DNA of 64,000 bases, taken from Pseudobdellovibrionaceae bacterium. GTDB lineage: Bacteria > Bdellovibrionota > Bdellovibrionia > Bdellovibrionales > Bdellovibrionaceae. Below the pieces are notes generated by a model. That model was not told the origin of the DNA, did no database searches, and worked only from the letters and a program-made list of their open reading frames with translations. Positions 1-64,000 of this stretch are shown piece by piece. Position numbers and translations under genes: made by a program. The stretch lies in the NCBI GenBank assembly GCA_031428135.1, contig JANPOT010000022.1, positions 19,201 to 83,200 of the forward strand, in the 5' to 3' direction. Every line of letters starts with the position of its first letter. Positions within the stretch are counted from its first letter, which is position 1.

Positions 1-17
1 ACAAACGATCGAGCCAT
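1..17 (-). CDS. 5' end of a gene running off the left edge (MARSF...)
   Basis: Minus-strand ATG at 17-15 preceded by a strong SD (GAGGGAGG); only 5 codons visible. Confidence 0.35.
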
Positions 18-190
18 ACTACGGCCTCCCTCTATTTTGGTCCCTGCTTTTATCACCGAGACATTAAAATGAATCAAGTGACTCACAATGACTGTATCGG
101 AATGAAATGAAAAACCTTGAGGGGTGTCTCAAAAATAAATTATTTTATGGTTTAAAGTCTGGTTTTTGATCTTAAAACGCTCAGGATGGA

Positions 191-922
191 TTAAAAAAAT
201 ATTACTGCGGCCAAACCTAAATGACCAGAATTAACAATCGGAACGAATTGAGTTTTAATTTTATTCGTAGCTTGATCAGAAATATAAATTTGATTCAAAT
301 CATTTTCGTCATAGTACGTTGCACGCCCAACGATAAATCCCAAAAATGCACCTGCTACTGTGTCCGAAAACCAATGCACATCATCTGCTAATCTTGATGC
401 GCCAACAAATGCTGCCAACGGATACGCAACCAGCGCGGCTTTCCAACCATAGGCATAGGTCAGGTGTGTCGCCGACATAAATGCAATTGATGAATGTCCT
501 GATGGAAACGACTGGTGATTATCACTGTTTCCCGGGCGCGGACGCGCAAACACAGTTTTCAATGTATATATGGCGATCCCACCATAAGCCAAACCGCGCA
601 AATGTGATTGATACACAGAAGTACGATCATCAAAATAATATTGAAAACCTGATGACAACACTGCGACGGCCCCTGTCCCCAACAAATCACCAACATGAGA
701 ATCTGATTTTGATATTTTCTGATTGTTTTTCCAATCAGCGCGCATTTGATCATCGAGGGGTTGTGACACACCCACCGCAACGGCTCCAGACAATAAAACC
801 AATAACGACGAATGATCCGAACCGCGATGCAAAACTGGATAAATATGTTTTTGTGAAAATGTTAAATCTCCAGCAAAAACAAAATACGGAAAACTATAAA
901 TAAAAATTAAAAAGCGAAACAT
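191..922 (-). CDS. PAP2-family phosphatase (lipid phosphate phosphatase-like)
   Basis: PAP2 motifs KTVFARPRP, SFPSGH, SRLADDVHWFSD; N-terminal signal-like sequence. Confidence 0.9.
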   Translation of the reverse strand: MFRFLIFIYSFPYFVFAGDLTFSQKHIYPVLHRGSDHSSLLVLLSGAVAVGVSQPLDDQMRADWKNNQKISKSDSHVGDLLGTGAVAVLSSGFQYYFDDRTSVYQSHLRGLAYGGIAIYTLKTVFARPRPGNSDNHQSFPSGHSSIAFMSATHLTYAYGWKAALVAYPLAAFVGASRLADDVHWFSDTVAGAFLGFIVGRATYYDENDLNQIYISDQATNKIKTQFVPIVNSGHLGLAAVIFF

Positions 923-974
923 AAATATATGTTCCGCTTTTTACGTTTAAATTCAATTTAAATAAAAAAAATGA

Positions 975-1589
975 TTATCTGCGACCAGATTTAATTTTTA
1001 ACTGTAATTTTGCAATTAAATGCACAGCCATTTTTTCCTGAACTCGGCACATTTTTAATTCATCACGACGGTATGAACGCTGTGATGGAGTCAACGTTCC
1101 AGTTTCCAATTCCATTTCATAATCCATTTTGCTTGAACGAATGCCTTCAAGTTCTTTGGATTGTTGTTTGAATAATTTTGTGACTCCACTGATTGGCGCA
1201 ACTTCGATCCATTCTTCTTTTTGACGGAACCAAGATACCATACGTAAAAAACGCGCTTTGTTTTTTGCCAATGTAAAACGAGGAAATCCTGTGTCAGGCA
1301 ATTCTAAAACATTTTCGACAGCATCGAAATCAAATTCTTCTTCTTCTTCAGTTGAGTCTTGCATTCCGCCTGTTGGCGCCAATGCGGCCACATCAAATTC
1401 AGTGTCGTCTTCGCCAGAAAAACGATCTACAGGGCGTTCGTCATCTTCGATGATATCGTCTTCATCATTATTATTTTTATCAGCAATCACTGACGATTTC
1501 GTAACGACTTTGATGTCTTGGTGTTCTTGATCATTTAAAGTTTGAATAACATTTGTTGTATTTTCCATTGCAGTTTCAATTGATGACAT
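975..1589 (-). CDS. Hypothetical protein, acidic N-terminal half and basic helical C-terminal half
   Basis: 204-aa ORF with GGGGAG SD; no recognised motif. Confidence 0.75.
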   Translation of the reverse strand: MSSIETAMENTTNVIQTLNDQEHQDIKVVTKSSVIADKNNNDEDDIIEDDERPVDRFSGEDDTEFDVAALAPTGGMQDSTEEEEEFDFDAVENVLELPDTGFPRFTLAKNKARFLRMVSWFRQKEEWIEVAPISGVTKLFKQQSKELEGIRSSKMDYEMELETGTLTPSQRSYRRDELKMCRVQEKMAVHLIAKLQLKIKSGRR

Positions 1590-1852
1590 GTGATCTCCCC
1601 CGAGCTCTTGTCTTTGGTTTACGATTCGTAATCGATATTTTTTGGTGTTGGATGTTTATACCTTAAATCAACCGATGTCGCAATATGTCAAATTGTTATA
1701 AGGTTAATTTTATACGATTTAGCAGAAACTTGTTTTTACCGGTAGTGACAGCACATGTGTCTAAGCCTAGAGTCAAAGCTTCAGTCTGCGGTTTTAAAAC
1801 CACGGATCAAGTGTTGTCTATTGTGGAACATTTGGCAGGCTCGAGGGGGAAT

Positions 1853-3697
1853 ATGAAAAAAAATACACGATCAACTGTGTTTGGATTTTTTACATCAATT
1901 TTAGTTTTATCTGGTTTGTTTTTTAGCTGCAGTAGTTCACAAAAACGAGAATCCGCAAACACCCTACCCAAACCAAAACATTATATTATGACATTGCATG
2001 GAATTCGCGGAAACGATGTTTCATTCGGCGATTTCCATAATCTGATAAAAACTCATTTAGAAAAAATTGATCCCGGGTACGAAGTCGTTCCGCTGAACTT
2101 AACGTATACAATTGCAGACGTGAACTACACGCCCGAAAAAGCAGGCCGCGAAATTCAAGCCAAGCTTGCCAAAATCGTTCCGGTGCTGAATCCGATCGAT
2201 CAAATTTCTGTCGTAGCGTATTCGATGGGTGGCCAAGTCGGCCTGGCTTGGTACTTCGAAGCACTCAAAGATCCCACAGCAAAAATATACGCAGATCAAG
2301 TGACTCATTTTATAGGATTGGGCGCAGCCTATTGGGGGGCCAAAGAAGCCGGCCTTGCGACGTCGGATATCCATATTTTAAAAGCAACGCTGAAACACAT
2401 ATCTGCCGAAATCAGAAATTTAATTCGCGAAAACTCATCACGTTATTTGTGGGATTCAATCACAAATACAATCATTTGGCTACAGGGAAAAACTGACGCA
2501 CAAATTAATACGACACTGGATAAGCTTCAAACCATCGAACAAATCAAGAAATTTTATGATGAAAACATCCGGACGCTTTCTGCAGTCAAAATCAGCTTCA
2601 ACGAATTCGTAGGACTTTCGCTGGGCGGCGTGCCTGAGACGAATTTACGTATTGGATTATTAAGCCAAGTCGGCAACAAAAAAAATTCAGTCAAATGGAC
2701 AACGATTGCACCCTTAGTTCAATGTTTTGAATCAAATGCCGGAGCAAAAACAGAAGGCTGTGATGATTTTCAAAATCCAGTTTTTAAATTTATCAATGAA
2801 TCAATCAATAGACCATATACATTTGGTTACAAACGACGTGAAACAGATAACGCCGTGATTACACCTTCAGGCAATGCACAGTTCATTGCTGTCGTTGATT
2901 CAAATGAAAATTATGTCGATGGACAAATCACCCCCATCAGCTCATCAAAATATGTGATCTTACCCGCAAATCACAAAGTCTATTTTACTGAAGCATCGCA
3001 TGCGACAGTTGTTTCTGCTGGCCAATACGACAAAGCAATCATCAATTTAAATAAATTGGGCGATTCATGGACCAGGTTGGCCTTGGATGTTGTTCTGGTT
3101 TATAATTCAAACTGCACTGACAACAGCAAATGTGCTACGCACCCGTCTTATAAATATGTACTTAATGCCTTAGCCGATTGCGATCGCGTAAATTCGACGT
3201 GTGATTCAAACGATAAAACTTTAAATACAATTTTTAACAAAGACACCGTGCGCACTGCTCAGGATAAATTAGCCTCTGAAATGCACGGTTTTACAGTCGA
3301 GTTGAATTTACGATTACCCAAAGGCTATGATATTTCAAAATTTGATGAAAAAAATATTTTAAACCATATTCAGTTCGAAACAGAAAAAATAAATGAAACG
3401 AAATATTTAAAATCGTCACTTAATTCTGAAACCAAAATCGCAATTGCCAGGGAAAAAGAAGTCGCTTCGATATTAATAAAAAAAATGACTGATTACAAAG
3501 ACCAAGATCAGCTGAAGGTCGTATTAACTGGATTATTTATTCCAAACGAGGATTCAAAATACAATTACCGTGCCTTAGAAAATGGAACAGCCATTTCATT
3601 CAAGATTGACCTGCCCGGAATTAAATCACGATTGATCAATACAATTGTTCGTCCTTACCATTCAACGTTTTTGGATTTGAAAATGAGTCCTCAATAA
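1853..3697 (+). CDS. Lipoprotein with alpha/beta-hydrolase (lipase/esterase-like) domain and long C-terminal region
   Basis: Start reassigned to ATG 1853 (SD GAGGGGG); lipobox LFFSC; oxyanion LHGIRG; nucleophile elbow AYSMGG. Confidence 0.8.
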   Translation: MKKNTRSTVFGFFTSILVLSGLFFSCSSSQKRESANTLPKPKHYIMTLHGIRGNDVSFGDFHNLIKTHLEKIDPGYEVVPLNLTYTIADVNYTPEKAGREIQAKLAKIVPVLNPIDQISVVAYSMGGQVGLAWYFEALKDPTAKIYADQVTHFIGLGAAYWGAKEAGLATSDIHILKATLKHISAEIRNLIRENSSRYLWDSITNTIIWLQGKTDAQINTTLDKLQTIEQIKKFYDENIRTLSAVKISFNEFVGLSLGGVPETNLRIGLLSQVGNKKNSVKWTTIAPLVQCFESNAGAKTEGCDDFQNPVFKFINESINRPYTFGYKRRETDNAVITPSGNAQFIAVVDSNENYVDGQITPISSSKYVILPANHKVYFTEASHATVVSAGQYDKAIINLNKLGDSWTRLALDVVLVYNSNCTDNSKCATHPSYKYVLNALADCDRVNSTCDSNDKTLNTIFNKDTVRTAQDKLASEMHGFTVELNLRLPKGYDISKFDEKNILNHIQFETEKINETKYLKSSLNSETKIAIAREKEVASILIKKMTDYKDQDQLKVVLTGLFIPNEDSKYNYRALENGTAISFKIDLPGIKSRLINTIVRPYHSTFLDLKMSPQ

Positions 3698-4542
3698 TGA
3701 ATAAAATTTTAAGCATCCTGTTGTTTTCATTATTTTCAATAGCTAGCCAAGCCAACGATGTCGTTGTCCTTGTACCAGGATTTTTTAATGCCTTTGCGCC
3801 TGATTATTTTTCAAAAGATATTGTGCATTCATTCCAGAAAAAAGGTTTTCGCGTTTATGTCATCGAAGGATTAAATCCTATCGGCACGATCGAAGAAAAT
3901 GGCACACGATTAATTCCGCAGCTGCAGCACATTCGAAAAAATGAAACTGGAAAAATAAATATTATTGCTCATAGCGCCGGAGGTTTTTATTCGTTGTACG
4001 CCATACAAAATGGCAAAGTCGACATTAAAAATTTAGTGACTATCAGCACTCCGTATTTGGGCTTAGATTTTATCCAAGCTTGGCGCAACAATTCATCGTT
4101 ATTTACTGATTTAACGAACCTGGCATCAATCGAAGGGCTTAAACAGTTAACTCCGGAATACGTTGCAAATTTTGCAAAAAATATTCGCGTGCCTGAAGAG
4201 TTGAAAATATTTACGTACGGCGGATGGCAACCGCGCAGTTTGGATATTTGGAATGCTAAAAATTTATCAGGCGTACTCAGAGTCACAGATCATTTTATTC
4301 CGGGTGACTCAGATGGCATAGTCAGCTTTAAATCAAGTCTGGGAATTCATGGTTTTTTGACGAAATCAAATAAATCAGCCAAAATGTTTGTCGACCTAAA
4401 TTTTACGATTCCGTTGGAACACTGGGAACAAGTCTTGGATTATAAAAATTTTATTTTATTAGGCACCAGAAACATCAGCACCATTCAAGATCGACAGATT
4501 CGTTTTTATTCACAAATTGCAGATCTTGTTTCTAAAAACTAA
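3697..4542 (+). CDS. Secreted lipase, alpha/beta hydrolase
   Basis: Signal peptide; VPGFF; AHSAGG elbow; SDGIV and terminal HWEQ triad motifs; TAATG coupling to the upstream gene. Confidence 0.85.
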   Translation: MNKILSILLFSLFSIASQANDVVVLVPGFFNAFAPDYFSKDIVHSFQKKGFRVYVIEGLNPIGTIEENGTRLIPQLQHIRKNETGKINIIAHSAGGFYSLYAIQNGKVDIKNLVTISTPYLGLDFIQAWRNNSSLFTDLTNLASIEGLKQLTPEYVANFAKNIRVPEELKIFTYGGWQPRSLDIWNAKNLSGVLRVTDHFIPGDSDGIVSFKSSLGIHGFLTKSNKSAKMFVDLNFTIPLEHWEQVLDYKNFILLGTRNISTIQDRQIRFYSQIADLVSKN

Positions 4543-4550
4543 TTTTTTTA

Positions 4551-7500
4551 TTAGTTAGAAATCAATAAATCAAAGTCTTCTTTTGACAATCCACCTGAAT
4601 TTTTTGCAAGCTTCGTCGGATTTTCAACGTCAGACAATAAGGCCTGAAATTTACGATCCTTGCGCTCTTTAAGGATTTCAATTTTTTCCTCTAAAGACTC
4701 ATGCATAATGTATTTGAAGACTTGGACAGGCTTTTCCTGACCCAGCCTGTGCGCCCGATCCGTCGCTTGATTTTCAACCGATGGGTTCCACCATGGCTCT
4801 AAATGGAATACATAACTGGCTTTGGTTAAGTTTAAACCTACGCCACCCGTTTTTAACGTCATCAAAAGTACAGCGCCGGATTTCAAATGATGGAAATCTG
4901 ACAGAATAACCTGACGTTGTTTTGTTGGAACACCACCGTGTAAAACAAATACAGGAATATTATTTTTACGTAAAACCTCGGCCGTTCTGTTCAGAGTTTG
5001 AATAAACTGTGTAAATACTAATGCACTTTCACCGCTACTAATGATTTCGGTCACTGATTCCAACAGTGTCTGAATCTTAGGTGGTATTTTTTCATACTTC
5101 ACATTTGGTAATGCCGCAGGATCCGAGCATGCTTGGCGCAAACGTAAAAGCGCCGTTAACATTTGTAACTGGACATTGGGGGCTTTTGCGTCATTTGCTG
5201 GAAATTCAGACGTAAATTCATCAGTAAACTGACCCACATCTTCGATGTTATCATTATCAATGTCGTCAGTGTTTTTTAAATCAGCATTATTTTTAGCAGT
5301 CATATCCGTCAAAGCTTCTTGGATCTGGCGATTATAGGACAATGCAATATCACGATAAATTTGTTTTTGCTGATCTTCAAATGCAATTGATAATTTACTT
5401 TCTTGCTTCATTGGCAACTGATCTAAAATTTCCTTTTTAGTACGGCGTAACAACAAGGGCTTCATTTTTAATTTTAAATCGCTCATTTGTTCAGATGTGA
5501 TGATATCTGTATTTACGAACTGACGTCTAAAATCTTCAATTCGCCCTAATGAACCTGGCACCAAAATATCCATCAAAGAATAAAATTCACCGTAATGATT
5601 TTCCATCGGAGTACCCGTCAGGCAAATTTTGAATTGCGCTGACAATGACCTGGCTGCAGTTGTTCGTTTTGTTGCAATATTTTTTAAATTTTGCGCCTCA
5701 TCAAAAATAATTGTTTTCCATTTATATTGATCAAAATATTGATCGTGCTCCAACAGTAAACCATAGGTCGTAATGACCAACATCGGTATTTGATTCGCAA
5801 ATTTTTGGCCGACTTCATCCAATTTTTTGCTGTTAAATATCATCAATGGTAATTCCGGAGCAAATTTTTCAATTTCATTTTGCCAATTAAAAATCAAAGA
5901 CGATGGCACAACAATCAAAACTTGGCCCAGGTCATTTTTTTGTCGCAGAATTTCTAAAAAACATAATGCCTGTAATGTTTTTCCCAAACCCATATCATCC
6001 GCTAACAGGGCTCCTAATTTTAAATTATAGAGGTCTAAAATCCACTGAACACCGTACACCTGGTATGGCTTCAGATCCGCTTTAATTGTATTTGGAATCT
6101 GATTCAAAGGGCGAGTTGCACCCAATTGATCATAAAAATCACATAACTTTTTCCATTCATGATCGCCTCGAATTTGTATACCCGAAGCTCTTAATGCCAA
6201 CAGTTCTAATGTTTGATTGCGTGGCAATTGGTAAATTTTATCGTTTTTTTTCTGTTTAGAACTTTCGACTTTACCTTTTTGCAATTTTTGCCAAAAATGT
6301 TGCAGTCGACGTAATGAAGGAATTTGTTTCGCTGCCAAAATATAAATTTGACCTTCGTATTCGATGATTCCACCCTGGCTGCCTGTTAAAAATCGATCAG
6401 GGTCAACAGCTTTTCCATTTAAAAAAAACTGCGGGTTGAGTTCAAACCAATTAAAGTTTTTATTTTGATCCAGTTCGGATTCTAAAACAAAATCGACTTT
6501 GAATTGGTCTTCGTTTAATTCTTGCAATGGTTTGTCATTATAAAAAATAACAAAACCATGGGGAATCAATGGCTGCAAAGCATTTAATAAATCAACTAAA
6601 TGTTTGGATAACAAATCCATTTGAGTTTGAAATGAAGATCTGGGTTTTTTAAAAAATTCAGCTGAAGAATCAAAAATCATTTTTTGCATTAATGTAAATA
6701 TCAGCCTGAATTCTTTTTCGACTAATTGTTTCAAAACAATTTCGCCATTTTCTGAATAATAAGATTCGTCTGAATTGAAATTAAAAATTAATTCATCGAC
6801 CCATTTTTCAAAATAAATTAATACAGATTTTGAACACAAATCGACTAATGATTGATCTTGAAAAAATGTATTCCCTGGGCCCGCAATTAAAATATTTTTG
6901 ATGTTTTCATGCAAACTGATAAATACTGCGTCTTTTTGGTCTGTATCGATGATTCGTCCATCAGAGAGCTCTTTATAAAACAAATAATGTAAAACTTCAT
7001 AGGTTACATATTGTAAAATTCCGGTGTGTTTTAATATTTTCAGATCCCACTCTCGTCTGCGGGCTTGATTTGATGCCAGATCTTTGGGTTCAGCTTTTAA
7101 ATAAAATGATAGGCCTTCGGACAATGATTTAATCACTGTTGCTGAAATTTCAGACCAGTCTTTTTTGATTAAATCTTTTTGATCCGGAACACGCGCATGA
7201 GCTGCGATTTTTAATTCATTTTGGTCAGACAAATGAATGTGCAATTCGTGTTGGTTCATCGGAATTGTAATCGTATCCCCGCCGACTGTTGTTGGGATTG
7301 ATCTGGATTTTAAATATTGAATTGTTTTTTTAGCTAAAATTTGACTGGTGACTTCGAACTGAGGTCCCGATTGATTAAAAATTTCAACTTCTGATCCGAA
7401 AGATTTCAATTTTTCATCCAAGCAAATAAATTCATTCCGCCATGGGTATAATAAAATTGTCTGATCCTCAGGACGAATTGCAAATGAACTTAAGAAAAAT

Positions 7501-8180
7501 ATTTCAGCAGGCCCTTTTGAAATTAATTTAAATTCACAAACATAATTTTTATATTCATTAATCAGAACGCGCCAATCCAGTTCTGGTTTTAAATCAATTT
7601 CAAGACGTTGTATTTGGAACGCTTTTGATAAATTTGAAAAAGTCTGTAAATAAATTGGTGTCGTTTTTAGACTAATGGCTTTTGAAATTTGATTCATCAC
7701 CGCCTGCATGATTTTTTCAACTTCATTCACGGTTTGGCTTTTGAATGAATTTTTATATCTACTGAGTAGTGGCCATTGGGGATCTGCCGGTGAAATATCA
7801 AATTTATGATGTGGCAATAAATGTATCGGCACTTTTTTAGCCAATGGGTGTCGTAAAATGTCTTGGGCTGCGAACTGCATTCCGTTACTAAAATTATATC
7901 TGATCGATTCGGTCAAATGATTCAGTAAATTCACTTCGTGTAAAGTATTGCTTGAAAAAGAAATCAATTTTTTACGAAAAACTTCCGGCATATCCCAAGC
8001 ACGGGGCATAAATAATTCATCGTCTTTGTCGATATTTGTGAATTTATAATTTGTAAAATCAACATTTAGAAAATTCTTTACACTTTGGTCTTTGAACAAA
8101 GCAGCATCTTCCATAAATAAGCTTATGGAATCAAAAGTAACGTCATTAAATTTCTGGAATAATGTCTCGAATTTGCTCAA
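4551..8180 (-). CDS. SNF2/SWI2-family helicase-like ATPase
   Basis: LLADDMGLGKT, DEAQNLKN, LTGTPMEN, LRLRQAC, GGVGLNLT, EPWWNP, QATDRAHRLGQ. Confidence 0.95.
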   Translation of the reverse strand: MSKFETLFQKFNDVTFDSISLFMEDAALFKDQSVKNFLNVDFTNYKFTNIDKDDELFMPRAWDMPEVFRKKLISFSSNTLHEVNLLNHLTESIRYNFSNGMQFAAQDILRHPLAKKVPIHLLPHHKFDISPADPQWPLLSRYKNSFKSQTVNEVEKIMQAVMNQISKAISLKTTPIYLQTFSNLSKAFQIQRLEIDLKPELDWRVLINEYKNYVCEFKLISKGPAEIFFLSSFAIRPEDQTILLYPWRNEFICLDEKLKSFGSEVEIFNQSGPQFEVTSQILAKKTIQYLKSRSIPTTVGGDTITIPMNQHELHIHLSDQNELKIAAHARVPDQKDLIKKDWSEISATVIKSLSEGLSFYLKAEPKDLASNQARRREWDLKILKHTGILQYVTYEVLHYLFYKELSDGRIIDTDQKDAVFISLHENIKNILIAGPGNTFFQDQSLVDLCSKSVLIYFEKWVDELIFNFNSDESYYSENGEIVLKQLVEKEFRLIFTLMQKMIFDSSAEFFKKPRSSFQTQMDLLSKHLVDLLNALQPLIPHGFVIFYNDKPLQELNEDQFKVDFVLESELDQNKNFNWFELNPQFFLNGKAVDPDRFLTGSQGGIIEYEGQIYILAAKQIPSLRRLQHFWQKLQKGKVESSKQKKNDKIYQLPRNQTLELLALRASGIQIRGDHEWKKLCDFYDQLGATRPLNQIPNTIKADLKPYQVYGVQWILDLYNLKLGALLADDMGLGKTLQALCFLEILRQKNDLGQVLIVVPSSLIFNWQNEIEKFAPELPLMIFNSKKLDEVGQKFANQIPMLVITTYGLLLEHDQYFDQYKWKTIIFDEAQNLKNIATKRTTAARSLSAQFKICLTGTPMENHYGEFYSLMDILVPGSLGRIEDFRRQFVNTDIITSEQMSDLKLKMKPLLLRRTKKEILDQLPMKQESKLSIAFEDQQKQIYRDIALSYNRQIQEALTDMTAKNNADLKNTDDIDNDNIEDVGQFTDEFTSEFPANDAKAPNVQLQMLTALLRLRQACSDPAALPNVKYEKIPPKIQTLLESVTEIISSGESALVFTQFIQTLNRTAEVLRKNNIPVFVLHGGVPTKQRQVILSDFHHLKSGAVLLMTLKTGGVGLNLTKASYVFHLEPWWNPSVENQATDRAHRLGQEKPVQVFKYIMHESLEEKIEILKERKDRKFQALLSDVENPTKLAKNSGGLSKEDFDLLISN

Positions 8181-8367
8181 TCAGGCATGATACATCTGAA
8201 AATGTAACTGTCAAACGAGGAAGTTCATTTCAGGTGTCGATTTAAAAATTTGATTCTAAATATGCTTATTATTTCGCAAGATAAGAAATTGATTGTATAT
8301 AATAACGAAATATGCATATCGATTTTTGGCTTGTAAATTCAAAGCCTCTCATAAAAGAGCTGCTATT

Positions 8368-9006
8368 TTACCATTTTTTTTGTTGAGCGTACGATTTCCA
8401 TTGCGAAATTATTTCTTTTTCGTTTTTACCAGAAAATCGAACATCAGTTAATTTTTGCAAAGCTTCGATGCCGATCAAAGCCATTTTTGAATCTTTTTCG
8501 TGTAAAAATTGAACAAAAAAGGGTTTTTCCTGAGCCAACGGTTTTTCTGCCAAATGACTTAACATTTGTGGCCTGATCCATAAACTGGCTTGTCCATTGA
8601 AGTTATATTTTTTTGTTAATTCTTCAGAAAAAATTCTGCGAACATCGGTGTTATCCAATCTTATTAAAATATCCGCCGATGCAGATCGAACGACTAATGA
8701 TTTGTCAGAAATTAATTCTTTGGCTTTGTCATAAACCAAATCAGTTCCTATTTTTTCTAATGCAACTAAAGTTGCATTACGCATAAACCAGTCTTTGTCT
8801 TTGGCAAATGCAATAATTTTTTGAATTTGTGATCCATCAGCTGATTCTGCTGCCAACAATAAGGCTTTCCATCTTGAACTCATTGGCAATGCTGTGTTTT
8901 TTGCCAATATGTACTGAGCTTCAAAATTATTTATTTCAGATTCAGGCAATGATGCTGTAGCGACCAGCGACGATAGAGTTATTAAGACAATTAAAAATTT
9001 TTTCAT
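8368..9006 (-). CDS. Secreted HEAT-repeat protein
   Basis: Signal peptide; HEAT-like units DKDWFMRNATLVAL and DKSLVVRSASADIL. Confidence 0.75.
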   Translation of the reverse strand: MKKFLIVLITLSSLVATASLPESEINNFEAQYILAKNTALPMSSRWKALLLAAESADGSQIQKIIAFAKDKDWFMRNATLVALEKIGTDLVYDKAKELISDKSLVVRSASADILIRLDNTDVRRIFSEELTKKYNFNGQASLWIRPQMLSHLAEKPLAQEKPFFVQFLHEKDSKMALIGIEALQKLTDVRFSGKNEKEIISQWKSYAQQKKW

Positions 9007-9009
9007 TTT

Positions 9010-9630
9010 TTATGTTCCCTTTATTTTTTCAAATTGTTCAATAAGATTTTTTTCTTGATCGGTGACAATTGTGTTTTCGACCTGTGCTGAATCCTGATTT
9101 TCATTCAATACTGATGATTTTTGATTTTTAATTTGCATCATTAGTTTTTGATTTTCTTCGCGCAATTGATATAAATCTGCAATGTCTTCGGCAATGACTT
9201 CGTAATCACTTAATCTGTTTTTTAAATCTTCGATCTGTTTTTTATATTCACTTTCATCAACAGCCACTGTTGATGAAAGTGTTGCATTATTATTTGAAAT
9301 CGTGTTCTGGTCTGCGATCTGTTGTTTCAGTTTTAAATTTTCTGCTTGAATTTTTTCGATCTGTTCAATCGCTTCTGATGAAGACGCCGTTATATTAAAT
9401 GTTTGTTCTGAATTGTTTTTTTGCTGGGATATTGATTCGGATATTTGATACGTTTTTTTTACAGAATTTGTGGAATTATTTTCTGTTAAATTGTCTGTAT
9501 TGGCTGATGGTTTACTTTGAACAAAAAATAACCTAAAGATAAAGAAACACAATAATAGCCCTATAATAACAGACAACGACTGAATCATCAGTGAATTATT
9601 TTTTGAATACCAATACAGCAATTGTTCCAT
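9010..9630 (-). CDS. Membrane-anchored coiled-coil hypothetical protein
   Basis: One N-terminal TM helix, then heptad-rich segments. Confidence 0.75.
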   Translation of the reverse strand: MEQLLYWYSKNNSLMIQSLSVIIGLLLCFFIFRLFFVQSKPSANTDNLTENNSTNSVKKTYQISESISQQKNNSEQTFNITASSSEAIEQIEKIQAENLKLKQQIADQNTISNNNATLSSTVAVDESEYKKQIEDLKNRLSDYEVIAEDIADLYQLREENQKLMMQIKNQKSSVLNENQDSAQVENTIVTDQEKNLIEQFEKIKGT

Positions 9631-9730
9631 TCATCCAATTCTATATAAACACAGGGTTTTTGCATAGACTTTGCATGTAATCAGCAAACTGGACTGGACC
9701 ATTGGCCATTCTTTTGTTATTATTCTAAAT

Positions 9731-11071
9731 ATGGCGCATTACGATTTGATCATTAAAAACGCAACAGTTTCAACTTATCATCAGAAAAATTTACGCGTTG
9801 AAACCGAAATAACAAATATCGGAATCAGCCATCAAAAAATTATTTCGCTCAATACTCTATCCACCGATACCGCAACCGAAGAAATCAATTTACGAGGACT
9901 GCATCTGCTGCCTGGAATTATTGATTCGCAGGTTCATTTCCGAGAACCCGGGATGACACACAAAGAAGACCTTGAATCTGGAACCAGATCTGCGTTGATG
10001 GGTGGCGTGACCAGTATATTTGAAATGCCAAATACTAATCCATCAACAACGACTCCTGAACAATTTCAAGAAAAATTAAATTTAGCAAAAAACCGTGCTC
10101 ATTGCCATTATGCATTTTTTATTGGTGGAGCTTCGGATAATTTTTTTGATTTAAATAAATTAGAAAATTTACCACACTGCTCGGGCGTCAAAGTTTTTTT
10201 AGGCAGCTCTTTTGGAAACCTGTTGGTTGATGATGATACAATTTTTAAACAAATTTTAAAGAATGGAAAACGTCGCGTGATTATTCATTCCGAAGACGAA
10301 GCCCGTTTAAAATCGCGTAAACAAATTGCCATCGATGCTATGCATCCTCGAGCACATCCTATTTGGCGCGATGAAGAAAGCGCGATGATTTCTACAAAAA
10401 AATCGATTGCCTTTGCGCGTGAAGCCCAGCGCCCAGTTCATATCTTGCATATTTCATCTTCTGAAGAAATGCAGTTCTTAAAACAAAATAAAGACATTGC
10501 TACCGTTGAAATTTTACCACAATATTTAACTTTGTCGGCACCCGAATGTTACGAACGGCTGGGCACCTTTGCTCAGCAAAATCCACCCATCAGAGACAAA
10601 CGGCATATGGAATTTTTATGGCGCGCCATGCACGACGGCACTGTTGATGTGATTGGTTCAGATCATGCGCCACATACGATCGATGAAAAAAACAAACCTT
10701 ACCCACAATCACCCAGCGGGCTGCCCGGCGTTCAAACATTGGTTCCTATCATGTTGAATCATGTAAATAAAAATAATTTACAACTGAAACAATTTGTTCA
10801 AATGACCACTGAAAACCCACGTCGTATTTTCGGCGCCAAAAACAAAGGTCGTATTGCCGTAGGATTTGATGCTGATTTCACAGTCATTGATTTAAAACGG
10901 ATCGAAGAAATCAAATCGACATGGCTGCAAAGCAAAGTCGGATGGTCGCCATTTATGGGCATGCGTGTTCAAGGATGGCCTGTGATGACAATTTTAAACG
11001 GGAAAATTTGTATGCGTGATTCCCAAATTATTCAACCTAATTCAGGCCAGGCCATTCATTTTGAATACTGA
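9731..11071 (+). CDS. pyrC: Dihydroorotase (amidohydrolase superfamily)
   Basis: IDSQVHFREPG, FEMPNT, HILHIS, GSDHAPH; start reassigned to ATG 9731. Confidence 0.88.
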   Translation: MAHYDLIIKNATVSTYHQKNLRVETEITNIGISHQKIISLNTLSTDTATEEINLRGLHLLPGIIDSQVHFREPGMTHKEDLESGTRSALMGGVTSIFEMPNTNPSTTTPEQFQEKLNLAKNRAHCHYAFFIGGASDNFFDLNKLENLPHCSGVKVFLGSSFGNLLVDDDTIFKQILKNGKRRVIIHSEDEARLKSRKQIAIDAMHPRAHPIWRDEESAMISTKKSIAFAREAQRPVHILHISSSEEMQFLKQNKDIATVEILPQYLTLSAPECYERLGTFAQQNPPIRDKRHMEFLWRAMHDGTVDVIGSDHAPHTIDEKNKPYPQSPSGLPGVQTLVPIMLNHVNKNNLQLKQFVQMTTENPRRIFGAKNKGRIAVGFDADFTVIDLKRIEEIKSTWLQSKVGWSPFMGMRVQGWPVMTILNGKICMRDSQIIQPNSGQAIHFEY

Positions 11072-11672
11072 TTCTGAAAATTTTGAACACAAAAAAAATG
11101 CCCCTACGACAGCAACATCGAAATCACAAGCAGTTGGTTTGTTGATTGGCGGATTACTGCCCGTTATTGCATTCACCGTCATCGAAGAAAAATATGGTAT
11201 TATCGCAGGCTTGATTGCCGGCATGATTTTTAGCCTTGGTGAAATTACATTTGAAATCATTAAATATAAAAAAGTTCAAACCATCACGTGGATTGGAAAT
11301 GGGTTGCTGATCGGTTTGGGTGCCATTTCATTAATTTCGACAGAAGGAATTTGGTTTAAATTACAACCTGCCATTTTTGAATTTGGTTTTTTTATATTTT
11401 TACTGAGCAGCTGGATTATGAAAAAACCGTTTTTAAAATTAATGATTGAAAAACAAAATCCCAATGTGCCAGAATTTTTAAAAAATGCAATGAGCGGTAT
11501 AACATTCAGAATTTCATTTTTTTTCTTAGTTCATGCCGTCATCGCAACATACGCGGCGCTTTATTGGTCAACGGAAGCCTGGGCCACATTAAAAGGCTTG
11601 GGCCTGACCATTTCGATGGTTTTATATATGATCATCGAAATGTTTTTGCTCCGAAAACAGATTCGGAAATAG
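11061..11672 (+). CDS. yciB: Intracellular septation protein A / YciB family membrane protein
   Basis: Multi-TM; WFKLQPAIF, WSTEAWATLKGLG resemble the family; TTG 11061 chosen as likely start. Confidence 0.7.
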   Translation: MNTDSENFEHKKNAPTTATSKSQAVGLLIGGLLPVIAFTVIEEKYGIIAGLIAGMIFSLGEITFEIIKYKKVQTITWIGNGLLIGLGAISLISTEGIWFKLQPAIFEFGFFIFLLSSWIMKKPFLKLMIEKQNPNVPEFLKNAMSGITFRISFFFLVHAVIATYAALYWSTEAWATLKGLGLTISMVLYMIIEMFLLRKQIRK

Positions 11673-11774
11673 ATTCCCCTTAAAAGACCCTATTGTAGTA
11701 TTTCGATAAAAAAGTTTCCGAAAACCTTAACTGAGTATTTGGTTGAAAAAACATGAGACAAGTTGGTCCGGTAA

Positions 11775-11821
11775 AAACGTATAAAGCCGATCAATTTTTT
11801 GTTGATCGGCTTTATACGTTT
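11775..11821. terminator. Perfect 20-bp inverted repeat, probable bidirectional terminator
   Basis: AAACGTATAAAGCCGATCAA-ttttttg-TTGATCGGCTTTATACGTTT between convergent genes. Confidence 0.8.
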
Positions 11822-11861
11822 AATTAATAAATTTTAAACGAACTCGATAATTTTATACAGA

Positions 11862-12377
11862 TTACTTTTTCTTAAGGGGCACAGTCACATTAAGGTTAAC
11901 TTGATTGTTAACGCCAACGCCCATGTATTTAACTCCGGTAATTCCATAATCAGATAATTTGATTGGAAAACTAGCGATCAGCTCATTACCTTCAACTGTA
12001 TAGATACCTTCAACATCTTTTTCTATGCCGCGAATTTTAAGTTTACCGCGACCTTTGCCGCCTTTTCCTGTCGCAGAAACTAATACGGCATCTGGATATT
12101 TTTCGACTTCAAGATATTTTGTTGTAGCATGCTTATCACGCATTTCAATTCCAGTTTTTAAATTTTTCAAACTCACTATAATATTTGAGGCGGCAATAGT
12201 GTCTCCGGTCATTAACGCTTCACCTTTAACTTCGCCAGTCTTTGCTTTAAAACTTCCAGCTGGTGATAATTCAACATCAACAACAGCGCCGGGTGTTGCC
12301 CATGCACCTATGCTACTGATGGACACGATTAAACTGACAATAACTTTTTTCCTTGCGTTTTTCATTGTGTTTTTCAT
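11862..12377 (-). CDS. YceI-family periplasmic lipid/polyisoprenoid-binding protein
   Basis: Signal peptide; LKTGIEMRDKHA, YLEVEKYP, IKLSDYGI; SD AAGGA before ATG 12377. Confidence 0.88.
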   Translation of the reverse strand: MKNTMKNARKKVIVSLIVSISSIGAWATPGAVVDVELSPAGSFKAKTGEVKGEALMTGDTIAASNIIVSLKNLKTGIEMRDKHATTKYLEVEKYPDAVLVSATGKGGKGRGKLKIRGIEKDVEGIYTVEGNELIASFPIKLSDYGITGVKYMGVGVNNQVNLNVTVPLKKK

Positions 12378-12396
12378 TGTGTTTTTCCTTTGTTGT

Positions 12397-12699
12397 TTAG
12401 TTATCAGCTGCTCCGCTATCAATCCAAGTTTTAATAGCGTTCAGCTGTATTGTTGTAAGACTAGATGAGCCTTTCGGCATGCTACCGCTTAATACCTTTT
12501 GGTAAAAAAGACTGCCGGCTCCGTTAAAAACAACGACACGCGTTTTTACGCCAGTATAATTTGCCATGTTGTAACCTCCGTCAGCGCCGGAACCAGAATG
12601 ACAAGAAAGACATTTACTTTGAACAACATTCGTATTGATCCATGCGAATGTTCCGAAAGTCGTCGCTGACGATGTCGTGGTGAAGCCCGAATTTCCCCC
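12397..12699 (-). pseudogene. Start-less reading frame encoding a c-type cytochrome domain (100 aa), absent from the ORF track
   Basis: My translation: GGNSGF...INTNVVQSKCLSCHSGSG...LFYQKVLSGSMPKGSSSLTTIQLNAIKTWIDSGAADN*; CxxCH, distal MP, and IKTWIDSGA tail; frame is preceded directly by an in-frame TAA. Confidence 0.8.
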
Positions 12700-12989
12700 T
12701 TAGAAACCTTTAGCTTTTCATTCCACATGTAATAACTAACCCCAAGCTCATAAGCTGAAGCCGTTCTGGGTGCAGGCTTTTTTATTTCTGCAGTTACTAC
12801 CGAAGCCACAGGTGCGACCACCAGCTGTGGCTTTGCTGCCGGTGCAGCTACATTTTTTACTGCTGTTTTTGTTGCAACTTTAATCTGTTTTTTAGGTGGA
12901 GGTGGAGCTTTTACTTGTGCTTGCGAAAAGGGTCCGACACCCAGACTAATCAAAATTTCTAAAATAAATATTTTGCTACCAAGAAACAT
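12699..12989 (-). pseudogene. Truncated secreted protein (signal peptide, Pro/Ala/Lys linker, first beta-strands of a probable outer-membrane barrel)
   Basis: First 97 aa look natural (…AYELGVSYYMWNEKLKVSK); the remaining ORF-track tail is the cytochrome gene read out of frame. Confidence 0.6.
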
Positions 12990-14142
12990 GGACCTGCCCT
13001 TGTAGTTGCCATTGATCTTTCGAGACCGCCTCTGGCGAAAAGTTTTTAAATTGAACTGCTGTCAACCTAACTTCAGTTCTTTGAAGCGGAAACATTAAAA
13101 ATCCAAACGTCCAACGCTCGAGTTCCGGAGCAGAAAATTTAGCTTCACTTTGACTGCGCTCGATGACTGTCAAAAAATTGTAGCCACGGACGAAGTGAAC
13201 CACAGATTGAAGTAAGCTATAAACCCCTGTCGTCGAATTGCTACCAACGGTTTGATCTTGCATTAAACCCGTTTCAAATAAAATACTTGAACCTTGGTTT
13301 CTTGGAAATCCCCAGCGGCTATGTATTGCTAAACGTTTTGATTCAATTTGCTCATTTTTTTCAGTTAAAGCCGATGCGCCAATTCTGGTTTTTTCCCCCA
13401 ACGAATATTCAAACTGAAATGCGCCACCAGCTTTTCTAACAGCTGCTGGTCGAAATAAATTGCCGGCAAAAAGATGTAAACTGGCGTCCCAGTTTTCTTC
13501 AATCCATTGCAGATGGGTTCCGTGAACTTGATCATCCTGTCCAAGACCGATCGCAGCACGACTGTATTGTGTATGATTAGACGTTCTAAGGCCGTAAACT
13601 TTATCCATTAAACCTGTCTCAACAAGAAGTTTATCCGTTAAGTAAAATCGAAAATAATGTTCTCGGGAAATGGCGTCGATTTTATTTCCATCACCGTAGT
13701 AATCTGTTGCGGGAATTCCAGTTAAACCATAGTTCAGAACAAATATTTTCTGAGATGCTTCATCAAAACTAACAACCACATTGATGTCTCGTTGCATTTG
13801 AATCCAACGACTTATTGATTCTGAACCGCCGGGTTTAGTTTGAAACCAAAGGCCACGGTATTTGACCGATGGACGAATCCACCACGGAAGTTCCGTACCC
13901 GGAATAAAACCCGAATATTTTTCTGCAACTTCTTCATCGGATGTTTTATCTGAAGTCCAAAAATTTCGTGCAGCTATTTCCTGAGAAAATAAAGCACGTC
14001 CGTAATCAGTTAACGGCCCATTTCCCTGACTGTTATAATGACACATGATACAGGTCTTGTATCCGTACCCAATAAAATCTGGATATGACCATGCTTGAAT
14101 CGAAAAATAAGAAATAAGTAACAAAAAAAGAAGATTGCGCAT
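12976..14142 (-). CDS. Outer-membrane beta-barrel protein with N-terminal single CxxCH haem motif
   Basis: Signal peptide; CIMCH; many amphipathic beta-strands; C-terminal aromatic residue (QVHVSW). Confidence 0.75.
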   Translation of the reverse strand: MRNLLFLLLISYFSIQAWSYPDFIGYGYKTCIMCHYNSQGNGPLTDYGRALFSQEIAARNFWTSDKTSDEEVAEKYSGFIPGTELPWWIRPSVKYRGLWFQTKPGGSESISRWIQMQRDINVVVSFDEASQKIFVLNYGLTGIPATDYYGDGNKIDAISREHYFRFYLTDKLLVETGLMDKVYGLRTSNHTQYSRAAIGLGQDDQVHGTHLQWIEENWDASLHLFAGNLFRPAAVRKAGGAFQFEYSLGEKTRIGASALTEKNEQIESKRLAIHSRWGFPRNQGSSILFETGLMQDQTVGSNSTTGVYSLLQSVVHFVRGYNFLTVIERSQSEAKFSAPELERWTFGFLMFPLQRTEVRLTAVQFKNFSPEAVSKDQWQLQGQVHVSW

Positions 14143-14391
14143 TAATCTACGTTAAACACAGCTTTAAAAAAATTCAAGCAGTTTGGAGTTGGATTTTGAG
14201 TAATACTTTAGCACTACAATGAAAATAAATTTACGAAACTCATTTGTTGTAAGATTTCAAATTAAATTTTCGATATGTTTTTATCCAAATCTTCAGAAAG
14301 AAAATTTGGATGGGCGGGCCAGACCACTGTGTTTAATGGTCTTTACGCGACACGAAATTTGAAAATTTTCAGTTCGAGTCGAAGAACTAAT

Positions 14392-14467
14392 TGGTGGAGC
14401 CGACAGGACTCGAACCTGTAACCTACCGGTTCGAAGCCGGGAATTCTATCCATTGAACTACGGCTCC
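14392..14467 (-). tRNA. tRNA-Arg(UCG), CCA encoded
   Basis: 76-nt cloverleaf: GGAGCCG/CGGCTCC acceptor, CT-TCG-AA anticodon loop, GTTCGAGT T-loop, A20 Arg identity base. Confidence 0.95.
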
Positions 14468-14503
14468 ACGCCGAAAAAATATTTAACTTGAGATTACGGT
14501 AAA

Positions 14504-15139
14504 CTAATCTTGCCACCAAATCAACGTGTTCGAAAATTGATTTGGCGTTTCAGATGTTTTTTTGTGCTTATGAATCAGTTCTGATCGTAAAAAATCCAAT
14601 GCTTCGATTAAACCTTGTTCATATTGGTCTTTTTTAAATGATTTTTGTAATAAGGCCAGTAATTGATCATTGATTTGCTGTCTGTTTTCAATATTTGACC
14701 TGGGATCTGGCAACAGAACAATTTGACGTTCCATCACAGATATAAATAACAGTAATGCATTTTGCGATTTAGATTCGTGTAATTTTTTTTTGAAAAAAAT
14801 GCGTTCGGCTTTGTTATGAACTTGTCTGTGACGTTCGCGTGTTGAAATAAAAAAACGATCAACCCAATCGGATTTATCCAACAAAGTTCCTAAAATAATT
14901 GCCAAAAATGGCGCTGCAATAAAATACGGGATTTTTGTTGCATATGAATCTTGAAAAAAATAATCGATTGTTCCAATAAACAATAACAACAAGAACAATG
15001 AAATTATCCATTGAATATGTTCCACATAGCTTGATTTTTCCGCAATGACAGGGATGAATTCAAAATCGATTTCTGATTCAAATTGTTCAATCGCGTTTGA
15101 TATTTTTTCAGAATTGATGTGTTTTTTTAATTTATTCAT
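14504..15139 (-). CDS. TPM-domain membrane protein
   Basis: Two TMs; LLFISVMERQIVLLPD; lies in a lemA-TPM-TPM operon. Confidence 0.85.
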   Translation of the reverse strand: MNKLKKHINSEKISNAIEQFESEIDFEFIPVIAEKSSYVEHIQWIISLFLLLLFIGTIDYFFQDSYATKIPYFIAAPFLAIILGTLLDKSDWVDRFFISTRERHRQVHNKAERIFFKKKLHESKSQNALLLFISVMERQIVLLPDPRSNIENRQQINDQLLALLQKSFKKDQYEQGLIEALDFLRSELIHKHKKTSETPNQFSNTLIWWQD

Positions 15140-15865
15140 TTACCACCCACCACTGGCTCCGCCGCCGCTGGACGATCCGCCACCGCCAGACCAACCACCA
15201 CCGTGGCCCGATCCGCCGCCGCCACCACGTCCGCCTGACATGGCCATATACAAAATGCTTAATCCAGTCGATGGACTGATTATAAAAATTAATAGCCATA
15301 GACCCAATAAAATTAAAATTATAAATCCACTGCCGCCCCGTGATTTTTTATTTTTAACTGGAACTGATTTTAAATTTTCATCATAATTTCCCTCAGTTGC
15401 AAAATGCTGCAGACTGGAAACGCCCTGTAAAACACCCTGATCAAAATCACCCTGTTTGAAATACGGAGTAACTATATCGGAAATAATTCGTTTCGCCGTA
15501 ATATCAGGAATGACTCCCTCAAGGCCCTGGCCGACTTCGATACGCAGTTTTTTTTCATTCGGAGCTATTAAAAATAACAGACCTTGATCGGTTTTTTCGT
15601 CGCCTAATTTCCATTTATCAAAAATTTGAATGGCAACGCTTGCGATATCTTCATCGTTCAGCGAACTGGTTACAAAAATTTGGATCTGGATTTTTTGTGT
15701 TTGTTTAAATTGATATAATGATTGTTCCAGCTGATTTTTGGCCTGAGGCGACAGAATACCCACTTGGTCGATCACTGGCCCCGTTAATTTGGGCACAACA
15801 AAGGCCTGTGTTTGAAAACACAAGCCAAGAATAAATAAAAAAATGCTTAAGTTTTTTATAGTCAG
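15140..15865 (-). CDS. TPM-domain (YgcG-like) protein with Gly-rich tail
   Basis: VIDQVGILS, LRIEVGQGLEGVIPD, GGGGSSSGGGASGGW; frame is open to 15874, so the signal peptide needs a CTG (15865) or ATA (15859) start. Confidence 0.88.
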   Translation of the reverse strand: MTIKNLSIFLFILGLCFQTQAFVVPKLTGPVIDQVGILSPQAKNQLEQSLYQFKQTQKIQIQIFVTSSLNDEDIASVAIQIFDKWKLGDEKTDQGLLFLIAPNEKKLRIEVGQGLEGVIPDITAKRIISDIVTPYFKQGDFDQGVLQGVSSLQHFATEGNYDENLKSVPVKNKKSRGGSGFIILILLGLWLLIFIISPSTGLSILYMAMSGGRGGGGGSGHGGGWSGGGGSSSGGGASGGW

Positions 15866-15890
15866 GCCTTTAGCTTAAAAATTACGACAA

Positions 15891-16472
15891 CTAAAATTTA
15901 ACTTCAGGTGGTTTTTCATTTTTTGCTTTTTCAGCAGCATCAACATCCCACTGAGGCATTTTTGCATGACGATAAAATAATGAATTTGTAAAGCTTGTTG
16001 GCGGAACATCGACTAAATTGTTAAAACCTTTGATTGTTTCGATATAGCGATTTCTTGCAACAGTGATTCGATTTTCTGTGCCTTCAAGCTGGGCTTGTAA
16101 ATCACGAAAATTTGCATCTGCTTTTAATTGTGGGTAATTTTCACTGACAACCATTAATTTACCCAAAGCTTGCGATAAATTGCCTTGTGCTGCCTGAAAA
16201 CTTTTTAATTTTTCAGGTGTTAAGTTTGTTGGATCAATTGTCATCTGAGTCGCTTTTGCACGCGCTTCGATGACACCAGTTAATGTTTCTTTTTCGTGTT
16301 TTGCATAACCTTTAACAACTTCGACCAGGCTGGGGATTAAATCTGAACGACGCTTGTATTGATTCGTGACTTCAGCAAGTGCTGCATCGACTTCGTTTTT
16401 TTGTTGAGGAATACTTTGAATTCCGCAACCTGACAAAAATAACACCACTGACAGTAATAAAATTGATTTCAT
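15891..16472 (-). CDS. lemA: LemA family lipoprotein
   Basis: LSGC lipobox; YKRRSDLIP, ENYPQLKAD, LEGTENRITVAR. Confidence 0.95.
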   Translation of the reverse strand: MKSILLLSVVLFLSGCGIQSIPQQKNEVDAALAEVTNQYKRRSDLIPSLVEVVKGYAKHEKETLTGVIEARAKATQMTIDPTNLTPEKLKSFQAAQGNLSQALGKLMVVSENYPQLKADANFRDLQAQLEGTENRITVARNRYIETIKGFNNLVDVPPTSFTNSLFYRHAKMPQWDVDAAEKAKNEKPPEVKF

Positions 16473-16548
16473 GGTAACTCCTTATTAGGCCATCATGTAT
16501 TCAATTTTAGATTAGTCAAGTCGCCAGCCATTGTGATAGCATGTCCTG

Positions 16549-17505
16549 GTGCAAAAAACTGTATTAGATCTGCAATTACTGCTTGAACAATCATGGATGC
16601 GTATTCATTCAACAATAATCATTTCTGAAAATCAGTGTTATCGATTGTTACATGACCTGAAATACGAATTTCAAATTGATATTTATGGCCAAACACTTTG
16701 GATTTATTGGTATCCGGATCAGCCAATGAATCCGAATCAAATTCAAATTATAACTGATTTTGCAGATTCAAAAAAACTGAATTTCGTCATTCGCCAGATG
16801 ACGAATCGTGGTGCTGGTGTTGGTGGACTTGAAAATCAAGATCTGATCAAATCATCCAGCCAGCCGGAACAATGGACGGCTTGTGAAAATAAAATTTTGT
16901 TTCAATTGCGAACAACCGCTGGCTTTTCACCGGGCTTATTTTTAGACCAGTCTCAAAATCGAAAATGGGTTATAGAAAATTCAGAAAAAAAATCTGTGCT
17001 AAATTTGTTTTCATACACTTCCGGTTTTTCAGTAGCTGCAGCCATTGGCAAGGCAACCGCTGTCACAACTGTTGATGCCAGTTCAAATTTTTTAAAATGG
17101 AGCAAAGAAAATTTTAAATTAAATTCCTTAGACCCGGAAAAATACGAATTCTTTACACAAGATGTCCTGTTGTTTCTGGCTGGCAGCATTAAGCGAAATC
17201 GCAAATGGGACTTGATTATTTGTGATCCACCATCATTCGGCAGAACAAAAAATACAGTTTGGAAAATTGAAAAAGATTTACCCGAACTCATTTTAAATAT
17301 GTGGGATTGCTTATCCGGTGGAGGGAAAATTTTATTCACTTGTAATTATGAAAAATGGACTGCATCAGATCTTGAAAAAATATTCCGAAAAACTTTAACT
17401 TCAAATAAATTTAAAATTAATAAATTAATGCCAGTGTCGTTTGATTTTCAATTGACCGATTCGGAACAGAATTTAACCAAGGGCTTTTTTATTCACAAGG
17501 TCTAA
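16549..17505 (+). CDS. Class I SAM-dependent methyltransferase, RlmI/RlmK-like
   Basis: PGLFLDQ, VLNLFSYTSGFS, DLIICDPPSF. Confidence 0.85.
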   Translation: MQKTVLDLQLLLEQSWMRIHSTIIISENQCYRLLHDLKYEFQIDIYGQTLWIYWYPDQPMNPNQIQIITDFADSKKLNFVIRQMTNRGAGVGGLENQDLIKSSSQPEQWTACENKILFQLRTTAGFSPGLFLDQSQNRKWVIENSEKKSVLNLFSYTSGFSVAAAIGKATAVTTVDASSNFLKWSKENFKLNSLDPEKYEFFTQDVLLFLAGSIKRNRKWDLIICDPPSFGRTKNTVWKIEKDLPELILNMWDCLSGGGKILFTCNYEKWTASDLEKIFRKTLTSNKFKINKLMPVSFDFQLTDSEQNLTKGFFIHKV

Positions 17506-18180
17506 AATGGCTTCGGCCGAATCCAAAGTTCGCAAAGCATACTGTGCTTTTAATATGCGAATTTGTTCAGGGGTAACGTCTTGGTTTTTTCCCAACTTTT
17601 GTAAACGATTTTGATAAATCTGATATAAACTGAGTGCGCCGGCTACTGATATATTAAAACTTTGAACAAAACCTGGCATTGGGATGATGACCCTTTCATC
17701 GGCAGCCTCCATGATTTCTGCCGATGCTCCTGATTTTTCATTCCCTAAAACTAGAGCTAATGGAGTCGTAAAATCAATTTCATGAATCGGTTTTGCTGAT
17801 TCTAATGATGTCACACAGATTCGAATTTTATTGTCTTTGAAATATTTAATTGCTTCAGATGTTGATTTCCATTTTTTGGCTTCGACCCATTTATCGGCAC
17901 CTTGAGTGACTCGGTTTGCATTTTTAAACTTTTCAAAAGTTTCAATGATATGGAAATTTGAAAAACCCAAGCCTTCGGCAGTTCGCATCACAGCACTGAT
18001 ATTGCCACGATCGTAAATTCCTTCAAGAACAACAGATATGTCAAAACATCGCCCCTGTGCGACTCGATTAATTTTTTTTTGACGTTCTTCGGTCAATAGT
18101 GGCCAAACAGATTCTTCGATGTGACTCACATCGCAAAAATGACCTGATTTATATTCAATCGGATTTTTAAGCGGAAACAA
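17473..18180 (-). CDS. trmH: SPOUT tRNA 2'-O-methyltransferase, TrmH-like
   Basis: DRGNISAVMRTAEGLG, VLGNEKSG, IPMPGFVQSFNISVA. Confidence 0.85.
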   Translation of the reverse strand: MFPLKNPIEYKSGHFCDVSHIEESVWPLLTEERQKKINRVAQGRCFDISVVLEGIYDRGNISAVMRTAEGLGFSNFHIIETFEKFKNANRVTQGADKWVEAKKWKSTSEAIKYFKDNKIRICVTSLESAKPIHEIDFTTPLALVLGNEKSGASAEIMEAADERVIIPMPGFVQSFNISVAGALSLYQIYQNRLQKLGKNQDVTPEQIRILKAQYALRTLDSAEAILDLVNKKALG

Positions 18181-19371
18181 TTAAAATCCGTTCTTTGACA
18201 GATCACGAGTCATATTTTTTTGATGAGCCTCAATCGTACCACCACCGATTTCCAAAAGCTTGGCGTCGCGCCACAAACGCTCGACAGTGTATTCGCCAAC
18301 ATAACCATATCCGCCCAAAACTTGAATCGCACGGTCAGCAACGTTTTTTGCCATTGTTGTCGCAATCAATTTGACGCCATCGGAATCAAGACGATTGCCT
18401 TCTTTATTTAAATCTAATTTTCTGGCTGTATCATAAACATAGCAACTGGCCGCTTTGTATTCAGCGTAAGAATCTGCAATGTATTTTTGAATTTGTCCGT
18501 AAAAATTTAAAGGCTTACCGAAAGCATGCCTGTCTGTGGCATATTTATTCATGATTTCAACTGAACGTCTGGCGATACCTAAACTCATCGCTGCTAAGCC
18601 AACCCGTTCAATTTCAAGATTACGCATCATATGGTGCATTGAATCGCCCAAACCACCAACTAATCGGTCTGCGGGAATTTCACAATTTTCAAAAACTAAT
18701 TCTGCCGTGTTTGAACCGCGCATTCCCAGTTTATCCATAATTTTTTGACCCACATAAAAACCAGGATCCGTTTTTTCAACAATGAATGTTGAAATCTGTG
18801 CACGACCATTTTTTTCGCCCGTTTTGGCATAGACCCAAATAAGATCACAGGGTGTTTTTTGATCATCAATAGCGCCATTGGTGATCCACATTTTTCGTCC
18901 ATTTAAAATATATTTGTCGCCTTTTAAAACTGCTGTTGTTTGCATTCCCAGAACATCAGTACCAAAATCAGGTTCGCTCATAGCCATTGAACCGATCATT
19001 TCTCCGCTTGATAATTTGGGTAAATATTTATTTTTTTGTTCAATATTTCCATTCACTGCCAAATTGTTCACGCACAATAATGCGTGGGCCAAATACGCTA
19101 AGCAAAATCCGGGATCACTGGTTGATAATTCTTCATGAACTAAACAGACAGCTGTCGCGTCTAAACCAGAACCGCCGAATTCTTCCGGTACAGTTAAGCC
19201 CAATAAACCCAGGTCGCCCAATTTTTTAAAAAGTATTAAATTAAATTTTTCCTGACGATCATGTTCGTGAGCTTGCGGTTCGACTTCGTCTTTAACAAAA
19301 GATTTCAAAGTGTCACGTAACATTTGATGTGTTTCAGTCGGATTAAATAAATCAAAAGATTTCCAGTCCAT
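18181..19371 (-). CDS. Acyl-CoA dehydrogenase (isovaleryl-CoA dehydrogenase-like)
   Basis: AMSEPDFGTDV, KMWITNG, KLGMRGS, QVLGGYGY, RLWRDAKLLEIGGGT. Confidence 0.92.
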   Translation of the reverse strand: MDWKSFDLFNPTETHQMLRDTLKSFVKDEVEPQAHEHDRQEKFNLILFKKLGDLGLLGLTVPEEFGGSGLDATAVCLVHEELSTSDPGFCLAYLAHALLCVNNLAVNGNIEQKNKYLPKLSSGEMIGSMAMSEPDFGTDVLGMQTTAVLKGDKYILNGRKMWITNGAIDDQKTPCDLIWVYAKTGEKNGRAQISTFIVEKTDPGFYVGQKIMDKLGMRGSNTAELVFENCEIPADRLVGGLGDSMHHMMRNLEIERVGLAAMSLGIARRSVEIMNKYATDRHAFGKPLNFYGQIQKYIADSYAEYKAASCYVYDTARKLDLNKEGNRLDSDGVKLIATTMAKNVADRAIQVLGGYGYVGEYTVERLWRDAKLLEIGGGTIEAHQKNMTRDLSKNGF

Positions 19372-19433
19372 GTGCGTTCCTTCATATGAATAGTGGATGT
19401 CAAAGTCAAAAAGCCATGTTACAACGTAGACCT

Positions 19434-20576
19434 ATGAAAGCAACAATTTTAGGTATTGGCACAGAGCTTACGACCGGTCAAATCACAAATAAAAATGGAT
19501 CTTGGATTTCAAAGCAATTAATTGATTACGGAGTCACCACATCAAGCCACATTGTCGTGCCTGATGACAAAAAACTGATCATTGATGGTCTTGAATTTTG
19601 CGCCAAAACATCTCAAATCATATTTATCACTGGCGGCCTTGGTCCAACATCTGATGATTTCACGCGCGATATCATCAGCGAATGGACCCATTCAAAATTA
19701 ATTTTTAACGAATCATCATGGCAACATGTTCAAAATCGCCTGACATCGCGTGGGTTTACCGTCAAAGATATTCAACGTCAGCAATGTTTTTTTCCTGAAA
19801 ATTCAAAGATATTAACCAATTCAAACGGCACAGCAAACGGTTTTTATATGAAATATATCAAAAACAGTTTCATCATTCATCTTTTTGTTTTACCGGGTCC
19901 GCCGCGCGAAATTGAATCGATTTGGAACGATCACATTTCTGATTGGCTCAAAGAAAATACACGAAATCTTGATAAAACAATTACGAAATCCTGGGACACT
20001 TTGGGCGTTGGTGAATCTGATGTTGCAACGCTGGTTGAAAATGCGCTTCAAGGCAAAACTGAATCATTACCAATGGATATTGGTTACCGCGTTCATTTGC
20101 CCTATGTTGAAGTTAAATTATCGTATCCTGAATCGGTCAGCTATACCTGTGATCTGTTTGTTCAAAATGTTGACCAAGCACTGAAAAACATTACTGTGTT
20201 AAAAAATTTTGATGACATCGTAAATTTATTTTCTGCCCTGACTGGAAAAACTGATTTTGCATTTTATGATTTTGTGTCAGGTGGTTTTTTACATCACAGA
20301 TTATCCAATGTACTGAAAAAACATTCAAATTGGATGTGGAAACAAAATTTTGAATCCATGGATTCAGATTTTTTTAGCGATGAACAAAATTTTTTAGCCC
20401 TGATCCCTGTTGGTGAATTTGAATGTATTTTGATGTTTGAATTTTCTGGGCATAGGAAATCAATAAAAATTGAAATTACCCAGACTTCATTAAAATCGGA
20501 ACTGATGAAAGAACGTCGAAAACAGTACTTCGCAGAAATGGCCATGCTTGAATTTGTTAAGTGTTTCATTAGTTGA
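19434..20576 (+). CDS. cinA: CinA-like protein (MoCF-binding domain; degenerate C-terminal domain)
   Basis: IGTELTTG, TGGLGPTSDDFTR, LPGPPRE; start reassigned to ATG 19434. Confidence 0.8.
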   Translation: MKATILGIGTELTTGQITNKNGSWISKQLIDYGVTTSSHIVVPDDKKLIIDGLEFCAKTSQIIFITGGLGPTSDDFTRDIISEWTHSKLIFNESSWQHVQNRLTSRGFTVKDIQRQQCFFPENSKILTNSNGTANGFYMKYIKNSFIIHLFVLPGPPREIESIWNDHISDWLKENTRNLDKTITKSWDTLGVGESDVATLVENALQGKTESLPMDIGYRVHLPYVEVKLSYPESVSYTCDLFVQNVDQALKNITVLKNFDDIVNLFSALTGKTDFAFYDFVSGGFLHHRLSNVLKKHSNWMWKQNFESMDSDFFSDEQNFLALIPVGEFECILMFEFSGHRKSIKIEITQTSLKSELMKERRKQYFAEMAMLEFVKCFIS

Positions 20577-20818
20577 ATTTTCGACAAAAGTCATGGATCC
20601 ATCAAAAAATACTGCTGCCTGGGTCAAAATAAGACCTCAACTATTTAAATACGCGAAATTAAGTCAGTTCACCTTGTTTTTTAAATATTCCAGCGTTACG
20701 ATTCATTAAGCCTATTTTTCAGAGATTTTATTTCTAAAAAGTAAGCCCTACTTTTATTTTTCTATAAGTTTAGATTTTAATAATCTTTATTTACAGAACA
20801 TACAACAAGGAGCCCCTC

Positions 20819-23038
20819 GTGAAACCGACTGTCAACGCACGTCATTCAGCATTCAATTCAGCCATTGATACAAAAGCCCCAAATATTGTTCAAATGACAG
20901 ATCAATTCGGAAAAGAGATTCCTGTTTCTGAATATTTTGGATGTCAAACGTTTGGCCTTGCGCAAATGCGAGAAAAATTAACTAAGGATTCATACAATAG
21001 CCTACTTAAAACTTTAGATGCAGGAAAAAAATTACCCAAGGAAACAGCAGAAGCCATAGCTTCTGCTGTCAAAGAATGGTCCGTTTCAAAAGGCGTTACT
21101 CATTTTTCACACTGGTTTCAACCTATGACAGGATCGACTGCTGAAAAACACGATGCATTTATTTCAATTCAGCACGCAAATCATTCTGAATTGCGAGTGA
21201 TCGAACGATTTACCGGTTCACAATTAATTCAAGGCGAACCCGATGCCTCATCATTTCCGTCAGGCGGCATGCGTTCAACATTTGAAGCTCGTGGATACAC
21301 GGCATGGGATCCTTCATCGCCATTATTTATTATCGAAGAAACAAACGGAAAAACATTGTGTATTCCAACGGTTTTTTTCGGTTATCACGGACAAGCTCTT
21401 GATAATAAAATTCCGTTGATGCGATCTGTAGAATCAGTTTCAAACAGTGCTTGTGATTTTTTAAAATTATTAGGTGATGTTGATGTTAAAAAAATTCAAA
21501 CGACCCTGGGTGTCGAACAAGAGTATTTTTTGATTGATAAAAATTTTGTAGCACTCAGACCCGATTTAATGATGACCGGTCGAACTTTGATCGGTGCACC
21601 TGCGGCGCGCGGCCAACAGCTTGAAGATCATTATTTTGGTGCCATCCCAAGCCGTGTGAAGCATTTTATGCAAGAAGCTGAATTTGAATTGTACAAATTA
21701 GGCGTTCCCATAAAAACACGACACAACGAAGTTGCGCCAAGCCAATTTGAATTGGCTCCCATTTTTGAAGACATGAATATTGCTTCTGACCATAATTTAT
21801 TAACAATGGATGTTTTAAAGCGAATCGCATTAAAACACGGAATGGTCTGTTTACTTCATGAAAAACCATTTGCCGGAGTCAATGGTTCTGGAAAACATAA
21901 CAACTGGTCAATGTCCAATGACAAGGGCGAAAATCTTTTAGAACCTGGAAATACTCCTCACCAAAATTTACGGTTTTTAGCTTGCTTAGCTGTAACCTTG
22001 AAAGCTGTCTATGATCACGCTGCAGTTTTGCGTGCAGCAATTGCATCACCAGGCAATGATCACCGTTTAGGAGCCAACGAAGCTCCTCCTGCAATTATTT
22101 CAGTATTCCTGGGCAGCTTGCTTGAAGATATTTTAAATACAATTGAAAAAGGAAATACATTAAAAGGAACAGATCAGCAAATTATTGATCTGGGAGTAAA
22201 TAAAATTCCAAATGTTTCCAAAGATTATACCGACCGCAATCGCACCAGCCCATTTGCGTTCACAGGAAATAAATTTGAATTTCGTGCCGTCGGATCAACA
22301 CAAAATGTCGCTGTACCGATGTCAATTTTGAACGCGGCTGTTTCAGCATCATTCAAAGAGTGTTCAAACAGATTAAAAGAATTATTAAAAAAGAAAAAAC
22401 GTGACGAAGCCGTCATGGAATTAATTAAACAAATCGTCAAAGAAACAAAAAATATTCGATTCTCAGGCAATGGTTATTCTGATGAATGGAAAACCGAAGC
22501 TAAAAAACGTGGACTGCCGATTTTAAATACGACTCCAGATGCACTTGAAGTCTTCAAAGACAAAAAAGCAGTTCAATTTTTAGTTGATACGAACGTCCTG
22601 ACTTCTGAAGAAATTGCAAGTCGTTACCATATTTCAATAGAACGATATATAAAAACATTGGAAATCGAACATTTGTCGCTGATCGAGCTGGCACACAGTT
22701 ATGTTATTCCTGCTGTTGAAAAACAAATTATAAATTCGGGATCAGCACGCGCACTTGTGATTTCTAAATCAACAATAAAATTACATGAAAGCAGAATGTT
22801 CGCATTGGACCAAGTTTTTGGCTCGGTTTTATCAGAGCTCGAAAAATTTGAATCACTTGTCGAAAAATCACAAAAGATCCACGACGAAGAAAAACGAATG
22901 TGGGATATCGTTGAAGTCGTTCAGCCTGCAAGTTTTAAATTACGAACGGCTTGTGATGAAGCTGAAAAAATTGTCGCCGATGAATTATGGCCATTACCAA
23001 AGTACCGCGAAATATTATTAGCAAATACATTGGCTTGA
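20819..23038 (+). CDS. glnN: Glutamine synthetase type III
   Basis: 739 aa; HWFQPMTG, EPDASSFPSGG, HNEVAPSQFE, GVNGSGKHNNWS, RLGANEAPP, DRNRTSPFAFTGNKFEFR. Confidence 0.95.
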   Translation: MKPTVNARHSAFNSAIDTKAPNIVQMTDQFGKEIPVSEYFGCQTFGLAQMREKLTKDSYNSLLKTLDAGKKLPKETAEAIASAVKEWSVSKGVTHFSHWFQPMTGSTAEKHDAFISIQHANHSELRVIERFTGSQLIQGEPDASSFPSGGMRSTFEARGYTAWDPSSPLFIIEETNGKTLCIPTVFFGYHGQALDNKIPLMRSVESVSNSACDFLKLLGDVDVKKIQTTLGVEQEYFLIDKNFVALRPDLMMTGRTLIGAPAARGQQLEDHYFGAIPSRVKHFMQEAEFELYKLGVPIKTRHNEVAPSQFELAPIFEDMNIASDHNLLTMDVLKRIALKHGMVCLLHEKPFAGVNGSGKHNNWSMSNDKGENLLEPGNTPHQNLRFLACLAVTLKAVYDHAAVLRAAIASPGNDHRLGANEAPPAIISVFLGSLLEDILNTIEKGNTLKGTDQQIIDLGVNKIPNVSKDYTDRNRTSPFAFTGNKFEFRAVGSTQNVAVPMSILNAAVSASFKECSNRLKELLKKKKRDEAVMELIKQIVKETKNIRFSGNGYSDEWKTEAKKRGLPILNTTPDALEVFKDKKAVQFLVDTNVLTSEEIASRYHISIERYIKTLEIEHLSLIELAHSYVIPAVEKQIINSGSARALVISKSTIKLHESRMFALDQVFGSVLSELEKFESLVEKSQKIHDEEKRMWDIVEVVQPASFKLRTACDEAEKIVADELWPLPKYREILLANTLA

Positions 23039-23045
23039 TTAAACT

Positions 23046-23936
23046 ATGAAAAAATCTGAAAATTTTAAAAAACAATATCGTTTTTTGAATCGCGATGGAA
23101 CAAACAATATCATAAAACCTAAAACACATGGTTTTTTTGAAGACGTTTATCATCGAACGATGGGGCTTTCTTGGTTTCAGTTTTTTTTAATTTTAACTGT
23201 TCTGTATTTTGCTATCAATTTTATTTTTGCTTTGCTGTACTTTTCGATTGGCGTTGATGGGCTGACTGGCGTCAGATCAGTTTCGCAAAATTTAAATTTT
23301 TTAAGTGAATGTTTTTTCTTTAGCATTCAAACTTTTTCCACTATCGGGTATGGCTCGGTTTCACCAGCCAATTTATTAACAAATACAGTTGTCTCATTCC
23401 AAGCACTTTTGGGTTTACTGAGCGTGGGCCTGATGTCAGGATTATTTTTTTCACGATTTTCAACGCCAACAGCCAGGGTTGCGCACTCTGAAGTTGCGTT
23501 GATCACAAAACATGAAAATCAAAATGTATTCATGTTTCGGATGGCGAATGCCCGAATGAACCAAATGATCGAAGCCAGTGTGACTGTTATGATCGCTATC
23601 GATACAACAACTCCCGAAGGTATCACGCTCAGAAAACTGATTGACCTTCCGGTCCTCAGATCGAAAACACCTGCTTTTGCTTTGTCGTGGACAGTCATTC
23701 ATGTCATCGATGACCAAAGTCCGTTGTACAAAAAAAGTATTTTGGATTTAGAAAATAATAATGCTGAAATTTTTGTTTTAGTATCTGGCCATGACGAAAG
23801 TTTTCACCAACTTGTATTTTCAAGGTATTCATACACAGCCAATGAAATTGTTTTAGATCGCCAATACAAAGACATGCTGATTCGCGAAGGCCATATGCTA
23901 AGAATTAATATTGATGACATTTCAAAATTGAAATAA
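23046..23936 (+). CDS. Inward-rectifier potassium channel (KirBac type)
   Basis: FFFSIQTFSTIGYG filter; two TMs; Kir cytoplasmic domain (FRMANAR, SWTVIHVID). Confidence 0.92.
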   Translation: MKKSENFKKQYRFLNRDGTNNIIKPKTHGFFEDVYHRTMGLSWFQFFLILTVLYFAINFIFALLYFSIGVDGLTGVRSVSQNLNFLSECFFFSIQTFSTIGYGSVSPANLLTNTVVSFQALLGLLSVGLMSGLFFSRFSTPTARVAHSEVALITKHENQNVFMFRMANARMNQMIEASVTVMIAIDTTTPEGITLRKLIDLPVLRSKTPAFALSWTVIHVIDDQSPLYKKSILDLENNNAEIFVLVSGHDESFHQLVFSRYSYTANEIVLDRQYKDMLIREGHMLRINIDDISKLK

Positions 23937-23940
23937 AAAT

Positions 23941-25215
23941 TTATTTTATGGTTTTTGCGCTTTCAAGCAAGCCCGATAAAATTGAATCAAAAAAATTCTT
24001 TGCTTGAATTTTATTTTGACCAAATCGAAGATTAAAAATATTTTGAATCGCTGGGACATGCGCCGAACCGCCTGTCAAAAAAACAGAATCAATGTCTGAC
24101 GGCTCAAGTCCTGCCGATTGCATACATCTGTCTAAGGCTGTTGAAACTTCTGTTAAAATCGATTCAGACCATTGAACGAATTCGGTTTTGGTAAATACAT
24201 CTGAAGTTTCAATATCGGGATAATTAAATTCAAAATCAACAGATTCATTTTTTGAAAGCATTTTCTTCGTTTTTTCAATCGTTTCAAAAAATGGAAATAT
24301 TTGTTGATCTTCGATCAAGATAAATAATCGATCAATTATTTTTTGATCGGAAACTTTTAAGGCGCATTTTTGAACTTCTTTGATAAAATGAAATGTTTCT
24401 TTTTCTTTCAGATGAACAATATGTGCCGGTTTATTCAATCGTTCCATAATTGAATATGGCATTTTAAAAATATTATTGGACATTGGCAATTGATACATAG
24501 CCTTTGCACCAAACGTTGTATTGAGCCTGTGGCTCATAAATAAACTGTCAAACGCATCACCTGCGACCGGACAGCCATCAATCGACAACACATCTGATTT
24601 TTTAAATTCATTTTTTGAAATTTTTAATATAGTAAAATCTGATGTGCCTCCGCCGAAATCACCAATCAATATTGTTTTTTCTGATTCAGTCGTTTTTCGA
24701 AATTCCAAGGCAGCGGCCAGTGGCTCTGGTATAAATTCAATATCAATGAATCCGGCAAACTGTGCAGCTTTGGTCATCCGAAACAGTGCAAATTCATCTT
24801 CGATCACATCCATGGAATACCTGGCAGGTTTTCCCAAAATAATTTTTGTCAGTTGATGCCCGACTTGTAATTCGGATCGTTTTTTGATTTCTAATAAAAA
24901 AGTTCCAATCATCGTTTCTAAATTCAAAATGCGATTGTCGATAATTGATCCTAAGTAATTTTTATTGGGCAAATGTGCTTTAAATGATCTGAATATGCGG
25001 CCTTCCATTTCATTTTCAATAAATTTTTCAAGCGCCTGGGAACCATAATAACATTCGTTCATCGTCGGAAAATACAGCAACGTTCGCATTAAATACGGAT
25101 CAGCCAGTTTCGGTTCTAATTTAATTTTTTGATTCTTTTTTTCTGAATCAGGATAAGCCACGCCTGCTAATGTATGACTGGTACCAAAATCAACACACAA
25201 TACAGGTTCTATCAT
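23941..25215 (-). CDS. Hsp70-family protein, YegD-like
   Basis: DFGTSHT, EPLAAA, DFGGGTSDF, LTGGSA; lacks a substrate-binding domain. Confidence 0.85.
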   Translation of the reverse strand: MIEPVLCVDFGTSHTLAGVAYPDSEKKNQKIKLEPKLADPYLMRTLLYFPTMNECYYGSQALEKFIENEMEGRIFRSFKAHLPNKNYLGSIIDNRILNLETMIGTFLLEIKKRSELQVGHQLTKIILGKPARYSMDVIEDEFALFRMTKAAQFAGFIDIEFIPEPLAAALEFRKTTESEKTILIGDFGGGTSDFTILKISKNEFKKSDVLSIDGCPVAGDAFDSLFMSHRLNTTFGAKAMYQLPMSNNIFKMPYSIMERLNKPAHIVHLKEKETFHFIKEVQKCALKVSDQKIIDRLFILIEDQQIFPFFETIEKTKKMLSKNESVDFEFNYPDIETSDVFTKTEFVQWSESILTEVSTALDRCMQSAGLEPSDIDSVFLTGGSAHVPAIQNIFNLRFGQNKIQAKNFFDSILSGLLESAKTIK

Positions 25216-25218
25216 ATT

Positions 25219-27414
25219 TTATCCCGCACAAGCTGTGGTCGTTCCACAATTCGAACATCGGTAACAGCCTGATTCTAGCAAAGTGATACCTCCGCATTCA
25301 GTGCACGATGGAAAATTATTATGAGCAGTTCCCGATAATGGTTGGGCAAATTTACTGCCATCTCGGTATACGGCAACTGATTTTATTTTTAAGAGCCATG
25401 CCATTTTATATATTTTAGAAATATCTTCGACTGTCGATGCTGCAGGCATATTCACAGTTTTTGATATGGCTCCTGAAATAAACGGCTGAACGGCCGCCAT
25501 CATTAATAGGTGACCTTCAGGACTGATTGATTGATCACCCACGGCTGTTTCAAAAATTTTAAAATGTTCATTTTTTAAAATCACAGATTTTTTAACTGAT
25601 CCTGATTTTTCAATTTCTGTCATAATTTCTTTAATCGCTGATTCGTTATAATTTAAATTTTTCAGCGCAATTAAAACTGATTGATTAACGATTTTTATTG
25701 ATCCACCACCTGATAATTTTTTATATTTAATCAACGCATAATCAGGTTCGATTCCTGTCGTGTCACAATCCATCACAAGCCCAATCGTTCCCGTCGGTGC
25801 AATCACGGTAACTTGTGCATTTCTAAAACCATATTTAAAACCTGATACAATCACGTCACGCCAAATATCTTCGCAAATAATTTGGAATTCATTGGGTAGC
25901 AATGACCAATCAATTTTTTTCAATGCTTTTTGATGAGACGAAATCACTTTCAACATCGTAGATTTATTTTTTCTATACCCAGCAAATGGATTTAATTTTC
26001 GAGCTAGATGTGAACTTTGTAAGTAAGCCTGTCCTGTCATTAATGCCGTGATACCAGCAGCCCATGCACGACCCTGTTCAGAATCATAGGCAAGACCCAG
26101 TTGCATTAAAAGGCTTCCTAGATCTGCATAACCCAAACCCAATGGTCTAAAATCGTGTGAGTTCTGAGCAATTTTTTTTGTTGGATAACTAGCATAATCA
26201 ACCAAGGATTCCTGGGCCGAAATAAATATTTTTACGGTATTTAAAAATTCGTTGATATCGAATTCATTTTCAGCATTTAAATATTTTGTCAGCCTGATCG
26301 ATGCCAGATTGCATGCTGAATCATTTAAGAACATATACTCAGAACAAGGGTTACTGGCATAAATTTCATCTGTGACACTGCACGTGTGCATTTTGTTGAT
26401 TGTTGTATTGAACTGAACACCTGGGTCTGCACATTCCCATGCGGATTCACAAATTTTTTGCCAAATTTCAGTCGCCTGAATTTTTTGGATAATTTTTTTT
26501 GAATTTCTTTCGCGCAAAGACCAGGTTTTATTTTTATTAAGCGCATTCATAAAAGCATCTGGAATCCGAACTGAATTGTTTGCATTTTGCCCGGATACTG
26601 TCCTGTAAGCTTCACCGTCCAGATCACTGGAATACCCTGCTGAAATTAATTTTTTTGCTTTTCGTTCTTCATTTCTTTTCCAATGAATAAAGTCTAAAAT
26701 TTCGGGATGATCGATATCAACACAGACCATTTTTGCAGCTCTGCGGGTTGTGCCACCAGATTTAACGGCGCCGGCTGATTTATCCAGAACTTCTAAGAAC
26801 GAAATTAATCCCGAACTTGTACCGCCGGAATTTAATTTTTCAAATTTACTACGCAGATTTGAAAAATTTGTTCCTGAACCCGAGCCATATTTAAAAAGTT
26901 TGGCTTCTGTTTGTACTAAATTAAAAATTGATTCCAAGTTGTCATCAACAGACTGGATAAAACAGGCTGAACACTGGGGGTTTTGGTACGCATCATAAGT
27001 TTCAACAATTTTATTTTTCTTTGAATTCCAAATATAATGCTGACTTTTTGATTTTAAATTATAGGCTTCTGACAAACCACAATTAAACCAAACCGGAGAA
27101 TTAAATGCGGCCTGTTGGTTCAGTAAAGAATTTTTAATATCTTGAATAAAACTTTTAACTTCACCAGGCGTATTTAAAATTTTTGACTGTGTAACAGCCC
27201 TTGTCAGCCCCAAACAGACACGATCTACTAATTGATAAATTGAGTTTTCTTTTTTAATCGATTTTCGAAAATATTTACTGGCTGCAATATCGACCGCGTT
27301 TTGAGACCAAGACTGAGGCGATTTGATTTTTTTCATTTGAAAATAAATCTGGCCATCTAGGCTTTGGATTATGGAATCTTTAAAAACAGACTTGCTGCGT
27401 ATATTTTGACTCAT
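25219..27414 (-). CDS. nrdJ: Adenosylcobalamin-dependent (class II) ribonucleotide reductase
   Basis: FNSPVWFN, CSACFI, GGTTRRAAKM, SNPCSEY, CNLAS, APTGTI, SGAISKTVN. Confidence 0.93.
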   Translation of the reverse strand: MSQNIRSKSVFKDSIIQSLDGQIYFQMKKIKSPQSWSQNAVDIAASKYFRKSIKKENSIYQLVDRVCLGLTRAVTQSKILNTPGEVKSFIQDIKNSLLNQQAAFNSPVWFNCGLSEAYNLKSKSQHYIWNSKKNKIVETYDAYQNPQCSACFIQSVDDNLESIFNLVQTEAKLFKYGSGSGTNFSNLRSKFEKLNSGGTSSGLISFLEVLDKSAGAVKSGGTTRRAAKMVCVDIDHPEILDFIHWKRNEERKAKKLISAGYSSDLDGEAYRTVSGQNANNSVRIPDAFMNALNKNKTWSLRERNSKKIIQKIQATEIWQKICESAWECADPGVQFNTTINKMHTCSVTDEIYASNPCSEYMFLNDSACNLASIRLTKYLNAENEFDINEFLNTVKIFISAQESLVDYASYPTKKIAQNSHDFRPLGLGYADLGSLLMQLGLAYDSEQGRAWAAGITALMTGQAYLQSSHLARKLNPFAGYRKNKSTMLKVISSHQKALKKIDWSLLPNEFQIICEDIWRDVIVSGFKYGFRNAQVTVIAPTGTIGLVMDCDTTGIEPDYALIKYKKLSGGGSIKIVNQSVLIALKNLNYNESAIKEIMTEIEKSGSVKKSVILKNEHFKIFETAVGDQSISPEGHLLMMAAVQPFISGAISKTVNMPAASTVEDISKIYKMAWLLKIKSVAVYRDGSKFAQPLSGTAHNNFPSCTECGGITLLESGCYRCSNCGTTTACAG

Positions 27415-27439
27415 GATTTATCTTAGACTATAAAAAAAC

Positions 27440-28612
27440 ATGATCGCAACAAAAACAAATTTACCGCTTTATTTTGATTATAATTCAACAACCCCCCTGG
27501 ACCCACAGGTTTTGGAAGCAATGATGCCATACCTGACGGTTTTTTTTGGAAATCCTGCGAATCAACTTCATGCTTACGGCTGGGCTGCTCAAAATGCAAT
27601 TGATCTGGCAACAAAACAAACTGCAGAATTGATTCATGCAAAACCCAACGAAATAGTTTGGAATTCTGGTGCGACAGAAGGCAATAATACAGTTTTTTGG
27701 GGCCTGACAAAAACTCTCAAAAAAGAAAATCAAAAAATTCATTTTATCACAAGTGAAATTGAACATGCCTCTGTTCTTAAAACTTTTGAGCATCTGAAAA
27801 AATATGAAAATATTGAATTCACAATTTTACCAGTCGATTCGAAGGGCTTCGTCACACTTGAACAAATTCAAAAAAATATCCGGCCGCATACAAAGTTGAT
27901 CAGTGTTATGTGGGTCAACAATGAAATTGGTACAATTCAACCGATCACAGAAATTGCCAATTTCTGTCAATCCAACAAAATATATTTTCACACTGATGCT
28001 ACACAGGCTATTGGTAAAATTGAAATCGATTTGCAAAAAATACCGATTCATTTTTTGACTGTATCGTCACATAAAATGTACGGCCCCAAAGGCATCGGTT
28101 TTTTATACACCAGGTCACTGAATCCGCATGTTCAAATCGAAAATTATTTATCTGGCGGGGGCCAACAAAATAACCAACGCTCGGGAACATTAAATGTTCC
28201 CTCAATTGTTGGTGCTGGATGCGCCTGTGAAATCGCAAAAAACAAATTTGAATCTGAAAATCAAAATAACAGAAACCTGCAGAAATTATTTCTGACTGAA
28301 TTAAAACTCGCAATGCCTGATTTAATATTAAACGGTCCTGATTTGGATTCAAACCACAGATCACCTACCAACCTGAGCCTGACGTTCCCGGGTAAACCCA
28401 TAGCCATGTACATATCAAAATTGGGCGGTATTGCGTTCAGTCAGGGCTCAGCCTGTCACACAGGTGAAATTACTATGTCACCTGTGTTAAAGGCCATCGG
28501 ACTGACTCAGGATGTTGCAAGTAGCACGATTCGATTGTCGGTGGGTCGATTAACAACGACCGAGGATATTTATAATGCGGTCAGGCTTTTCAAAACTGTA
28601 TTTGATTCATAG
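27440..28612 (+). CDS. iscS: Cysteine desulfurase
   Basis: DYNSTTP, HTDATQ, SSHKMYGPKG, RSGT, SQGSAC. Confidence 0.93.
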   Translation: MIATKTNLPLYFDYNSTTPLDPQVLEAMMPYLTVFFGNPANQLHAYGWAAQNAIDLATKQTAELIHAKPNEIVWNSGATEGNNTVFWGLTKTLKKENQKIHFITSEIEHASVLKTFEHLKKYENIEFTILPVDSKGFVTLEQIQKNIRPHTKLISVMWVNNEIGTIQPITEIANFCQSNKIYFHTDATQAIGKIEIDLQKIPIHFLTVSSHKMYGPKGIGFLYTRSLNPHVQIENYLSGGGQQNNQRSGTLNVPSIVGAGCACEIAKNKFESENQNNRNLQKLFLTELKLAMPDLILNGPDLDSNHRSPTNLSLTFPGKPIAMYISKLGGIAFSQGSACHTGEITMSPVLKAIGLTQDVASSTIRLSVGRLTTTEDIYNAVRLFKTVFDS

Positions 28613-28656
28613 CATTTACATCAGACGCTAAAGATTAACACTTCAGAGGAGTTCTT

Positions 28657-29067
28657 ATGAAATTGATATCGATATTATCCGTTCTGTTTTTTGCAGGTCT
28701 ATTACAAGCTGAAATCCGCATTGAAAATGCTACTGCTCAAAATAATTTACAGATCCAAAGCAGCCGCCACTATTATAATTTTGGCCGTGTGCAATCTGGC
28801 ACAATTCATACAACATCGTATACAATCAGAAATACAGGCACAACATACCTGCAGTATTCATCTGCAAATATCTGGGGTATTGATTTTTCATCAAATCATA
28901 ACTGTTTTTCAGGAATGTATCCTGGCCAAAGCTGTGAATTTCAAATCAGATATTGGCCGTATAATGTCGGCATGCATTCAGGCCAATTTGATATACGTTT
29001 TTACGGGCCAACACCAACACCTGAGACAATCCACGTCGATCTGTGGGGCGAAGCCGTTTACAGATAA
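28657..29067 (+). CDS. Secreted single Ig-like (ASH/choice-of-anchor-D-like) domain protein
   Basis: Signal peptide; NFGRV..YTIRNTG..CFSGMYPGQSCEFQIRYWP pattern; SD GAGGAG. Confidence 0.65.
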   Translation: MKLISILSVLFFAGLLQAEIRIENATAQNNLQIQSSRHYYNFGRVQSGTIHTTSYTIRNTGTTYLQYSSANIWGIDFSSNHNCFSGMYPGQSCEFQIRYWPYNVGMHSGQFDIRFYGPTPTPETIHVDLWGEAVYR

Positions 29068-29107
29068 TTGAACTGCTGTTTAACAGCTTATAAAACTGAA
29101 ATAATCC

Positions 29108-29136
29108 AAAATACGGTCTTCACAGAACCGTATTTT
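29108..29136 (+). terminator. Intrinsic terminator-like hairpin
   Basis: AAAATACGGT-cttcacaga-ACCGTATTTT followed by T's. Confidence 0.55.
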
Positions 29137-29153
29137 TGTTTTATACTTTAATT

Positions 29154-29480
29154 ATGATTGAAATTGCACAAAGTGCCGTAACACGCCTTAAAAACCTCAA
29201 ATCTGAAGAAAATCAACCGATCGATACTCCTTTGCGTGTTGAAGTCAAAAAAGGTGGTTGCTCGGGTTTGTCTTATAAGATGAATTTCGACCAAACAGCC
29301 AAAGATGGTGATCAAGTCTTTGAATCTAACGGTGAAAAAATCATTGTTGACGGCGAAAGCCTACTTTATCTGATCGGCATGACTTTGGAATATTCTGGTG
29401 GCTTGAACGGCAAAGGCTTCGTATTTAATAACCCCAATGCGACAAAAAATTGTGGCTGCGGGTCCAGTTTTAACGTTTAA
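29154..29480 (+). CDS. iscA: Fe-S cluster assembly A-type carrier (IscA/HesB)
   Basis: GGCSGLSY, GFVFNNPNA, CGCGSSF; start reassigned to ATG 29154. Confidence 0.93.
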   Translation: MIEIAQSAVTRLKNLKSEENQPIDTPLRVEVKKGGCSGLSYKMNFDQTAKDGDQVFESNGEKIIVDGESLLYLIGMTLEYSGGLNGKGFVFNNPNATKNCGCGSSFNV

Positions 29481-29761
29481 ACAAAAGTCTTACTGTTGTT
29501 AAATGCCCTCAGGCTGTTTTAATTACAAAAAAATTATAAAATAAATTTAAAAAATAAATCAAAGCTTTACAATTGATCAAATCACTGACAATTTACCCAA
29601 ACACAAAATACGCAGTCGTCAAAGAGGGTTGTTTTCTTATAGTTGTTTATAAGAAAACTTTTAAAACGCAAGCGTATCAACAAAATACGCTTATTAGGTC
29701 CGGGCTTAAGGTTCAAACTCACTGCCTAAAAACTTAAGAGCGCTTTAAAAAAAGGATTCTC

Positions 29762-31825
29762 ATGAACACAATGCCAGAAGCATCTGTACTGTCGTCTATT
29801 ACTGAAAACGCTCCCATCGAGCCCATCATCGCAGACATTCCTGTCGTCAATGATTTCGAAGAATTTGGCTTATCACCAGAGACAACAAGATCAATTGAAA
29901 AAATGAAATATGTATCGGCAACTGGTATTCAAAAAGCCTGTATTCCATTTTTATTACAAAACCAATCTGATATTATCGCATTAGCAAAAACCGGAACTGG
30001 CAAAACAGCAGCGTTCGGAATTCCATTGGTTGAAAAAATATTCGCAGGTCAAGGTTTACAAGGTTTAGTTCTTTGCCCGACTCGCGAATTAGCTCAGCAA
30101 GTTGCATTGAACATTAAAAACATGGGCCAAGACAAACGCATCAACGTAGCAACCATTTTGGGTGGCGAATCGTATGATAAACAATTGCGTGCGCTTCGTT
30201 CGAATCCTGAAGTTTTAGTCAGTACACCAGGACGTTTGATCGATTTGATGGAACAAAAAATTATTAAATTAGCCGGAGTTCGTTATTTCATTTTAGACGA
30301 AGCTGATGAAATGTTATCATTCGGTTTCCAGGATGCTTTAGAATCAATTTGGAAATCACTTGAAGAAGGGGCTCCAGCAAAAACTGCTGATTCTGAACCT
30401 TTATTTAATACGTGGTTATTTTCTGCAACTATGAGCGAGAATATTCGCAAATTAACAAAAAAATATTTAACAACACCACACGAAGTTAAATTAAATACCA
30501 AAGAAGAAAAAATTAATATCGAAGCATTCGCTACTGTTGTTTTCGAAGAAGACAAAGAAGACGCTTTGGCATTATTGATTAAAAATGAACCTGAATTTTA
30601 TGGAATTATTTTTGCGACAACAAAGCGCCAAGTTGGCGAACTTGAATTGCGTTTACGTAATTTGGGGCTGGACGTTGATTCATTACATGGTGACAAGGTC
30701 CAAGCTGAACGGACTCGTACAATTAATCGCATGAAAGCACGTCAAACTAAAATATTAGTTGCAACGGACGTTGCTGCCCGCGGTTTAGATATTCAAGATT
30801 TAACACACGTTGTGAATTTTGAAATTCCTTGGGATATTGAAACATTCACACACCGTATCGGTCGTACTGCACGCGCTGGCAAAAAAGGTGTTGTTTGGAC
30901 TATGGTTAAACCCAAAGAAAGTGGAACGTTACGTCGTTTCGAAAGAACTTTGGGAATTGAATTTAAAAACCTTGTTATCCCAACAGTTGAAGACGTTCAA
31001 GTATTTCAAAAAGTTAAATGGATGAAACAAATTGCCGAAATGCCATTCCGTGATTCTGAGTTTTCTAAATTCGAAAAAGCATTATTAAAAATTGAAAACG
31101 AAAAAGTTCAAGAGTTAGGCGTTGAAGCTCGTCAATGGCTGGTTCGCGCGTTCCAATATTTCGGTCAATCTGAAGAATTAAGAATGAAACAACCACGTTC
31201 AATGGAATTACGCAAAGCTGACGACAAATACGGCGGTGGCGGCGGATACGAAGATCGCGGCGGCGGTGGATACTCTCGTGGTGGTGGCGGCCGTTCATTC
31301 GGTGGCGATCGCGGCGGCCGATCCTACGGCGGTGGCCGATCATCGGGTGGCGATCGTGGTGGCTATTCTCGTGATCGCGGTTCTGACCGTGGTGGCGATC
31401 GTGGCGGATTCCGCAGTGATCGCACATCTGATCGCGGTGGCGGATTCGCACCTAACACTGGAAACACATTTTCATTAGCGGCTGCTGAACAGCGCCCTGA
31501 TCGCAACATGACTGCTGACCGTGGAAATTCTGGTGGCGGATCATCTGATCGCAGTTCATTCCGCGGACGTGACAGCCAAAACAGTTTTTCAAATAATGAA
31601 TCACGACCTGCGATGGATAATTTTGGAGCACGTTCATTTTCAAAACCTCGTGAAGATCGCGGCAGTTTTTCAGGTGGCGGCGAAAGATCGTTTGATCGCA
31701 GTGACCGTGGAATGGCACCTGCCCCCGCAGGACGCTTTGAAGGCCGCAGTGACCGTGGCGGCGAATCTGCACCAGCACGTCAAGGCGCTTGGTCAAAATC
31801 ACCATTTAAAAAACGTTCTGAATAA
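29762..31825 (+). CDS. DEAD-box RNA helicase with long RGG/Gly-rich C-terminal tail
   Basis: AKTGTGKT, PTRELA, DEAD, SAT, HGD, ARGLD, HRIGRT. Confidence 0.95.
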   Translation: MNTMPEASVLSSITENAPIEPIIADIPVVNDFEEFGLSPETTRSIEKMKYVSATGIQKACIPFLLQNQSDIIALAKTGTGKTAAFGIPLVEKIFAGQGLQGLVLCPTRELAQQVALNIKNMGQDKRINVATILGGESYDKQLRALRSNPEVLVSTPGRLIDLMEQKIIKLAGVRYFILDEADEMLSFGFQDALESIWKSLEEGAPAKTADSEPLFNTWLFSATMSENIRKLTKKYLTTPHEVKLNTKEEKINIEAFATVVFEEDKEDALALLIKNEPEFYGIIFATTKRQVGELELRLRNLGLDVDSLHGDKVQAERTRTINRMKARQTKILVATDVAARGLDIQDLTHVVNFEIPWDIETFTHRIGRTARAGKKGVVWTMVKPKESGTLRRFERTLGIEFKNLVIPTVEDVQVFQKVKWMKQIAEMPFRDSEFSKFEKALLKIENEKVQELGVEARQWLVRAFQYFGQSEELRMKQPRSMELRKADDKYGGGGGYEDRGGGGYSRGGGGRSFGGDRGGRSYGGGRSSGGDRGGYSRDRGSDRGGDRGGFRSDRTSDRGGGFAPNTGNTFSLAAAEQRPDRNMTADRGNSGGGSSDRSSFRGRDSQNSFSNNESRPAMDNFGARSFSKPREDRGSFSGGGERSFDRSDRGMAPAPAGRFEGRSDRGGESAPARQGAWSKSPFKKRSE
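31230..31445 (+). repeat. GC-rich low-complexity coding repeat (GGDRGG/RGG)
   Basis: Recurrent GGCGATCGYGG units encoding GDRG. Confidence 0.8.
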
Positions 31826-31861
31826 TTAAAATATTTTATAAATTTGAATACAAAGTTCATC

Positions 31862-31897
31862 AAAAGCCCTCATCAGAAATGATGTGGGCTTTTTTTG
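31862..31897 (+). terminator. Intrinsic terminator after the helicase gene
   Basis: AAAGCCCTCATC-agaaat-GATGTGGGCTTT plus T-tract. Confidence 0.8.
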
Positions 31898-31985
31898 TAT
31901 AAAATATCTGTCAAAACTTCTGACAGTTGCTGTCCAAAATATATAGACTATAATCAAGCCTACTCAAAAACAAAGGACATTCATT

Positions 31986-32348
31986 ATGAAAAAAATTATT
32001 TTAATTCTGTTATTGTTATCAAATAATTTATATGCAAAATCTGATATTGAAAAAATAAACATCGCAAATATTTTAATATCTGCCATGTCTAAAAATAATG
32101 AAAATTGTGTGTTATCTGGTGTTCCAACTGATTTTGACCAGGTGACAGCTGATTATTTCCAAGGCTCTGGATTAAACGTTGTTTTAAAATGTTTAAATAC
32201 ATATGAAGTTTTTTTCTCTGTTGTTGACCACACAAACAAAGTCGAAGGTTTCAAAGTTACAGCCCTGGGCGTGATTCAATATTCAGGAAAAATATCAAAT
32301 GGACAATTAACTTTAACTAAAAATTTTGCAGACGAACCTGCAGACTAA
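31986..32348 (+). CDS. Secreted hypothetical protein
   Basis: Signal peptide, SD AAGGA, two Cys. Confidence 0.7.
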   Translation: MKKIILILLLLSNNLYAKSDIEKINIANILISAMSKNNENCVLSGVPTDFDQVTADYFQGSGLNVVLKCLNTYEVFFSVVDHTNKVEGFKVTALGVIQYSGKISNGQLTLTKNFADEPAD

Positions 32349-32353
32349 ATTGA

Positions 32354-32376
32354 ACGTATAAATTCGATTTATACGT
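32354..32376. terminator. Hairpin between convergent genes
   Basis: ACGTATAAAT-tcg-ATTTATACGT. Confidence 0.5.
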
Positions 32377-33430
32377 CCGATTTTATACCGCTGACGGCCT
32401 TGGATAAAAATCCGATTTCTGACTGAATATTCTGAAGACCTAATTCTTCAAATAAAATTTCCATCGGATGATCGACATAGTTTTTATAAAATGGTTCATG
32501 AAAATCCACTGGGAACAAATCCAAAGCCCATTGAAATTCAGCGTCATCATTTTTTTGCAATGAATCAATCATGCCGTAAAAACCCAAAGGTTTTAATAAA
32601 CGCTGGCCTTCCTGAATGACTGCGTTTCGAATCTGAAATGGCAGTTCATGAAACAAGAAACATGACACAACACAATCAAAAGTTTGATCCTTAAAGTTTA
32701 ATTTCTCAGCTGCGCCCTGAACATAATCAATACGTTTGAAATTATTTAATCTTTTCTGGGCTTTATTTAAATAAAATGAACTTAAATCCACGCAGGTAAT
32801 TTGAGCCTTAGGGAAAGCTAAGGCTAAGAATTTTGTCATGGCCCCTGTGCCGCTGGCAATTTCTAAAAAATGGAGGCCTTCCCCGTCAGAACTTTGAAAG
32901 TGAACTTTCAGTTGCGGAATCAATAATCGGCGCATGGCATTTGCTGCGCCTGAAAATAAAATTTCAACCTGGTGTTCATATAATTCAGCCGATGCATCAC
33001 CCAAATATCCACTGGTCTGATAATGGAAATTTCTGGTATAGTATTCAGGTAAATTTTTTGTAAAATCCTGCGCCTCAATATCGAATTCATGCGCTGATTT
33101 TGTATTTCGTCGCTTTGCAGATTTAAATGCATCCGTAATAATCTGTGGCAAACGCAGCGAATGCTTAATTGGGCTCTCTGGAAACAAAACATCTATGGGA
33201 TACAAACCCATCGAAATATTTTCGCAATCTTTTTTTAATAAATTTTGAATTTTAGGCAAAGCTGATTTTAAATGTTCTGGGTAATTCACCGGAGCTTCGC
33301 GTTTTTCACCCGTCGATAAACGATCGATGATCGGCAAAACTAAACCTTGCACTGCAAAATTTCCAAATCTAGCCAAAGAATACCCATAAGCTAAGTTTTT
33401 TAAAATTGTTTTTTTAATATCTTGTTTCAT
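32369..33430 (-). CDS. Class I SAM-dependent methyltransferase
   Basis: YYTRNFHYQTSGYL, LEIASGTG, CVDLS, FLFHELP, FHEPFY. Confidence 0.88.
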   Translation of the reverse strand: MKQDIKKTILKNLAYGYSLARFGNFAVQGLVLPIIDRLSTGEKREAPVNYPEHLKSALPKIQNLLKKDCENISMGLYPIDVLFPESPIKHSLRLPQIITDAFKSAKRRNTKSAHEFDIEAQDFTKNLPEYYTRNFHYQTSGYLGDASAELYEHQVEILFSGAANAMRRLLIPQLKVHFQSSDGEGLHFLEIASGTGAMTKFLALAFPKAQITCVDLSSFYLNKAQKRLNNFKRIDYVQGAAEKLNFKDQTFDCVVSCFLFHELPFQIRNAVIQEGQRLLKPLGFYGMIDSLQKNDDAEFQWALDLFPVDFHEPFYKNYVDHPMEILFEELGLQNIQSEIGFLSKAVSGIKSDV

Positions 33431-33732
33431 TTCCAGCCTTTTGTGATTCCGTCAACAGATTGTCTTGAACATTTAAATCTGGTTGTTTTAAATCCGCGTT
33501 TTTCCAAATGTTTTAAATGACCCTGTTGGTTTGCACGTTTTCGCCAACGATCGTAATCTTTGCGCGGCAACTCTGTTCGCATAAAACGAATAAAATCATT
33601 TTGAGTTAATCCAAATTGTTCCTCGATCGCATCAAAAGTTGTACGGTCTTCCCAGCCCATTCGAACCAGGCGATCCTTATCAGCTTGAGTCAACTGACTG
33701 ATTCTGTCTTTGAGCTTCGTTGATATTCCCAA
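33427..33732 (-). CDS. TIGR03643 (DUF2805) family protein
   Basis: RMGWEDRTTFDAIEEQFGL…RWRKR matches the family pattern. Confidence 0.85.
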   Translation of the reverse strand: MGISTKLKDRISQLTQADKDRLVRMGWEDRTTFDAIEEQFGLTQNDFIRFMRTELPRKDYDRWRKRANQQGHLKHLEKRGFKTTRFKCSRQSVDGITKGWK

Positions 33733-33817
33733 TTTAGCCTTACATCCTGCTTTATAACAGCTTTAAAGTTATTTTTTTTAATATCAATATTTTACATTAC
33801 AAATCGGTAAAAATGAA

Positions 33818-33841
33818 TTAGTTTAATATATATTGAACTAA
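33818..33841. promoter_or_regulatory. 24-bp near-perfect palindrome, candidate operator in a divergent promoter
   Basis: TTAGTTTAATAT/ATATTGAACTAA, one mismatch, no loop. Confidence 0.5.
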
Positions 33842-33842
33842 T

Positions 33843-34262
33843 ATGACGCGCAAGGGGACCAATATGCAATTGACTGTTTATTACGACGAAATGTGTGTGC
33901 TGTGTGCCAAAGAAATCCATCATTATCAGAAACAAACTGGTAGCGAAAATATCAATTTCGTTGATATCACAGCCTCAAGCTTTGATGCTGCAAAAGAAAA
34001 TGTCGATCCATTTCTGGTTCACAAAATTATGCATTCAAAAACGAATGATGGCGTTTTGCATACCAAAATTGATGCATTCATACAAATTTGGAAAATCCTT
34101 CCGAAATACAATTGGCTTGCTCGATTGGCTGAAAAAAAATCAATTAAAAAAATAATGGATGCTGGCTATTTTATTTTCGCTGAAGTTAGACCGTATTTAC
34201 CAAAAAAGAAACGACAACAAGATTGCAGCGACAGTCCGTACTGCGAATTAAAGGATAAATAA
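33843..34262 (+). CDS. DCC1-like thiol-disulfide oxidoreductase (DUF393)
   Basis: VYYDEMCVLC (DxxCxxC), IDAFIQIW. Confidence 0.85.
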   Translation: MTRKGTNMQLTVYYDEMCVLCAKEIHHYQKQTGSENINFVDITASSFDAAKENVDPFLVHKIMHSKTNDGVLHTKIDAFIQIWKILPKYNWLARLAEKKSIKKIMDAGYFIFAEVRPYLPKKKRQQDCSDSPYCELKDK

Positions 34263-34265
34263 AAA

Positions 34266-34694
34266 ATGACAAAATACCCGATCGATTTCAAAGCAAAATC
34301 AGAAACCAAACACGGTGTCCAATCAACGTGGTCTGTTGAATCTTATGGCCATAAAACGATTTGTGCGATTCCGCCGGAATTCAATGGGCCTGGAGGCGGA
34401 TTCAGTCCCGAAGATTTATTTGCGCAAGCGCTGACAAATTGCTTGGTCGCAACTTTCAAAGTTTATGCTGAAAATTCTAAATTAACTTTCTCAGATTTAA
34501 AAGTTTCAACAAACTTATCTGTAGATCAAGCTGAAGATCGAAAAGTGATCATGAAAAAATGTCATTTCAACGTCACTGTTATAGGGAGCTCAAACCCTGA
34601 CAAAACTCAGCTATTGATCAAAAAATCTTTTGAATCAGGATTTATATTAAATTCAGTAAAGACTGAACTGTCTTATGAGTTGCATCTCATTTAA
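34266..34694 (+). CDS. OsmC/Ohr family protein
   Basis: PPEFNGPG, SPEDLFAQALTNC, FILNSVK. Confidence 0.85.
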   Translation: MTKYPIDFKAKSETKHGVQSTWSVESYGHKTICAIPPEFNGPGGGFSPEDLFAQALTNCLVATFKVYAENSKLTFSDLKVSTNLSVDQAEDRKVIMKKCHFNVTVIGSSNPDKTQLLIKKSFESGFILNSVKTELSYELHLI

Positions 34695-35467
34695 TGAAGT
34701 TTGATATTTTTGTTGGCATTGATCAAACAGGTGCCGTAAAAGCGAATGGACAACCTCGACAGCTCGATATCTGCATTGCTGAAATCACAAAAACGAAAAC
34801 GAAGTATTACACAAAATTGAAAATTGAAAAATTATGTTACAACCAAATACACGCAGAAATTAAAAAATGCATTCCTGAATTTGATCGACAAAAAGTACTT
34901 ATTTGCGTCGACAGTGTGTTCGGCTTACCACAAGAACTTTCAGTTCAATTCTCAAAAATAATTGCTACTGCTAAAAATTTTAATTCAGAAAACAAAGAAT
35001 TTGGATCTGCGACTGCGCATGCTTTTTTTAACGATTTTTTAAAATCAAAAAAGATAATTCCAAAAAGAATTGTCGAAAATATTGTCAAAGCGAACAGCGT
35101 TTTTAATCTGAAACCTTTCCAAAAAAATATCGGATGTGGCACATACCGAATTATCAAAGATCTGTCGGTTGGTCAAAAGTGGTTTTCAATTTGGCCTTTT
35201 GAAAAACCAATATACCAATTTGTCGTTGCCGAAGGTTATCCCAGCTTTTTCTGGAAACATCTTCTTAATTTAAGGACACGAAATGTGATCGAACTTAAGC
35301 TTAAATTGAAGACTGAAATTAAAAAATTAGATGTTGATACGATTGATGAAGCTGATAGCTTTGTATTAGCTTATGGTGCAATGAAGTCAGTCGATTTTAT
35401 GAATAACTTTAAAATCGATCCAAGATACAAAAATGAAGGCTGGATACTCGGAGTCCCCAATGAATAA
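34694..35467 (+). CDS. DUF429-like predicted RNase H-fold nuclease
   Basis: VGIDQTG, VDSVFGLP, AEGYP, DEADS acidic motifs. Confidence 0.6.
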   Translation: MKFDIFVGIDQTGAVKANGQPRQLDICIAEITKTKTKYYTKLKIEKLCYNQIHAEIKKCIPEFDRQKVLICVDSVFGLPQELSVQFSKIIATAKNFNSENKEFGSATAHAFFNDFLKSKKIIPKRIVENIVKANSVFNLKPFQKNIGCGTYRIIKDLSVGQKWFSIWPFEKPIYQFVVAEGYPSFFWKHLLNLRTRNVIELKLKLKTEIKKLDVDTIDEADSFVLAYGAMKSVDFMNNFKIDPRYKNEGWILGVPNE

Positions 35468-35897
35468 TTTAATTTACACGTCTCATATTTTTAGTTGTTT
35501 TTTTATGACAGGATTGATTTGGCTGGTTCAATTGATTCATTACCCAAGTTATAAATATATAAATCCGACTCAGTTTTCGAGCTATCAAAACTTTCATACG
35601 ACAACGATCACATTTATCGTTGGTCCGATAATGGCTTTAGAAATTTTCTCAGGTATGGCTATTTTATTTGATCAAAAATTAAATACATTAAGTTCTGTCA
35701 ATTTTGTTGGATTAATCCTGATTTGGTTGGCAACTGCATTTTTCAGTTTCCCATTGCATGGTAAATTGTCTTTAGGCTACGATCAAAGTACAATACAATC
35801 TTTAATTTTAACAAATTGGATTCGTACAGTTCTCTGGACTCTTCGCTCGGGATTAATTATTTATATGATGATTCAGGTCTTTAAAAAAGATGCCTAG
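35460..35897 (+). CDS. Four-TM membrane protein of unknown function
   Basis: MTGLIWLVQLIHYP, TNWIRTVLW; start probably ATG 35460. Confidence 0.7.
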   Translation: MNNLIYTSHIFSCFFMTGLIWLVQLIHYPSYKYINPTQFSSYQNFHTTTITFIVGPIMALEIFSGMAILFDQKLNTLSSVNFVGLILIWLATAFFSFPLHGKLSLGYDQSTIQSLILTNWIRTVLWTLRSGLIIYMMIQVFKKDA

Positions 35898-36243
35898 TTT
35901 ATCTAAAAATTGTCAAAGCTGTGGCCGAGACTTTGACTACAGAAAAAAATGGGCTAAAAATTGGAATGAAATTAAATATTGCAGTGACGAATGTCGAAAA
36001 AACAAAAATAAATTCGATTTCAAAAACCAAATTATTGATTTACTCAACATCAGAGGTCAAATGAAAACAATTTGTCCCAGCGAAGTTCTACATAATAACG
36101 ACAAATCAAATTCTGTTCTTATGGAACATGTCAGACGGAGTGCCAGGATTTTAGCTTCGGAAAATAAAATTGAAATTCTACAAGGCGGAAAACACGTTGA
36201 ACCAACCCAATTTAAGGGCCCCATTAGACTCAGATTAAAGTAA
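35890..36243 (+). CDS. DUF2256 + DUF3253 fusion protein
   Basis: CQSCGRDF..RKKW..W.EIKYCSDECR followed by KTICPSEV…FKGPIRLR. Confidence 0.85.
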   Translation: MPSLSKNCQSCGRDFDYRKKWAKNWNEIKYCSDECRKNKNKFDFKNQIIDLLNIRGQMKTICPSEVLHNNDKSNSVLMEHVRRSARILASENKIEILQGGKHVEPTQFKGPIRLRLK

Positions 36244-36256
36244 GGATTTATAATTC

Positions 36257-36448
36257 ATGGAAGAAATTGAAAAATTTTTTAAATGCCCCTATTGCTTAGA
36301 AAAAATATCTATGCTGCTGGATACGTCAAACAGCGAAACACAGTCTTACGTGGAAGACTGTGAAGTTTGCTGTAACCCTATTCAAATTACGTTCACTGGT
36401 ACAAACAATAAAATCAAGGGCTTCAATGCCGAGAAGGCTTATGGCTAA
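36257..36448 (+). CDS. CPXCG-motif cysteine-rich small protein
   Basis: CPYCLE…QSYVEDCEVCCNPI. Confidence 0.88.
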   Translation: MEEIEKFFKCPYCLEKISMLLDTSNSETQSYVEDCEVCCNPIQITFTGTNNKIKGFNAEKAYG

Positions 36449-37940
36449 TTTACTACTGACTTTACCCAATCAATTATTTCCTGTCAGCGTGATCAAAGAA
36501 AATTACAAGTCTAAAGATCCTTTGATTGTTTTTATGAATGAAGATCAAGAAATTTTGACTTATCATCAATTTCATAAACACAGAATTATTTTTTATCTTT
36601 CAGCAATGCGAACTTACAAACAAGAGCTCGAAGCAAAAAAAATAAAAGTCGAATATTTTGAACTTGGCAGCACAAAAAACAACTTTGAAACACAACTGCT
36701 ATCTACAATCAAAGACAATAAGATCAAAAAGGTTTTATTGTACGAAATCGAAGATAAATTTATCGAAAAAAGAATCCTTTCATCCCTGACTAAAAATAAG
36801 GTCACATTCGAAATCTGGCCATCACCCATGTTTTTAACACCACGTGAAACATTTAAAGATTATCTGAAAAAATCAAAAAAACCTTTTATGAAAGTCTTTT
36901 ACGAACAACAACGTAAACGTCTGAATATTCTGGTTGATAAAAATAACAACCCCGAAGGCGGCCAATGGAGTTTCGATGCTGAAAACAGATTGCCATTGCC
37001 AGAAAAAATTCAGCCCCCTGAAATTGATTTAATCAAGGCGTCAAAGATAACCAATGACATTCAAATTTTAACAGACAAAAAATTTAAGGATCACCCCGGC
37101 AGCTCCGAAAATTTTTGGCTGCCAACAGATCGAAAATCTGCACATATTTGGTTGGATAAATTTTTAGAAGACCGCTTTGCCCGATTTGGTCCCTATGAAG
37201 ACGCAATTCCTCGACACACAGATTTTGTCTTTCATTCAGTATTAACACCATTTTTAAATTCAGGGTTATTAACCCCAGATGATGTTGTCAAAAAAACTTT
37301 GATCTATGCCAAAGAAAATAAAATCAATATTGCATCCACCGAAGGCTTCATTCGACAAATCATTGGCTGGAGAGAATTCATCCGTGGTATTTATCAAAAT
37401 TTTTCTGAAAAACAGGAAACTTCAAATTTTTTTAATCATACAAAAAAATTAACAAAGCATTGGTACGACGGAACGACAGGAATTGCACCGCTGGATGTCG
37501 CCATTCGAAAAACAATTAAATATGGATATGCCCATCATATCGAACGCCTGATGGTCATCGGAAGCCTGATGTTATTATTAGAAATCAAACCGATCACTGC
37601 ACACAACTGGTTTATGGAAATGTTTATTGATTCATCCGACTGGGTTATGGGACCAAACGTTTACGGCATGACATTGTTTTCTGACGGTGGAATTTTTGCG
37701 ACAAAACCTTATTTTTGTGGTTCAAATTATTATCGAAAAATGGGCGGCTATAAGGCCACCGAATCCTGGTGTGACGGGGTCGATGGGCTGTATTGGGGAT
37801 TCATTGAAAAAAATAAATCGTTTTTCTTAAAAAATCCGCGCATGTCCATGATGGCCCGGACCGTTGAAAAAATGGATTCAGAGAAAAAAGCTAAAATTTA
37901 TAAGGCTGCGGATGTTTTACGGAAGAAATTAACGTCGTAA
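36441..37940 (+). CDS. Cryptochrome/photolyase family, bacterial (6-4) photolyase (PhrB-related) clade
   Basis: GGQWSFDAENR, FGPYEDA, RQIIGWREFIRG, YAHHIERLM, DGGIFATKPY; start reassigned to ATG 36441. Confidence 0.9.
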   Translation: MANLLLTLPNQLFPVSVIKENYKSKDPLIVFMNEDQEILTYHQFHKHRIIFYLSAMRTYKQELEAKKIKVEYFELGSTKNNFETQLLSTIKDNKIKKVLLYEIEDKFIEKRILSSLTKNKVTFEIWPSPMFLTPRETFKDYLKKSKKPFMKVFYEQQRKRLNILVDKNNNPEGGQWSFDAENRLPLPEKIQPPEIDLIKASKITNDIQILTDKKFKDHPGSSENFWLPTDRKSAHIWLDKFLEDRFARFGPYEDAIPRHTDFVFHSVLTPFLNSGLLTPDDVVKKTLIYAKENKINIASTEGFIRQIIGWREFIRGIYQNFSEKQETSNFFNHTKKLTKHWYDGTTGIAPLDVAIRKTIKYGYAHHIERLMVIGSLMLLLEIKPITAHNWFMEMFIDSSDWVMGPNVYGMTLFSDGGIFATKPYFCGSNYYRKMGGYKATESWCDGVDGLYWGFIEKNKSFFLKNPRMSMMARTVEKMDSEKKAKIYKAADVLRKKLTS

Positions 37941-38003
37941 GTATATCACCTGACCAACCGTGTCTTTTTCTATATTTCTTGTAAAACTGATCCCTAACTG
38001 ATG

Positions 38004-38031
38004 CAATTTGATTACATTTGTAATCAAATTG
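38004..38031. promoter_or_regulatory. Perfect 13-bp inverted repeat with 2-nt spacer, candidate operator
   Basis: CAATTTGATTACA-tt-TGTAATCAAATTG, 100 bp upstream of ATG 38131. Confidence 0.55.
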
Positions 38032-38130
38032 TGAACGAACACTATTGTCATTCATATAAATATTTGAAACGATTTGATTCGTCAGCGCAGACATGATTTT
38101 AAACATAAACTTAAATAGGAGATTCTTAAA

Positions 38131-38715
38131 ATGAAAACAGGACTTATACTAATTCTTATGGCGCTTTGCATGACTTCAACGTCAAATGCTTTGATCGCTG
38201 ACAAATTTAGATGTTCTCTCGAAATAAAAGATTTCAAATCTAAAAATTTATCTAAACAAGATAAAGAAATTTTTATAGCAAGGTTGCCGACACAAAGCTC
38301 GGATCCACAGATTCAATTTACGATTGGTCAAGTATTCGAAAGACTGTCCCTGAAAACCCCGACAGCCGAATTAAGTGCCAATCTAAATTTTTATTTTAAA
38401 CATGCTATAAAAACACATTCCAGCGGATTAACTGAAGCCAGACAATTAACTTGCGTTGCACTAACAACTGATTACTGCGAACGCGGTCCAGGTCCCGGCA
38501 TAGTTGCATGCAGTGCGAGCAGCGCCATGTGCATGGAGCCCCCATACCCATTTGATCTGAATTTAGGGTGGCAAAAAACATTAATATCGGCTGCCGGTCC
38601 AGTTTTTAACGAGCAAGAACTTCTAGCTCCGATCACTGTTGATGTTAAAAATGACCAAGGGGCTATTGTTGGAGTCGCCAATTTGAATTGCAAGCACAAA
38701 GGCACATTTAACTAA
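38131..38715 (+). CDS. Secreted cysteine-containing hypothetical protein
   Basis: SD AGGAG; signal peptide; several Cys. Confidence 0.75.
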   Translation: MKTGLILILMALCMTSTSNALIADKFRCSLEIKDFKSKNLSKQDKEIFIARLPTQSSDPQIQFTIGQVFERLSLKTPTAELSANLNFYFKHAIKTHSSGLTEARQLTCVALTTDYCERGPGPGIVACSASSAMCMEPPYPFDLNLGWQKTLISAAGPVFNEQELLAPITVDVKNDQGAIVGVANLNCKHKGTFN

Positions 38716-39551
38716 TGCAAGCTGAACAGCAGCAAATTAAAAAAAATTTTACAGAGCGCCCCGTTGTCTATGACTACGGGGCGCCCAATGAATTTTTTTC
38801 TGATTTACTATTGTATTACAAAAAAAATAGTTCGTTTAGTCTTCGGCAAAGAACAGCAAAAGTTGGGCTTTGCTCTCAAGCCCTGGTTTCGCATATTCTG
38901 CAAGGCAAACGAAAACTGACGCGTGATAATTTATCGGAAATTTCAGAAATTTTCAAACTTACTAAACATGAATTTGAATTTTTAGACAAAAAAATTACAG
39001 CACGATTTCACAAAATTGATTCCAATGAAAATTTGACTACAACAGGTATGCCTCGATTGCCAAAAAACCATTTGCTGTCTGACTGGGCCAATCCATATGT
39101 CAAAGACCTTGTTAATTTAAAGGGCTTTAGCATAGATACAGAAACTATTTTTAGCATGCTTCACGGATTTATACCTTTAACAAAAATTAAAAAGTCTGTG
39201 GATTTTTTATTCAAAGAAGGATTTTGGAAAACCACGCCAAATGGTAAAATAGTTTTGGATGATGCCGCAGTCACAACTACAAATGGAATTGCTAATGATA
39301 AAATAAGGAGCTTTCACAGCAAAGCCATCGAAACTGCATTGGTTGGGTTAAAAACACTGCCCGTTCATCAGCGCAAAGCATCGACAGTTCTGCTCTCAGT
39401 TGATGACTGTAAAATGGATGAACTTCGAGGAATTATTGATTTATTCCAAAAACAGCTTCTTGATTTTATTGAAAAACATCCGAACGGACAAGATTCACTC
39501 GTTCAAATTACGACACATTTGACACCGATAGGAAAATCGTATGATAAATAA
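38715..39551 (+). CDS. TIGR02147 (DUF4423) family HTH protein
   Basis: FSLRQ..HILQGKRKLT HTH; IRSFH, V.Q.TTHLTP C-terminus typical of the family. Confidence 0.85.
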   Translation: MQAEQQQIKKNFTERPVVYDYGAPNEFFSDLLLYYKKNSSFSLRQRTAKVGLCSQALVSHILQGKRKLTRDNLSEISEIFKLTKHEFEFLDKKITARFHKIDSNENLTTTGMPRLPKNHLLSDWANPYVKDLVNLKGFSIDTETIFSMLHGFIPLTKIKKSVDFLFKEGFWKTTPNGKIVLDDAAVTTTNGIANDKIRSFHSKAIETALVGLKTLPVHQRKASTVLLSVDDCKMDELRGIIDLFQKQLLDFIEKHPNGQDSLVQITTHLTPIGKSYDK

Positions 39552-40617
39552 ATTTTTTATTTTTTTATTTTTATTATTTATTTTTATAAAACCATACGTA
39601 TTTGCTGGAGGCACAGTTGTTGGCAATGGTGGCGATCCAGTCTTTGAATTTCTAGAAACAGCTCGGTTTTCAATGATCGAATCAATTAAGTATTTAATAA
39701 GTAAAGCCGAAGAACAAACTCAATTTTGCGAAAAAAAATCATTGAACACAGACCAAATTGAATTTTGCCGAAAATACTTTGTGACTTTGGCGCCTGAAAT
39801 CCTAAGGCTGAGCCAAGGCAAAGATAAGACTTTTTTTGTACTACGCGAAGATCATTTAAAAGTGATTGGACCAGATGGAAAACCAATGATCGTTGCAGCA
39901 AGAACAAATTTAGGACCGCTTGGCCCCATCGAATTTCATCGTGATTCAGTAAAAACATTATTGCCAACACAAGTTCTTTTTTTAATGATCCATGAGTTTC
40001 AACACAAATCTAATTTTGATGGCATTGCCATTACCGACAACGATCCGATCGGACCTTTTACGCATGGACGTGATTTAATTGATGCGGCCTCTGAATCGCT
40101 TGTCGCTTTAGCTCGAAGAAATGGCAAGGTCTGAACCCAGTTCAGTATACGAGATATTTTCGATTGCATGATCAGTACTGGATCAAATTCATTCGGCGCT
40201 ACTGTATCAACTGCACGCATTTTTAAAACTTCAGATCTCATGTCTTATAATACAAGTCTTGGAAAAAATCCGGCTGAGCGCCCTATTTATATTACTGAAA
40301 CAAATAACAATTCTTTAGTTTTAAAATTTGATATCACTGAGCCAAATAACTGTGGCGATCCGAATGTTTTAAGGTCTCTAAAAGTACAAATTATTAGAGC
40401 AACTAAATTAAATGATGGCTTAACAAAAGAAGATATTATCTCAGAAATACAATCATCAAATAATCCCATATGCCCAGGCTCAAATCCAAAATTTGAAATT
40501 TCAACAGGACAACTCATTTTTTCTTGTACTTACTTTGGCACACAAGGAACATCATCTTCTGGATTTAATTTAAAATCCAAATTATACGGAGGATTAACAA
40601 ATAACCATGCACCTTAA
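39541..40617 (+). pseudogene. Secreted protein interrupted by an in-frame TGA at 40132-40134
   Basis: ORFs 39541..40134 and 40168..40617 share one frame; only one stop separates them; N-terminus has signal peptide + GGTVVGNGGD. Confidence 0.65.
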
Positions 40618-41095
40618 ACATTTATTTGAAAAATTAAATAGTGCAATTGAGTTGGAAAACAATGATCGCCGCGACAACTCGACAGTAGCAATTAAAAAAG
40701 CGTTGATCACAATCCTGGGACAAACTTCGCTACTAATTGATGAACGAGTCGCTGTTGCCATAGATCTTGCTGCAACAAGTGATTTGGATGCGCTTGTAAC
40801 CGCGGAATATTTTGTTCAACAAAAATTTGCTGAATTGCTTAAAAATGAAGGACTTATTCTAGATACAGACAGCCCTTACATTTTTTTACCAAAGAACCAT
40901 ACTTTTGATCCAGTCTATGATTTTGAATTTCTACAGGTCTCAAAAATAGATGCAGAGTCTGCTCTCGTCTCCAAAGCTGTTAAGGCGGCCCACAAAAACA
41001 AAGAACTCATTAAAGACGCCCTCGCGTCGGGATTGTTTTTGACGTTAAAACAGCGTATTATAGACGAAGGCGGAGACATTCAATTTTTTGAATGA
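40607..41095 (+). CDS. Putative nucleotidyltransferase (DUF6036-like)
   Basis: ILGQTSLL…ATSDLDA fits the G-[x]n-T-x-D-h-D pol-beta signature; LVSKAVKA C-terminal helix. Confidence 0.55.
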   Translation: MHLKHLFEKLNSAIELENNDRRDNSTVAIKKALITILGQTSLLIDERVAVAIDLAATSDLDALVTAEYFVQQKFAELLKNEGLILDTDSPYIFLPKNHTFDPVYDFEFLQVSKIDAESALVSKAVKAAHKNKELIKDALASGLFLTLKQRIIDEGGDIQFFE

Positions 41096-41104
41096 ATATT
41101 CTAT

Positions 41105-41461
41105 ATGGATCAAAATACAACAAAAACAACAGCAAAAGAAATTCGCCGAACAGAACGATTCGGAAAAGTACTTGATATTTTAGCCCATGCCCGATTATTA
41201 AAAACTAATTATCACAAGCCAAAAAAACCAACCCCAATTAATGTTGTTGATTTTATATGGGCTGGCGAATTTGAACCACGGATTTGGGAAGTTTTACCAG
41301 CTGCGATAATTCATTTTCCAGAATTATTTTTAGGTAAAAATAAAGAATTTGACCAGATTATTTTAGCCATTAAAAATAAAAAAGATGATGGACCAGATTA
41401 TCAATTCATCAAATTTGATGACATGAAAAAATGGTTTTTGTTTTTAAACAATCGAATTTAA
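41105..41461 (+). CDS. Hypothetical protein, probable partner of the upstream NTase
   Basis: 9 nt after the NTase stop; WAGEFEPRIWEVLPAAII core. Confidence 0.6.
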   Translation: MDQNTTKTTAKEIRRTERFGKVLDILAHARLLKTNYHKPKKPTPINVVDFIWAGEFEPRIWEVLPAAIIHFPELFLGKNKEFDQIILAIKNKKDDGPDYQFIKFDDMKKWFLFLNNRI

Positions 41462-41468
41462 TTCAATA

Positions 41469-41773
41469 AAAAGTGCTTCTCGCAGAAATTCAGCATCCGT
41501 GAAGGATTTAGTCCGCTACATACAGGCCGTATCTCAGTCACTAGTCCTTGGTCTGCTTGTACATGTTGGTAACCTCGGAGAGCATTAAATCCTTATAAAA
41601 CTTTTAAATGTGAACATATGACGATAATAAGTAAAATAACCCTTAAAATCATTATAGTGATCACTAAAAATTGTCGAATAGATTCATACCAACGAATCAT
41701 TCCGGACCTAATTCCTTTCTCGGAACTTAAGTCCTTCAAAAGTGAATACTGCGAGAAGCAGTATTCACTTTTG
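41469..41773. repeat. Cluster of nested inverted repeats
   Basis: 16-bp perfect hairpin 41737-41773; hairpin 41704-41734; TGCTTCTCGCAG (41474) vs CTGCGAGAAGCA (41749); AAGGATTTA (41502) vs TAAATCCTT (41586). Confidence 0.7.
41737..41773. terminator. Probable bidirectional terminator
   Basis: CAAAAGTGAATACTGC-gagaa-GCAGTATTCACTTTTG just downstream of the DUF1993 gene. Confidence 0.7.
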
Positions 41774-41795
41774 CTTTTATCATGCCTGATTTAAT

Positions 41796-42314
41796 TTACT
41801 TGGTTTTCCAATTCTGGTTCCCCAAAAAATCAGCTTTGCCTAAATCAACGCCGTTAGCTCTGAAAATGGCATAGGCCATTGATGTATGAAAATAAAAATT
41901 GGGCATTGCGTGCTGAACTAAGAAATCTTTTCCGTTTAAAGTTTTTCCGGGCATCCAAGGAAATTCAACAGTTTTTGTTTCATAACCATTGAACTGTTCT
42001 GGTTTAAAACCTTCAAGAAACGCCATCGTTTTTTGAATGCGGTTCATGTAATCGTCAAATGATTTTTCTGTGTCTTCGAAGATGGGTGCGGTAACACCCG
42101 TTAATCGTGATGCTGCACCTTTGGCAACGTCACATGCAATTTGGATTTGTTTTCCCAAAGGCAACATATCCGGAGCCAGCCTGGTTTGAAAAAATGTTTC
42201 CATTTCAATTTTTTTAGGTTCAGCCCAAGTTTTAGATTTTGATAAAATATTTTTGAGGGCGTTTAAAGTTAACATGAATTGTGGAACTGTTGTTTCAAAG
42301 ACTGTGATTTGCAT
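41796..42314 (-). CDS. DUF1993 family protein
   Basis: RLAPDMLPL..QIQIACD, PNFYFHTSMAYAIFR..GV.LGK.DFLG. Confidence 0.92.
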   Translation of the reverse strand: MQITVFETTVPQFMLTLNALKNILSKSKTWAEPKKIEMETFFQTRLAPDMLPLGKQIQIACDVAKGAASRLTGVTAPIFEDTEKSFDDYMNRIQKTMAFLEGFKPEQFNGYETKTVEFPWMPGKTLNGKDFLVQHAMPNFYFHTSMAYAIFRANGVDLGKADFLGNQNWKTK

Positions 42315-42330
42315 TTTCGATCCTTTGTTA

Positions 42331-42906
42331 TTATTTTTTTAAATTTGGATTGTATGTGTGATTACTTTTCTTTTGATTTGGGTCGTTTGCAGGCTGTTGT
42401 TTAGGTGCCTGCGGTTTGTGTTGCGGGCGTTGTTGCTGCTGCTGAGGCTGTCGTTGCTGCTGATTTTGTTGCGGTTGATCCGGCGGCTGATTGGCCTTGG
42501 GGTCATCGACTAAAATCAAAGTGTCTTGTTTGGCTTGGATGTCTTTTTGATCTTTGAATTTGACACCTTTGACTTTTTTCTGGGTGTCAACTTTGTTCAC
42601 TTGCTCTGTTAAATCAACAGTGATTGAACCAAAACAACGAACTTGGCAGCTGAGTCTTCGCCCATCTAAAAAATAACTGGTACCAATTAAATTCAATTCC
42701 GCTTTTGAAGGAGCAGGAACGTTTTGATCGCCTTCAACAATTTTTATACGACATTCAGCACAAGACGGCGTTCCGTTACAAATTGATTTTATTTTTATTC
42801 CGTTTTCCTGGGCCAATTTCAATAAACTTTTTTCTGGGTTCACATCAATTTCAATATTTTGGGGTAAAAATTTAATTTTAGGTGCTGCCATGATATGTTC
42901 GCTCAT
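42331..42906 (-). CDS. 2Fe-2S ferredoxin-domain protein with Gln/Pro-rich tail
   Basis: CNGTPSCAEC…RLSCQ. Confidence 0.85.
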   Translation of the reverse strand: MSEHIMAAPKIKFLPQNIEIDVNPEKSLLKLAQENGIKIKSICNGTPSCAECRIKIVEGDQNVPAPSKAELNLIGTSYFLDGRRLSCQVRCFGSITVDLTEQVNKVDTQKKVKGVKFKDQKDIQAKQDTLILVDDPKANQPPDQPQQNQQQRQPQQQQQRPQHKPQAPKQQPANDPNQKKSNHTYNPNLKK

Positions 42907-42908
42907 AT

Positions 42909-44126
42909 TTAATTAACCACAACTTTCGAAAACTTTTTCTTGCCGGCTTTGATAATAAAGCTTTGGCTTGGTACCAGTTTTAATTTTAATTTTGAATCTG
43001 AAATTTTTTCCTGGTCAATACTGACTGCGCCACCAGTAATTAATCGGGTCGCCTCGCCGTTTGAATCTGACAAACCGGCTTTGGTCATCAATTGAACCAA
43101 ACCAATTTCTTGGGAATCAATTTTAAATTCAGGAATTGTATCGGGCAAACCCTTATCAACAAAAATACGGTTAAATTCATCTTCAGCATTTTGTGCCGCA
43201 GTCGCAGAATGAAAACGCTGAACCAGAAATTTAGCTAATGCAACTTTGACTTCGCGGGGGTGTTTATTTTTCGACTGAACATCAGTTTTTAATTTAATGA
43301 CTTCAGCTGGCTTTAAATCAGTTAACAGTTCGTACCACCGAAACATCAAATCATCCGATATTCGCATGGTTTTTCCGAACATATCCTTAGCCGATTCATT
43401 GACGCCAATGTAATTATCCAATGATTTTGACATTTTTTGAATACCATCAAGGCCTTCTAAAATGGGCATCGTTAAAATACATTGCGGCGCTTGTCCATAG
43501 GCAGATTGTAAATCCCGACCAACAAGTAAATTAAATTTTTGATCTGTGCCGCCCAATTCAAGGTCTGTGTTTAATGCAACGGAATCATAGCCTTGACATA
43601 AGGGATACATAAATTCGTGCAAGCTGATGGGCGTTCCTGATTTGTAACGATTGGTAAAATCATCGCGTTCAAGCATCTGAGCCACAGTGTACTGCGCAGA
43701 CAATTTGATAAAATCAATGGATGTCATTTTTAATAGCCAAGTTGAATTATAAACAATTTCTGTGCGCTCTGGGTCTAAGATTTTAAAAATTTGTTCAGCA
43801 TAACTTTTTGAATTTTCATTAATTTCATCTCTGGATAATATCGGACGTGTCGTGTTTTTGCCCGTCGGATCACCAATCAGCGCTGTGAAATCACCAATTA
43901 AAAATTGGATATGATGGCCCAAATCTTGTAATACTTTTAATTTATTAATAACAACCGTGTGTCCCAAATGAATATCCGGGCGATTGGGGTCCGCACCCAA
44001 TTTAATTTTTAATGGTTTTTTAATTTCAGAACTTTTTTTAAGTTTTTTCAAAAAATCAGCATCTGTGATAAAATCAACAGCACCAAATTTAATTCTTTCA
44101 AGTTGTTCTTGCGGATCTAAAAACAT
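42909..44126 (-). CDS. tyrS: Tyrosine--tRNA ligase
   Basis: [25 protein letters not shown]4 domain; start reassigned to ATG 44126. Confidence 0.96.
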
Positions 44127-44127
44127 A

Positions 44128-45693
44128 TTATCTCGCCATCTCCACCGCGCGAGTTTCACGAACAACAGTGACTTTCACACTGCCCGCATTTGGCAATTCA
44201 CGTTCAATTTTTTTAATAATATCACGGGCTAACATTTGCGATTGGTCGTCTGTCACTTTAGCACTTTCAACTAAGACGCGAACTTCTCGGCCAGCTTGAA
44301 CAGCGACTGATTTAATAACTCCGTCAAAAGAATTCGAAACACTTTCCAAGTCTTTCAGACGATTAATGAAATTATCCATTTGTGGACGACGTGCGCCCGG
44401 ACGCGAATTCGATAAAATATTTGCTGCATGAATGATCCACGCTAAAATCGAAGAATGTTTTTCTTCGTCATGATGTGCACCAATGGCATGGCAAACTTCT
44501 TCGGATTCACCGAATTTTTTTGCAAGGTCTGCTGCAACTGCCGCATGATTACCTTCGTGCGTGTGATCAGACGCAAGTCCAATGTCATGTAAAATTCCAG
44601 CACGCTTTGCTAATTTAACGTTGTACCCAAGCTCAGCCGCCAAAAGCGATGCGATATGAGCGACTTCCATGGAATGATTCAAAGCATTCTGTGCATGTGT
44701 ACTGCGATATTTTAAACCACCAATTAATTTAACCAATTCATTGTGTAAACCTGTGATTCCAAGTTCAACGACCACTTTGTCGCCTTCCTCTTTCATCGAT
44801 TTTTGCAATTCAGATCTTTGTTTTTCAACAACCTCTTCGATGCGTGCAGGATGCACGCGGCCGTCCTCCATTAATTTATCAATTGTTCTTCTGGCCAACT
44901 CACGTCTGACAGGATCAAAACCAGAAATAACAATTGTTTCAGGAGTATCATCAACAATTAAATCCACACCACACATTGCTTCCAGTGTCCGAATATTACG
45001 GCCTTCACGACCAATAATTTTACATTTCATCTCGTCTGATGTTAAACTCATCACAGAAACAGTCCGTTCTGACGTATATTCAGATGCGAAACGCGCCAGT
45101 GCTCTGGCGATAACTGCTTTTGATTTTTGTGCGGCTTCTTTGTTGGCGTCTTCTTCAATTTCCGAAATACGCTGAGAAGCTTCTTTTTTGGCTGCGTCTT
45201 CCATCACTAAAAATAATTCACGCTTGGCTTGGTCTTGGGACATACCAGCCACATTTTCTAATTTTTTTTGTAAAAATAAAATTTGATCTTCGGTTGCTTT
45301 TTCAACGTCTTTTAAACGATTTTCTGAAATTGCAATTTTTTCGGCGCGGTCTTTTAATTGAAGACCTAATTTATCATTTTCATCATTACGTTGTTTGTGT
45401 TGGTCTTCGACTTCTTTCAGACGACGCTCAAGTTGCGTTTCTTTGTTTTTTAAAGTTGATTTTTGTTTATTGATTTCAGTTTCTGCTGTCCGGCGCGCTT
45501 TGGTTTCAAAATCTTTTGATTTTAATTCTGAATCCTTTTTGATTTTTGCAGATTCAGATTGTGCTTTTTGAATAATTTTCTGAGCCTCTGACTGTGCGGT
45601 TTTACGTGTATTTTGTTCTTGAATGCGTTTAAATGCGAACATTCCAAATGTTCCCAAAATTAATCCGACAATTGCGGCAATAATCATTTCCAT
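44128..45693 (-). CDS. rny: Ribonuclease Y
   Basis: N-terminal TM, coiled coil, KH ([10 protein letters not shown]), HD (LHDIG), [14 protein letters not shown]. Confidence 0.92.
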
Positions 45694-45694
45694 T

Positions 45695-46258
45695 TTATTT
45701 TTCTCCTGTATGTAATACTTGAACGTCTGTAATTATATAATCCATTTTTAAATCGTGAGGTTCGTACGGAACATCACTTGATAAACAAAAATCAAAACAA
45801 AGACCAACTTTGGGTCCCAAAAATTGCGCGAACGTCTGGTCATAAAAACCACGACCACGGCCCAAGCGGTAACCTTCTGAATGAAAACCAATGCCAGGAA
45901 CACAAACGCCGGTCATATGATCCAAATCAATCAAAGTGCCGTCCTGGGGCTCTTGGACATTCAACACAGATTGCGTAAATAATTTTGAACCTGAAAAAAA
46001 ATGCAATTTATTCAGTGTTGTTTTTGGGTAACACCAATCAATATTTGGTATTTTTTGAAATTCTATTTGTGGTTCAGAGGCCAGGGGTTGATAACAGCCC
46101 CAAGAGCCTGCGGCCATCATCGATGCTGAATTCATCAGTTTTTGCAAATTGAGAAAAATTAAATTTGATTTTTGATTTTTTTCAGAATCAGACATCAAAT
46201 GAATATTTGAAATAGCATTATTTCTAAAATGTTTTTTTTCGAACAACACAAGCTCCAA
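45695..46258 (-). CDS. ygfA: 5-formyltetrahydrofolate cyclo-ligase
   Basis: VPGIGF..GYRLGRGRGFYD, EPHDLKMDYIIT. Confidence 0.92.
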   Translation of the reverse strand: MELVLFEKKHFRNNAISNIHLMSDSEKNQKSNLIFLNLQKLMNSASMMAAGSWGCYQPLASEPQIEFQKIPNIDWCYPKTTLNKLHFFSGSKLFTQSVLNVQEPQDGTLIDLDHMTGVCVPGIGFHSEGYRLGRGRGFYDQTFAQFLGPKVGLCFDFCLSSDVPYEPHDLKMDYIITDVQVLHTGEK

Positions 46259-46277
46259 AAATGAATAAAGTTATACC

Positions 46278-46610
46278 TTAGTTCCAGTTCACTTTATTCA
46301 TTTTCGAATTTTCAATATCTTCGGATAACTTTTGAGCTTTAAGTTCTAATTTTTCAAGTTCAGCCTGAGCACGTTTTTTGAGTAACAACATTTCTTCGGC
46401 CATATTTAATGCAGCCAATACCGCTGCATTTTGAAAAGAACCATTCTTTGTGGCTTTCATTGCTTCAGAAACTTTTGAATTTACAAGCAGCACGAGTTCT
46501 TCGACGATTTTTTCGTCATGCGAAGTTTTTATTTTGTATGAAACGCCTGCAATTTTAAAATCAAAAGTTCTTTTTTTAAGATTATTATCTTTGACTGAAG
46601 GTTGGGCCAT
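46278..46610 (-). CDS. zapA: Cell division protein ZapA
   Basis: FKIAGVSYKI, AAVLAALNMAEE, C-terminal coiled coil; conserved synteny. Confidence 0.9.
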   Translation of the reverse strand: MAQPSVKDNNLKKRTFDFKIAGVSYKIKTSHDEKIVEELVLLVNSKVSEAMKATKNGSFQNAAVLAALNMAEEMLLLKKRAQAELEKLELKAQKLSEDIENSKMNKVNWN

Positions 46611-46750
46611 AATTTTTTAAAGTCTTTCTGATATGAATTCTGTGATGATAAAGTCTTGAAATCATTATAGAAGTCCTATGATTTGGCGCAAGTCTTAAAT
46701 CATATTTATGGACTTTTAGAGTCATTTATTAAGAACACGCAGCATAAATG

Positions 46751-47302
46751 CTACGGCTTATTACACAGACAAATTTCAGAGCTATTCACAATTTGGCAGT
46801 CTAATATTTTTGGATTTTTTTCTGAATTGATTTTAAATTGCGTAATTTTGTCGTCTATCCGAACTATTTCGAATTTAAAGCCATTTTCGCGAATTTCGAG
46901 CGATTTTTTCCAGTTTTTTTCAATATTTGTATTTAAAATCAGCTTACTTATTAACATTTGTGTTGTCTGATTTTTTTGACGCGCTTCGCTAAGTATTGGC
47001 GTATGCACATCGTCTTTGTCGATCTTAAAAATCTCTACGTTGTCATTTGTAACTTTGATTTTGCGGTTTTCATTTTTTATACGAAAAAATAATTCCTGAT
47101 AAATAATTTTTTCAGAAATCAGTAAATATTTTTTTTGTACAGACGAATACAATAGTGAAAAATTTTTAACATTCTGAAGATCTGATATATTTATTTTGCA
47201 ATCATTGATCTGGTTTTGAAACGAAGACAACTGAACCGATTTGTCTTTGGACCAAACGATACTATTTGAAAAAATAAAAAACAGACAGGCGACATATTTC
47301 AT
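46751..47302 (-). CDS. Secreted hypothetical protein
   Basis: Signal peptide; C-terminal Cys cluster. Confidence 0.7.
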   Translation of the reverse strand: MKYVACLFFIFSNSIVWSKDKSVQLSSFQNQINDCKINISDLQNVKNFSLLYSSVQKKYLLISEKIIYQELFFRIKNENRKIKVTNDNVEIFKIDKDDVHTPILSEARQKNQTTQMLISKLILNTNIEKNWKKSLEIRENGFKFEIVRIDDKITQFKINSEKNPKILDCQIVNSSEICLCNKP

Positions 47303-47315
47303 TCGCTAAATCGTA

Positions 47316-50111
47316 TTACTTTCTGAAACGTAAATCGAGCTTTATTTCCTCGCACATCGCCGATTTTGTACGATCACAGCCTTCTTGTGAATCTTGGATA
47401 CAATATGAACGCTGGTCAGTTCTCCAGACTGTCGCCGTTTGACAATGGCCCATGACCAAAGCTTGTGGTGTTGTTTTCAGGCTTGGATCTGATCCAGACT
47501 CAGTCAATGCTTGAACATCAGATTCTGAAAATTCATTTGTATTAATTGTGTTTAATCGACTTTTTACAAATCTTCTTTGTCCAGCAGGATAGGATTCTGC
47601 AATCGTTAATGCGTTGATACGATCAGATGTTTTTGTCTCTGTCGAAAATCGATAATGCCCAGGCATAACAGAAATAAAATCAGTTGCTCTCATCGGAGCA
47701 CTGACCAACGTTCGCAAATACCTTTTTGGAAAAATATCACCTGGATAATCAACGGTTGCTTCTTGATATGTGCCGTTCGATTGAAATCGATATAAATCAG
47801 CCATATCCATCATGGCTTGTGCTCCGTTCATCGTTTCACAGACAAATAAAGCATGCTCGCGAATGTCTTTAGCTAAGACTAAATTATTTAAATTGTTTTC
47901 AGAACAAAAATTGTATGTTGAAGATGTTGCGATATCAACGTCACCCAATCCGGCCAAAGACAAATCACCATATGATCGGATCGTTTCGCGAAATAAATTT
48001 TGTCCTGAATAAAATTGTTGAAAATAAATTTTCTTCTGCTCAACCAAAGAACCTAAATCACGATAAGCTTTAATGTTTTTTTCTTTACTCATTGATGCTG
48101 GAACTGAAATTTTCTGCAGATCAATTTGCACAGATCCACCTGAATTAATATTTACAAAACCTGGATAAATCGTGTTTTCGAAACCTAAAATGTATGAACC
48201 AGCTTCTAAATTTTGGGCGGTGTTTAGTTCAAATTTGACAGGCGCCGAACATTTTCGATTTAATTTTTGCATCGAGGTTCGTGGATTAATCATTGATTCA
48301 GGCTCAGAACATTTTTGCGCAACGACCTGCGAATAATACTGATTCGCACCTGCTGTGCCTGAAACCATCAACCGACCCGTTCCAACTGCTGTGGAATTCA
48401 ATTTTTTTGAAAACTGATCAGACCGGCCAGGCAATGAAAGAGCTGTTGCTGAAATTCGACGGTCATGTAAATAATGGTCTTTCATAAATCGAACATGACC
48501 CGTGGCCGTTTTTTCAACCGTTAACGGAACTGTGTAAACTGCGCGAAATTCTTCGGGCGGCAATTTAACTCGAATGTTTGATTGAAAAACTTCACCAAGT
48601 GTTCCTTTTGAAATGACTGAATCAATATATTCAGGAGTATATTGCAGATTGTTTTTTAACAAATATTCCGCAAACCATTTAGCTTCAGACAACCTGACAC
48701 AGCCCGAACTTAAATGTCGATTGTTTTTTGAAAACAATGATGGATCATCGGTAAAATGCATGAAAATATCATCCGAATTACTTCCGTAAGTATTTTTATC
48801 CGCTGACATCGGAAACTTATATACCCCCAACGCATTTTTGGGTCCTGGATCCATTACAAAACTGTGCTTTCTGGCAATGGATCTTGAATTGTTTTTCCAA
48901 TCTAAAGTCGCGGGATCAACTTCGACACCCGACGAATTATCAATGATATGCATTCTGATTTTTTTTAAAAAATTAATGTCTTTTTGTATTTCTGGTAATT
49001 TATCCTGAAGAATTACACTGTCAGTTGCTGTCCATGTGGTATTCAAAACAACATGAGTCAACCATGTTTGCATCATTGGCGTTCGTCGCAGCGCCCTGCC
49101 ATTAATCGTGGACATTGATTTAATGACTTGATTATTCTCATAGACTTTCATTTCAGTCGCATTTGTATTTACAAATATCATATTGGGTTCTAATTTTTTC
49201 GGTAACCATCGCAGTTTTTCAAGCGTCGCTTGCGTTTGTAAAATCCGGGCATCAACAGAAACGCCAAAAATGGTCCATACACCAGAATCTGCTAATAAAT
49301 CTGAATTCACCAAATAGCCGTTTTCTTTTTGAATTTCTTGGATTGCATTTGATAATTCTTGATCATAGACCTGTCCAGATCCAGACAAATTGTAACCGTG
49401 CTGAATAACTCTTTCTCTGAGGGTTTGCACCACTGTATGTTTAGAATTCAATTTGAGATTCACTTTTGGATTCACAATGGATTTATACCCACCCTGTGAT
49501 TTGATCAAATTTAAAGTCGCTAAAATTTCTAAAGTGTTTTTGTAATACACATGTTCTGGAGCCAGTGTTTCAACAATCGGGGCCATCATCGAAGGCTGCG
49601 CCGATAAAGCTTGGGCCAATATACGGTAATCTGTAAATATTCGTTTTTTAAAACGCACGTCATTATCAATTGTTGTCGGCTCAATTCGTCCATCTGATAA
49701 ATCAGATGCCAGTCGAAGATATAAATTCGATAAAAGTAATTCTGCTGCGACTGTGTTTTCAGAATTTAAACTATTCAAATATGAATCAATTTCTGAATTA
49801 TAATAATCTGACGAAATCAGCCCATGTTTTAACGACAATTGATTCACCATTAATTTGTAAGCTTCAACAAATTCAGTTTTTAACCCATTTCGTATCCAGA
49901 TAGGTTCAAAATTTCGTTCGCTATACAATTTCATTAAATGATTTGTTTCAAATATATTTGAACCCGCCTTGAGCAGACTTCGCGAAGCCAATACATTTTG
50001 AATCGCCGATTGCGATTGCAGCACAGGGATCGTCGTTTGCGACATTGCCTGTGTGTTTGACAAAAAAATTGATACTGACAGTGCGCGAACAGCTAAGCTT
50101 TTCAACTTCAT
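47316..50111 (-). CDS. L,D-transpeptidase (YcbB/LdtD-like) with long C-terminal extension
   Basis: Scaffold and PG-binding regions, LEKLRW, PGPKNALGVYKF, FMHFT…SSGCVR; start reassigned to ATG 50111 (SD GGAG). Confidence 0.88.
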   Translation of the reverse strand: MKLKSLAVRALSVSIFLSNTQAMSQTTIPVLQSQSAIQNVLASRSLLKAGSNIFETNHLMKLYSERNFEPIWIRNGLKTEFVEAYKLMVNQLSLKHGLISSDYYNSEIDSYLNSLNSENTVAAELLLSNLYLRLASDLSDGRIEPTTIDNDVRFKKRIFTDYRILAQALSAQPSMMAPIVETLAPEHVYYKNTLEILATLNLIKSQGGYKSIVNPKVNLKLNSKHTVVQTLRERVIQHGYNLSGSGQVYDQELSNAIQEIQKENGYLVNSDLLADSGVWTIFGVSVDARILQTQATLEKLRWLPKKLEPNMIFVNTNATEMKVYENNQVIKSMSTINGRALRRTPMMQTWLTHVVLNTTWTATDSVILQDKLPEIQKDINFLKKIRMHIIDNSSGVEVDPATLDWKNNSRSIARKHSFVMDPGPKNALGVYKFPMSADKNTYGSNSDDIFMHFTDDPSLFSKNNRHLSSGCVRLSEAKWFAEYLLKNNLQYTPEYIDSVISKGTLGEVFQSNIRVKLPPEEFRAVYTVPLTVEKTATGHVRFMKDHYLHDRRISATALSLPGRSDQFSKKLNSTAVGTGRLMVSGTAGANQYYSQVVAQKCSEPESMINPRTSMQKLNRKCSAPVKFELNTAQNLEAGSYILGFENTIYPGFVNINSGGSVQIDLQKISVPASMSKEKNIKAYRDLGSLVEQKKIYFQQFYSGQNLFRETIRSYGDLSLAGLGDVDIATSSTYNFCSENNLNNLVLAKDIREHALFVCETMNGAQAMMDMADLYRFQSNGTYQEATVDYPGDIFPKRYLRTLVSAPMRATDFISVMPGHYRFSTETKTSDRINALTIAESYPAGQRRFVKSRLNTINTNEFSESDVQALTESGSDPSLKTTPQALVMGHCQTATVWRTDQRSYCIQDSQEGCDRTKSAMCEEIKLDLRFRK

Positions 50112-50220
50112 ACAGACTCCAAGTTTGTTGATACATACTTGGACATACAATTTGGTCGCCAGCTGAGAGCGTCTTAATTTGAGATAGCTGTCCAATGAAT
50201 TGACAGCTGACGACAAAACG

Positions 50221-51393
50221 TCAGCCGTTACCCAATATGGATTTAATATATTCGCTTTGATTAAATATTCGCAAATCAGTTATTTTTTCACCGACACCTA
50301 TTAATTTAATCGGCTTTTGCAGAACATCAACAACCCCTAATGCGACGCCACCTTTGGCCGTCCCGTCCATTTTAGTTAACACCACACCGGTAATTTCCAG
50401 TGCTTTGTTAAATTCGACGGCCTGGTTCAATGCATTTTGTCCAGAATTTGCGTCCAAGACAATCCATGTTTCATGTGGTGCCAAATCGATGACTTTGCTC
50501 ATGACGCGTTTTACTTTTTTTAATTCATCCATCAAATTATTTTGTGTGTGCAGTCTGCCTGCAGTGTCTAATATCACATAATCGAAATTTTTAGATTTGG
50601 CTTTAGTGACAGCATCAAAGGCCACTGCTGCTGGATCGTTCGTATTTTCGGGCCAAAAAATTTCGACAAGACCTTCAGCACCAGAATTACTGTTCGCACG
50701 ATCCGTCCAAACTTTTAATTGCCCACCCGCTGCCGCACGAAAGGTATCACCGGCCGCAACTAAAACTTTTTGGTTTAGAATTGCCAGCTGTGATGTAATT
50801 TTACCAATCGACGTTGTCTTACCTGCACCGTTGACACCGACAACCATCAGAACCGTTGGACCTGCAGCAGCTTTTGAAATCAAATCGATCACTGATTTTG
50901 ATTTTTTTTGTTCTTCGTGAACCGTAGATAAAATCAAATTCATTTCTGATTCAAGGGCAGATTTTATTTTTGATAAATCCATCATTTCAGATTTTGAAAG
51001 GTCCTCGGAAACTTTCGTCAATAATCTTTCGACAGTTTTTGGTCCCAAATCACTGGTATAAAGAATTTCTTCGATGTCGTCTAAAACTTTTTTCTTTTCG
51101 GTGTTGTTTTTAGTAAATGCATTTTTAATTCGGCCAAAAAAATTTTCTTCGGTTTTTTTTAAAGCGTCTGAAACTGTGGCTTCTTTTTCAGGAACAACGG
51201 TTTTATCAATAGGGGTCGGAAATTCTTTTTTAATTTCCTGCTGAACTTCAAACTTATTCTCAGATTTATTCTCAACTTCAACAGCCTTCGTTTTTTTCAA
51301 AAGCGAAATTGTGATCGGTATGGCAATAGCTAATATTAAAACGACGATGAAACCGACTAAATACATCATCATATTTTCTGTTGAACTGTTCAT
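50221..51393 (-). CDS. ftsY: Signal recognition particle receptor FtsY
   Basis: GVNGAGKTT, DTFRAAA, DTAGR, TKMDGTAKGG. Confidence 0.96.
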   Translation of the reverse strand: MNSSTENMMMYLVGFIVVLILAIAIPITISLLKKTKAVEVENKSENKFEVQQEIKKEFPTPIDKTVVPEKEATVSDALKKTEENFFGRIKNAFTKNNTEKKKVLDDIEEILYTSDLGPKTVERLLTKVSEDLSKSEMMDLSKIKSALESEMNLILSTVHEEQKKSKSVIDLISKAAAGPTVLMVVGVNGAGKTTSIGKITSQLAILNQKVLVAAGDTFRAAAGGQLKVWTDRANSNSGAEGLVEIFWPENTNDPAAVAFDAVTKAKSKNFDYVILDTAGRLHTQNNLMDELKKVKRVMSKVIDLAPHETWIVLDANSGQNALNQAVEFNKALEITGVVLTKMDGTAKGGVALGVVDVLQKPIKLIGVGEKITDLRIFNQSEYIKSILGNG

Positions 51394-51605
51394 TTTTCAT
51401 CCTTTAAAATGCCATAAGGGCAGTGCCTGCAATTATTCTTACAACAGTATCCGCGATTTTTTAAGAAATAACTGGTCATGACTTGGTAACCCGTCACTGG
51501 ATCAATATAGAAATCTTGTTTTTGTTCACAGGCTTGAGTATGCGCTTTTAAATATAAAGGGATTGATTCATCATCAATCCCTTTGAGCTGCTTGTCTTTT
51601 GACAT
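51390..51605 (-). CDS. Small Cys-rich protein (DUF5522-like)
   Basis: YIDP.TGY…RGYCCKNNCRHCPYG. Confidence 0.8.
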   Translation of the reverse strand: MSKDKQLKGIDDESIPLYLKAHTQACEQKQDFYIDPVTGYQVMTSYFLKNRGYCCKNNCRHCPYGILKDEK

Positions 51606-51608
51606 TAA

Positions 51609-54600
51609 TTACTGAATATCTGCCAAAGACACAGAAACCATCGTTGAAACTCCGCGTTCTTGCATTGTAACACCATATAATTTTTGCGCGACTTCCATCG
51701 TGTGTTTATTGTGCGTAACAACAATAATCTGAGACCGTTTGGCCATTTCTTTGACCAATTCATTGAATCGGAAAACATTGGCATCATCCAATGGCGCATC
51801 AACTTCGTCCAATAAACAATAAGGCGATGGCTTAACTAAGAAAATAGAAAATACCAATGCAACGGCTGTCAGTGCTTTTTCGCCACCAGACATTAATGAT
51901 ACGTTTTGCATTTTTTTACCCGGAGGCTTTGCAATAATTTCGATACCAACTTCGCTTTTGTCCGGGTCTTCAACAATTTGTAACATGGCTTCTCCGCCAC
52001 CAAACAAGACTGGAAAAACTTTTTGGAATCGCTCATTCACCAGATCAAAAGTTTCTTTGAATCGTTTTGAACAGATTTTGTTAATACGATCAATCACTTT
52101 GCGTAATTGTTCTTTCGCATCAGTCAGATCTGCGTGTTGTTTTGTTAAGAAATCATATCGTTCTTGGGTTTCAGAATATTCAGCAATCGCTGATAAATTG
52201 ACTTCGCCAATTTTTGATAATTTTTCACGAAGATCTTTCAGTTGTTCATCAGCTTCAGCTGGATTTCCTTCGCGACCTTGGTATTTTTCAATGATATCTG
52301 ATAAAATCAGCATGTATTTTTCACGCGTTTGATCAACCAGGTATTGCTCTTTCATTTTTGCTTGTTCTAATTTCAGTTGAGCATCATTCATTTTGGCTAA
52401 TCGTTCATTACGTTCACGTGAATTACGATTTACTTTGTCTTCAAGTTCACGAATATGAGACGTTTCAATTTCAAATTGATTTTTGAAATTAGCCATTTCA
52501 AGTCGCTTAACTTCGATGTCTGCAACCATACGTTCGAAATCAATTTTAGCTTGTTCTAATGCATAATGGCCATCAGACATTTGCGATGTATAACCGTCGG
52601 CTTCTTCGGACATTCGCGATAATTGCGAATTTAAATCATCAACTTGCTTTGTGACCATTTCAAGCTGGCGCGTCAGTCCTGCGTATTCTTGTGACTTTGA
52701 AGCAGCTTGAATTTGTAATTGCATCACTTCAGATTGTTTTTGTTCAAAACCGTCTTTCATTGATTCGTATTCAGTATTTAAGTCTGATACTGTCGATTCT
52801 AATTCGATTTTTTGTGTGCGAATTTGAATTAAATTTTCAGTCAACTCAGAAATTTTTTCGTCCATTGAATTGATTTGATCTGATAAACGGCGAACTTCTT
52901 TGTCTTGGCGTTCAACAGCATTTTTTGCTTGTTCTAGTTCGTTATCAGCACGTTCTAAATCTTTGCGAAATTCGGTCACTTTGATTTCTTGGTCTTGACG
53001 ACGTTTTTGCGCACCTTCAAAATCTGTGACGATATGATTTAATTGTTCTTCTGTTTTTTTCAAAGCCGCCGTAGCTAAAGCCAATTTACCAGCCCATTCA
53101 GATTTTTTATCAGATAATTCTTTGATTTCACGGCGGCGCTTTAATACACCAGATTCTGCAGATTCTTTTGAACCACCCGTTAAAATTCCGTCAGCTGTCA
53201 ATGTATCACCATCTGGTGTTACAAATGTCCAACCCACATAATCGGGGCGTAATTCAAGAGCCGTGCGTATTGAATCCACAATTGCAACGCCTGATAAAAT
53301 GTGCTGAACACTTTCAGAAAATTTTTCTTCAGATGTGACAACTTGATTTAATAAACCCAGAACACCTTTTTGATTCTGAGGATTGCTTTGAGTCAAGTTC
53401 TGAGCCGCTATTTCATTTGAATAAAAACTTGAACGTCCAGAATTGTTTTCTTTTAAATAATCAATGGCTTGTGTTGCATCGTTTTGTTTTGCTGACAATA
53501 GCATTTGTAATTTTGAACCCAGTGCGGCTTCCATTGCGATTTCAAATTCTGCAGGCACTGAAATGACTTCGGAAACTGGAAAAAATGATTCAGTCACAGT
53601 GCCATCGGCATGCATTTCTTTCTGTGATTTTGCCTTCGACCAAAGCATGACTTGCTTTACGCCTTCTTCGAAACCTTCAAAATTTGAATGCAGATTTTCA
53701 AGACCATACAGTCTTGAAGCTGTTTCGTTTAAATTGTCTTTGAACGTTTGAACTTCTTCGCTTTTTTTCTGAAGCTGTTCCGATAAAATTTTCTTATTCG
53801 CATCAAATGATTCAACGTCATTTGATAAGTCTAATTGCAATTGGCGATTTTGATCCAATTCTGTGCTGACTTTGCGGCGACGATTTTCAAAATCATGAGC
53901 TGTTTCACGTAATTCATTTAATTTAATTTCTTCGTCAGCAGACCGATCAGAAATTTCTTGGCGCTGAGCAGACATTGAATTTAATTTGGCATCTAATGAT
54001 GATTCAGATTGCCCCATTGCAAATTGGTCGCGGCGTTTTGTTGTTAAGTCTTCGTCGATTTCTGTATATCGTTTCTGACTGGCTGAAAATGCTTCTGATT
54101 TAGTGGCTGATTCAGTTGTTAAATATTCTGATTCTGATTTGAGTTCATCAGATTGTGCCTGTAATGAAATTTGATCACGCGACAATAATTCATGACGAGC
54201 TTTTTGTTCGTTTAAAATGTTTCCTGTCATTTGTTCATTGCGCTTGGCTTGCTCTAAATTAAAACGCAATTCTTGAATTTCTAATTCTTTTTTCTGGACT
54301 GCAGATTGGTGATTATAAAAATCTTGTTGTTTTATTTCAACGGCTTTTTCTTGTTCTAAAATTGTTAATTTTAAAGTTTCAAGAGTCGCTTTCATTTTCG
54401 ACAAATCGGCTTCTGATCCGACCTCGAGAGATTGGGCTTCATCAAAAATTTTCTGAGCATCGTCTGCAACACGCTTTAATTCGATGTATTGAATTGATGA
54501 TAACCACAATTCAAGATCTTCGATTTGTGTTTTAATATTTTTGTATCGTTCTGCACGTTGCGCCTGGCGCTGCAAAGAATCAATTTGGCGCTTTAATTCG

Positions 54601-55196
54601 CCAATGATGTCTTGTAAACGAACTAAGTTTTGGTCCGTTGAAATCAATTTACGCTGTGATTCTTTTTTACGAGCTTTGAATTTTGTAATCCCAGCAGCTT
54701 CTTCGATGAGCATTCGACGGTCTTCGGGTTTCGACGTGATAATTTTACCAATCATTCCTTGGGCGATGATTGAAAAGCCTTTTGAACCAGCCCCTGTATC
54801 CATGAAAATTTCTTGGACGTCTTTAAGCCTTGATGGTTCTTTGTTAATGAAATATTCGCCTTCACCATTACGATGAAGTTTACGAGTCACCATGATTTCA
54901 GAATGTTTTAAATACTTTGCTGGGAACGGACCGCCATCATTTTCAAGCGTCAGTGAAACTTCACACATACCCAGTGGCGCATAACCTTCTGATCCACCAA
55001 AAATAACGTCTGTCATTGTTGTCGCACGCAAGTCTTTGGCCGATTGATCGCCCATGACCCACATTAACGCATCAACGATATTTGATTTTCCACAACCATT
55101 GGGTCCAACAACGCCGGTAATACCTGCGTCAAAAGAAATAACTGTGCGATCTTTAAAAGATTTAAAACCAATAAGCTCAAGTTTTTTAATTCTCAA
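51609..55196 (-). CDS. smc: Chromosome segregation protein SMC
   Basis: GPNGCGKS, hinge, MSGGEK, LLDEVDAPLD. Confidence 0.97.
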   Translation of the reverse strand: MRIKKLELIGFKSFKDRTVISFDAGITGVVGPNGCGKSNIVDALMWVMGDQSAKDLRATTMTDVIFGGSEGYAPLGMCEVSLTLENDGGPFPAKYLKHSEIMVTRKLHRNGEGEYFINKEPSRLKDVQEIFMDTGAGSKGFSIIAQGMIGKIITSKPEDRRMLIEEAAGITKFKARKKESQRKLISTDQNLVRLQDIIGELKRQIDSLQRQAQRAERYKNIKTQIEDLELWLSSIQYIELKRVADDAQKIFDEAQSLEVGSEADLSKMKATLETLKLTILEQEKAVEIKQQDFYNHQSAVQKKELEIQELRFNLEQAKRNEQMTGNILNEQKARHELLSRDQISLQAQSDELKSESEYLTTESATKSEAFSASQKRYTEIDEDLTTKRRDQFAMGQSESSLDAKLNSMSAQRQEISDRSADEEIKLNELRETAHDFENRRRKVSTELDQNRQLQLDLSNDVESFDANKKILSEQLQKKSEEVQTFKDNLNETASRLYGLENLHSNFEGFEEGVKQVMLWSKAKSQKEMHADGTVTESFFPVSEVISVPAEFEIAMEAALGSKLQMLLSAKQNDATQAIDYLKENNSGRSSFYSNEIAAQNLTQSNPQNQKGVLGLLNQVVTSEEKFSESVQHILSGVAIVDSIRTALELRPDYVGWTFVTPDGDTLTADGILTGGSKESAESGVLKRRREIKELSDKKSEWAGKLALATAALKKTEEQLNHIVTDFEGAQKRRQDQEIKVTEFRKDLERADNELEQAKNAVERQDKEVRRLSDQINSMDEKISELTENLIQIRTQKIELESTVSDLNTEYESMKDGFEQKQSEVMQLQIQAASKSQEYAGLTRQLEMVTKQVDDLNSQLSRMSEEADGYTSQMSDGHYALEQAKIDFERMVADIEVKRLEMANFKNQFEIETSHIRELEDKVNRNSRERNERLAKMNDAQLKLEQAKMKEQYLVDQTREKYMLILSDIIEKYQGREGNPAEADEQLKDLREKLSKIGEVNLSAIAEYSETQERYDFLTKQHADLTDAKEQLRKVIDRINKICSKRFKETFDLVNERFQKVFPVLFGGGEAMLQIVEDPDKSEVGIEIIAKPPGKKMQNVSLMSGGEKALTAVALVFSIFLVKPSPYCLLDEVDAPLDDANVFRFNELVKEMAKRSQIIVVTHNKHTMEVAQKLYGVTMQERGVSTMVSVSLADIQ

Positions 55197-55409
55197 GAAG
55201 TACCTCGATGTTGAGTTTGTGAATCACTCTATAACTGTCCTTTGGTCGAGTGGATGTGTCAACATTGACGCGATGCCGCTGCGTTAAAATTTGAATTTGA
55301 TGATTTAAAAAATATGATTCTCTCTACAGCAAGAGAGCACTCAAGAAAAACTCTGATGCTCAGAATAGAGCTTCAGAATCGCTATTCTGCTTGAAACTTA
55401 AGAATTATT

Positions 55410-55426
55410 GGCCAGAGTAGCTGGCC
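55410..55426 (-). terminator. GC-rich hairpin downstream of the DUF2799 gene
   Basis: GGCCAG-agtag-CTGGCC. Confidence 0.4.
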
Positions 55427-55436
55427 TAAATATTTT

Positions 55437-56162
55437 TTAATCTAACGTCGCAAGCTCTGTTTGATGCTCTGTAATCTGTTTATTGAGAAGCTCATTTTTG
55501 TATCGAAGCTGACTGAGCTGGTTTCCAAAATCCATGGATTGATTATTCAACTGACTGCGTTCGCCCAAATAGGGATCAGCTTGCCCAGCAACAGCCTGGG
55601 GTAAAACACTCAATCTGCGATCAATATTTATTTTTTGCTGACTGACGCGGTTTAATTCAGAACTACTTTCAAGTTTTTTGGATTCAGCAAGACTGACTAA
55701 ATTCATTAAATATTTTTTTCGCCCTTTTTTGTATTCAGGTGTAAATGTTTTTTCAAAATTGGCTGCGCAGACGTTTTTATATTTTTTACCACTTTGACCG
55801 GCTGTAAAACCGTCCATACAGTAAGCTTTATTACCTTCTGCATGCTTATGTTTTAACAAACTGAACGTATTTCCGTCACAAAAATCAGAATTTAATGTAT
55901 CGCCCTGTTTTCCTGTTTGATAAGCCGTTTCAGGCTGACAATAACGAGACATACCAGCTTTGAATCCCACATCCAATTGGGATTCCGAAATCTCAGCTTC
56001 GGCCTTACGACAAAGACTAATTTGTGGATCGTTTGAGATACGATCACCCCGCAAAGCAGCATCAAAGCCCAATTGATACCAATTTAATTTATCACACTGT
56101 TGTCGAATTAAAAAATTTGTACAGCTTGAAAAGGCAAAAATTAATACGAGCCATTTTTTCAT
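55437..56162 (-). CDS. DUF2799-like lipoprotein
   Basis: FSSC lipobox; WYQLGFDAA..G, GMSRYC, repeated YC..G..AG; start reassigned to ATG 56162. Confidence 0.8.
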   Translation of the reverse strand: MKKWLVLIFAFSSCTNFLIRQQCDKLNWYQLGFDAALRGDRISNDPQISLCRKAEAEISESQLDVGFKAGMSRYCQPETAYQTGKQGDTLNSDFCDGNTFSLLKHKHAEGNKAYCMDGFTAGQSGKKYKNVCAANFEKTFTPEYKKGRKKYLMNLVSLAESKKLESSSELNRVSQQKINIDRRLSVLPQAVAGQADPYLGERSQLNNQSMDFGNQLSQLRYKNELLNKQITEHQTELATLD

Positions 56163-58816
56163 TACTTCATCTTCCTTTTTAATGTGGCCCTGGCCGCAGC
56201 TAACCTTGCAATAGGTACTCGAAACGGAGAACAACTGACGTAATCTAAATTCACATTTTCAAAAAATTCAATCGAATCCGGATCGCCGCCATGTTCACCG
56301 CAAACTCCGATTTTTAAATTTCCTTTGGTTTGTCGTCCCAGATCAACACCGGTTTTAACCAAAATTCCAACGCCCATTTGATCAATACTAACAAACGGAT
56401 CCTTATGAAAAAGCCCCTGGCTGACGTAACTTCCTAAAAACCGACCGGCGTCATCGCGCGACAATCCCAACGTCGTTTGCGTTAAATCATTTGTACCGAA
56501 ACTAAAAAAATCCGCATGCTTTGCAATTTCATGAGCTGTGATTGCTGCACGCGGAAGCTCGATCATTGTTCCGACCAGATAATCAAATTTTGTATTTGTT
56601 TCTTTCTGTACACGTTCAACGATATCAACAGTTTGCTTTCGTAATAATTGCAATTCCTTATCGGTTGCAATCAACGGAATCATAATTTCAGGAACTAGCT
56701 TTGTACCTTCCTTCGTTAGCTGGGCAACCGCTTCTGCGATAGCGCGCGATTGCATTTGATAAATTTCAGGGAATGTGACCGCTAATCTGCAACCACGATG
56801 ACCCAACATCGGATTAAACTCATGTAAAGCTTGAACTTTATTTCTTAATCGATTGATGTCGTAATTTATTCGCTTTGATAAGGATTCAATTTCAGATTCC
56901 GTGTGCGGTAAAAATTCATGGAGTGGTGGATCTAATAAACGAATTGTCACAGGAAAACCATCCATGATTTTAAATAACTGGTAAAAATCGTCTCTCTGCA
57001 TCGGTAAAATTTTTGCTAAGGCACGTTCACGTTCAGCTTTAGTTTCGGAAATAATCATTTCACGAACGGCATCGATTCGATCAGCACCAAAAAACATATG
57101 TTCTGTTCGACACAGCCCGATGCCTTCGGCACCAAATTCACGTGCTGTTTTGGCATCTTTGGGAGTATCTGCGTTGGTACGAACTTTCATCCGCCGAATT
57201 CCATCAGCGATTTTCATCAATCGGTCAAATGTTCCGTCTAATTTGGGTTCGATTGTTTTGACTTCACCCAAAAAAACTTCTCCGGTTGATCCATCCAAAG
57301 TAATGATATCACCTTTTTTTAAGACATAGCCCTTAACACGTAATTGCTCTTGGTGATAATCAACATCAATTTCAGAACATCCAGCAACACAACATTTTCC
57401 CATACCACGGGCCACGACGGCCGCATGCGAAGTCATACCACCACGAGATGTTAATATTCCAATGGCCGCAATCATCCCAGCGATGTCTTCCGGTGAAGTT
57501 TCAACACGAACTAAAATAACTTTTTCGCCGCGCTCTTTCATTAAAACGGCATCTTCAGGAGTAAATACAATTTTACCACACACTCCACCAGGACTGGCTG
57601 GCAGACCTCTGGCTAAAGTTGTTTTTTGAGCCTTGGGGTCAAGTGTCGGATGCAATAATTGATCGAGCGAAGCTGGATCAATTCGCAAAATCGCTTCTTC
57701 GGCAGTAATTAATTTTTCATCAATCATATCTAAAGCAATTTGAATGGCTGCCTTTGCTGTCCGCTTGCCGTTTCTGGTTTGCAACATCCATAATTTATTT
57801 TTTTCAATTGTGAATTCAATGTCTTGCATGTCTTTGAAATATATTTCTAATTTTTTATAAATAATTTCTAAATCTTGATAAGGTCCTGGCATAATTTCTT
57901 TGAGTATTGAAATCGTCTGCGGTGTTCTGATTCCTGCAACAACGTCTTCACCTTGTGCATTGACTAAAAATTCACCGTAAAACTTTTTTTCACCTGTGCT
58001 GGGATCACGAGTGAATGCTACTCCTGTGGCCGAATCATCACCTAAATTTCCAAACACCATTGACTGAACGTTAACAGCCGTTCCCCAACTGGCAGGTATA
58101 TCATGCAACTCACGATACGTAATAGCACGTGCTGTGTTCCAGCTTTGAAAAACTGCACTGATTGATCCCCATAATTGTTCATAGGGATCTGACGGAAAAT
58201 TTTGACCCGTCATTTGTTTAACCATGTCTTTGAATTTTAAAACTAATTTTTTTAAATCTTCGGCTGTCAGGTCCGTATCGTTATGAATACCTTTTTCGGC
58301 CTTTAAATCCTCAAGCGTCACTTCTAATAACGATGAATTCATTCCCATCACGACATCAGAATACATTTGAATAAAGCGTCGGTACGAATCCCATGCGAAA
58401 CGTGGATTATTCGATGATGCTGATAATCCTTCGACTGTCTGATCATTTAAGCCTAAATTTAAAATTGTATCCATCATTCCAGGCATCGATGCGCGAGCTC
58501 CCGATCTGACGCTGACTAATAATGGGTTTTTTGTGTCACCAAATTTTTTACCAATTTTTTTTTCAACACGTTCTAATGCAATTTTTGCGTCAACCTTCAC
58601 CCAGTCAGGCAGTTTGCCACCTTCAGAATAAAAATGCGTGCAAATGTCAGTTGAAATCGTAAACCCGGGGGGGACCGGCAACCCTAACGAAGTCATTTCA
58701 GCCAGATTCGCACCCTTGCCGCCTAATAAATTTTTCAGACTTGCTCCGCCTTCGGATTCTCCGGCTGCAAAAAAATAAATGAATTTTTCAGGACGTTGTA
58801 ATTTTTGTTCAGACAT
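56162..58816 (-). CDS. ppdK: Pyruvate, phosphate dikinase
   Basis: GGKGANLAEM, SMPGMMDT, GGMTSHAAVVARG, GTNDLTQ, CGEHGG. Confidence 0.97.
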   Translation of the reverse strand: MSEQKLQRPEKFIYFFAAGESEGGASLKNLLGGKGANLAEMTSLGLPVPPGFTISTDICTHFYSEGGKLPDWVKVDAKIALERVEKKIGKKFGDTKNPLLVSVRSGARASMPGMMDTILNLGLNDQTVEGLSASSNNPRFAWDSYRRFIQMYSDVVMGMNSSLLEVTLEDLKAEKGIHNDTDLTAEDLKKLVLKFKDMVKQMTGQNFPSDPYEQLWGSISAVFQSWNTARAITYRELHDIPASWGTAVNVQSMVFGNLGDDSATGVAFTRDPSTGEKKFYGEFLVNAQGEDVVAGIRTPQTISILKEIMPGPYQDLEIIYKKLEIYFKDMQDIEFTIEKNKLWMLQTRNGKRTAKAAIQIALDMIDEKLITAEEAILRIDPASLDQLLHPTLDPKAQKTTLARGLPASPGGVCGKIVFTPEDAVLMKERGEKVILVRVETSPEDIAGMIAAIGILTSRGGMTSHAAVVARGMGKCCVAGCSEIDVDYHQEQLRVKGYVLKKGDIITLDGSTGEVFLGEVKTIEPKLDGTFDRLMKIADGIRRMKVRTNADTPKDAKTAREFGAEGIGLCRTEHMFFGADRIDAVREMIISETKAERERALAKILPMQRDDFYQLFKIMDGFPVTIRLLDPPLHEFLPHTESEIESLSKRINYDINRLRNKVQALHEFNPMLGHRGCRLAVTFPEIYQMQSRAIAEAVAQLTKEGTKLVPEIMIPLIATDKELQLLRKQTVDIVERVQKETNTKFDYLVGTMIELPRAAITAHEIAKHADFFSFGTNDLTQTTLGLSRDDAGRFLGSYVSQGLFHKDPFVSIDQMGVGILVKTGVDLGRQTKGNLKIGVCGEHGGDPDSIEFFENVNLDYVSCSPFRVPIARLAAARATLKRKMK

Positions 58817-58837
58817 TGTGATGTTCCTTTAAATAAA

Positions 58838-60223
58838 TTAAAACTGTTTCAATTGAACTGAAATATACTGATTCAATTCTGAAATTTTAATACGCACTTG
58901 GGTCATTTTATCACGATGACGAACAGTGACTGATTGGTCATTGATTGTTTCAAAATCATAGGTCACACAAAACGGCGTTCCGATTTCGTCTTGACGGCGG
59001 TAACGTTTTCCGATGGATGCAGTTTCATCATATTGCACATCAAAATCTTCAGCCAGCTGATCTCGCAATTTCATTGCTGGAATTGATAATTCGTCCTTTT
59101 TTGATAATGGCAAAACGCAAACTTTAATCGGAGCAATATCAGGATGCAGTCCCAATACGACACGAATGTCTTCGGTGACTTTCCCGGCTTCATCGGTCAT
59201 GAGCGTGACTTCTTCCCGGTAGGCATCGCACATAAATGCTAAAAATAATCGATCACACCCGACGGCTGTTTCGATGACAAATGGAATAAATTTTTCTTTG
59301 TTCGCTTCGTCAAAATATTCTAAATTTTTACCAGAAAATTTTTGATGTTGCGTTAAATCAAAATCAGCGCGGTTGTGGATTCCTTCAAGTTCTGAAAATC
59401 CCATGGGGAATTGATATTCGACATCGACTGCTGCTCTGGCATAATGTGCTAATTTTTCATGATCTTTGAATTTTAAATTTTCTTCACGGATTCCGAATTT
59501 TAAATAAAATTGTTTGCGCAATTCTTTCCATTCAGAGAAATATTTTTCATCCGTTCCGGGCTTGACGAAATATTGCATCTCCATTTGTTCAAATTCACGT
59601 GTTCTGAAAATAAAATTACCCGGCGTGATTTCATTTCGAAATGATTTGCCGATAGCTGCAATCCCGAATGGAATTTTATACCTGCTGGATTGTTGGCAAT
59701 TTTGAAAATTCACGAAATGTCCTTGAGCAGTTTCTGGGCGCAAATAAACAACAGCGCTGGTGTCTTCAAGTGGGCCCATGTGTGTTTTAAACATTAAATT
59801 AAATTGGCGTTCTTCGGATAAATTTTTTGATCCGCACTGGGGACATTGTTTTTTATTTAAATATGAATCTGTGTTATCTGCGCGAAATCGCGTTTTACAA
59901 TCTTTGCAATCGACCAAAGGATCTGAAAACCCATCAATGTGGCCCGATGCTTTCCAAACTGTGGGATGCATTAAAATCGCAGCATCTAATCCCACAATAT
60001 CAGAACGCCTGGTCATCGTATTCCACCAAGCACGTTTCACGTTCATTTTCATGACTGAACCCAACGGACCGTAATCCCAACAACTGCCCAGGCCACCATA
60101 AATTTCAGACGATTGAAAAACAAATCCGCGGCGTTTTGAAAGACCGACTAATGTTTGTAAATCTTTGAGCCTGCGAATTGTTGGTTTTTGTTTTTGAATT
60201 TCGATGGGTGTTGATTCAGACAT
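58838..60223 (-). CDS. glyQS: Glycine--tRNA ligase, homodimeric type
   Basis: [36 protein letters not shown]; start reassigned to ATG 60223. Confidence 0.96.
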
Positions 60224-60449
60224 GATGTCGTCGCTTTCTTGCTGCTGGTTGCAGCCGAAAAAATATTTTATTTTGTTGGACCCATTCAGGCTACATAGCC
60301 CGCTGGTTATCGTCAAATTTGTTTGCCGTGGAATCACTGCGTTGCTGTCAAATTAAGCTATTTAAGATGCCGATATCCGAATTGGAGCCATCGCAGTTCC
60401 GTCATAGATCGCCAGTCACATCTATTTCATTTTTGCACCTGGCAAAGGC

Positions 60450-60785
60450 ATGAACAATCGCAATGAATTACAAACAGAATATTTTGACCTGATTAGAACT
60501 TTAAATAAAACGAATCGAAAGACAGATCAAAAAACAGAGCTTTCATTTTTTAAGCAACAAGATCCTGATAAAACGTGGTTTTTAGCATGCACAGTGAATG
60601 AAGAATTCTACCTAAGAATTGCAAATAGAATTTTGAATAAAAATTGGATCAACGAAGCCGCATTTCCGTTTCAAGAACTTGCAAAATATATCTTAAAAAA
60701 TAATGATTTAAATACTGCTGATATTAATTTAGCAATTAAATATTCGTTGCGGCGGATCTTCGCCAGTGAGTTGTCTGACGAGTAA
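60450..60785 (+). CDS. Unknown protein A, copy 1
   Basis: 72/106 identical (my count) to 61277..61597; conservation supports coding. Confidence 0.8.
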   Translation: MNNRNELQTEYFDLIRTLNKTNRKTDQKTELSFFKQQDPDKTWFLACTVNEEFYLRIANRILNKNWINEAAFPFQELAKYILKNNDLNTADINLAIKYSLRRIFASELSDE

Positions 60786-61139
60786 ATTAAGTTCTGCCTT
60801 CAGCGACCTTCCAGTTGACCTGAGTGGTTCATTCAGATCACTGATTGCGCATTCACCGCTAGAAATATCAATATGACAACACAGATAAACATCTTCGAAT
60901 GCCAAAAATGGCACGCCCGCACAATCAAATGTAAATACACATGCTCCTAGATCGTTATAGCGATTTTTTTCATAATGTTCTGATACCAAATCAACATTTT
61001 TAAAAAAAAACATTTCAATCGAATCCAAATCATCATAATTTTTAAAACTAAAACCTTTTGGTCGTTTGCAATTTGGGTCAGTATCAATAAATTTTTTTTT
61101 AATATAGCCGATAAATTTCAGACGCTTTTGGTATTCCAT
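60729..61139 (-). CDS. Unknown protein B, copy 1
   Basis: 94/136 identical (my count) to copy 2. Confidence 0.8.
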   Translation of the reverse strand: MEYQKRLKFIGYIKKKFIDTDPNCKRPKGFSFKNYDDLDSIEMFFFKNVDLVSEHYEKNRYNDLGACVFTFDCAGVPFLAFEDVYLCCHIDISSGECAISDLNEPLRSTGRSLKAELNLLVRQLTGEDPPQRIFNC

Positions 61140-61276
61140 AAAATAATGATCGGCCCAATTTCATCAATACAAAAATCGCTGGACCTTTTTAGTAGATTCG
61201 AATTTCAGAATTGAAAAAGCTCTACGAATAAAGACTCTGCTGATAGCAGCGAGCAAATATTGCACCTATCTGGGAT

Positions 61277-61597
61277 ATGAATAATCGCGATGAATTGCAA
61301 ACAGAATATTTTGAATTGATTAGAGCTTTAAATAAAACCAACAGGACTACAAACTTAAGAACAAATCTCTCGTTTTTCAGAAAAACAGATTTTGACGAAC
61401 AATTATTCTTAGCCTGTACAGTTAACAATGAATTTTACCTGAGGATAACTAACAAAAGTAAAAATCAAAGTTGGATACTTGAACCAGCGTTTGCTTATCA
61501 AGAACTGGCCAAATATATTTTAAAAAATACGGATATGGATTCTGAAGATATTAATTCAGCAATTATAAATTCTCTGCGGCGGATCTTCGCCAGTTAG
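61277..61597 (+). CDS. Unknown protein A, copy 2
   Basis: Colinear paralogue of 60450..60785. Confidence 0.8.
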   Translation: MNNRDELQTEYFELIRALNKTNRTTNLRTNLSFFRKTDFDEQLFLACTVNNEFYLRITNKSKNQSWILEPAFAYQELAKYILKNTDMDSEDINSAIINSLRRIFAS

Positions 61598-61966
61598 CTG
61601 CCTGACCAATGCATCCAGCTCTGCCTTAAGCGACCTACCATTTGATCGCAAACTCTCATTTAAATCTGATATCTCACATTCGTTTTTATATATATCTATA
61701 TGATAAGCCAAATAAGAATCCTCAAATGCTAAAATAGGATCACCCTCACAACTGAATGACAAAATACACGCTCCTAAATTTTCATACCTATGCTTTTCGT
61801 AGTACTTTAAAGCCTGCTCCTGAATCTCGAAATATCGTATTTCTATTGATTCCAAATCATCGTAATTTTCAAAATAAAACCATTTAGTACGTTTACAATT
61901 CGGATTCGAATCGATAAATTTTTTTTTAATGTAATCGATAAATTTCAGACGCTTTTGGTATTCCAT
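61556..61966 (-). CDS. Unknown protein B, copy 2
   Basis: Start reassigned to MEYQKR (61966) by alignment; same length (136 aa) as copy 1. Confidence 0.8.
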   Translation of the reverse strand: MEYQKRLKFIDYIKKKFIDSNPNCKRTKWFYFENYDDLESIEIRYFEIQEQALKYYEKHRYENLGACILSFSCEGDPILAFEDSYLAYHIDIYKNECEISDLNESLRSNGRSLKAELDALVRQLTGEDPPQRIYNC

Positions 61967-62021
61967 AGAGCACGGTTCGGCATCCATTCTCGATGGGATT
62001 AATAACTGGACTTTGACCAAC

Positions 62022-62522
62022 TTATTTACATTCTGAAACTAAAAAGCCACCTAAAAATGTTCCCAGTTTTTTACCTGAAGCATCACTCGCCACGACAATC
62101 GCTGATAGACCCATGTTATCAGAATCGCCGACGACGTAGACCTTGGCAGAACGAATCGCTGTTAAATCAAAACTTAATTTTCCTAAGCCCGCCAAAACTG
62201 GATCTGATTGGAGAGTTAATGCGTGCGCAATTAGTTTTTCACCTTGATTTAGGGTCGAATTACTCAAATCTGCTTCGCCTGTGAGGGCCGCACGGATTTT
62301 GTGTTCAGAGAAATCTGCTTTGTCTTCACGAGTAATTCCAGCCTGAGTCACAAGAGACACTAATTGACCGTCTTTATCGATGATTTGCATTAGAGTTTCT
62401 AATGCCGGTACTCCCGGAAATTCGATTTTCGTCGAACAACTTAAAATTTCAGTTTGCGCTGCGAAAACGCTCGTTCCCACAAATAATGATAAAATGCTGA
62501 ATGATAATGATGCAACTTTCAT
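62022..62522 (-). CDS. Secreted hypothetical protein
   Basis: SD AGGAG; signal peptide ending VFA; terminal Cys pair. Confidence 0.75.
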   Translation of the reverse strand: MKVASLSFSILSLFVGTSVFAAQTEILSCSTKIEFPGVPALETLMQIIDKDGQLVSLVTQAGITREDKADFSEHKIRAALTGEADLSNSTLNQGEKLIAHALTLQSDPVLAGLGKLSFDLTAIRSAKVYVVGDSDNMGLSAIVVASDASGKKLGTFLGGFLVSECK

Positions 62523-62654
62523 AAAATCTCCTTTTTAAAAACCTCTACATCGATTGAGCAAAAATGGTTCCTGTTGATGTACGCTATGAATTATTTGGCA
62601 CTTAGAAAATGTATAATGTTTTAACAGTGCCCGACAAAAGTCACTATCGAGAGC

Positions 62655-62682
62655 CTTGACAACCCCGGCCCCAACCCCTAAT
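62655..62682 (+). promoter_or_regulatory. Putative sigma-32-type heat-shock promoter
   Basis: CTTGAC-N14-CCCCTAAT resembles CTTGAA-N13-17-CCCCATNT, upstream of htpG. Confidence 0.5.
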
Positions 62683-62720
62683 TTGCCTCTCATACGTAAA
62701 ATAAATTAACGGAGGCCTCT

Positions 62721-64000
62721 ATGTCAGAAACGACAAAAAAAACGACTCAAAGCTTTAATGCTGAAATCAAACAATTATTAGATATCGTGATCCATTCATT
62801 GTATTCGCAAAAAGAAATTTTTATTCGCGAATTAATTTCAAATTCTTCGGACGCTATCGATAAATTAAAATTCGAAAGTTTAACAAACGCAAAATTAATT
62901 CCTGACAATAAAAAATTAGAAATCCGGTTAGTCCCAAACAAAGAAACTAATACTTTACAAATTATTGACACTGGTATTGGCATGAGCCCCGAAGAAGTCA
63001 CTCAGTTTATCGGAACGATCGCAAAATCTGGAACTAAAGCCTTCGCACAAATGAACAAAGAAATGAAATCAAAACCTGAACTGATCGGTCAATTTGGTGT
63101 TGGATTTTATTCTGCGTTTATGGTTGCTGACACAGTGACTTTACACACACAAAAAGCCGGAACAGATGTTGGTACTATTTGGGAATCATCTGGCGATGGC
63201 ACATACACAACCGAATCATCGCCTCGTTCCGAAGGATTTGGTACAACGATTACATTGAAATTAAAAAAACAAAATACTGAAAAAACCGAAGACGGCAATG
63301 AAACTGTCCAAGATTTTTCAGATACATGGACATTGAAATCCCTGGTTAAAAAATATTCTGATTTCGTAGCGTGGCCAATTCAGATGAATGTCACTTCAGA
63401 AAAAGAAAACGAAGAAACCAAAGTCAAAGAAACCGTCATTGATGATCAAACATTAAATAGCCAAAAAGCCTTATGGTTGCGCCCCGCTGCAGAAATTAAA
63501 CCCGAAGAGTACAATGAATTTTACCAACATTTAACAGACGACTGGCAAACACCATCAAAACACGTGCATTTCAAAGCCGAAGGCACAACTGAATTCACAA
63601 GTTTGTTCTATTTCCCTTCGAAAAAACCGTGGAATTATCAAATGAAAGATTATGAATTTGGTTTAAATTTATATATCAAGCGCGTTTTCATTATGGAAAA
63701 CTGCAAAGATTTATTACCGCCGTACTTACGATTTACAAAGGGCCTGGTTGATTCAAACGATCTGTCATTAAACGTTTCGCGTGAATTATTACAACAAGAC
63801 AGACTTGTTACTGTGATCCGAAAAAATATTGTTTCAAAAATATTCAGTACATTAAAAGACTGGTTAAATAAAGACCGCGCTGAGTATGAAAAATTTTGGG
63901 ATGAATTCGGCATCACATTAAAGGAAGGCATCCCTACGGACCCTGCTCAGGTTGAAAAAATTCAAGATTTATTATTATTTCAATCAACGAATTCTGATGG
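62721..64000 (+). CDS. htpG: Molecular chaperone HtpG (Hsp90), truncated by the window edge; absent from the ORF track
   Basis: SD GGAGG; MSETTKKTTQSFNAEIKQLLDIVIHSLYSQKEIFIRELISNSSDA, DTGIGM, GTIAKSGT, IGQFGVGFYSAF. Confidence 0.97.
   Translation, partial: MSETTKKTTQSFNAEIKQLLDIVIHSLYSQKEIFIRELISNSSDAIDKLKFESLTNAKLIPDNKKLEIRLVPNKETNTLQIIDTGIGMSPEEVTQFIGTIAKSGTKAFAQMNKEMKSKPELIGQFGVGFYSAFMVADTVTLHTQKAGTDVGTIWESSGDGTYTTESSPRSEGFGTTITLKLKKQNTEKTEDGNETVQDFSDTWTLKSLVKKYSDFVAWPIQMNVTSEKENEETKVKETVIDDQTLNSQKALWLRPAAEIKPEEYNEFYQHLTDDWQTPSKHVHFKAEGTTEFTSLFYFPSKKPWNYQMKDYEFGLNLYIKRVFIMENCKDLLPPYLRFTKGLVDSNDLSLNVSRELLQQDRLVTVIRKNIVSKIFSTLKDWLNKDRAEYEKFWDEFGITLKEGIPTDPAQVEKIQDLLLFQSTNSD

Follow-up and report, generated by a model that had tools for sequence, protein, structure and literature searches.

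A probable partly deleted envelope redox operon with an intact Cyc2-like cytochrome-porin gene and an intact YceI gene in a Pseudobdellovibrionaceae bacterium

The locus at 11862-14142 of the window, the 64,000 nt of Pseudobdellovibrionaceae bacterium (GCA_031428135.1, contig JANPOT010000022.1) analysed here, is probably (about 0.7) one copy, now partly deleted, of an envelope redox operon conserved in Bdellovibrionota. The four closest relatives have its genes in the order gene A, gene B, gene X, and then a YceI gene, gene D (Table 1). The initial annotation had counted four tightly packed genes at the locus. The packing is as described, with the start of B overlapping the end of A by 14 nt, and A and the YceI gene are intact, but the other two are remnants left by an out-of-frame deletion. 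As two of the four counted genes are such remnants, the small barrel and the cytochrome c lipoprotein have been lost from this copy, and neither can be made from the locus as assembled. A scan of the locus for promoters and terminators gave nothing better than shuffled sequence.

Table 1. Features of the locus, with positions in the window.
Feature	Position	Strand	Basis
tRNA-Arg(TCG), upstream limit of the operon	14392..14467	-	ARAGORN
Gene A, predicted fused monohaem cytochrome-porin, intact, 388 aa	12976..14142	-	ORF
B', first 96 codons of the small outer-membrane barrel gene	12700..12989	-	alignment with B homologues
Deletion junction within AAGGGGGAAAT (G5 run)	12696..12701	-	sequence; mapping against L013
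Out-of-frame tail of the B' ORF, 50 codons (EIRASPRHRQRR...), to TAA	12546..12699	-	translations
X', last 100 codons and stop of the gene for the probable cytochrome c-FN3-cytochrome c lipoprotein	12397..12699	-	stop-to-stop frame
Gene D, intact YceI-family periplasmic lipocalin, 171 aa	11862..12377	-	Pfam PF04264

The deletion and the remnants of genes B and X

Compared with the four nearest relatives, about 2.37 kb is gone from the locus (2,368 bp by junction mapping against relative L013), and DNA homology to all four resumes exactly at window position 12699. At the junction B breaks off after codon 96 and X continues from about codon 595, in a frame at -1 relative to that of B. The ORF at 12546-12989 (147 aa), originally read as a second probable barrel, is homologous to B only over its first 96 codons, up to ...YMWNEKLKVS. 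It keeps the signal peptide, an Ala/Pro/Lys-rich linker, and the first β-strand of B, and the remainder is a nonsense frame running through the cytochrome c domain of X. Residues 50-96 of B' are 47% identical to L013 by tblastn. When the whole genome (99.98% complete) was searched with a B profile, the B' fragment was the sole match, at profile positions 2-62 of 205. Intact B proteins of the relatives are 170-280 aa long. The AF2 model of intact B is an eight-strand barrel (pLDDT 90.6) for which Foldseek returned OmpA-TM, NspA, Ail, and OmpX at E 3e-6 to 1e-5, and a Pfam scan of the intact protein gave no match.

The cytochrome c domain had also been taken for a gene of the operon. It occupies only a stop-to-stop frame and is a startless remnant of X; an independent start was considered and rejected, as none of the codons ATG, GTG, and TTG precedes the CLSCH motif. 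Intact X, a probable lipoprotein of 694 aa, has a stalk of five FN3 domains flanked on either side by a single c-type haem domain. In the X of L013, PF13442 (36.9) and PF07635 (24.7) both score over threshold. The remnant X' is the C-terminal monohaem domain and is 79% identical to the C-terminus of that protein over all 100 residues. Its CLSCH motif is present, but it scores below threshold with Cytochrome_CBB3 (PF13442; E 1e-3, 19.6 bits, cut-off 27) and with PF07635 (15.9, cut-off 22). Within the window, this domain gives the best match to the NCBIfam model for the LIC11213 family lipoprotein of Leptospira (LIC11213_lipo, NF047812; 56.7 bits, E 2e-15, or 55.7 in the genome scan). The score is below the cut-off of 100, so X is not a member of that family, and it differs further in that the domain is terminal in a long multidomain protein.

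X' has neither stops nor indels, and its dN/dS is about 0.10. This lack of decay fits a recent deletion and fits equally a domain that is still translated. The latter would follow if the frame break were unreal or bypassed, either because the true sequence is G6 or because the ribosome or RNA polymerase slips by -1 on G5. The product would be an in-frame chimera of about 196 aa in which the signal peptide and linker of B precede the C-terminal monohaem domain of X, and it could act as a small secreted cytochrome c for A. One added G does restore ...KVSKG-GNSGF... exactly at the junction, -1 re-pairing of tRNA-Gly is possible within GGGGG, and the dN/dS of X' is as low as in intact genes. In some relatives (L033) a short single-domain cytochrome replaces the long X. 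However, the assembly reads G5 and does not look error-prone, given that the neighbouring genes are intact. G5 is also short for efficient slippage and does not form a canonical X XXY YYZ heptamer, and two-thirds of random deletions fall out of frame. With the absent decay explained equally well by a recent deletion, we regard such a chimera as unlikely.

The predicted cytochrome-porin and its relation to Cyc2

Gene A had been described as an outer-membrane barrel with its own N-terminal CxxCH, and the description agrees with what we found: an intact ORF, a signal peptide, and a modelled 16-strand porin. The signal peptide, MRNLLFLLLISYFSIQAWS followed by YP, is probably cleaved between AWS and YP, and by inspection the hydrophobic N-terminus is aligned in all 30 homologues. 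The CxxCH, in YKTCIMCHYN, is formed by residues 31-35 (C31, C34, and H35) and lies in a haem head of about residues 20-88 that precedes the 16-strand β-barrel. In the AF2 model (pLDDT 82.5) 16 strands and the N-terminal head are seen. Its best Foldseek matches are 16-strand or general porins, with OprP (2o4v) at rank 3 and OprO (4rjw) at rank 15. Loss of the CxxCH in homologues had been named as a result that would refute the initial reading. The motif and 33 further alignment columns are invariant in the 30 homologues, down to 40% identity, as are the flanks AYPxF...LTxYGR and three candidate distal haem ligands (M116, H190, and H385), and the reading was retained. Gene A has a dN/dS of 0.05-0.07 against relatives, and the genome also encodes a member of the haem-lyase family. 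We infer that the protein carries an attached haem and is located in the outer membrane.

No family recognised A or B in Pfam and NCBIfam scans, and a profile search of PDB sequences gave chance matches to acetyltransferases only. A protein atlas yielded unnamed clusters from Bdellovibrionota and Myxococcota only, the nearest named cluster being tagged Porin_O_P. The best 150 of 1,521 matches in a representative-library search were all close family.

Homology to Cyc2 had been left open earlier. Reported features of Cyc2 are a signal peptide, a single N-terminal CXXCH with PXL four residues after it, a 16-strand porin for which OprP and OprO served as templates, and a length of at least 365 aa; PXFAR[Q/K][T/Y] upstream of the CXXCH was the filter used by Keffer et al. 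2021 (PMC8406198). The Ghiorsea Cyc2 is 389 aa (PMC13692758). Gene A, at 388 aa, has the signal peptide, the single CXXCH, the 16-strand porin, and the length. Like A. ferrooxidans Cyc2, Mariprofundus Cyc2PV-1, and Ghiorsea Cyc2TAG1_1, it has the CxxCH about 12 residues past the cleavage site, an OprP/OprO-like body in a protein of about 390 aa, and a periplasmic c-type cytochrome as partner.

For comparison of sequences we used 50 proteins with the PxFARQT motif, which were gathered by that motif from metagenomes and are not characterised Cyc2 proteins. Gene A and these proteins have AxPxF equally far upstream of the CxxCH (P at -10, F at -8), and the L-T-x-Y-G-R after the GPL of Gene A resembles their L-[TN]-x-F-G-R. 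When the profiles were compared with hhalign, the full-length probability was 91.8. The head by itself gave 96.1, to which the CxxCH required of both sets contributed. The barrel alone gave no signal (4.3, with barrel-versus-barrel controls at 2-6). In place of PxFAR[QK][TY], Gene A has YPDFIGYGY and keeps only A-x-P-x-F, so that FAR[QK][TY] becomes FIGYGY. Its GPL starts 7-8 residues after the histidine (CIMCHYNSQGNGPLTDYGR), and not at the 4 residues of Cyc2.

Likeness to Cyc2 is seen in architecture, size, modelled 16-strand fold, and head, and not in barrel sequence or the Cyc2 motif. From sequence, a relationship of the haem head of Gene A to those of Cyc2-like proteins is partly established. 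The head is linked to the motif-bearing proteins, yet neither a barrel signal nor the Cyc2 motif is seen. We therefore treat Gene A as belonging to a Cyc2-like family of its own, probably distantly related to the iron-oxidising Cyc2. The partners differ as well. A YceI protein, an eight-strand barrel, and an FN3-stalked lipoprotein cytochrome accompany Gene A, and none of these is known for Cyc2. We found no YceI beside the 80 canonical Cyc2-like loci examined, so Cyc2 offers no precedent for a YceI partner. The hosts of the Gene A family are predatory-type aerobes and are not known as iron oxidisers.

Gene D, distribution of the operon, and the paralogous set

The YceI protein assigned to the locus was confirmed. 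The ORF at 11862-12422 matches PF04264 at 60.1 bits (E 4e-16, cut-off 23.7), also in the whole-genome scan, and Gene D is intact. The ORF listing starts the gene at TTG 12422; the likely start is the ATG at 12377, which an AAGGA ribosome-binding site precedes. The signal peptide of Gene D is of the signal-peptidase I type, and the protein is 69-75% identical to the operon-terminal YceI of the relatives. Three YceI genes are encoded in the genome, two of which adjoin a haem barrel.

The Gene A family is present in 128 of 201 sampled Bdellovibrionota genomes, including all 14 sampled from the genus Bdellovibrio proper. In 68 of 80 loci B follows A. In 52 of the 80, a YceI gene is found no more than a few kb from A, in three different orientations. 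Lack of synteny elsewhere had been set as a second ground for giving up the module, and a survey of the neighbourhood had been proposed; the neighbourhood recurs in the 80 loci and in a paralogous family. An intact paralogous set of YceI, haem porin, and dihaem lipoprotein is found on contig C36 of the same genome. Within this family the order cytochrome c-YceI-barrel is kept across several families of the order, and the haem barrel has the motif FPEMVRHGY, with MVRHGY where Cyc2 has FAR[QK][TY] and the R of the Cyc2 motif kept. On contig C16 a possible third module was dismissed, as a dihaem lipoprotein cytochrome lies there with a broken YceI-like fragment but with no haem barrel. Our literature search for a description of the module found none: "Cyc2" with "Bdellovibrio" gave incidental mentions only, and "YceI" with "Cyc2" gave none.

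Possible roles and comparison with known systems

The likely role of the module is electron transfer across the outer membrane; the substrate of A and the direction of electron flow we infer as follows. A soluble redox substrate, for example Fe(II), may enter the pore of A, as in Cyc2, and exchange electrons with the haem at the N-terminal end of the barrel. The electron would then pass to periplasmic carriers, which could be the haem domains of X on their FN3 stalk, an isoprenoid quinone in YceI, or both, and from there to the respiratory chain, or the flow may be reversed. In the present genome, with the cognate carrier X lost, A would be limited to YceI or to cytochromes from elsewhere. The dihaem lipoprotein of the paralogous set on contig C36 is a possible substitute. 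The initial annotation had suggested a possible porin-cytochrome conduit. This idea is partly supported: neither refuting condition applied, the CxxCH and the neighbourhood being conserved, and only the count of four genes does not stand.

Tentatively, and with rather more doubt than confidence, we propose that the Cyc2-like haem porin, the tethered cytochrome c lipoprotein, and YceI form an undescribed outer-membrane electron conduit of predatory Bdellovibrionota. The isoprenoid quinone bound by YceI would be the periplasmic carrier, redox exchange would be with extracellular or prey-derived substrates, and this genome would represent a natural knockout that lacks the cytochrome and the small barrel. 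One may also speculate that the module scavenges haem or quinone from prey.

YceI domains bind ubiquinone-8 or other polyisoprenoids (PMC8981238; PMC9113575), and in Burkholderia, YceI lipocalins work together with a cytochrome to detoxify lipid peroxyl radicals (PMC9113575). By analogy with BcnA (YceI) and LcoA (cytochrome b561), the module might instead protect or service envelope lipids and not be a respiratory or iron-oxidising conduit. The quinone or isoprenoid borne by YceI would quench lipid radicals or be delivered to the outer membrane, with the haem proteins restoring its reduced state or oxidising it. No neighbour accompanies the haem barrel more constantly than YceI, and YceI was not found beside the canonical iron-oxidiser Cyc2-like genes examined. 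As in BcnA-LcoA and E. coli YceI-YceJ, a YceI lipocalin is here genetically coupled to an envelope haem protein, but the known partner is an inner-membrane b-type cytochrome (b561 in LcoA) and not an outer-membrane c-type haem porin. Profile comparison links the haem head of A to Cyc2-like proteins and the open 16-strand porin suggests a soluble substrate, and we consider a lipid-directed role quite improbable. Far less credible still is that A is an ordinary diffusion porin whose CxxCH binds a metal or forms a disulfide, with nearby cytochromes and YceI unrelated to it. General porins are the best matches of the barrel and A has no Pfam or NCBIfam family, but the histidine of the CxxCH and the AYPxF...LTxYGR flanks are invariant and align with the Cyc2 haem head, and cytochrome c and YceI remain its partners despite rearrangements and also in the paralogous family.

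The domain set of the module recurs in Cbp2D and Cbp2E of Cellvibrio japonicus and Saccharophagus degradans, with a ubiquinone-8-binding YceI-like X158 domain, FN3, and two monohaem cytochrome c domains. In Cbp2D of Cellvibrio these are fused in one protein and deliver electrons outside the cell (PMC8981238); for the present module extracytoplasmic delivery would be similar. The present module differs in that YceI has a gene to itself, the cytochrome/FN3 protein is probably a lipoprotein and lacks a carbohydrate-binding module, and the partner is a haem porin and not an LPMO. In the window the cytochrome/FN3 gene is deleted save for its last domain.

In MtrCAB, PioAB, MtoAB, and the Geobacter Pcc systems, barrels of 20-28 strands sheathe separate multihaem cytochromes with 8-10 haems or more. 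Like these, the operon combines an outer-membrane barrel with c-type cytochromes and presumably has an electron task across the outer membrane. The MtrB/PioB type has a barrel of more than 20 strands and a separate multihaem cytochrome; we found a single haem motif within a 16-strand barrel and partners with one or two CXXCH.

Cyc2 serves as the marker gene for neutrophilic iron oxidation, and Bdellovibrionota are not known as iron oxidisers. A large Cyc2-like family that the Cyc2 motif filter does not retain is encoded in most of the sampled Bdellovibrionota, suggesting that fused cytochrome-porins serve wider redox tasks at the outer membrane than iron lithotrophy. The constant YceI partner also provides a testable idea for an old puzzle, the purpose of periplasmic ubiquinone-bound YceI lipocalins. 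The genome itself is a natural experiment, with one copy lacking the cytochrome and the small barrel and an intact paralogous set elsewhere.

Open frames around gene A and the deletion in their midst

Four minus-strand open frames lie between a tRNA-Arg gene and a convergent gene in this genome (2.65 Mb, 37 contigs, 99.98% complete). The YceI frame is the sole one of the four above a family threshold (PF04264, 60.1 bits), which bears out its initial annotation. The frame with CLSCH had sub-threshold matches to LIC11213_lipo, Cytochrome_CBB3, and PSCyt1.

Coordinates and sizes of the features in the window, in the four closest relatives, and in the paralogous set on contig C36 (L105)
Feature	Position	Strand	Details
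Gene A (haem porin)	12976-14142	minus	ORF, 388 aa
147-aa ORF (B' and out-of-frame tail)	12546-12989	minus	overlaps 3' end of A by 14 nt
Stop-to-stop frame with CLSCH (X')	12397-12699	minus	no start codon ahead of CLSCH
YceI gene (D)	11862-12422	minus	likely ATG at 12377, preceded by AAGGA
tRNA-Arg(TCG)	14392-14467	minus	directly upstream of gene A
Relatives' A			387 aa
Relatives' B			216-266 aa
Relatives' X			694 aa (L013)
Relatives' YceI			163 aa
C36 YceI	L105:6570-7127	minus	185 aa
C36 haem barrel	L105:5448-6545	minus	365 aa, AFPDMIRHGYTNCTACH
C36 dihaem lipoprotein cytochrome c	L105:4727-5572	minus	281 aa, lipobox LASC

The closest four relatives by A (about 80% identity; loci L013/L026, which are the same, L025, L027, and L028) have one common operon encoding A, a small outer-membrane barrel (B), a probable cytochrome c lipoprotein (X), and YceI. 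The L013 X starts with a hydrophobic stretch and a Cys; five FN3 domains (Pfam fn3, 116.5 bits) then separate two cytochrome c domains, with CLTCH on the N-terminal side and CLSCH on the C-terminal side. Past A, DNA similarity between the window and all four relatives is lost and returns exactly at 12699, with 2,368 bp missing relative to L013. The join falls inside AAGGGGGAAAT (12690-12701), which leaves X in the -1 frame with respect to B. The initial annotation proposed a four-gene operon, of which the A and YceI genes stand; the other two are deletion remnants. Its second probable barrel is homologous to B for the first 96 codons only, ending ...YMWNEKLKVS, and as assembled then reads 50 codons of nonsense due to the frame offset. 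Its cytochrome c gene is the C-terminus of X (79% identity over all 100 residues), a haem domain that for the same reason cannot be started. In the assembled sequence, a deletion scar rather than two genes occupies the middle of the locus. No second copy of B was found elsewhere in the whole genome.

The remnant cytochrome domain has no stops or indels and a dN/dS of about 0.10 against the relatives (dS about 1.3-1.5), compared to 0.05-0.07 in A and 0.07-0.20 in YceI, suggesting either a recent deletion or continued translation of the domain. A single additional G, or slippage by -1 on the G run, would place signal peptide, linker, and cytochrome c in one frame as a chimera; we consider this unlikely. 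In this genome, a natural deletion leaves the A-type module without B and X; if it still functions, A must depend on YceI and cytochromes encoded elsewhere.

At 15140-16472 (minus strand) lies a common LemA/TPM-type trio with no relation to the haem-porin operon: a LemA-like gene (15891-16472), then genes for a 227-aa protein whose C-terminal tail is rich in glycine (GGRGGGGGSGHGGGWSGGGG...) and for a 211-aa membrane protein.

Conservation of gene A and its partners

The operon is real and conserved, its genes being syntenic elsewhere. Of 80 loci from named genomes, 68 have a B-like ORF whose start is no more than a few bases from the end of A. In 52 loci, YceI is encoded in the interval -2.5/+3.5 kb around A; of the 54 loci with enough flank, 34 have it. 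Its gene is convergent in 30 loci, divergent upstream in 14, co-directional downstream in six, and co-directional upstream in two. The YceI link thus outlasts rearrangement, which favours a functional tie over the inheritance of a single arrangement. YceI was not found in 80 canonical Cyc2-like loci, those with a PxFARQT-type motif (432 kb in total; 24 loci of at least 7 kb). Intact B is predicted to be an 8-strand barrel (pLDDT 90.6) resembling OmpA-TM, NspA, Ail, and OmpX, and is specific to the A clade.

A cytochrome c domain protein is near A in 29 of the 80 loci. From first to last cytochrome domain, X spans about 1.95 kb in L025 versus about 1.96-2.0 kb in L026, L027, and L028; it is reduced to one cytochrome domain in L033 and absent from L030 and L032. 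Judging from these loci, the cytochrome partner is an evolutionarily labile component. In L028, the A-B-X-YceI operon has a second A-B pair about 1 kb downstream (L028:13599-15630) that is 43% identical to the first; here a cytochrome c domain is encoded on the other strand. The arrangement resembles a tandem duplication of the module.

The A family comprises 1,521 representative clusters at E≤1e-3, and is matched in 128 of the 201 Bdellovibrionota genomes sampled and in 72 of 124 genera. One atlas cluster is most common in Myxococcota. A literature search found no paper on the family or its YceI link; one preprint reports hits to extracellular-electron-transfer genes in Bdellovibrionia MAGs, and nothing further.

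Relation of gene A to Cyc2

A barrel with its own N-terminal CxxCH, as first annotated, is upheld: C31, C34, and H35 are invariant in 30 homologues (down to 40% identity), which also keep Y20, P21, F23, Y28, G40, G42, and D46-Y47-G48-R49. The AlphaFold2 model from this alignment (pLDDT 82.5, pTM 0.80) opens with a head of about 65 residues that includes short helices and continues with 16 β-strands, and Foldseek matched it to 16-strand porins (OprP rank 3, OprO rank 15). The genome also encodes a haem-lyase family protein (PF01578).

Cyc2 combines a signal peptide and a single CXXCH with a 16-strand porin, for which OprP and OprO also served as structural templates; its family-specific motifs are AXPXFAR[Q/K][T/Y] ahead of CXXCH and PXL after it (Keffer et al., PMC8406198). 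The characterised Ghiorsea Cyc2 has 389 aa (PMC13692758). Homology to Cyc2 had been left open. We compared family A with 50 full-length motif-bearing ORFs (371-518 aa; for example ...ALPVFARQTGMACSACHFQHFPMLNAFGRSFK) retrieved from metagenome contigs with a degenerate DNA pattern. The hhalign probability was 91.8% (E 7e-7, 322 columns) overall and 96.1% (E 4e-9) for the haem head only; the barrel only gave no signal (4%; barrel-versus-small-barrel controls, 2-6%). The heads align in register, with AYPDF opposite AVPSF at equal spacing to CxxCH and LTDYGR opposite LTxFGR. However, A has FIGYGY where the Cyc2-like set has FARQT, and its PXL is shifted by three to four residues. A is of Cyc2 design with a probably related haem head. 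It fails the published filter, and its barrel has no measurable sequence in common with Cyc2-like barrels; we class it as a Cyc2-like family apart from Cyc2 itself.

To our knowledge, iron oxidation is the sole precedent for the role of such a haem porin. On the model of Cyc2, the pore of A would admit a soluble redox substrate, which would exchange an electron with the haem at the barrel's periplasmic end; periplasmic carriers would then take over the electron. With one haem domain by its lipid anchor and the other beyond five FN3 modules, X looks like a tethered shuttle able to span the periplasm. Crystals of YceI lipocalins have repeatedly contained ubiquinone-8 or another octaprenyl ligand, and Cellvibrio Cbp2D, a YceI domain fused to FN3 and two cytochrome c domains, reduces LPMOs (PMC8981238; PMC9113575). 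As the Cbp2D domain set is that of X plus YceI, a protein-bound quinone could belong to the relay. Alternatively, the module may service or protect envelope lipids, as BcnA-LcoA does.

A paralogous haem-barrel family

A second, distantly related haem-barrel family (hhalign to family A, 100%, E 5e-42) has the head motif AFPEMVRHGYxNCxxCH and holds the order cytochrome c lipoprotein, YceI, barrel across several families of the order. The window's genome encodes an intact paralogous set on contig C36 (L105:4727-7127, minus strand) with genes that overlap or nearly touch. A haem barrel adjoins two of the three threshold-passing YceI genes in the genome. On contig C16, locus L236 (3375-5283) has no haem barrel and encodes a 224-aa dihaem lipoprotein cytochrome c (CISCH and CKDCH), then a 404-aa protein whose ankyrin-like repeats are combined with a cupredoxin-like C-terminus. 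About 1.4 kb downstream is a weak YceI-like fragment carrying a TAA stop.

Follow-up and report, generated by a model that had tools for sequence, protein, structure and literature searches.

Four genes follow one another on the minus strand of the 64,000-nt stretch of Pseudobdellovibrionaceae DNA analyzed here (contig JANPOT010000022.1, assembly GCA_031428135.1; hereafter the window), the outer two intact and the inner two reduced to remnants. Gene A (12976..14142, minus strand), the first in the cluster, is an intact open reading frame (ORF) of 388 aa, 79 to 81% identical to its orthologues in four same-genus genomes. Gene D (11862..12377, minus strand), the last, is also intact, encodes a YceI-like periplasmic protein (PF04264; E value, 3.6e-16), and is syntenic in all relatives. 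Between them lie the 5′ end of a gene B and the 3′ end of a gene C, joined out of frame.

Results

Protein A carries a signal peptide and a CxxCH motif (C31, C34, H35) that is conserved without exception down to 45% identity; its body is beta-rich, and its C terminus has an aromatic residue. The family shares an invariant N-terminal motif, Y-P-x-F-I-x-Y-G-Y-x-x-C-x-x-C-H-x-N-S-Q-G (orthologues L031-L037), and gene A stands near a YceI gene in all loci that extend far enough, even those without B and C. Pfam, NCBIfam, and PDB sequence searches (the last with a profile of A) returned no match to protein A. An AlphaFold model of A built from a 7-sequence alignment was all-beta and of low confidence (pLDDT, 43.6), and that of intact B (5 sequences) reached a pLDDT of 33.8. 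For A and B alike, the barrel assignment is putative and is drawn from strand-rich predictions, signal peptides, and C-terminal aromatic motifs; protein A may be a haem-binding outer-membrane barrel.

For gene D, exact look-ups of three possible YceI start variants found none of them on record. The start of the gene (window about 12352-12363, minus strand) shows a 12-nt in-frame indel relative to the same-species contig L039 described below, the N terminus reading MKNTMKNARKK... in the window and MKNTMKK... in L039, where the start region is short, repetitive, and rich in AAAAAC. The window also differs from this contig by a 78-bp insertion/deletion (positions 11695-11772), which lies straight after a terminator-like hairpin (AAACGTATAAAGCCGATCAAC...GATCGGCTTTATACGTTTTT) downstream of YceI and is a second structural polymorphism within the same 1 kb.

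Between A and D, the ORF list gives a minus-strand ORF of 147 aa (12989..12546), whose translation contains ...YELGVSYYMWNEKLKVSKGEIRASPRH...*. Its upstream part is the 5′ remnant of gene B (12700..12989, minus strand), which takes in the signal peptide, a linker rich in Pro, Ala, and Lys, and the first conserved strand, YELGVSYYMWNEKLKVS, and aligns with residues 22-72 of the B protein of the same-genus genome G011. The rest (12546..12698, minus strand) consists of 50 nonsense codons (GEIRASPRHRQRR...) followed by a stop and is the cytochrome remnant read in the wrong frame; no homologue of this tail was found, the only match to P0002 covering 68% of the query, namely, the B part. A GGGGG run stands at 12699-12695, and the neighbouring frame has a TAA immediately before it (12702-12700). 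From the run, this second frame (12699..12397, minus strand) is stop-free for 100 codons and then ends in a stop, reading GGNSGFTTTSSATTFGTFAWINTNVVQSKCLSCH...GSMPK...IKTWIDSGAADN*. No ATG, GTG, or TTG was found in it between the TAA and the CxxCH motif. The sole ORF called in this frame begins at M45, downstream of the haem motif, and the ORF called within the C remnant is 56 aa long.

The original prediction, made from the letters and an ORF list, had described the 147-aa ORF as a chimera that hides a clean 100-aa c-type cytochrome frame, starting at the G5 run straight after a TAA and lacking a start codon and a signal peptide. All of this was borne out by the coordinates, the translations, the homologue matches, and the intact B and C genes of relatives. 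The 97 aa ascribed to the upstream part came close: exactly, B contributes 96 codons and 2 bases, and K97 takes its G from C. One added G would bring the B part and the cytochrome part into one frame, so the arithmetic of the 197-aa fusion that had been proposed to arise through an extra G or a −1 slip works; the slip itself found no support.

The hidden frame is the 3′ remnant of gene C (12397..12699, minus strand), namely, its last 100 codons and stop, and corresponds to a C-terminal mono-haem cytochrome c domain that carries CLSCH and GSMP and has no export signal in its own frame. When 40 related genomes were searched in six frames, the 100-aa fragment proved to be 79% identical (E value, 2e-49) to residues 595-694 of the 694-aa C protein of G011, which occupies a 695-codon open frame. 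With 98 of 100 residues also identical to the C protein of a same-species contig (P0011, from L039), the frame is far beyond what chance would produce. Alone, the remnant scored below the cut-offs of PF13442 (19.6 bits versus 27) and PF07635 (15.9 bits versus 22) and matched NF047812 at an E value of 2.3e-15 over profile positions 31 to 116 of 118 (56.7 bits versus a cut-off of 100). Intact full-length C proteins exceed the PF13442 cut-off (36.9 and 31.2 bits versus 27). A PDB sequence search with the remnant gave only marginal matches, with cytochrome c-553 at an E value of 0.065. The CxxCH motif (CLSCH) is conserved in all orthologues; GSMP is conserved in the window and the four same-genus orthologues and takes the form G-[ST]-MP in more distant ones, and its Met is presumably the distal haem ligand. 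Judged from these sequence comparisons, the Pfam and NCBIfam cytochrome c matches of the remnant are real, though under the curated cut-offs.

Intact A, B, C, and D occur in a row in four same-genus genomes (G011, G053, G048, and G049), the relatives being metagenome-assembled genomes labelled Bdellovibrionales, Bdellovibrio sp., or Pseudobdellovibrionaceae. A comparison of the orthologous operon in relatives had been put forward in the original prediction, and in all four genomes it showed two complete genes, B and C, and no fusion. In these relatives, A encodes a beta-rich protein of 387 aa with a CxxCH motif, B a small barrel-like protein of 216 to 266 aa, C a protein of 694 aa with a cytochrome c domain, five FN3 domains, and another cytochrome c domain (Pfam), and D a YceI protein. 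At the G011 locus (L013), the 387-aa A protein has a signal peptide, the motif YGYKTCVMCH, and a beta-rich body; the 216-aa B protein has a signal peptide and a linker followed by FELGTSYNMWNERLVVSNGSVTTEGFANYAG...; the 694-aa C protein has an N-terminal FQNC motif ahead of its first cytochrome c domain; and the YceI protein D is 163 aa long. FQNC is a possible lipoprotein signal, and the product of gene C is probably a lipoprotein. Measured against G011, the window covers residues 9-387 of A, only 22-72 (of 216) of B, only 595-694 (of 694) of C, and 2-163 of D, and the protein alignments switch from B ...MWNEKLKVS(K)G to C GGNSGFTTTSSATTF....

Of the 51 other genomes in the genus, only 5 were found to have gene B, which marks the cluster as accessory and makes its loss unsurprising. 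At distant loci (L036, L037, G015, and a second G049 locus), A occurs with YceI and C is absent; A and YceI look like the core of the cluster, and both are kept in this strain. The layout of cytochrome c, FN3 repeats, and cytochrome c recurs in many metagenomic proteins (P0029-P0058; 587 to 700 aa, some longer), which their sources name solely “fibronectin type III domain-containing” or “titin.” G049 (L028, contig C25, about 3300-5100) and G015 (L029) have another, paralogous A-B pair, with A 38 to 43% and B 26 to 30% identical to the G011 proteins and no C adjoining in the stretches examined; the A-B module appears to be duplicated or diversified within the genus. Between the G053 and G048 loci (L026 and L027, from two species), dS is about 1.86 for gene A, 0.15 for the C-terminal part of C, and 0.05 for YceI (dN, 0.003), a mosaic divergence suggesting that the 3′ part of the cluster recently recombined or was transferred between these two species of the one genus.

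Two same-species contigs (98 to 99.8% nucleotide identity) hold an intact B (244 aa) and an intact C (694 aa). As a query for homologues, the 147-aa chimera matched a single other protein, the 244-aa P0003, which is 96% identical over B residues 1-96 and goes on ...KVSNGTVTTEGFANYAG... to an ordinary B C terminus. Its contig, L038 (JANOZX010000215.1, GCA_031429615.1), is 99.78% identical to window 15877..12697, after which homology ends, and breaks off 41 bp past B. Among the C homologues, the 694-aa protein P0011 differs from the window remnant at two positions in its last 100 residues. Its contig, L039 (Logan, SRR22198340), is 97.95% identical to window 12699..11772 and 99.1% identical to 11694..5044, and its alignment to the window opens exactly at 12699, the first G of the run. 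L038 and L039 share an overlap of about 313 bp and, when joined, form an intact A-B-C-D reference for the species.

Three-way alignment of the window, L038, and L039 placed the deletion junction between 12699 and 12700 (minus strand), the final B-derived base being 12700 and the initial C-derived base 12699. With a slash for the breakpoint, the window reads ...TCTAA/GGGGGAAAT... from B into C, the intact B allele TCTAA/TGGCAC, and the intact C allele ATACC/GGGGGAAAT; the join is therefore blunt (microhomology, 0 nt), and C supplies all five Gs. In the alignment, L038 reads ...GGTTTCTAA/TGGCAC, L039 ...ATAATACC/GGGGGAAATTCGGGC, and the window ...GGTTTCTAA/GGGGGAAATTCGGGC. In longer context, intact B is ...AAAGGTTTCTAA/TGGCACAGTCAC..., intact C is ...GCATATAATACC/GGGGGAAATTCGGGC..., and the window is ...AAAGGTTTCTAA/GGGGGAAATTCGGGC..., so written across the junction as TTTCTAAGGGGGAAATTC (also TTTCTAA/GGGGGAAATTC). 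Lys-97 of the chimera (AAG) is the AAT (Asn) codon of B with its third base swapped for the first G of C, and the TAA ahead of the cytochrome domain is the ...TCT AA of B as read in the C frame. The preferred reading of the original prediction, a deletion fusing a barrel-type gene to a cytochrome gene, held up, and its proposal that the fusion ran through G microhomology failed. Microhomology was rejected, no base being common to both sides; nearby chance similarities (TTATTAC and ACAGTCAC) are out of register.

The G5 run (12695..12699, minus strand) corresponds to native Gly-Gly codons, GGG GGA, of gene C: five Gs also stand in the identical GGGGGAAAT of the intact, in-frame C allele of L039, and G049 has GGG GGC at this position. 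By this comparison, the run is native to C and not made by the rearrangement. From the L038/L039 overlap, the missing length is about 2,376 bp (486 bp to the end of L038 plus 1,890 bp in L039), a figure uncertain by 1 bp through an A-run polymorphism in that overlap.

The junction was recovered by a different assembler: the Logan contig L030 (SRR20217178; 1,941 bp) is 100% identical to window 14355..12415, junction and G5 included, SRR20217178 possibly being the same data as the genome assembly. An exact look-up of protein A returned the same Logan contig only. The deleted parts of B and C were absent elsewhere in the window’s own genome (99.98% complete; 37 contigs), in which searches with intact B and C found just the remnants and unrelated FN3/cytochrome proteins (27 to 42% identity). 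A degenerate pattern for YYMWNEKLKVSKG scanned in JGI metagenomes gave 0 matches. The two sides of the junction have no sequence in common and so offer no repeat or shared k-mer on which a graph assembler could mis-join; the junction k-mers should therefore be in the reads.

Compared with the same-genus genomes, the C remnant has a dN/dS of 0.09 to 0.12, and the intact orthologues among themselves have 0.07 to 0.16; dS in the comparisons with same-genus genomes is near saturation, and these values mostly reflect time before the deletion. Compared with the same-species intact allele, the remnant shows 4 differences in 303 nt, 2 of them synonymous and 2 non-synonymous (E76K and R80S). No relaxed selection on the remnant was detectable with dS saturated and same-species differences this few. 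Both the dN/dS values and the 4-nt difference fit a very recent event. A junction that is blunt and free of homology speaks for illegitimate recombination and against slippage between repeats, and a search of the genome found no Ku domain. Ku-dependent (Ku/LigD) end joining was considered and is unsupported in a genome without a detectable Ku domain; we infer that the deletion arose by Ku-independent illegitimate recombination.

Discussion

We consider it highly probable (about 0.9) that a conserved four-gene cluster in this Bdellovibrionales bacterium has recently lost about 2.4 kb through a strain-specific deletion, the locus being the scar that remains. Such a deletion would span B codon 97 to C codon 594 and would have taken away the distal ~60% of B, 85% of C, and, between the two genes, the intergenic stretch with the start of C, leaving ends that were fused bluntly and out of frame with no homology between them. 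From the B start, translation would run through 50 nonsense codons into the cytochrome remnant and stop, giving the 147-aa product, and the 100 codons of the cytochrome domain, having no start codon and no signal peptide, would not be made. Intact alleles that persist in the same species at 98 to 99.8% identity would make the deletion very young, and a very young deletion would account for a domain that still looks clean. Genes B and C are presumably non-functional in this strain, and A and D are presumably still working. The hidden cytochrome is an ordinary pseudogene remnant of a large cytochrome gene.

Both genes would really be intact if the contig wrongly joined B to the end of C or collapsed strain variants. 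That the genome is a 37-contig draft from a group known solely as metagenome-assembled genomes speaks for such an artefact, as does the break of the same-species assembly 41 bp after B, which marks the region as hard to assemble. A mis-join would nonetheless have had no common k-mer to form on, the Logan assembler gave the identical 1,941-bp contig across the junction, and the missing 2.4 kb is in none of the 37 contigs. Misassembly, which the original prediction had listed among its alternatives, is disfavoured on these grounds, and we hold an assembly artefact to be improbable. Its further alternatives, a sequencing indel or homopolymer phase variation, are likewise disfavoured, the tract being G5 in the intact, in-frame allele too.

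Were the run a miscalled G6, the deletion would have produced an in-frame, Sec-exported fusion of 197 aa, in which the signal peptide and linker of B precede a mono-haem cytochrome c. A single added G does restore the frame, neither CxxCH nor the GSMP Met has been lost, and in nature a family of small lipoproteins (NF047812) has this domain standing alone, so a fusion would not be absurd if the frame were restored; this last is the sole argument for a functional fusion. Set against these points, the in-frame run of the intact allele is exactly G5, the length expected after a simple deletion, a G6 needs a second event, and two assemblies concur on G5, which makes a miscall very unlikely. A related reading keeps the deletion allele alive: −1 slippage on A-AGG-GGG, or a G6 sub-population, would let the B signal peptide export the orphan haem domain. 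The clean state of the domain would also fit continued selection, and a stand-alone lipoprotein form of it exists in nature (the LIC11213 family); we give a living allele only a slim chance. Least probable of all is an on-off switch for the cytochrome fusion at AAG GGG G, worked by slipped-strand phase variation or by programmed −1 ribosomal frameshifting. Read from the sequence, a −1 slip could let the A-site tRNA-Gly pair again on G GGG, but U AAG GGG does not have the form of an X XXY YYZ heptamer, and the slipped P-site Lys tRNA would land on UAA, where it cannot re-pair (a U precedes AAG). The downstream RNA is not folded more stably than shuffled sequences (minimum free energy, −23.9 kcal/mol; mean of the shuffles, −22.7; z = −0.42), and the juxtaposition is that of a recent deletion accident, all relatives having separate, complete B and C genes. 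Five Gs are a short tract for phase variation, and all three sequences compared (the window, L030, and L039) have five.

If the deletion allele were alive after all, it would encode a new 197-aa secreted mini-cytochrome formed by domain shuffling, like the stand-alone LIC11213-type proteins, and would be a case of gene birth by deletion caught inside one species. Under the preferred reading of a recent, inactivating deletion, the 147-aa and 56-aa ORFs should be annotated as pseudogene fragments and not as proteins, and the finding matters little beyond correct annotation. The locus would also be a natural knockout of B and C in which A and YceI are kept, which could aid study of this uncharacterised cluster, and the cluster would be dispensable within a species.

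Set beside known gene-inactivating strain deletions, the locus shares their main features: two adjacent genes have been cut short and fused, each remnant corresponds to an internal part of an intact orthologue, the species still has segregating intact alleles, and the fused ORF ends in nonsense codons. Nothing essential differs, the particulars being the zero-homology blunt junction without a detectable Ku and the pristine cytochrome domain. Remnants of this kind are flagged as “frameshifted/incomplete” by annotation pipelines. With class I c-type cytochromes (PF13442, Cytochrome_CBB3; PF07635, PSCyt1), the remnant shares CxxCH, the downstream Met of G-S-M-P, and a length of about 90 aa, although alone it falls under both cut-offs, as given above. 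Haem attachment needs export, and a fragment without an export signal cannot be matured. The LIC11213 family lipoproteins (NF047812; about 118 aa, stand-alone) have the same CxxCH ... MP ... WI..GA layout, and at 56.7 against 100 bits, the remnant counts as a homologous domain that does not belong to the family; here, in contrast to the stand-alone form, the domain closes a 694-aa FN3-repeat protein as its C-terminal module and is left in this strain without a start or signal peptide. The intact cluster resembles porin-cytochrome conduits (MtrCAB/PioAB) in that outer-membrane-type, beta-rich proteins adjoin an exported multidomain cytochrome. It differs in that A-B-C-D have no sequence match to any such family, C has just two haem motifs split by five FN3 domains rather than being a multihaem wire, and protein A itself bears a haem motif; a porin-cytochrome conduit is a possible analogy for the cluster.
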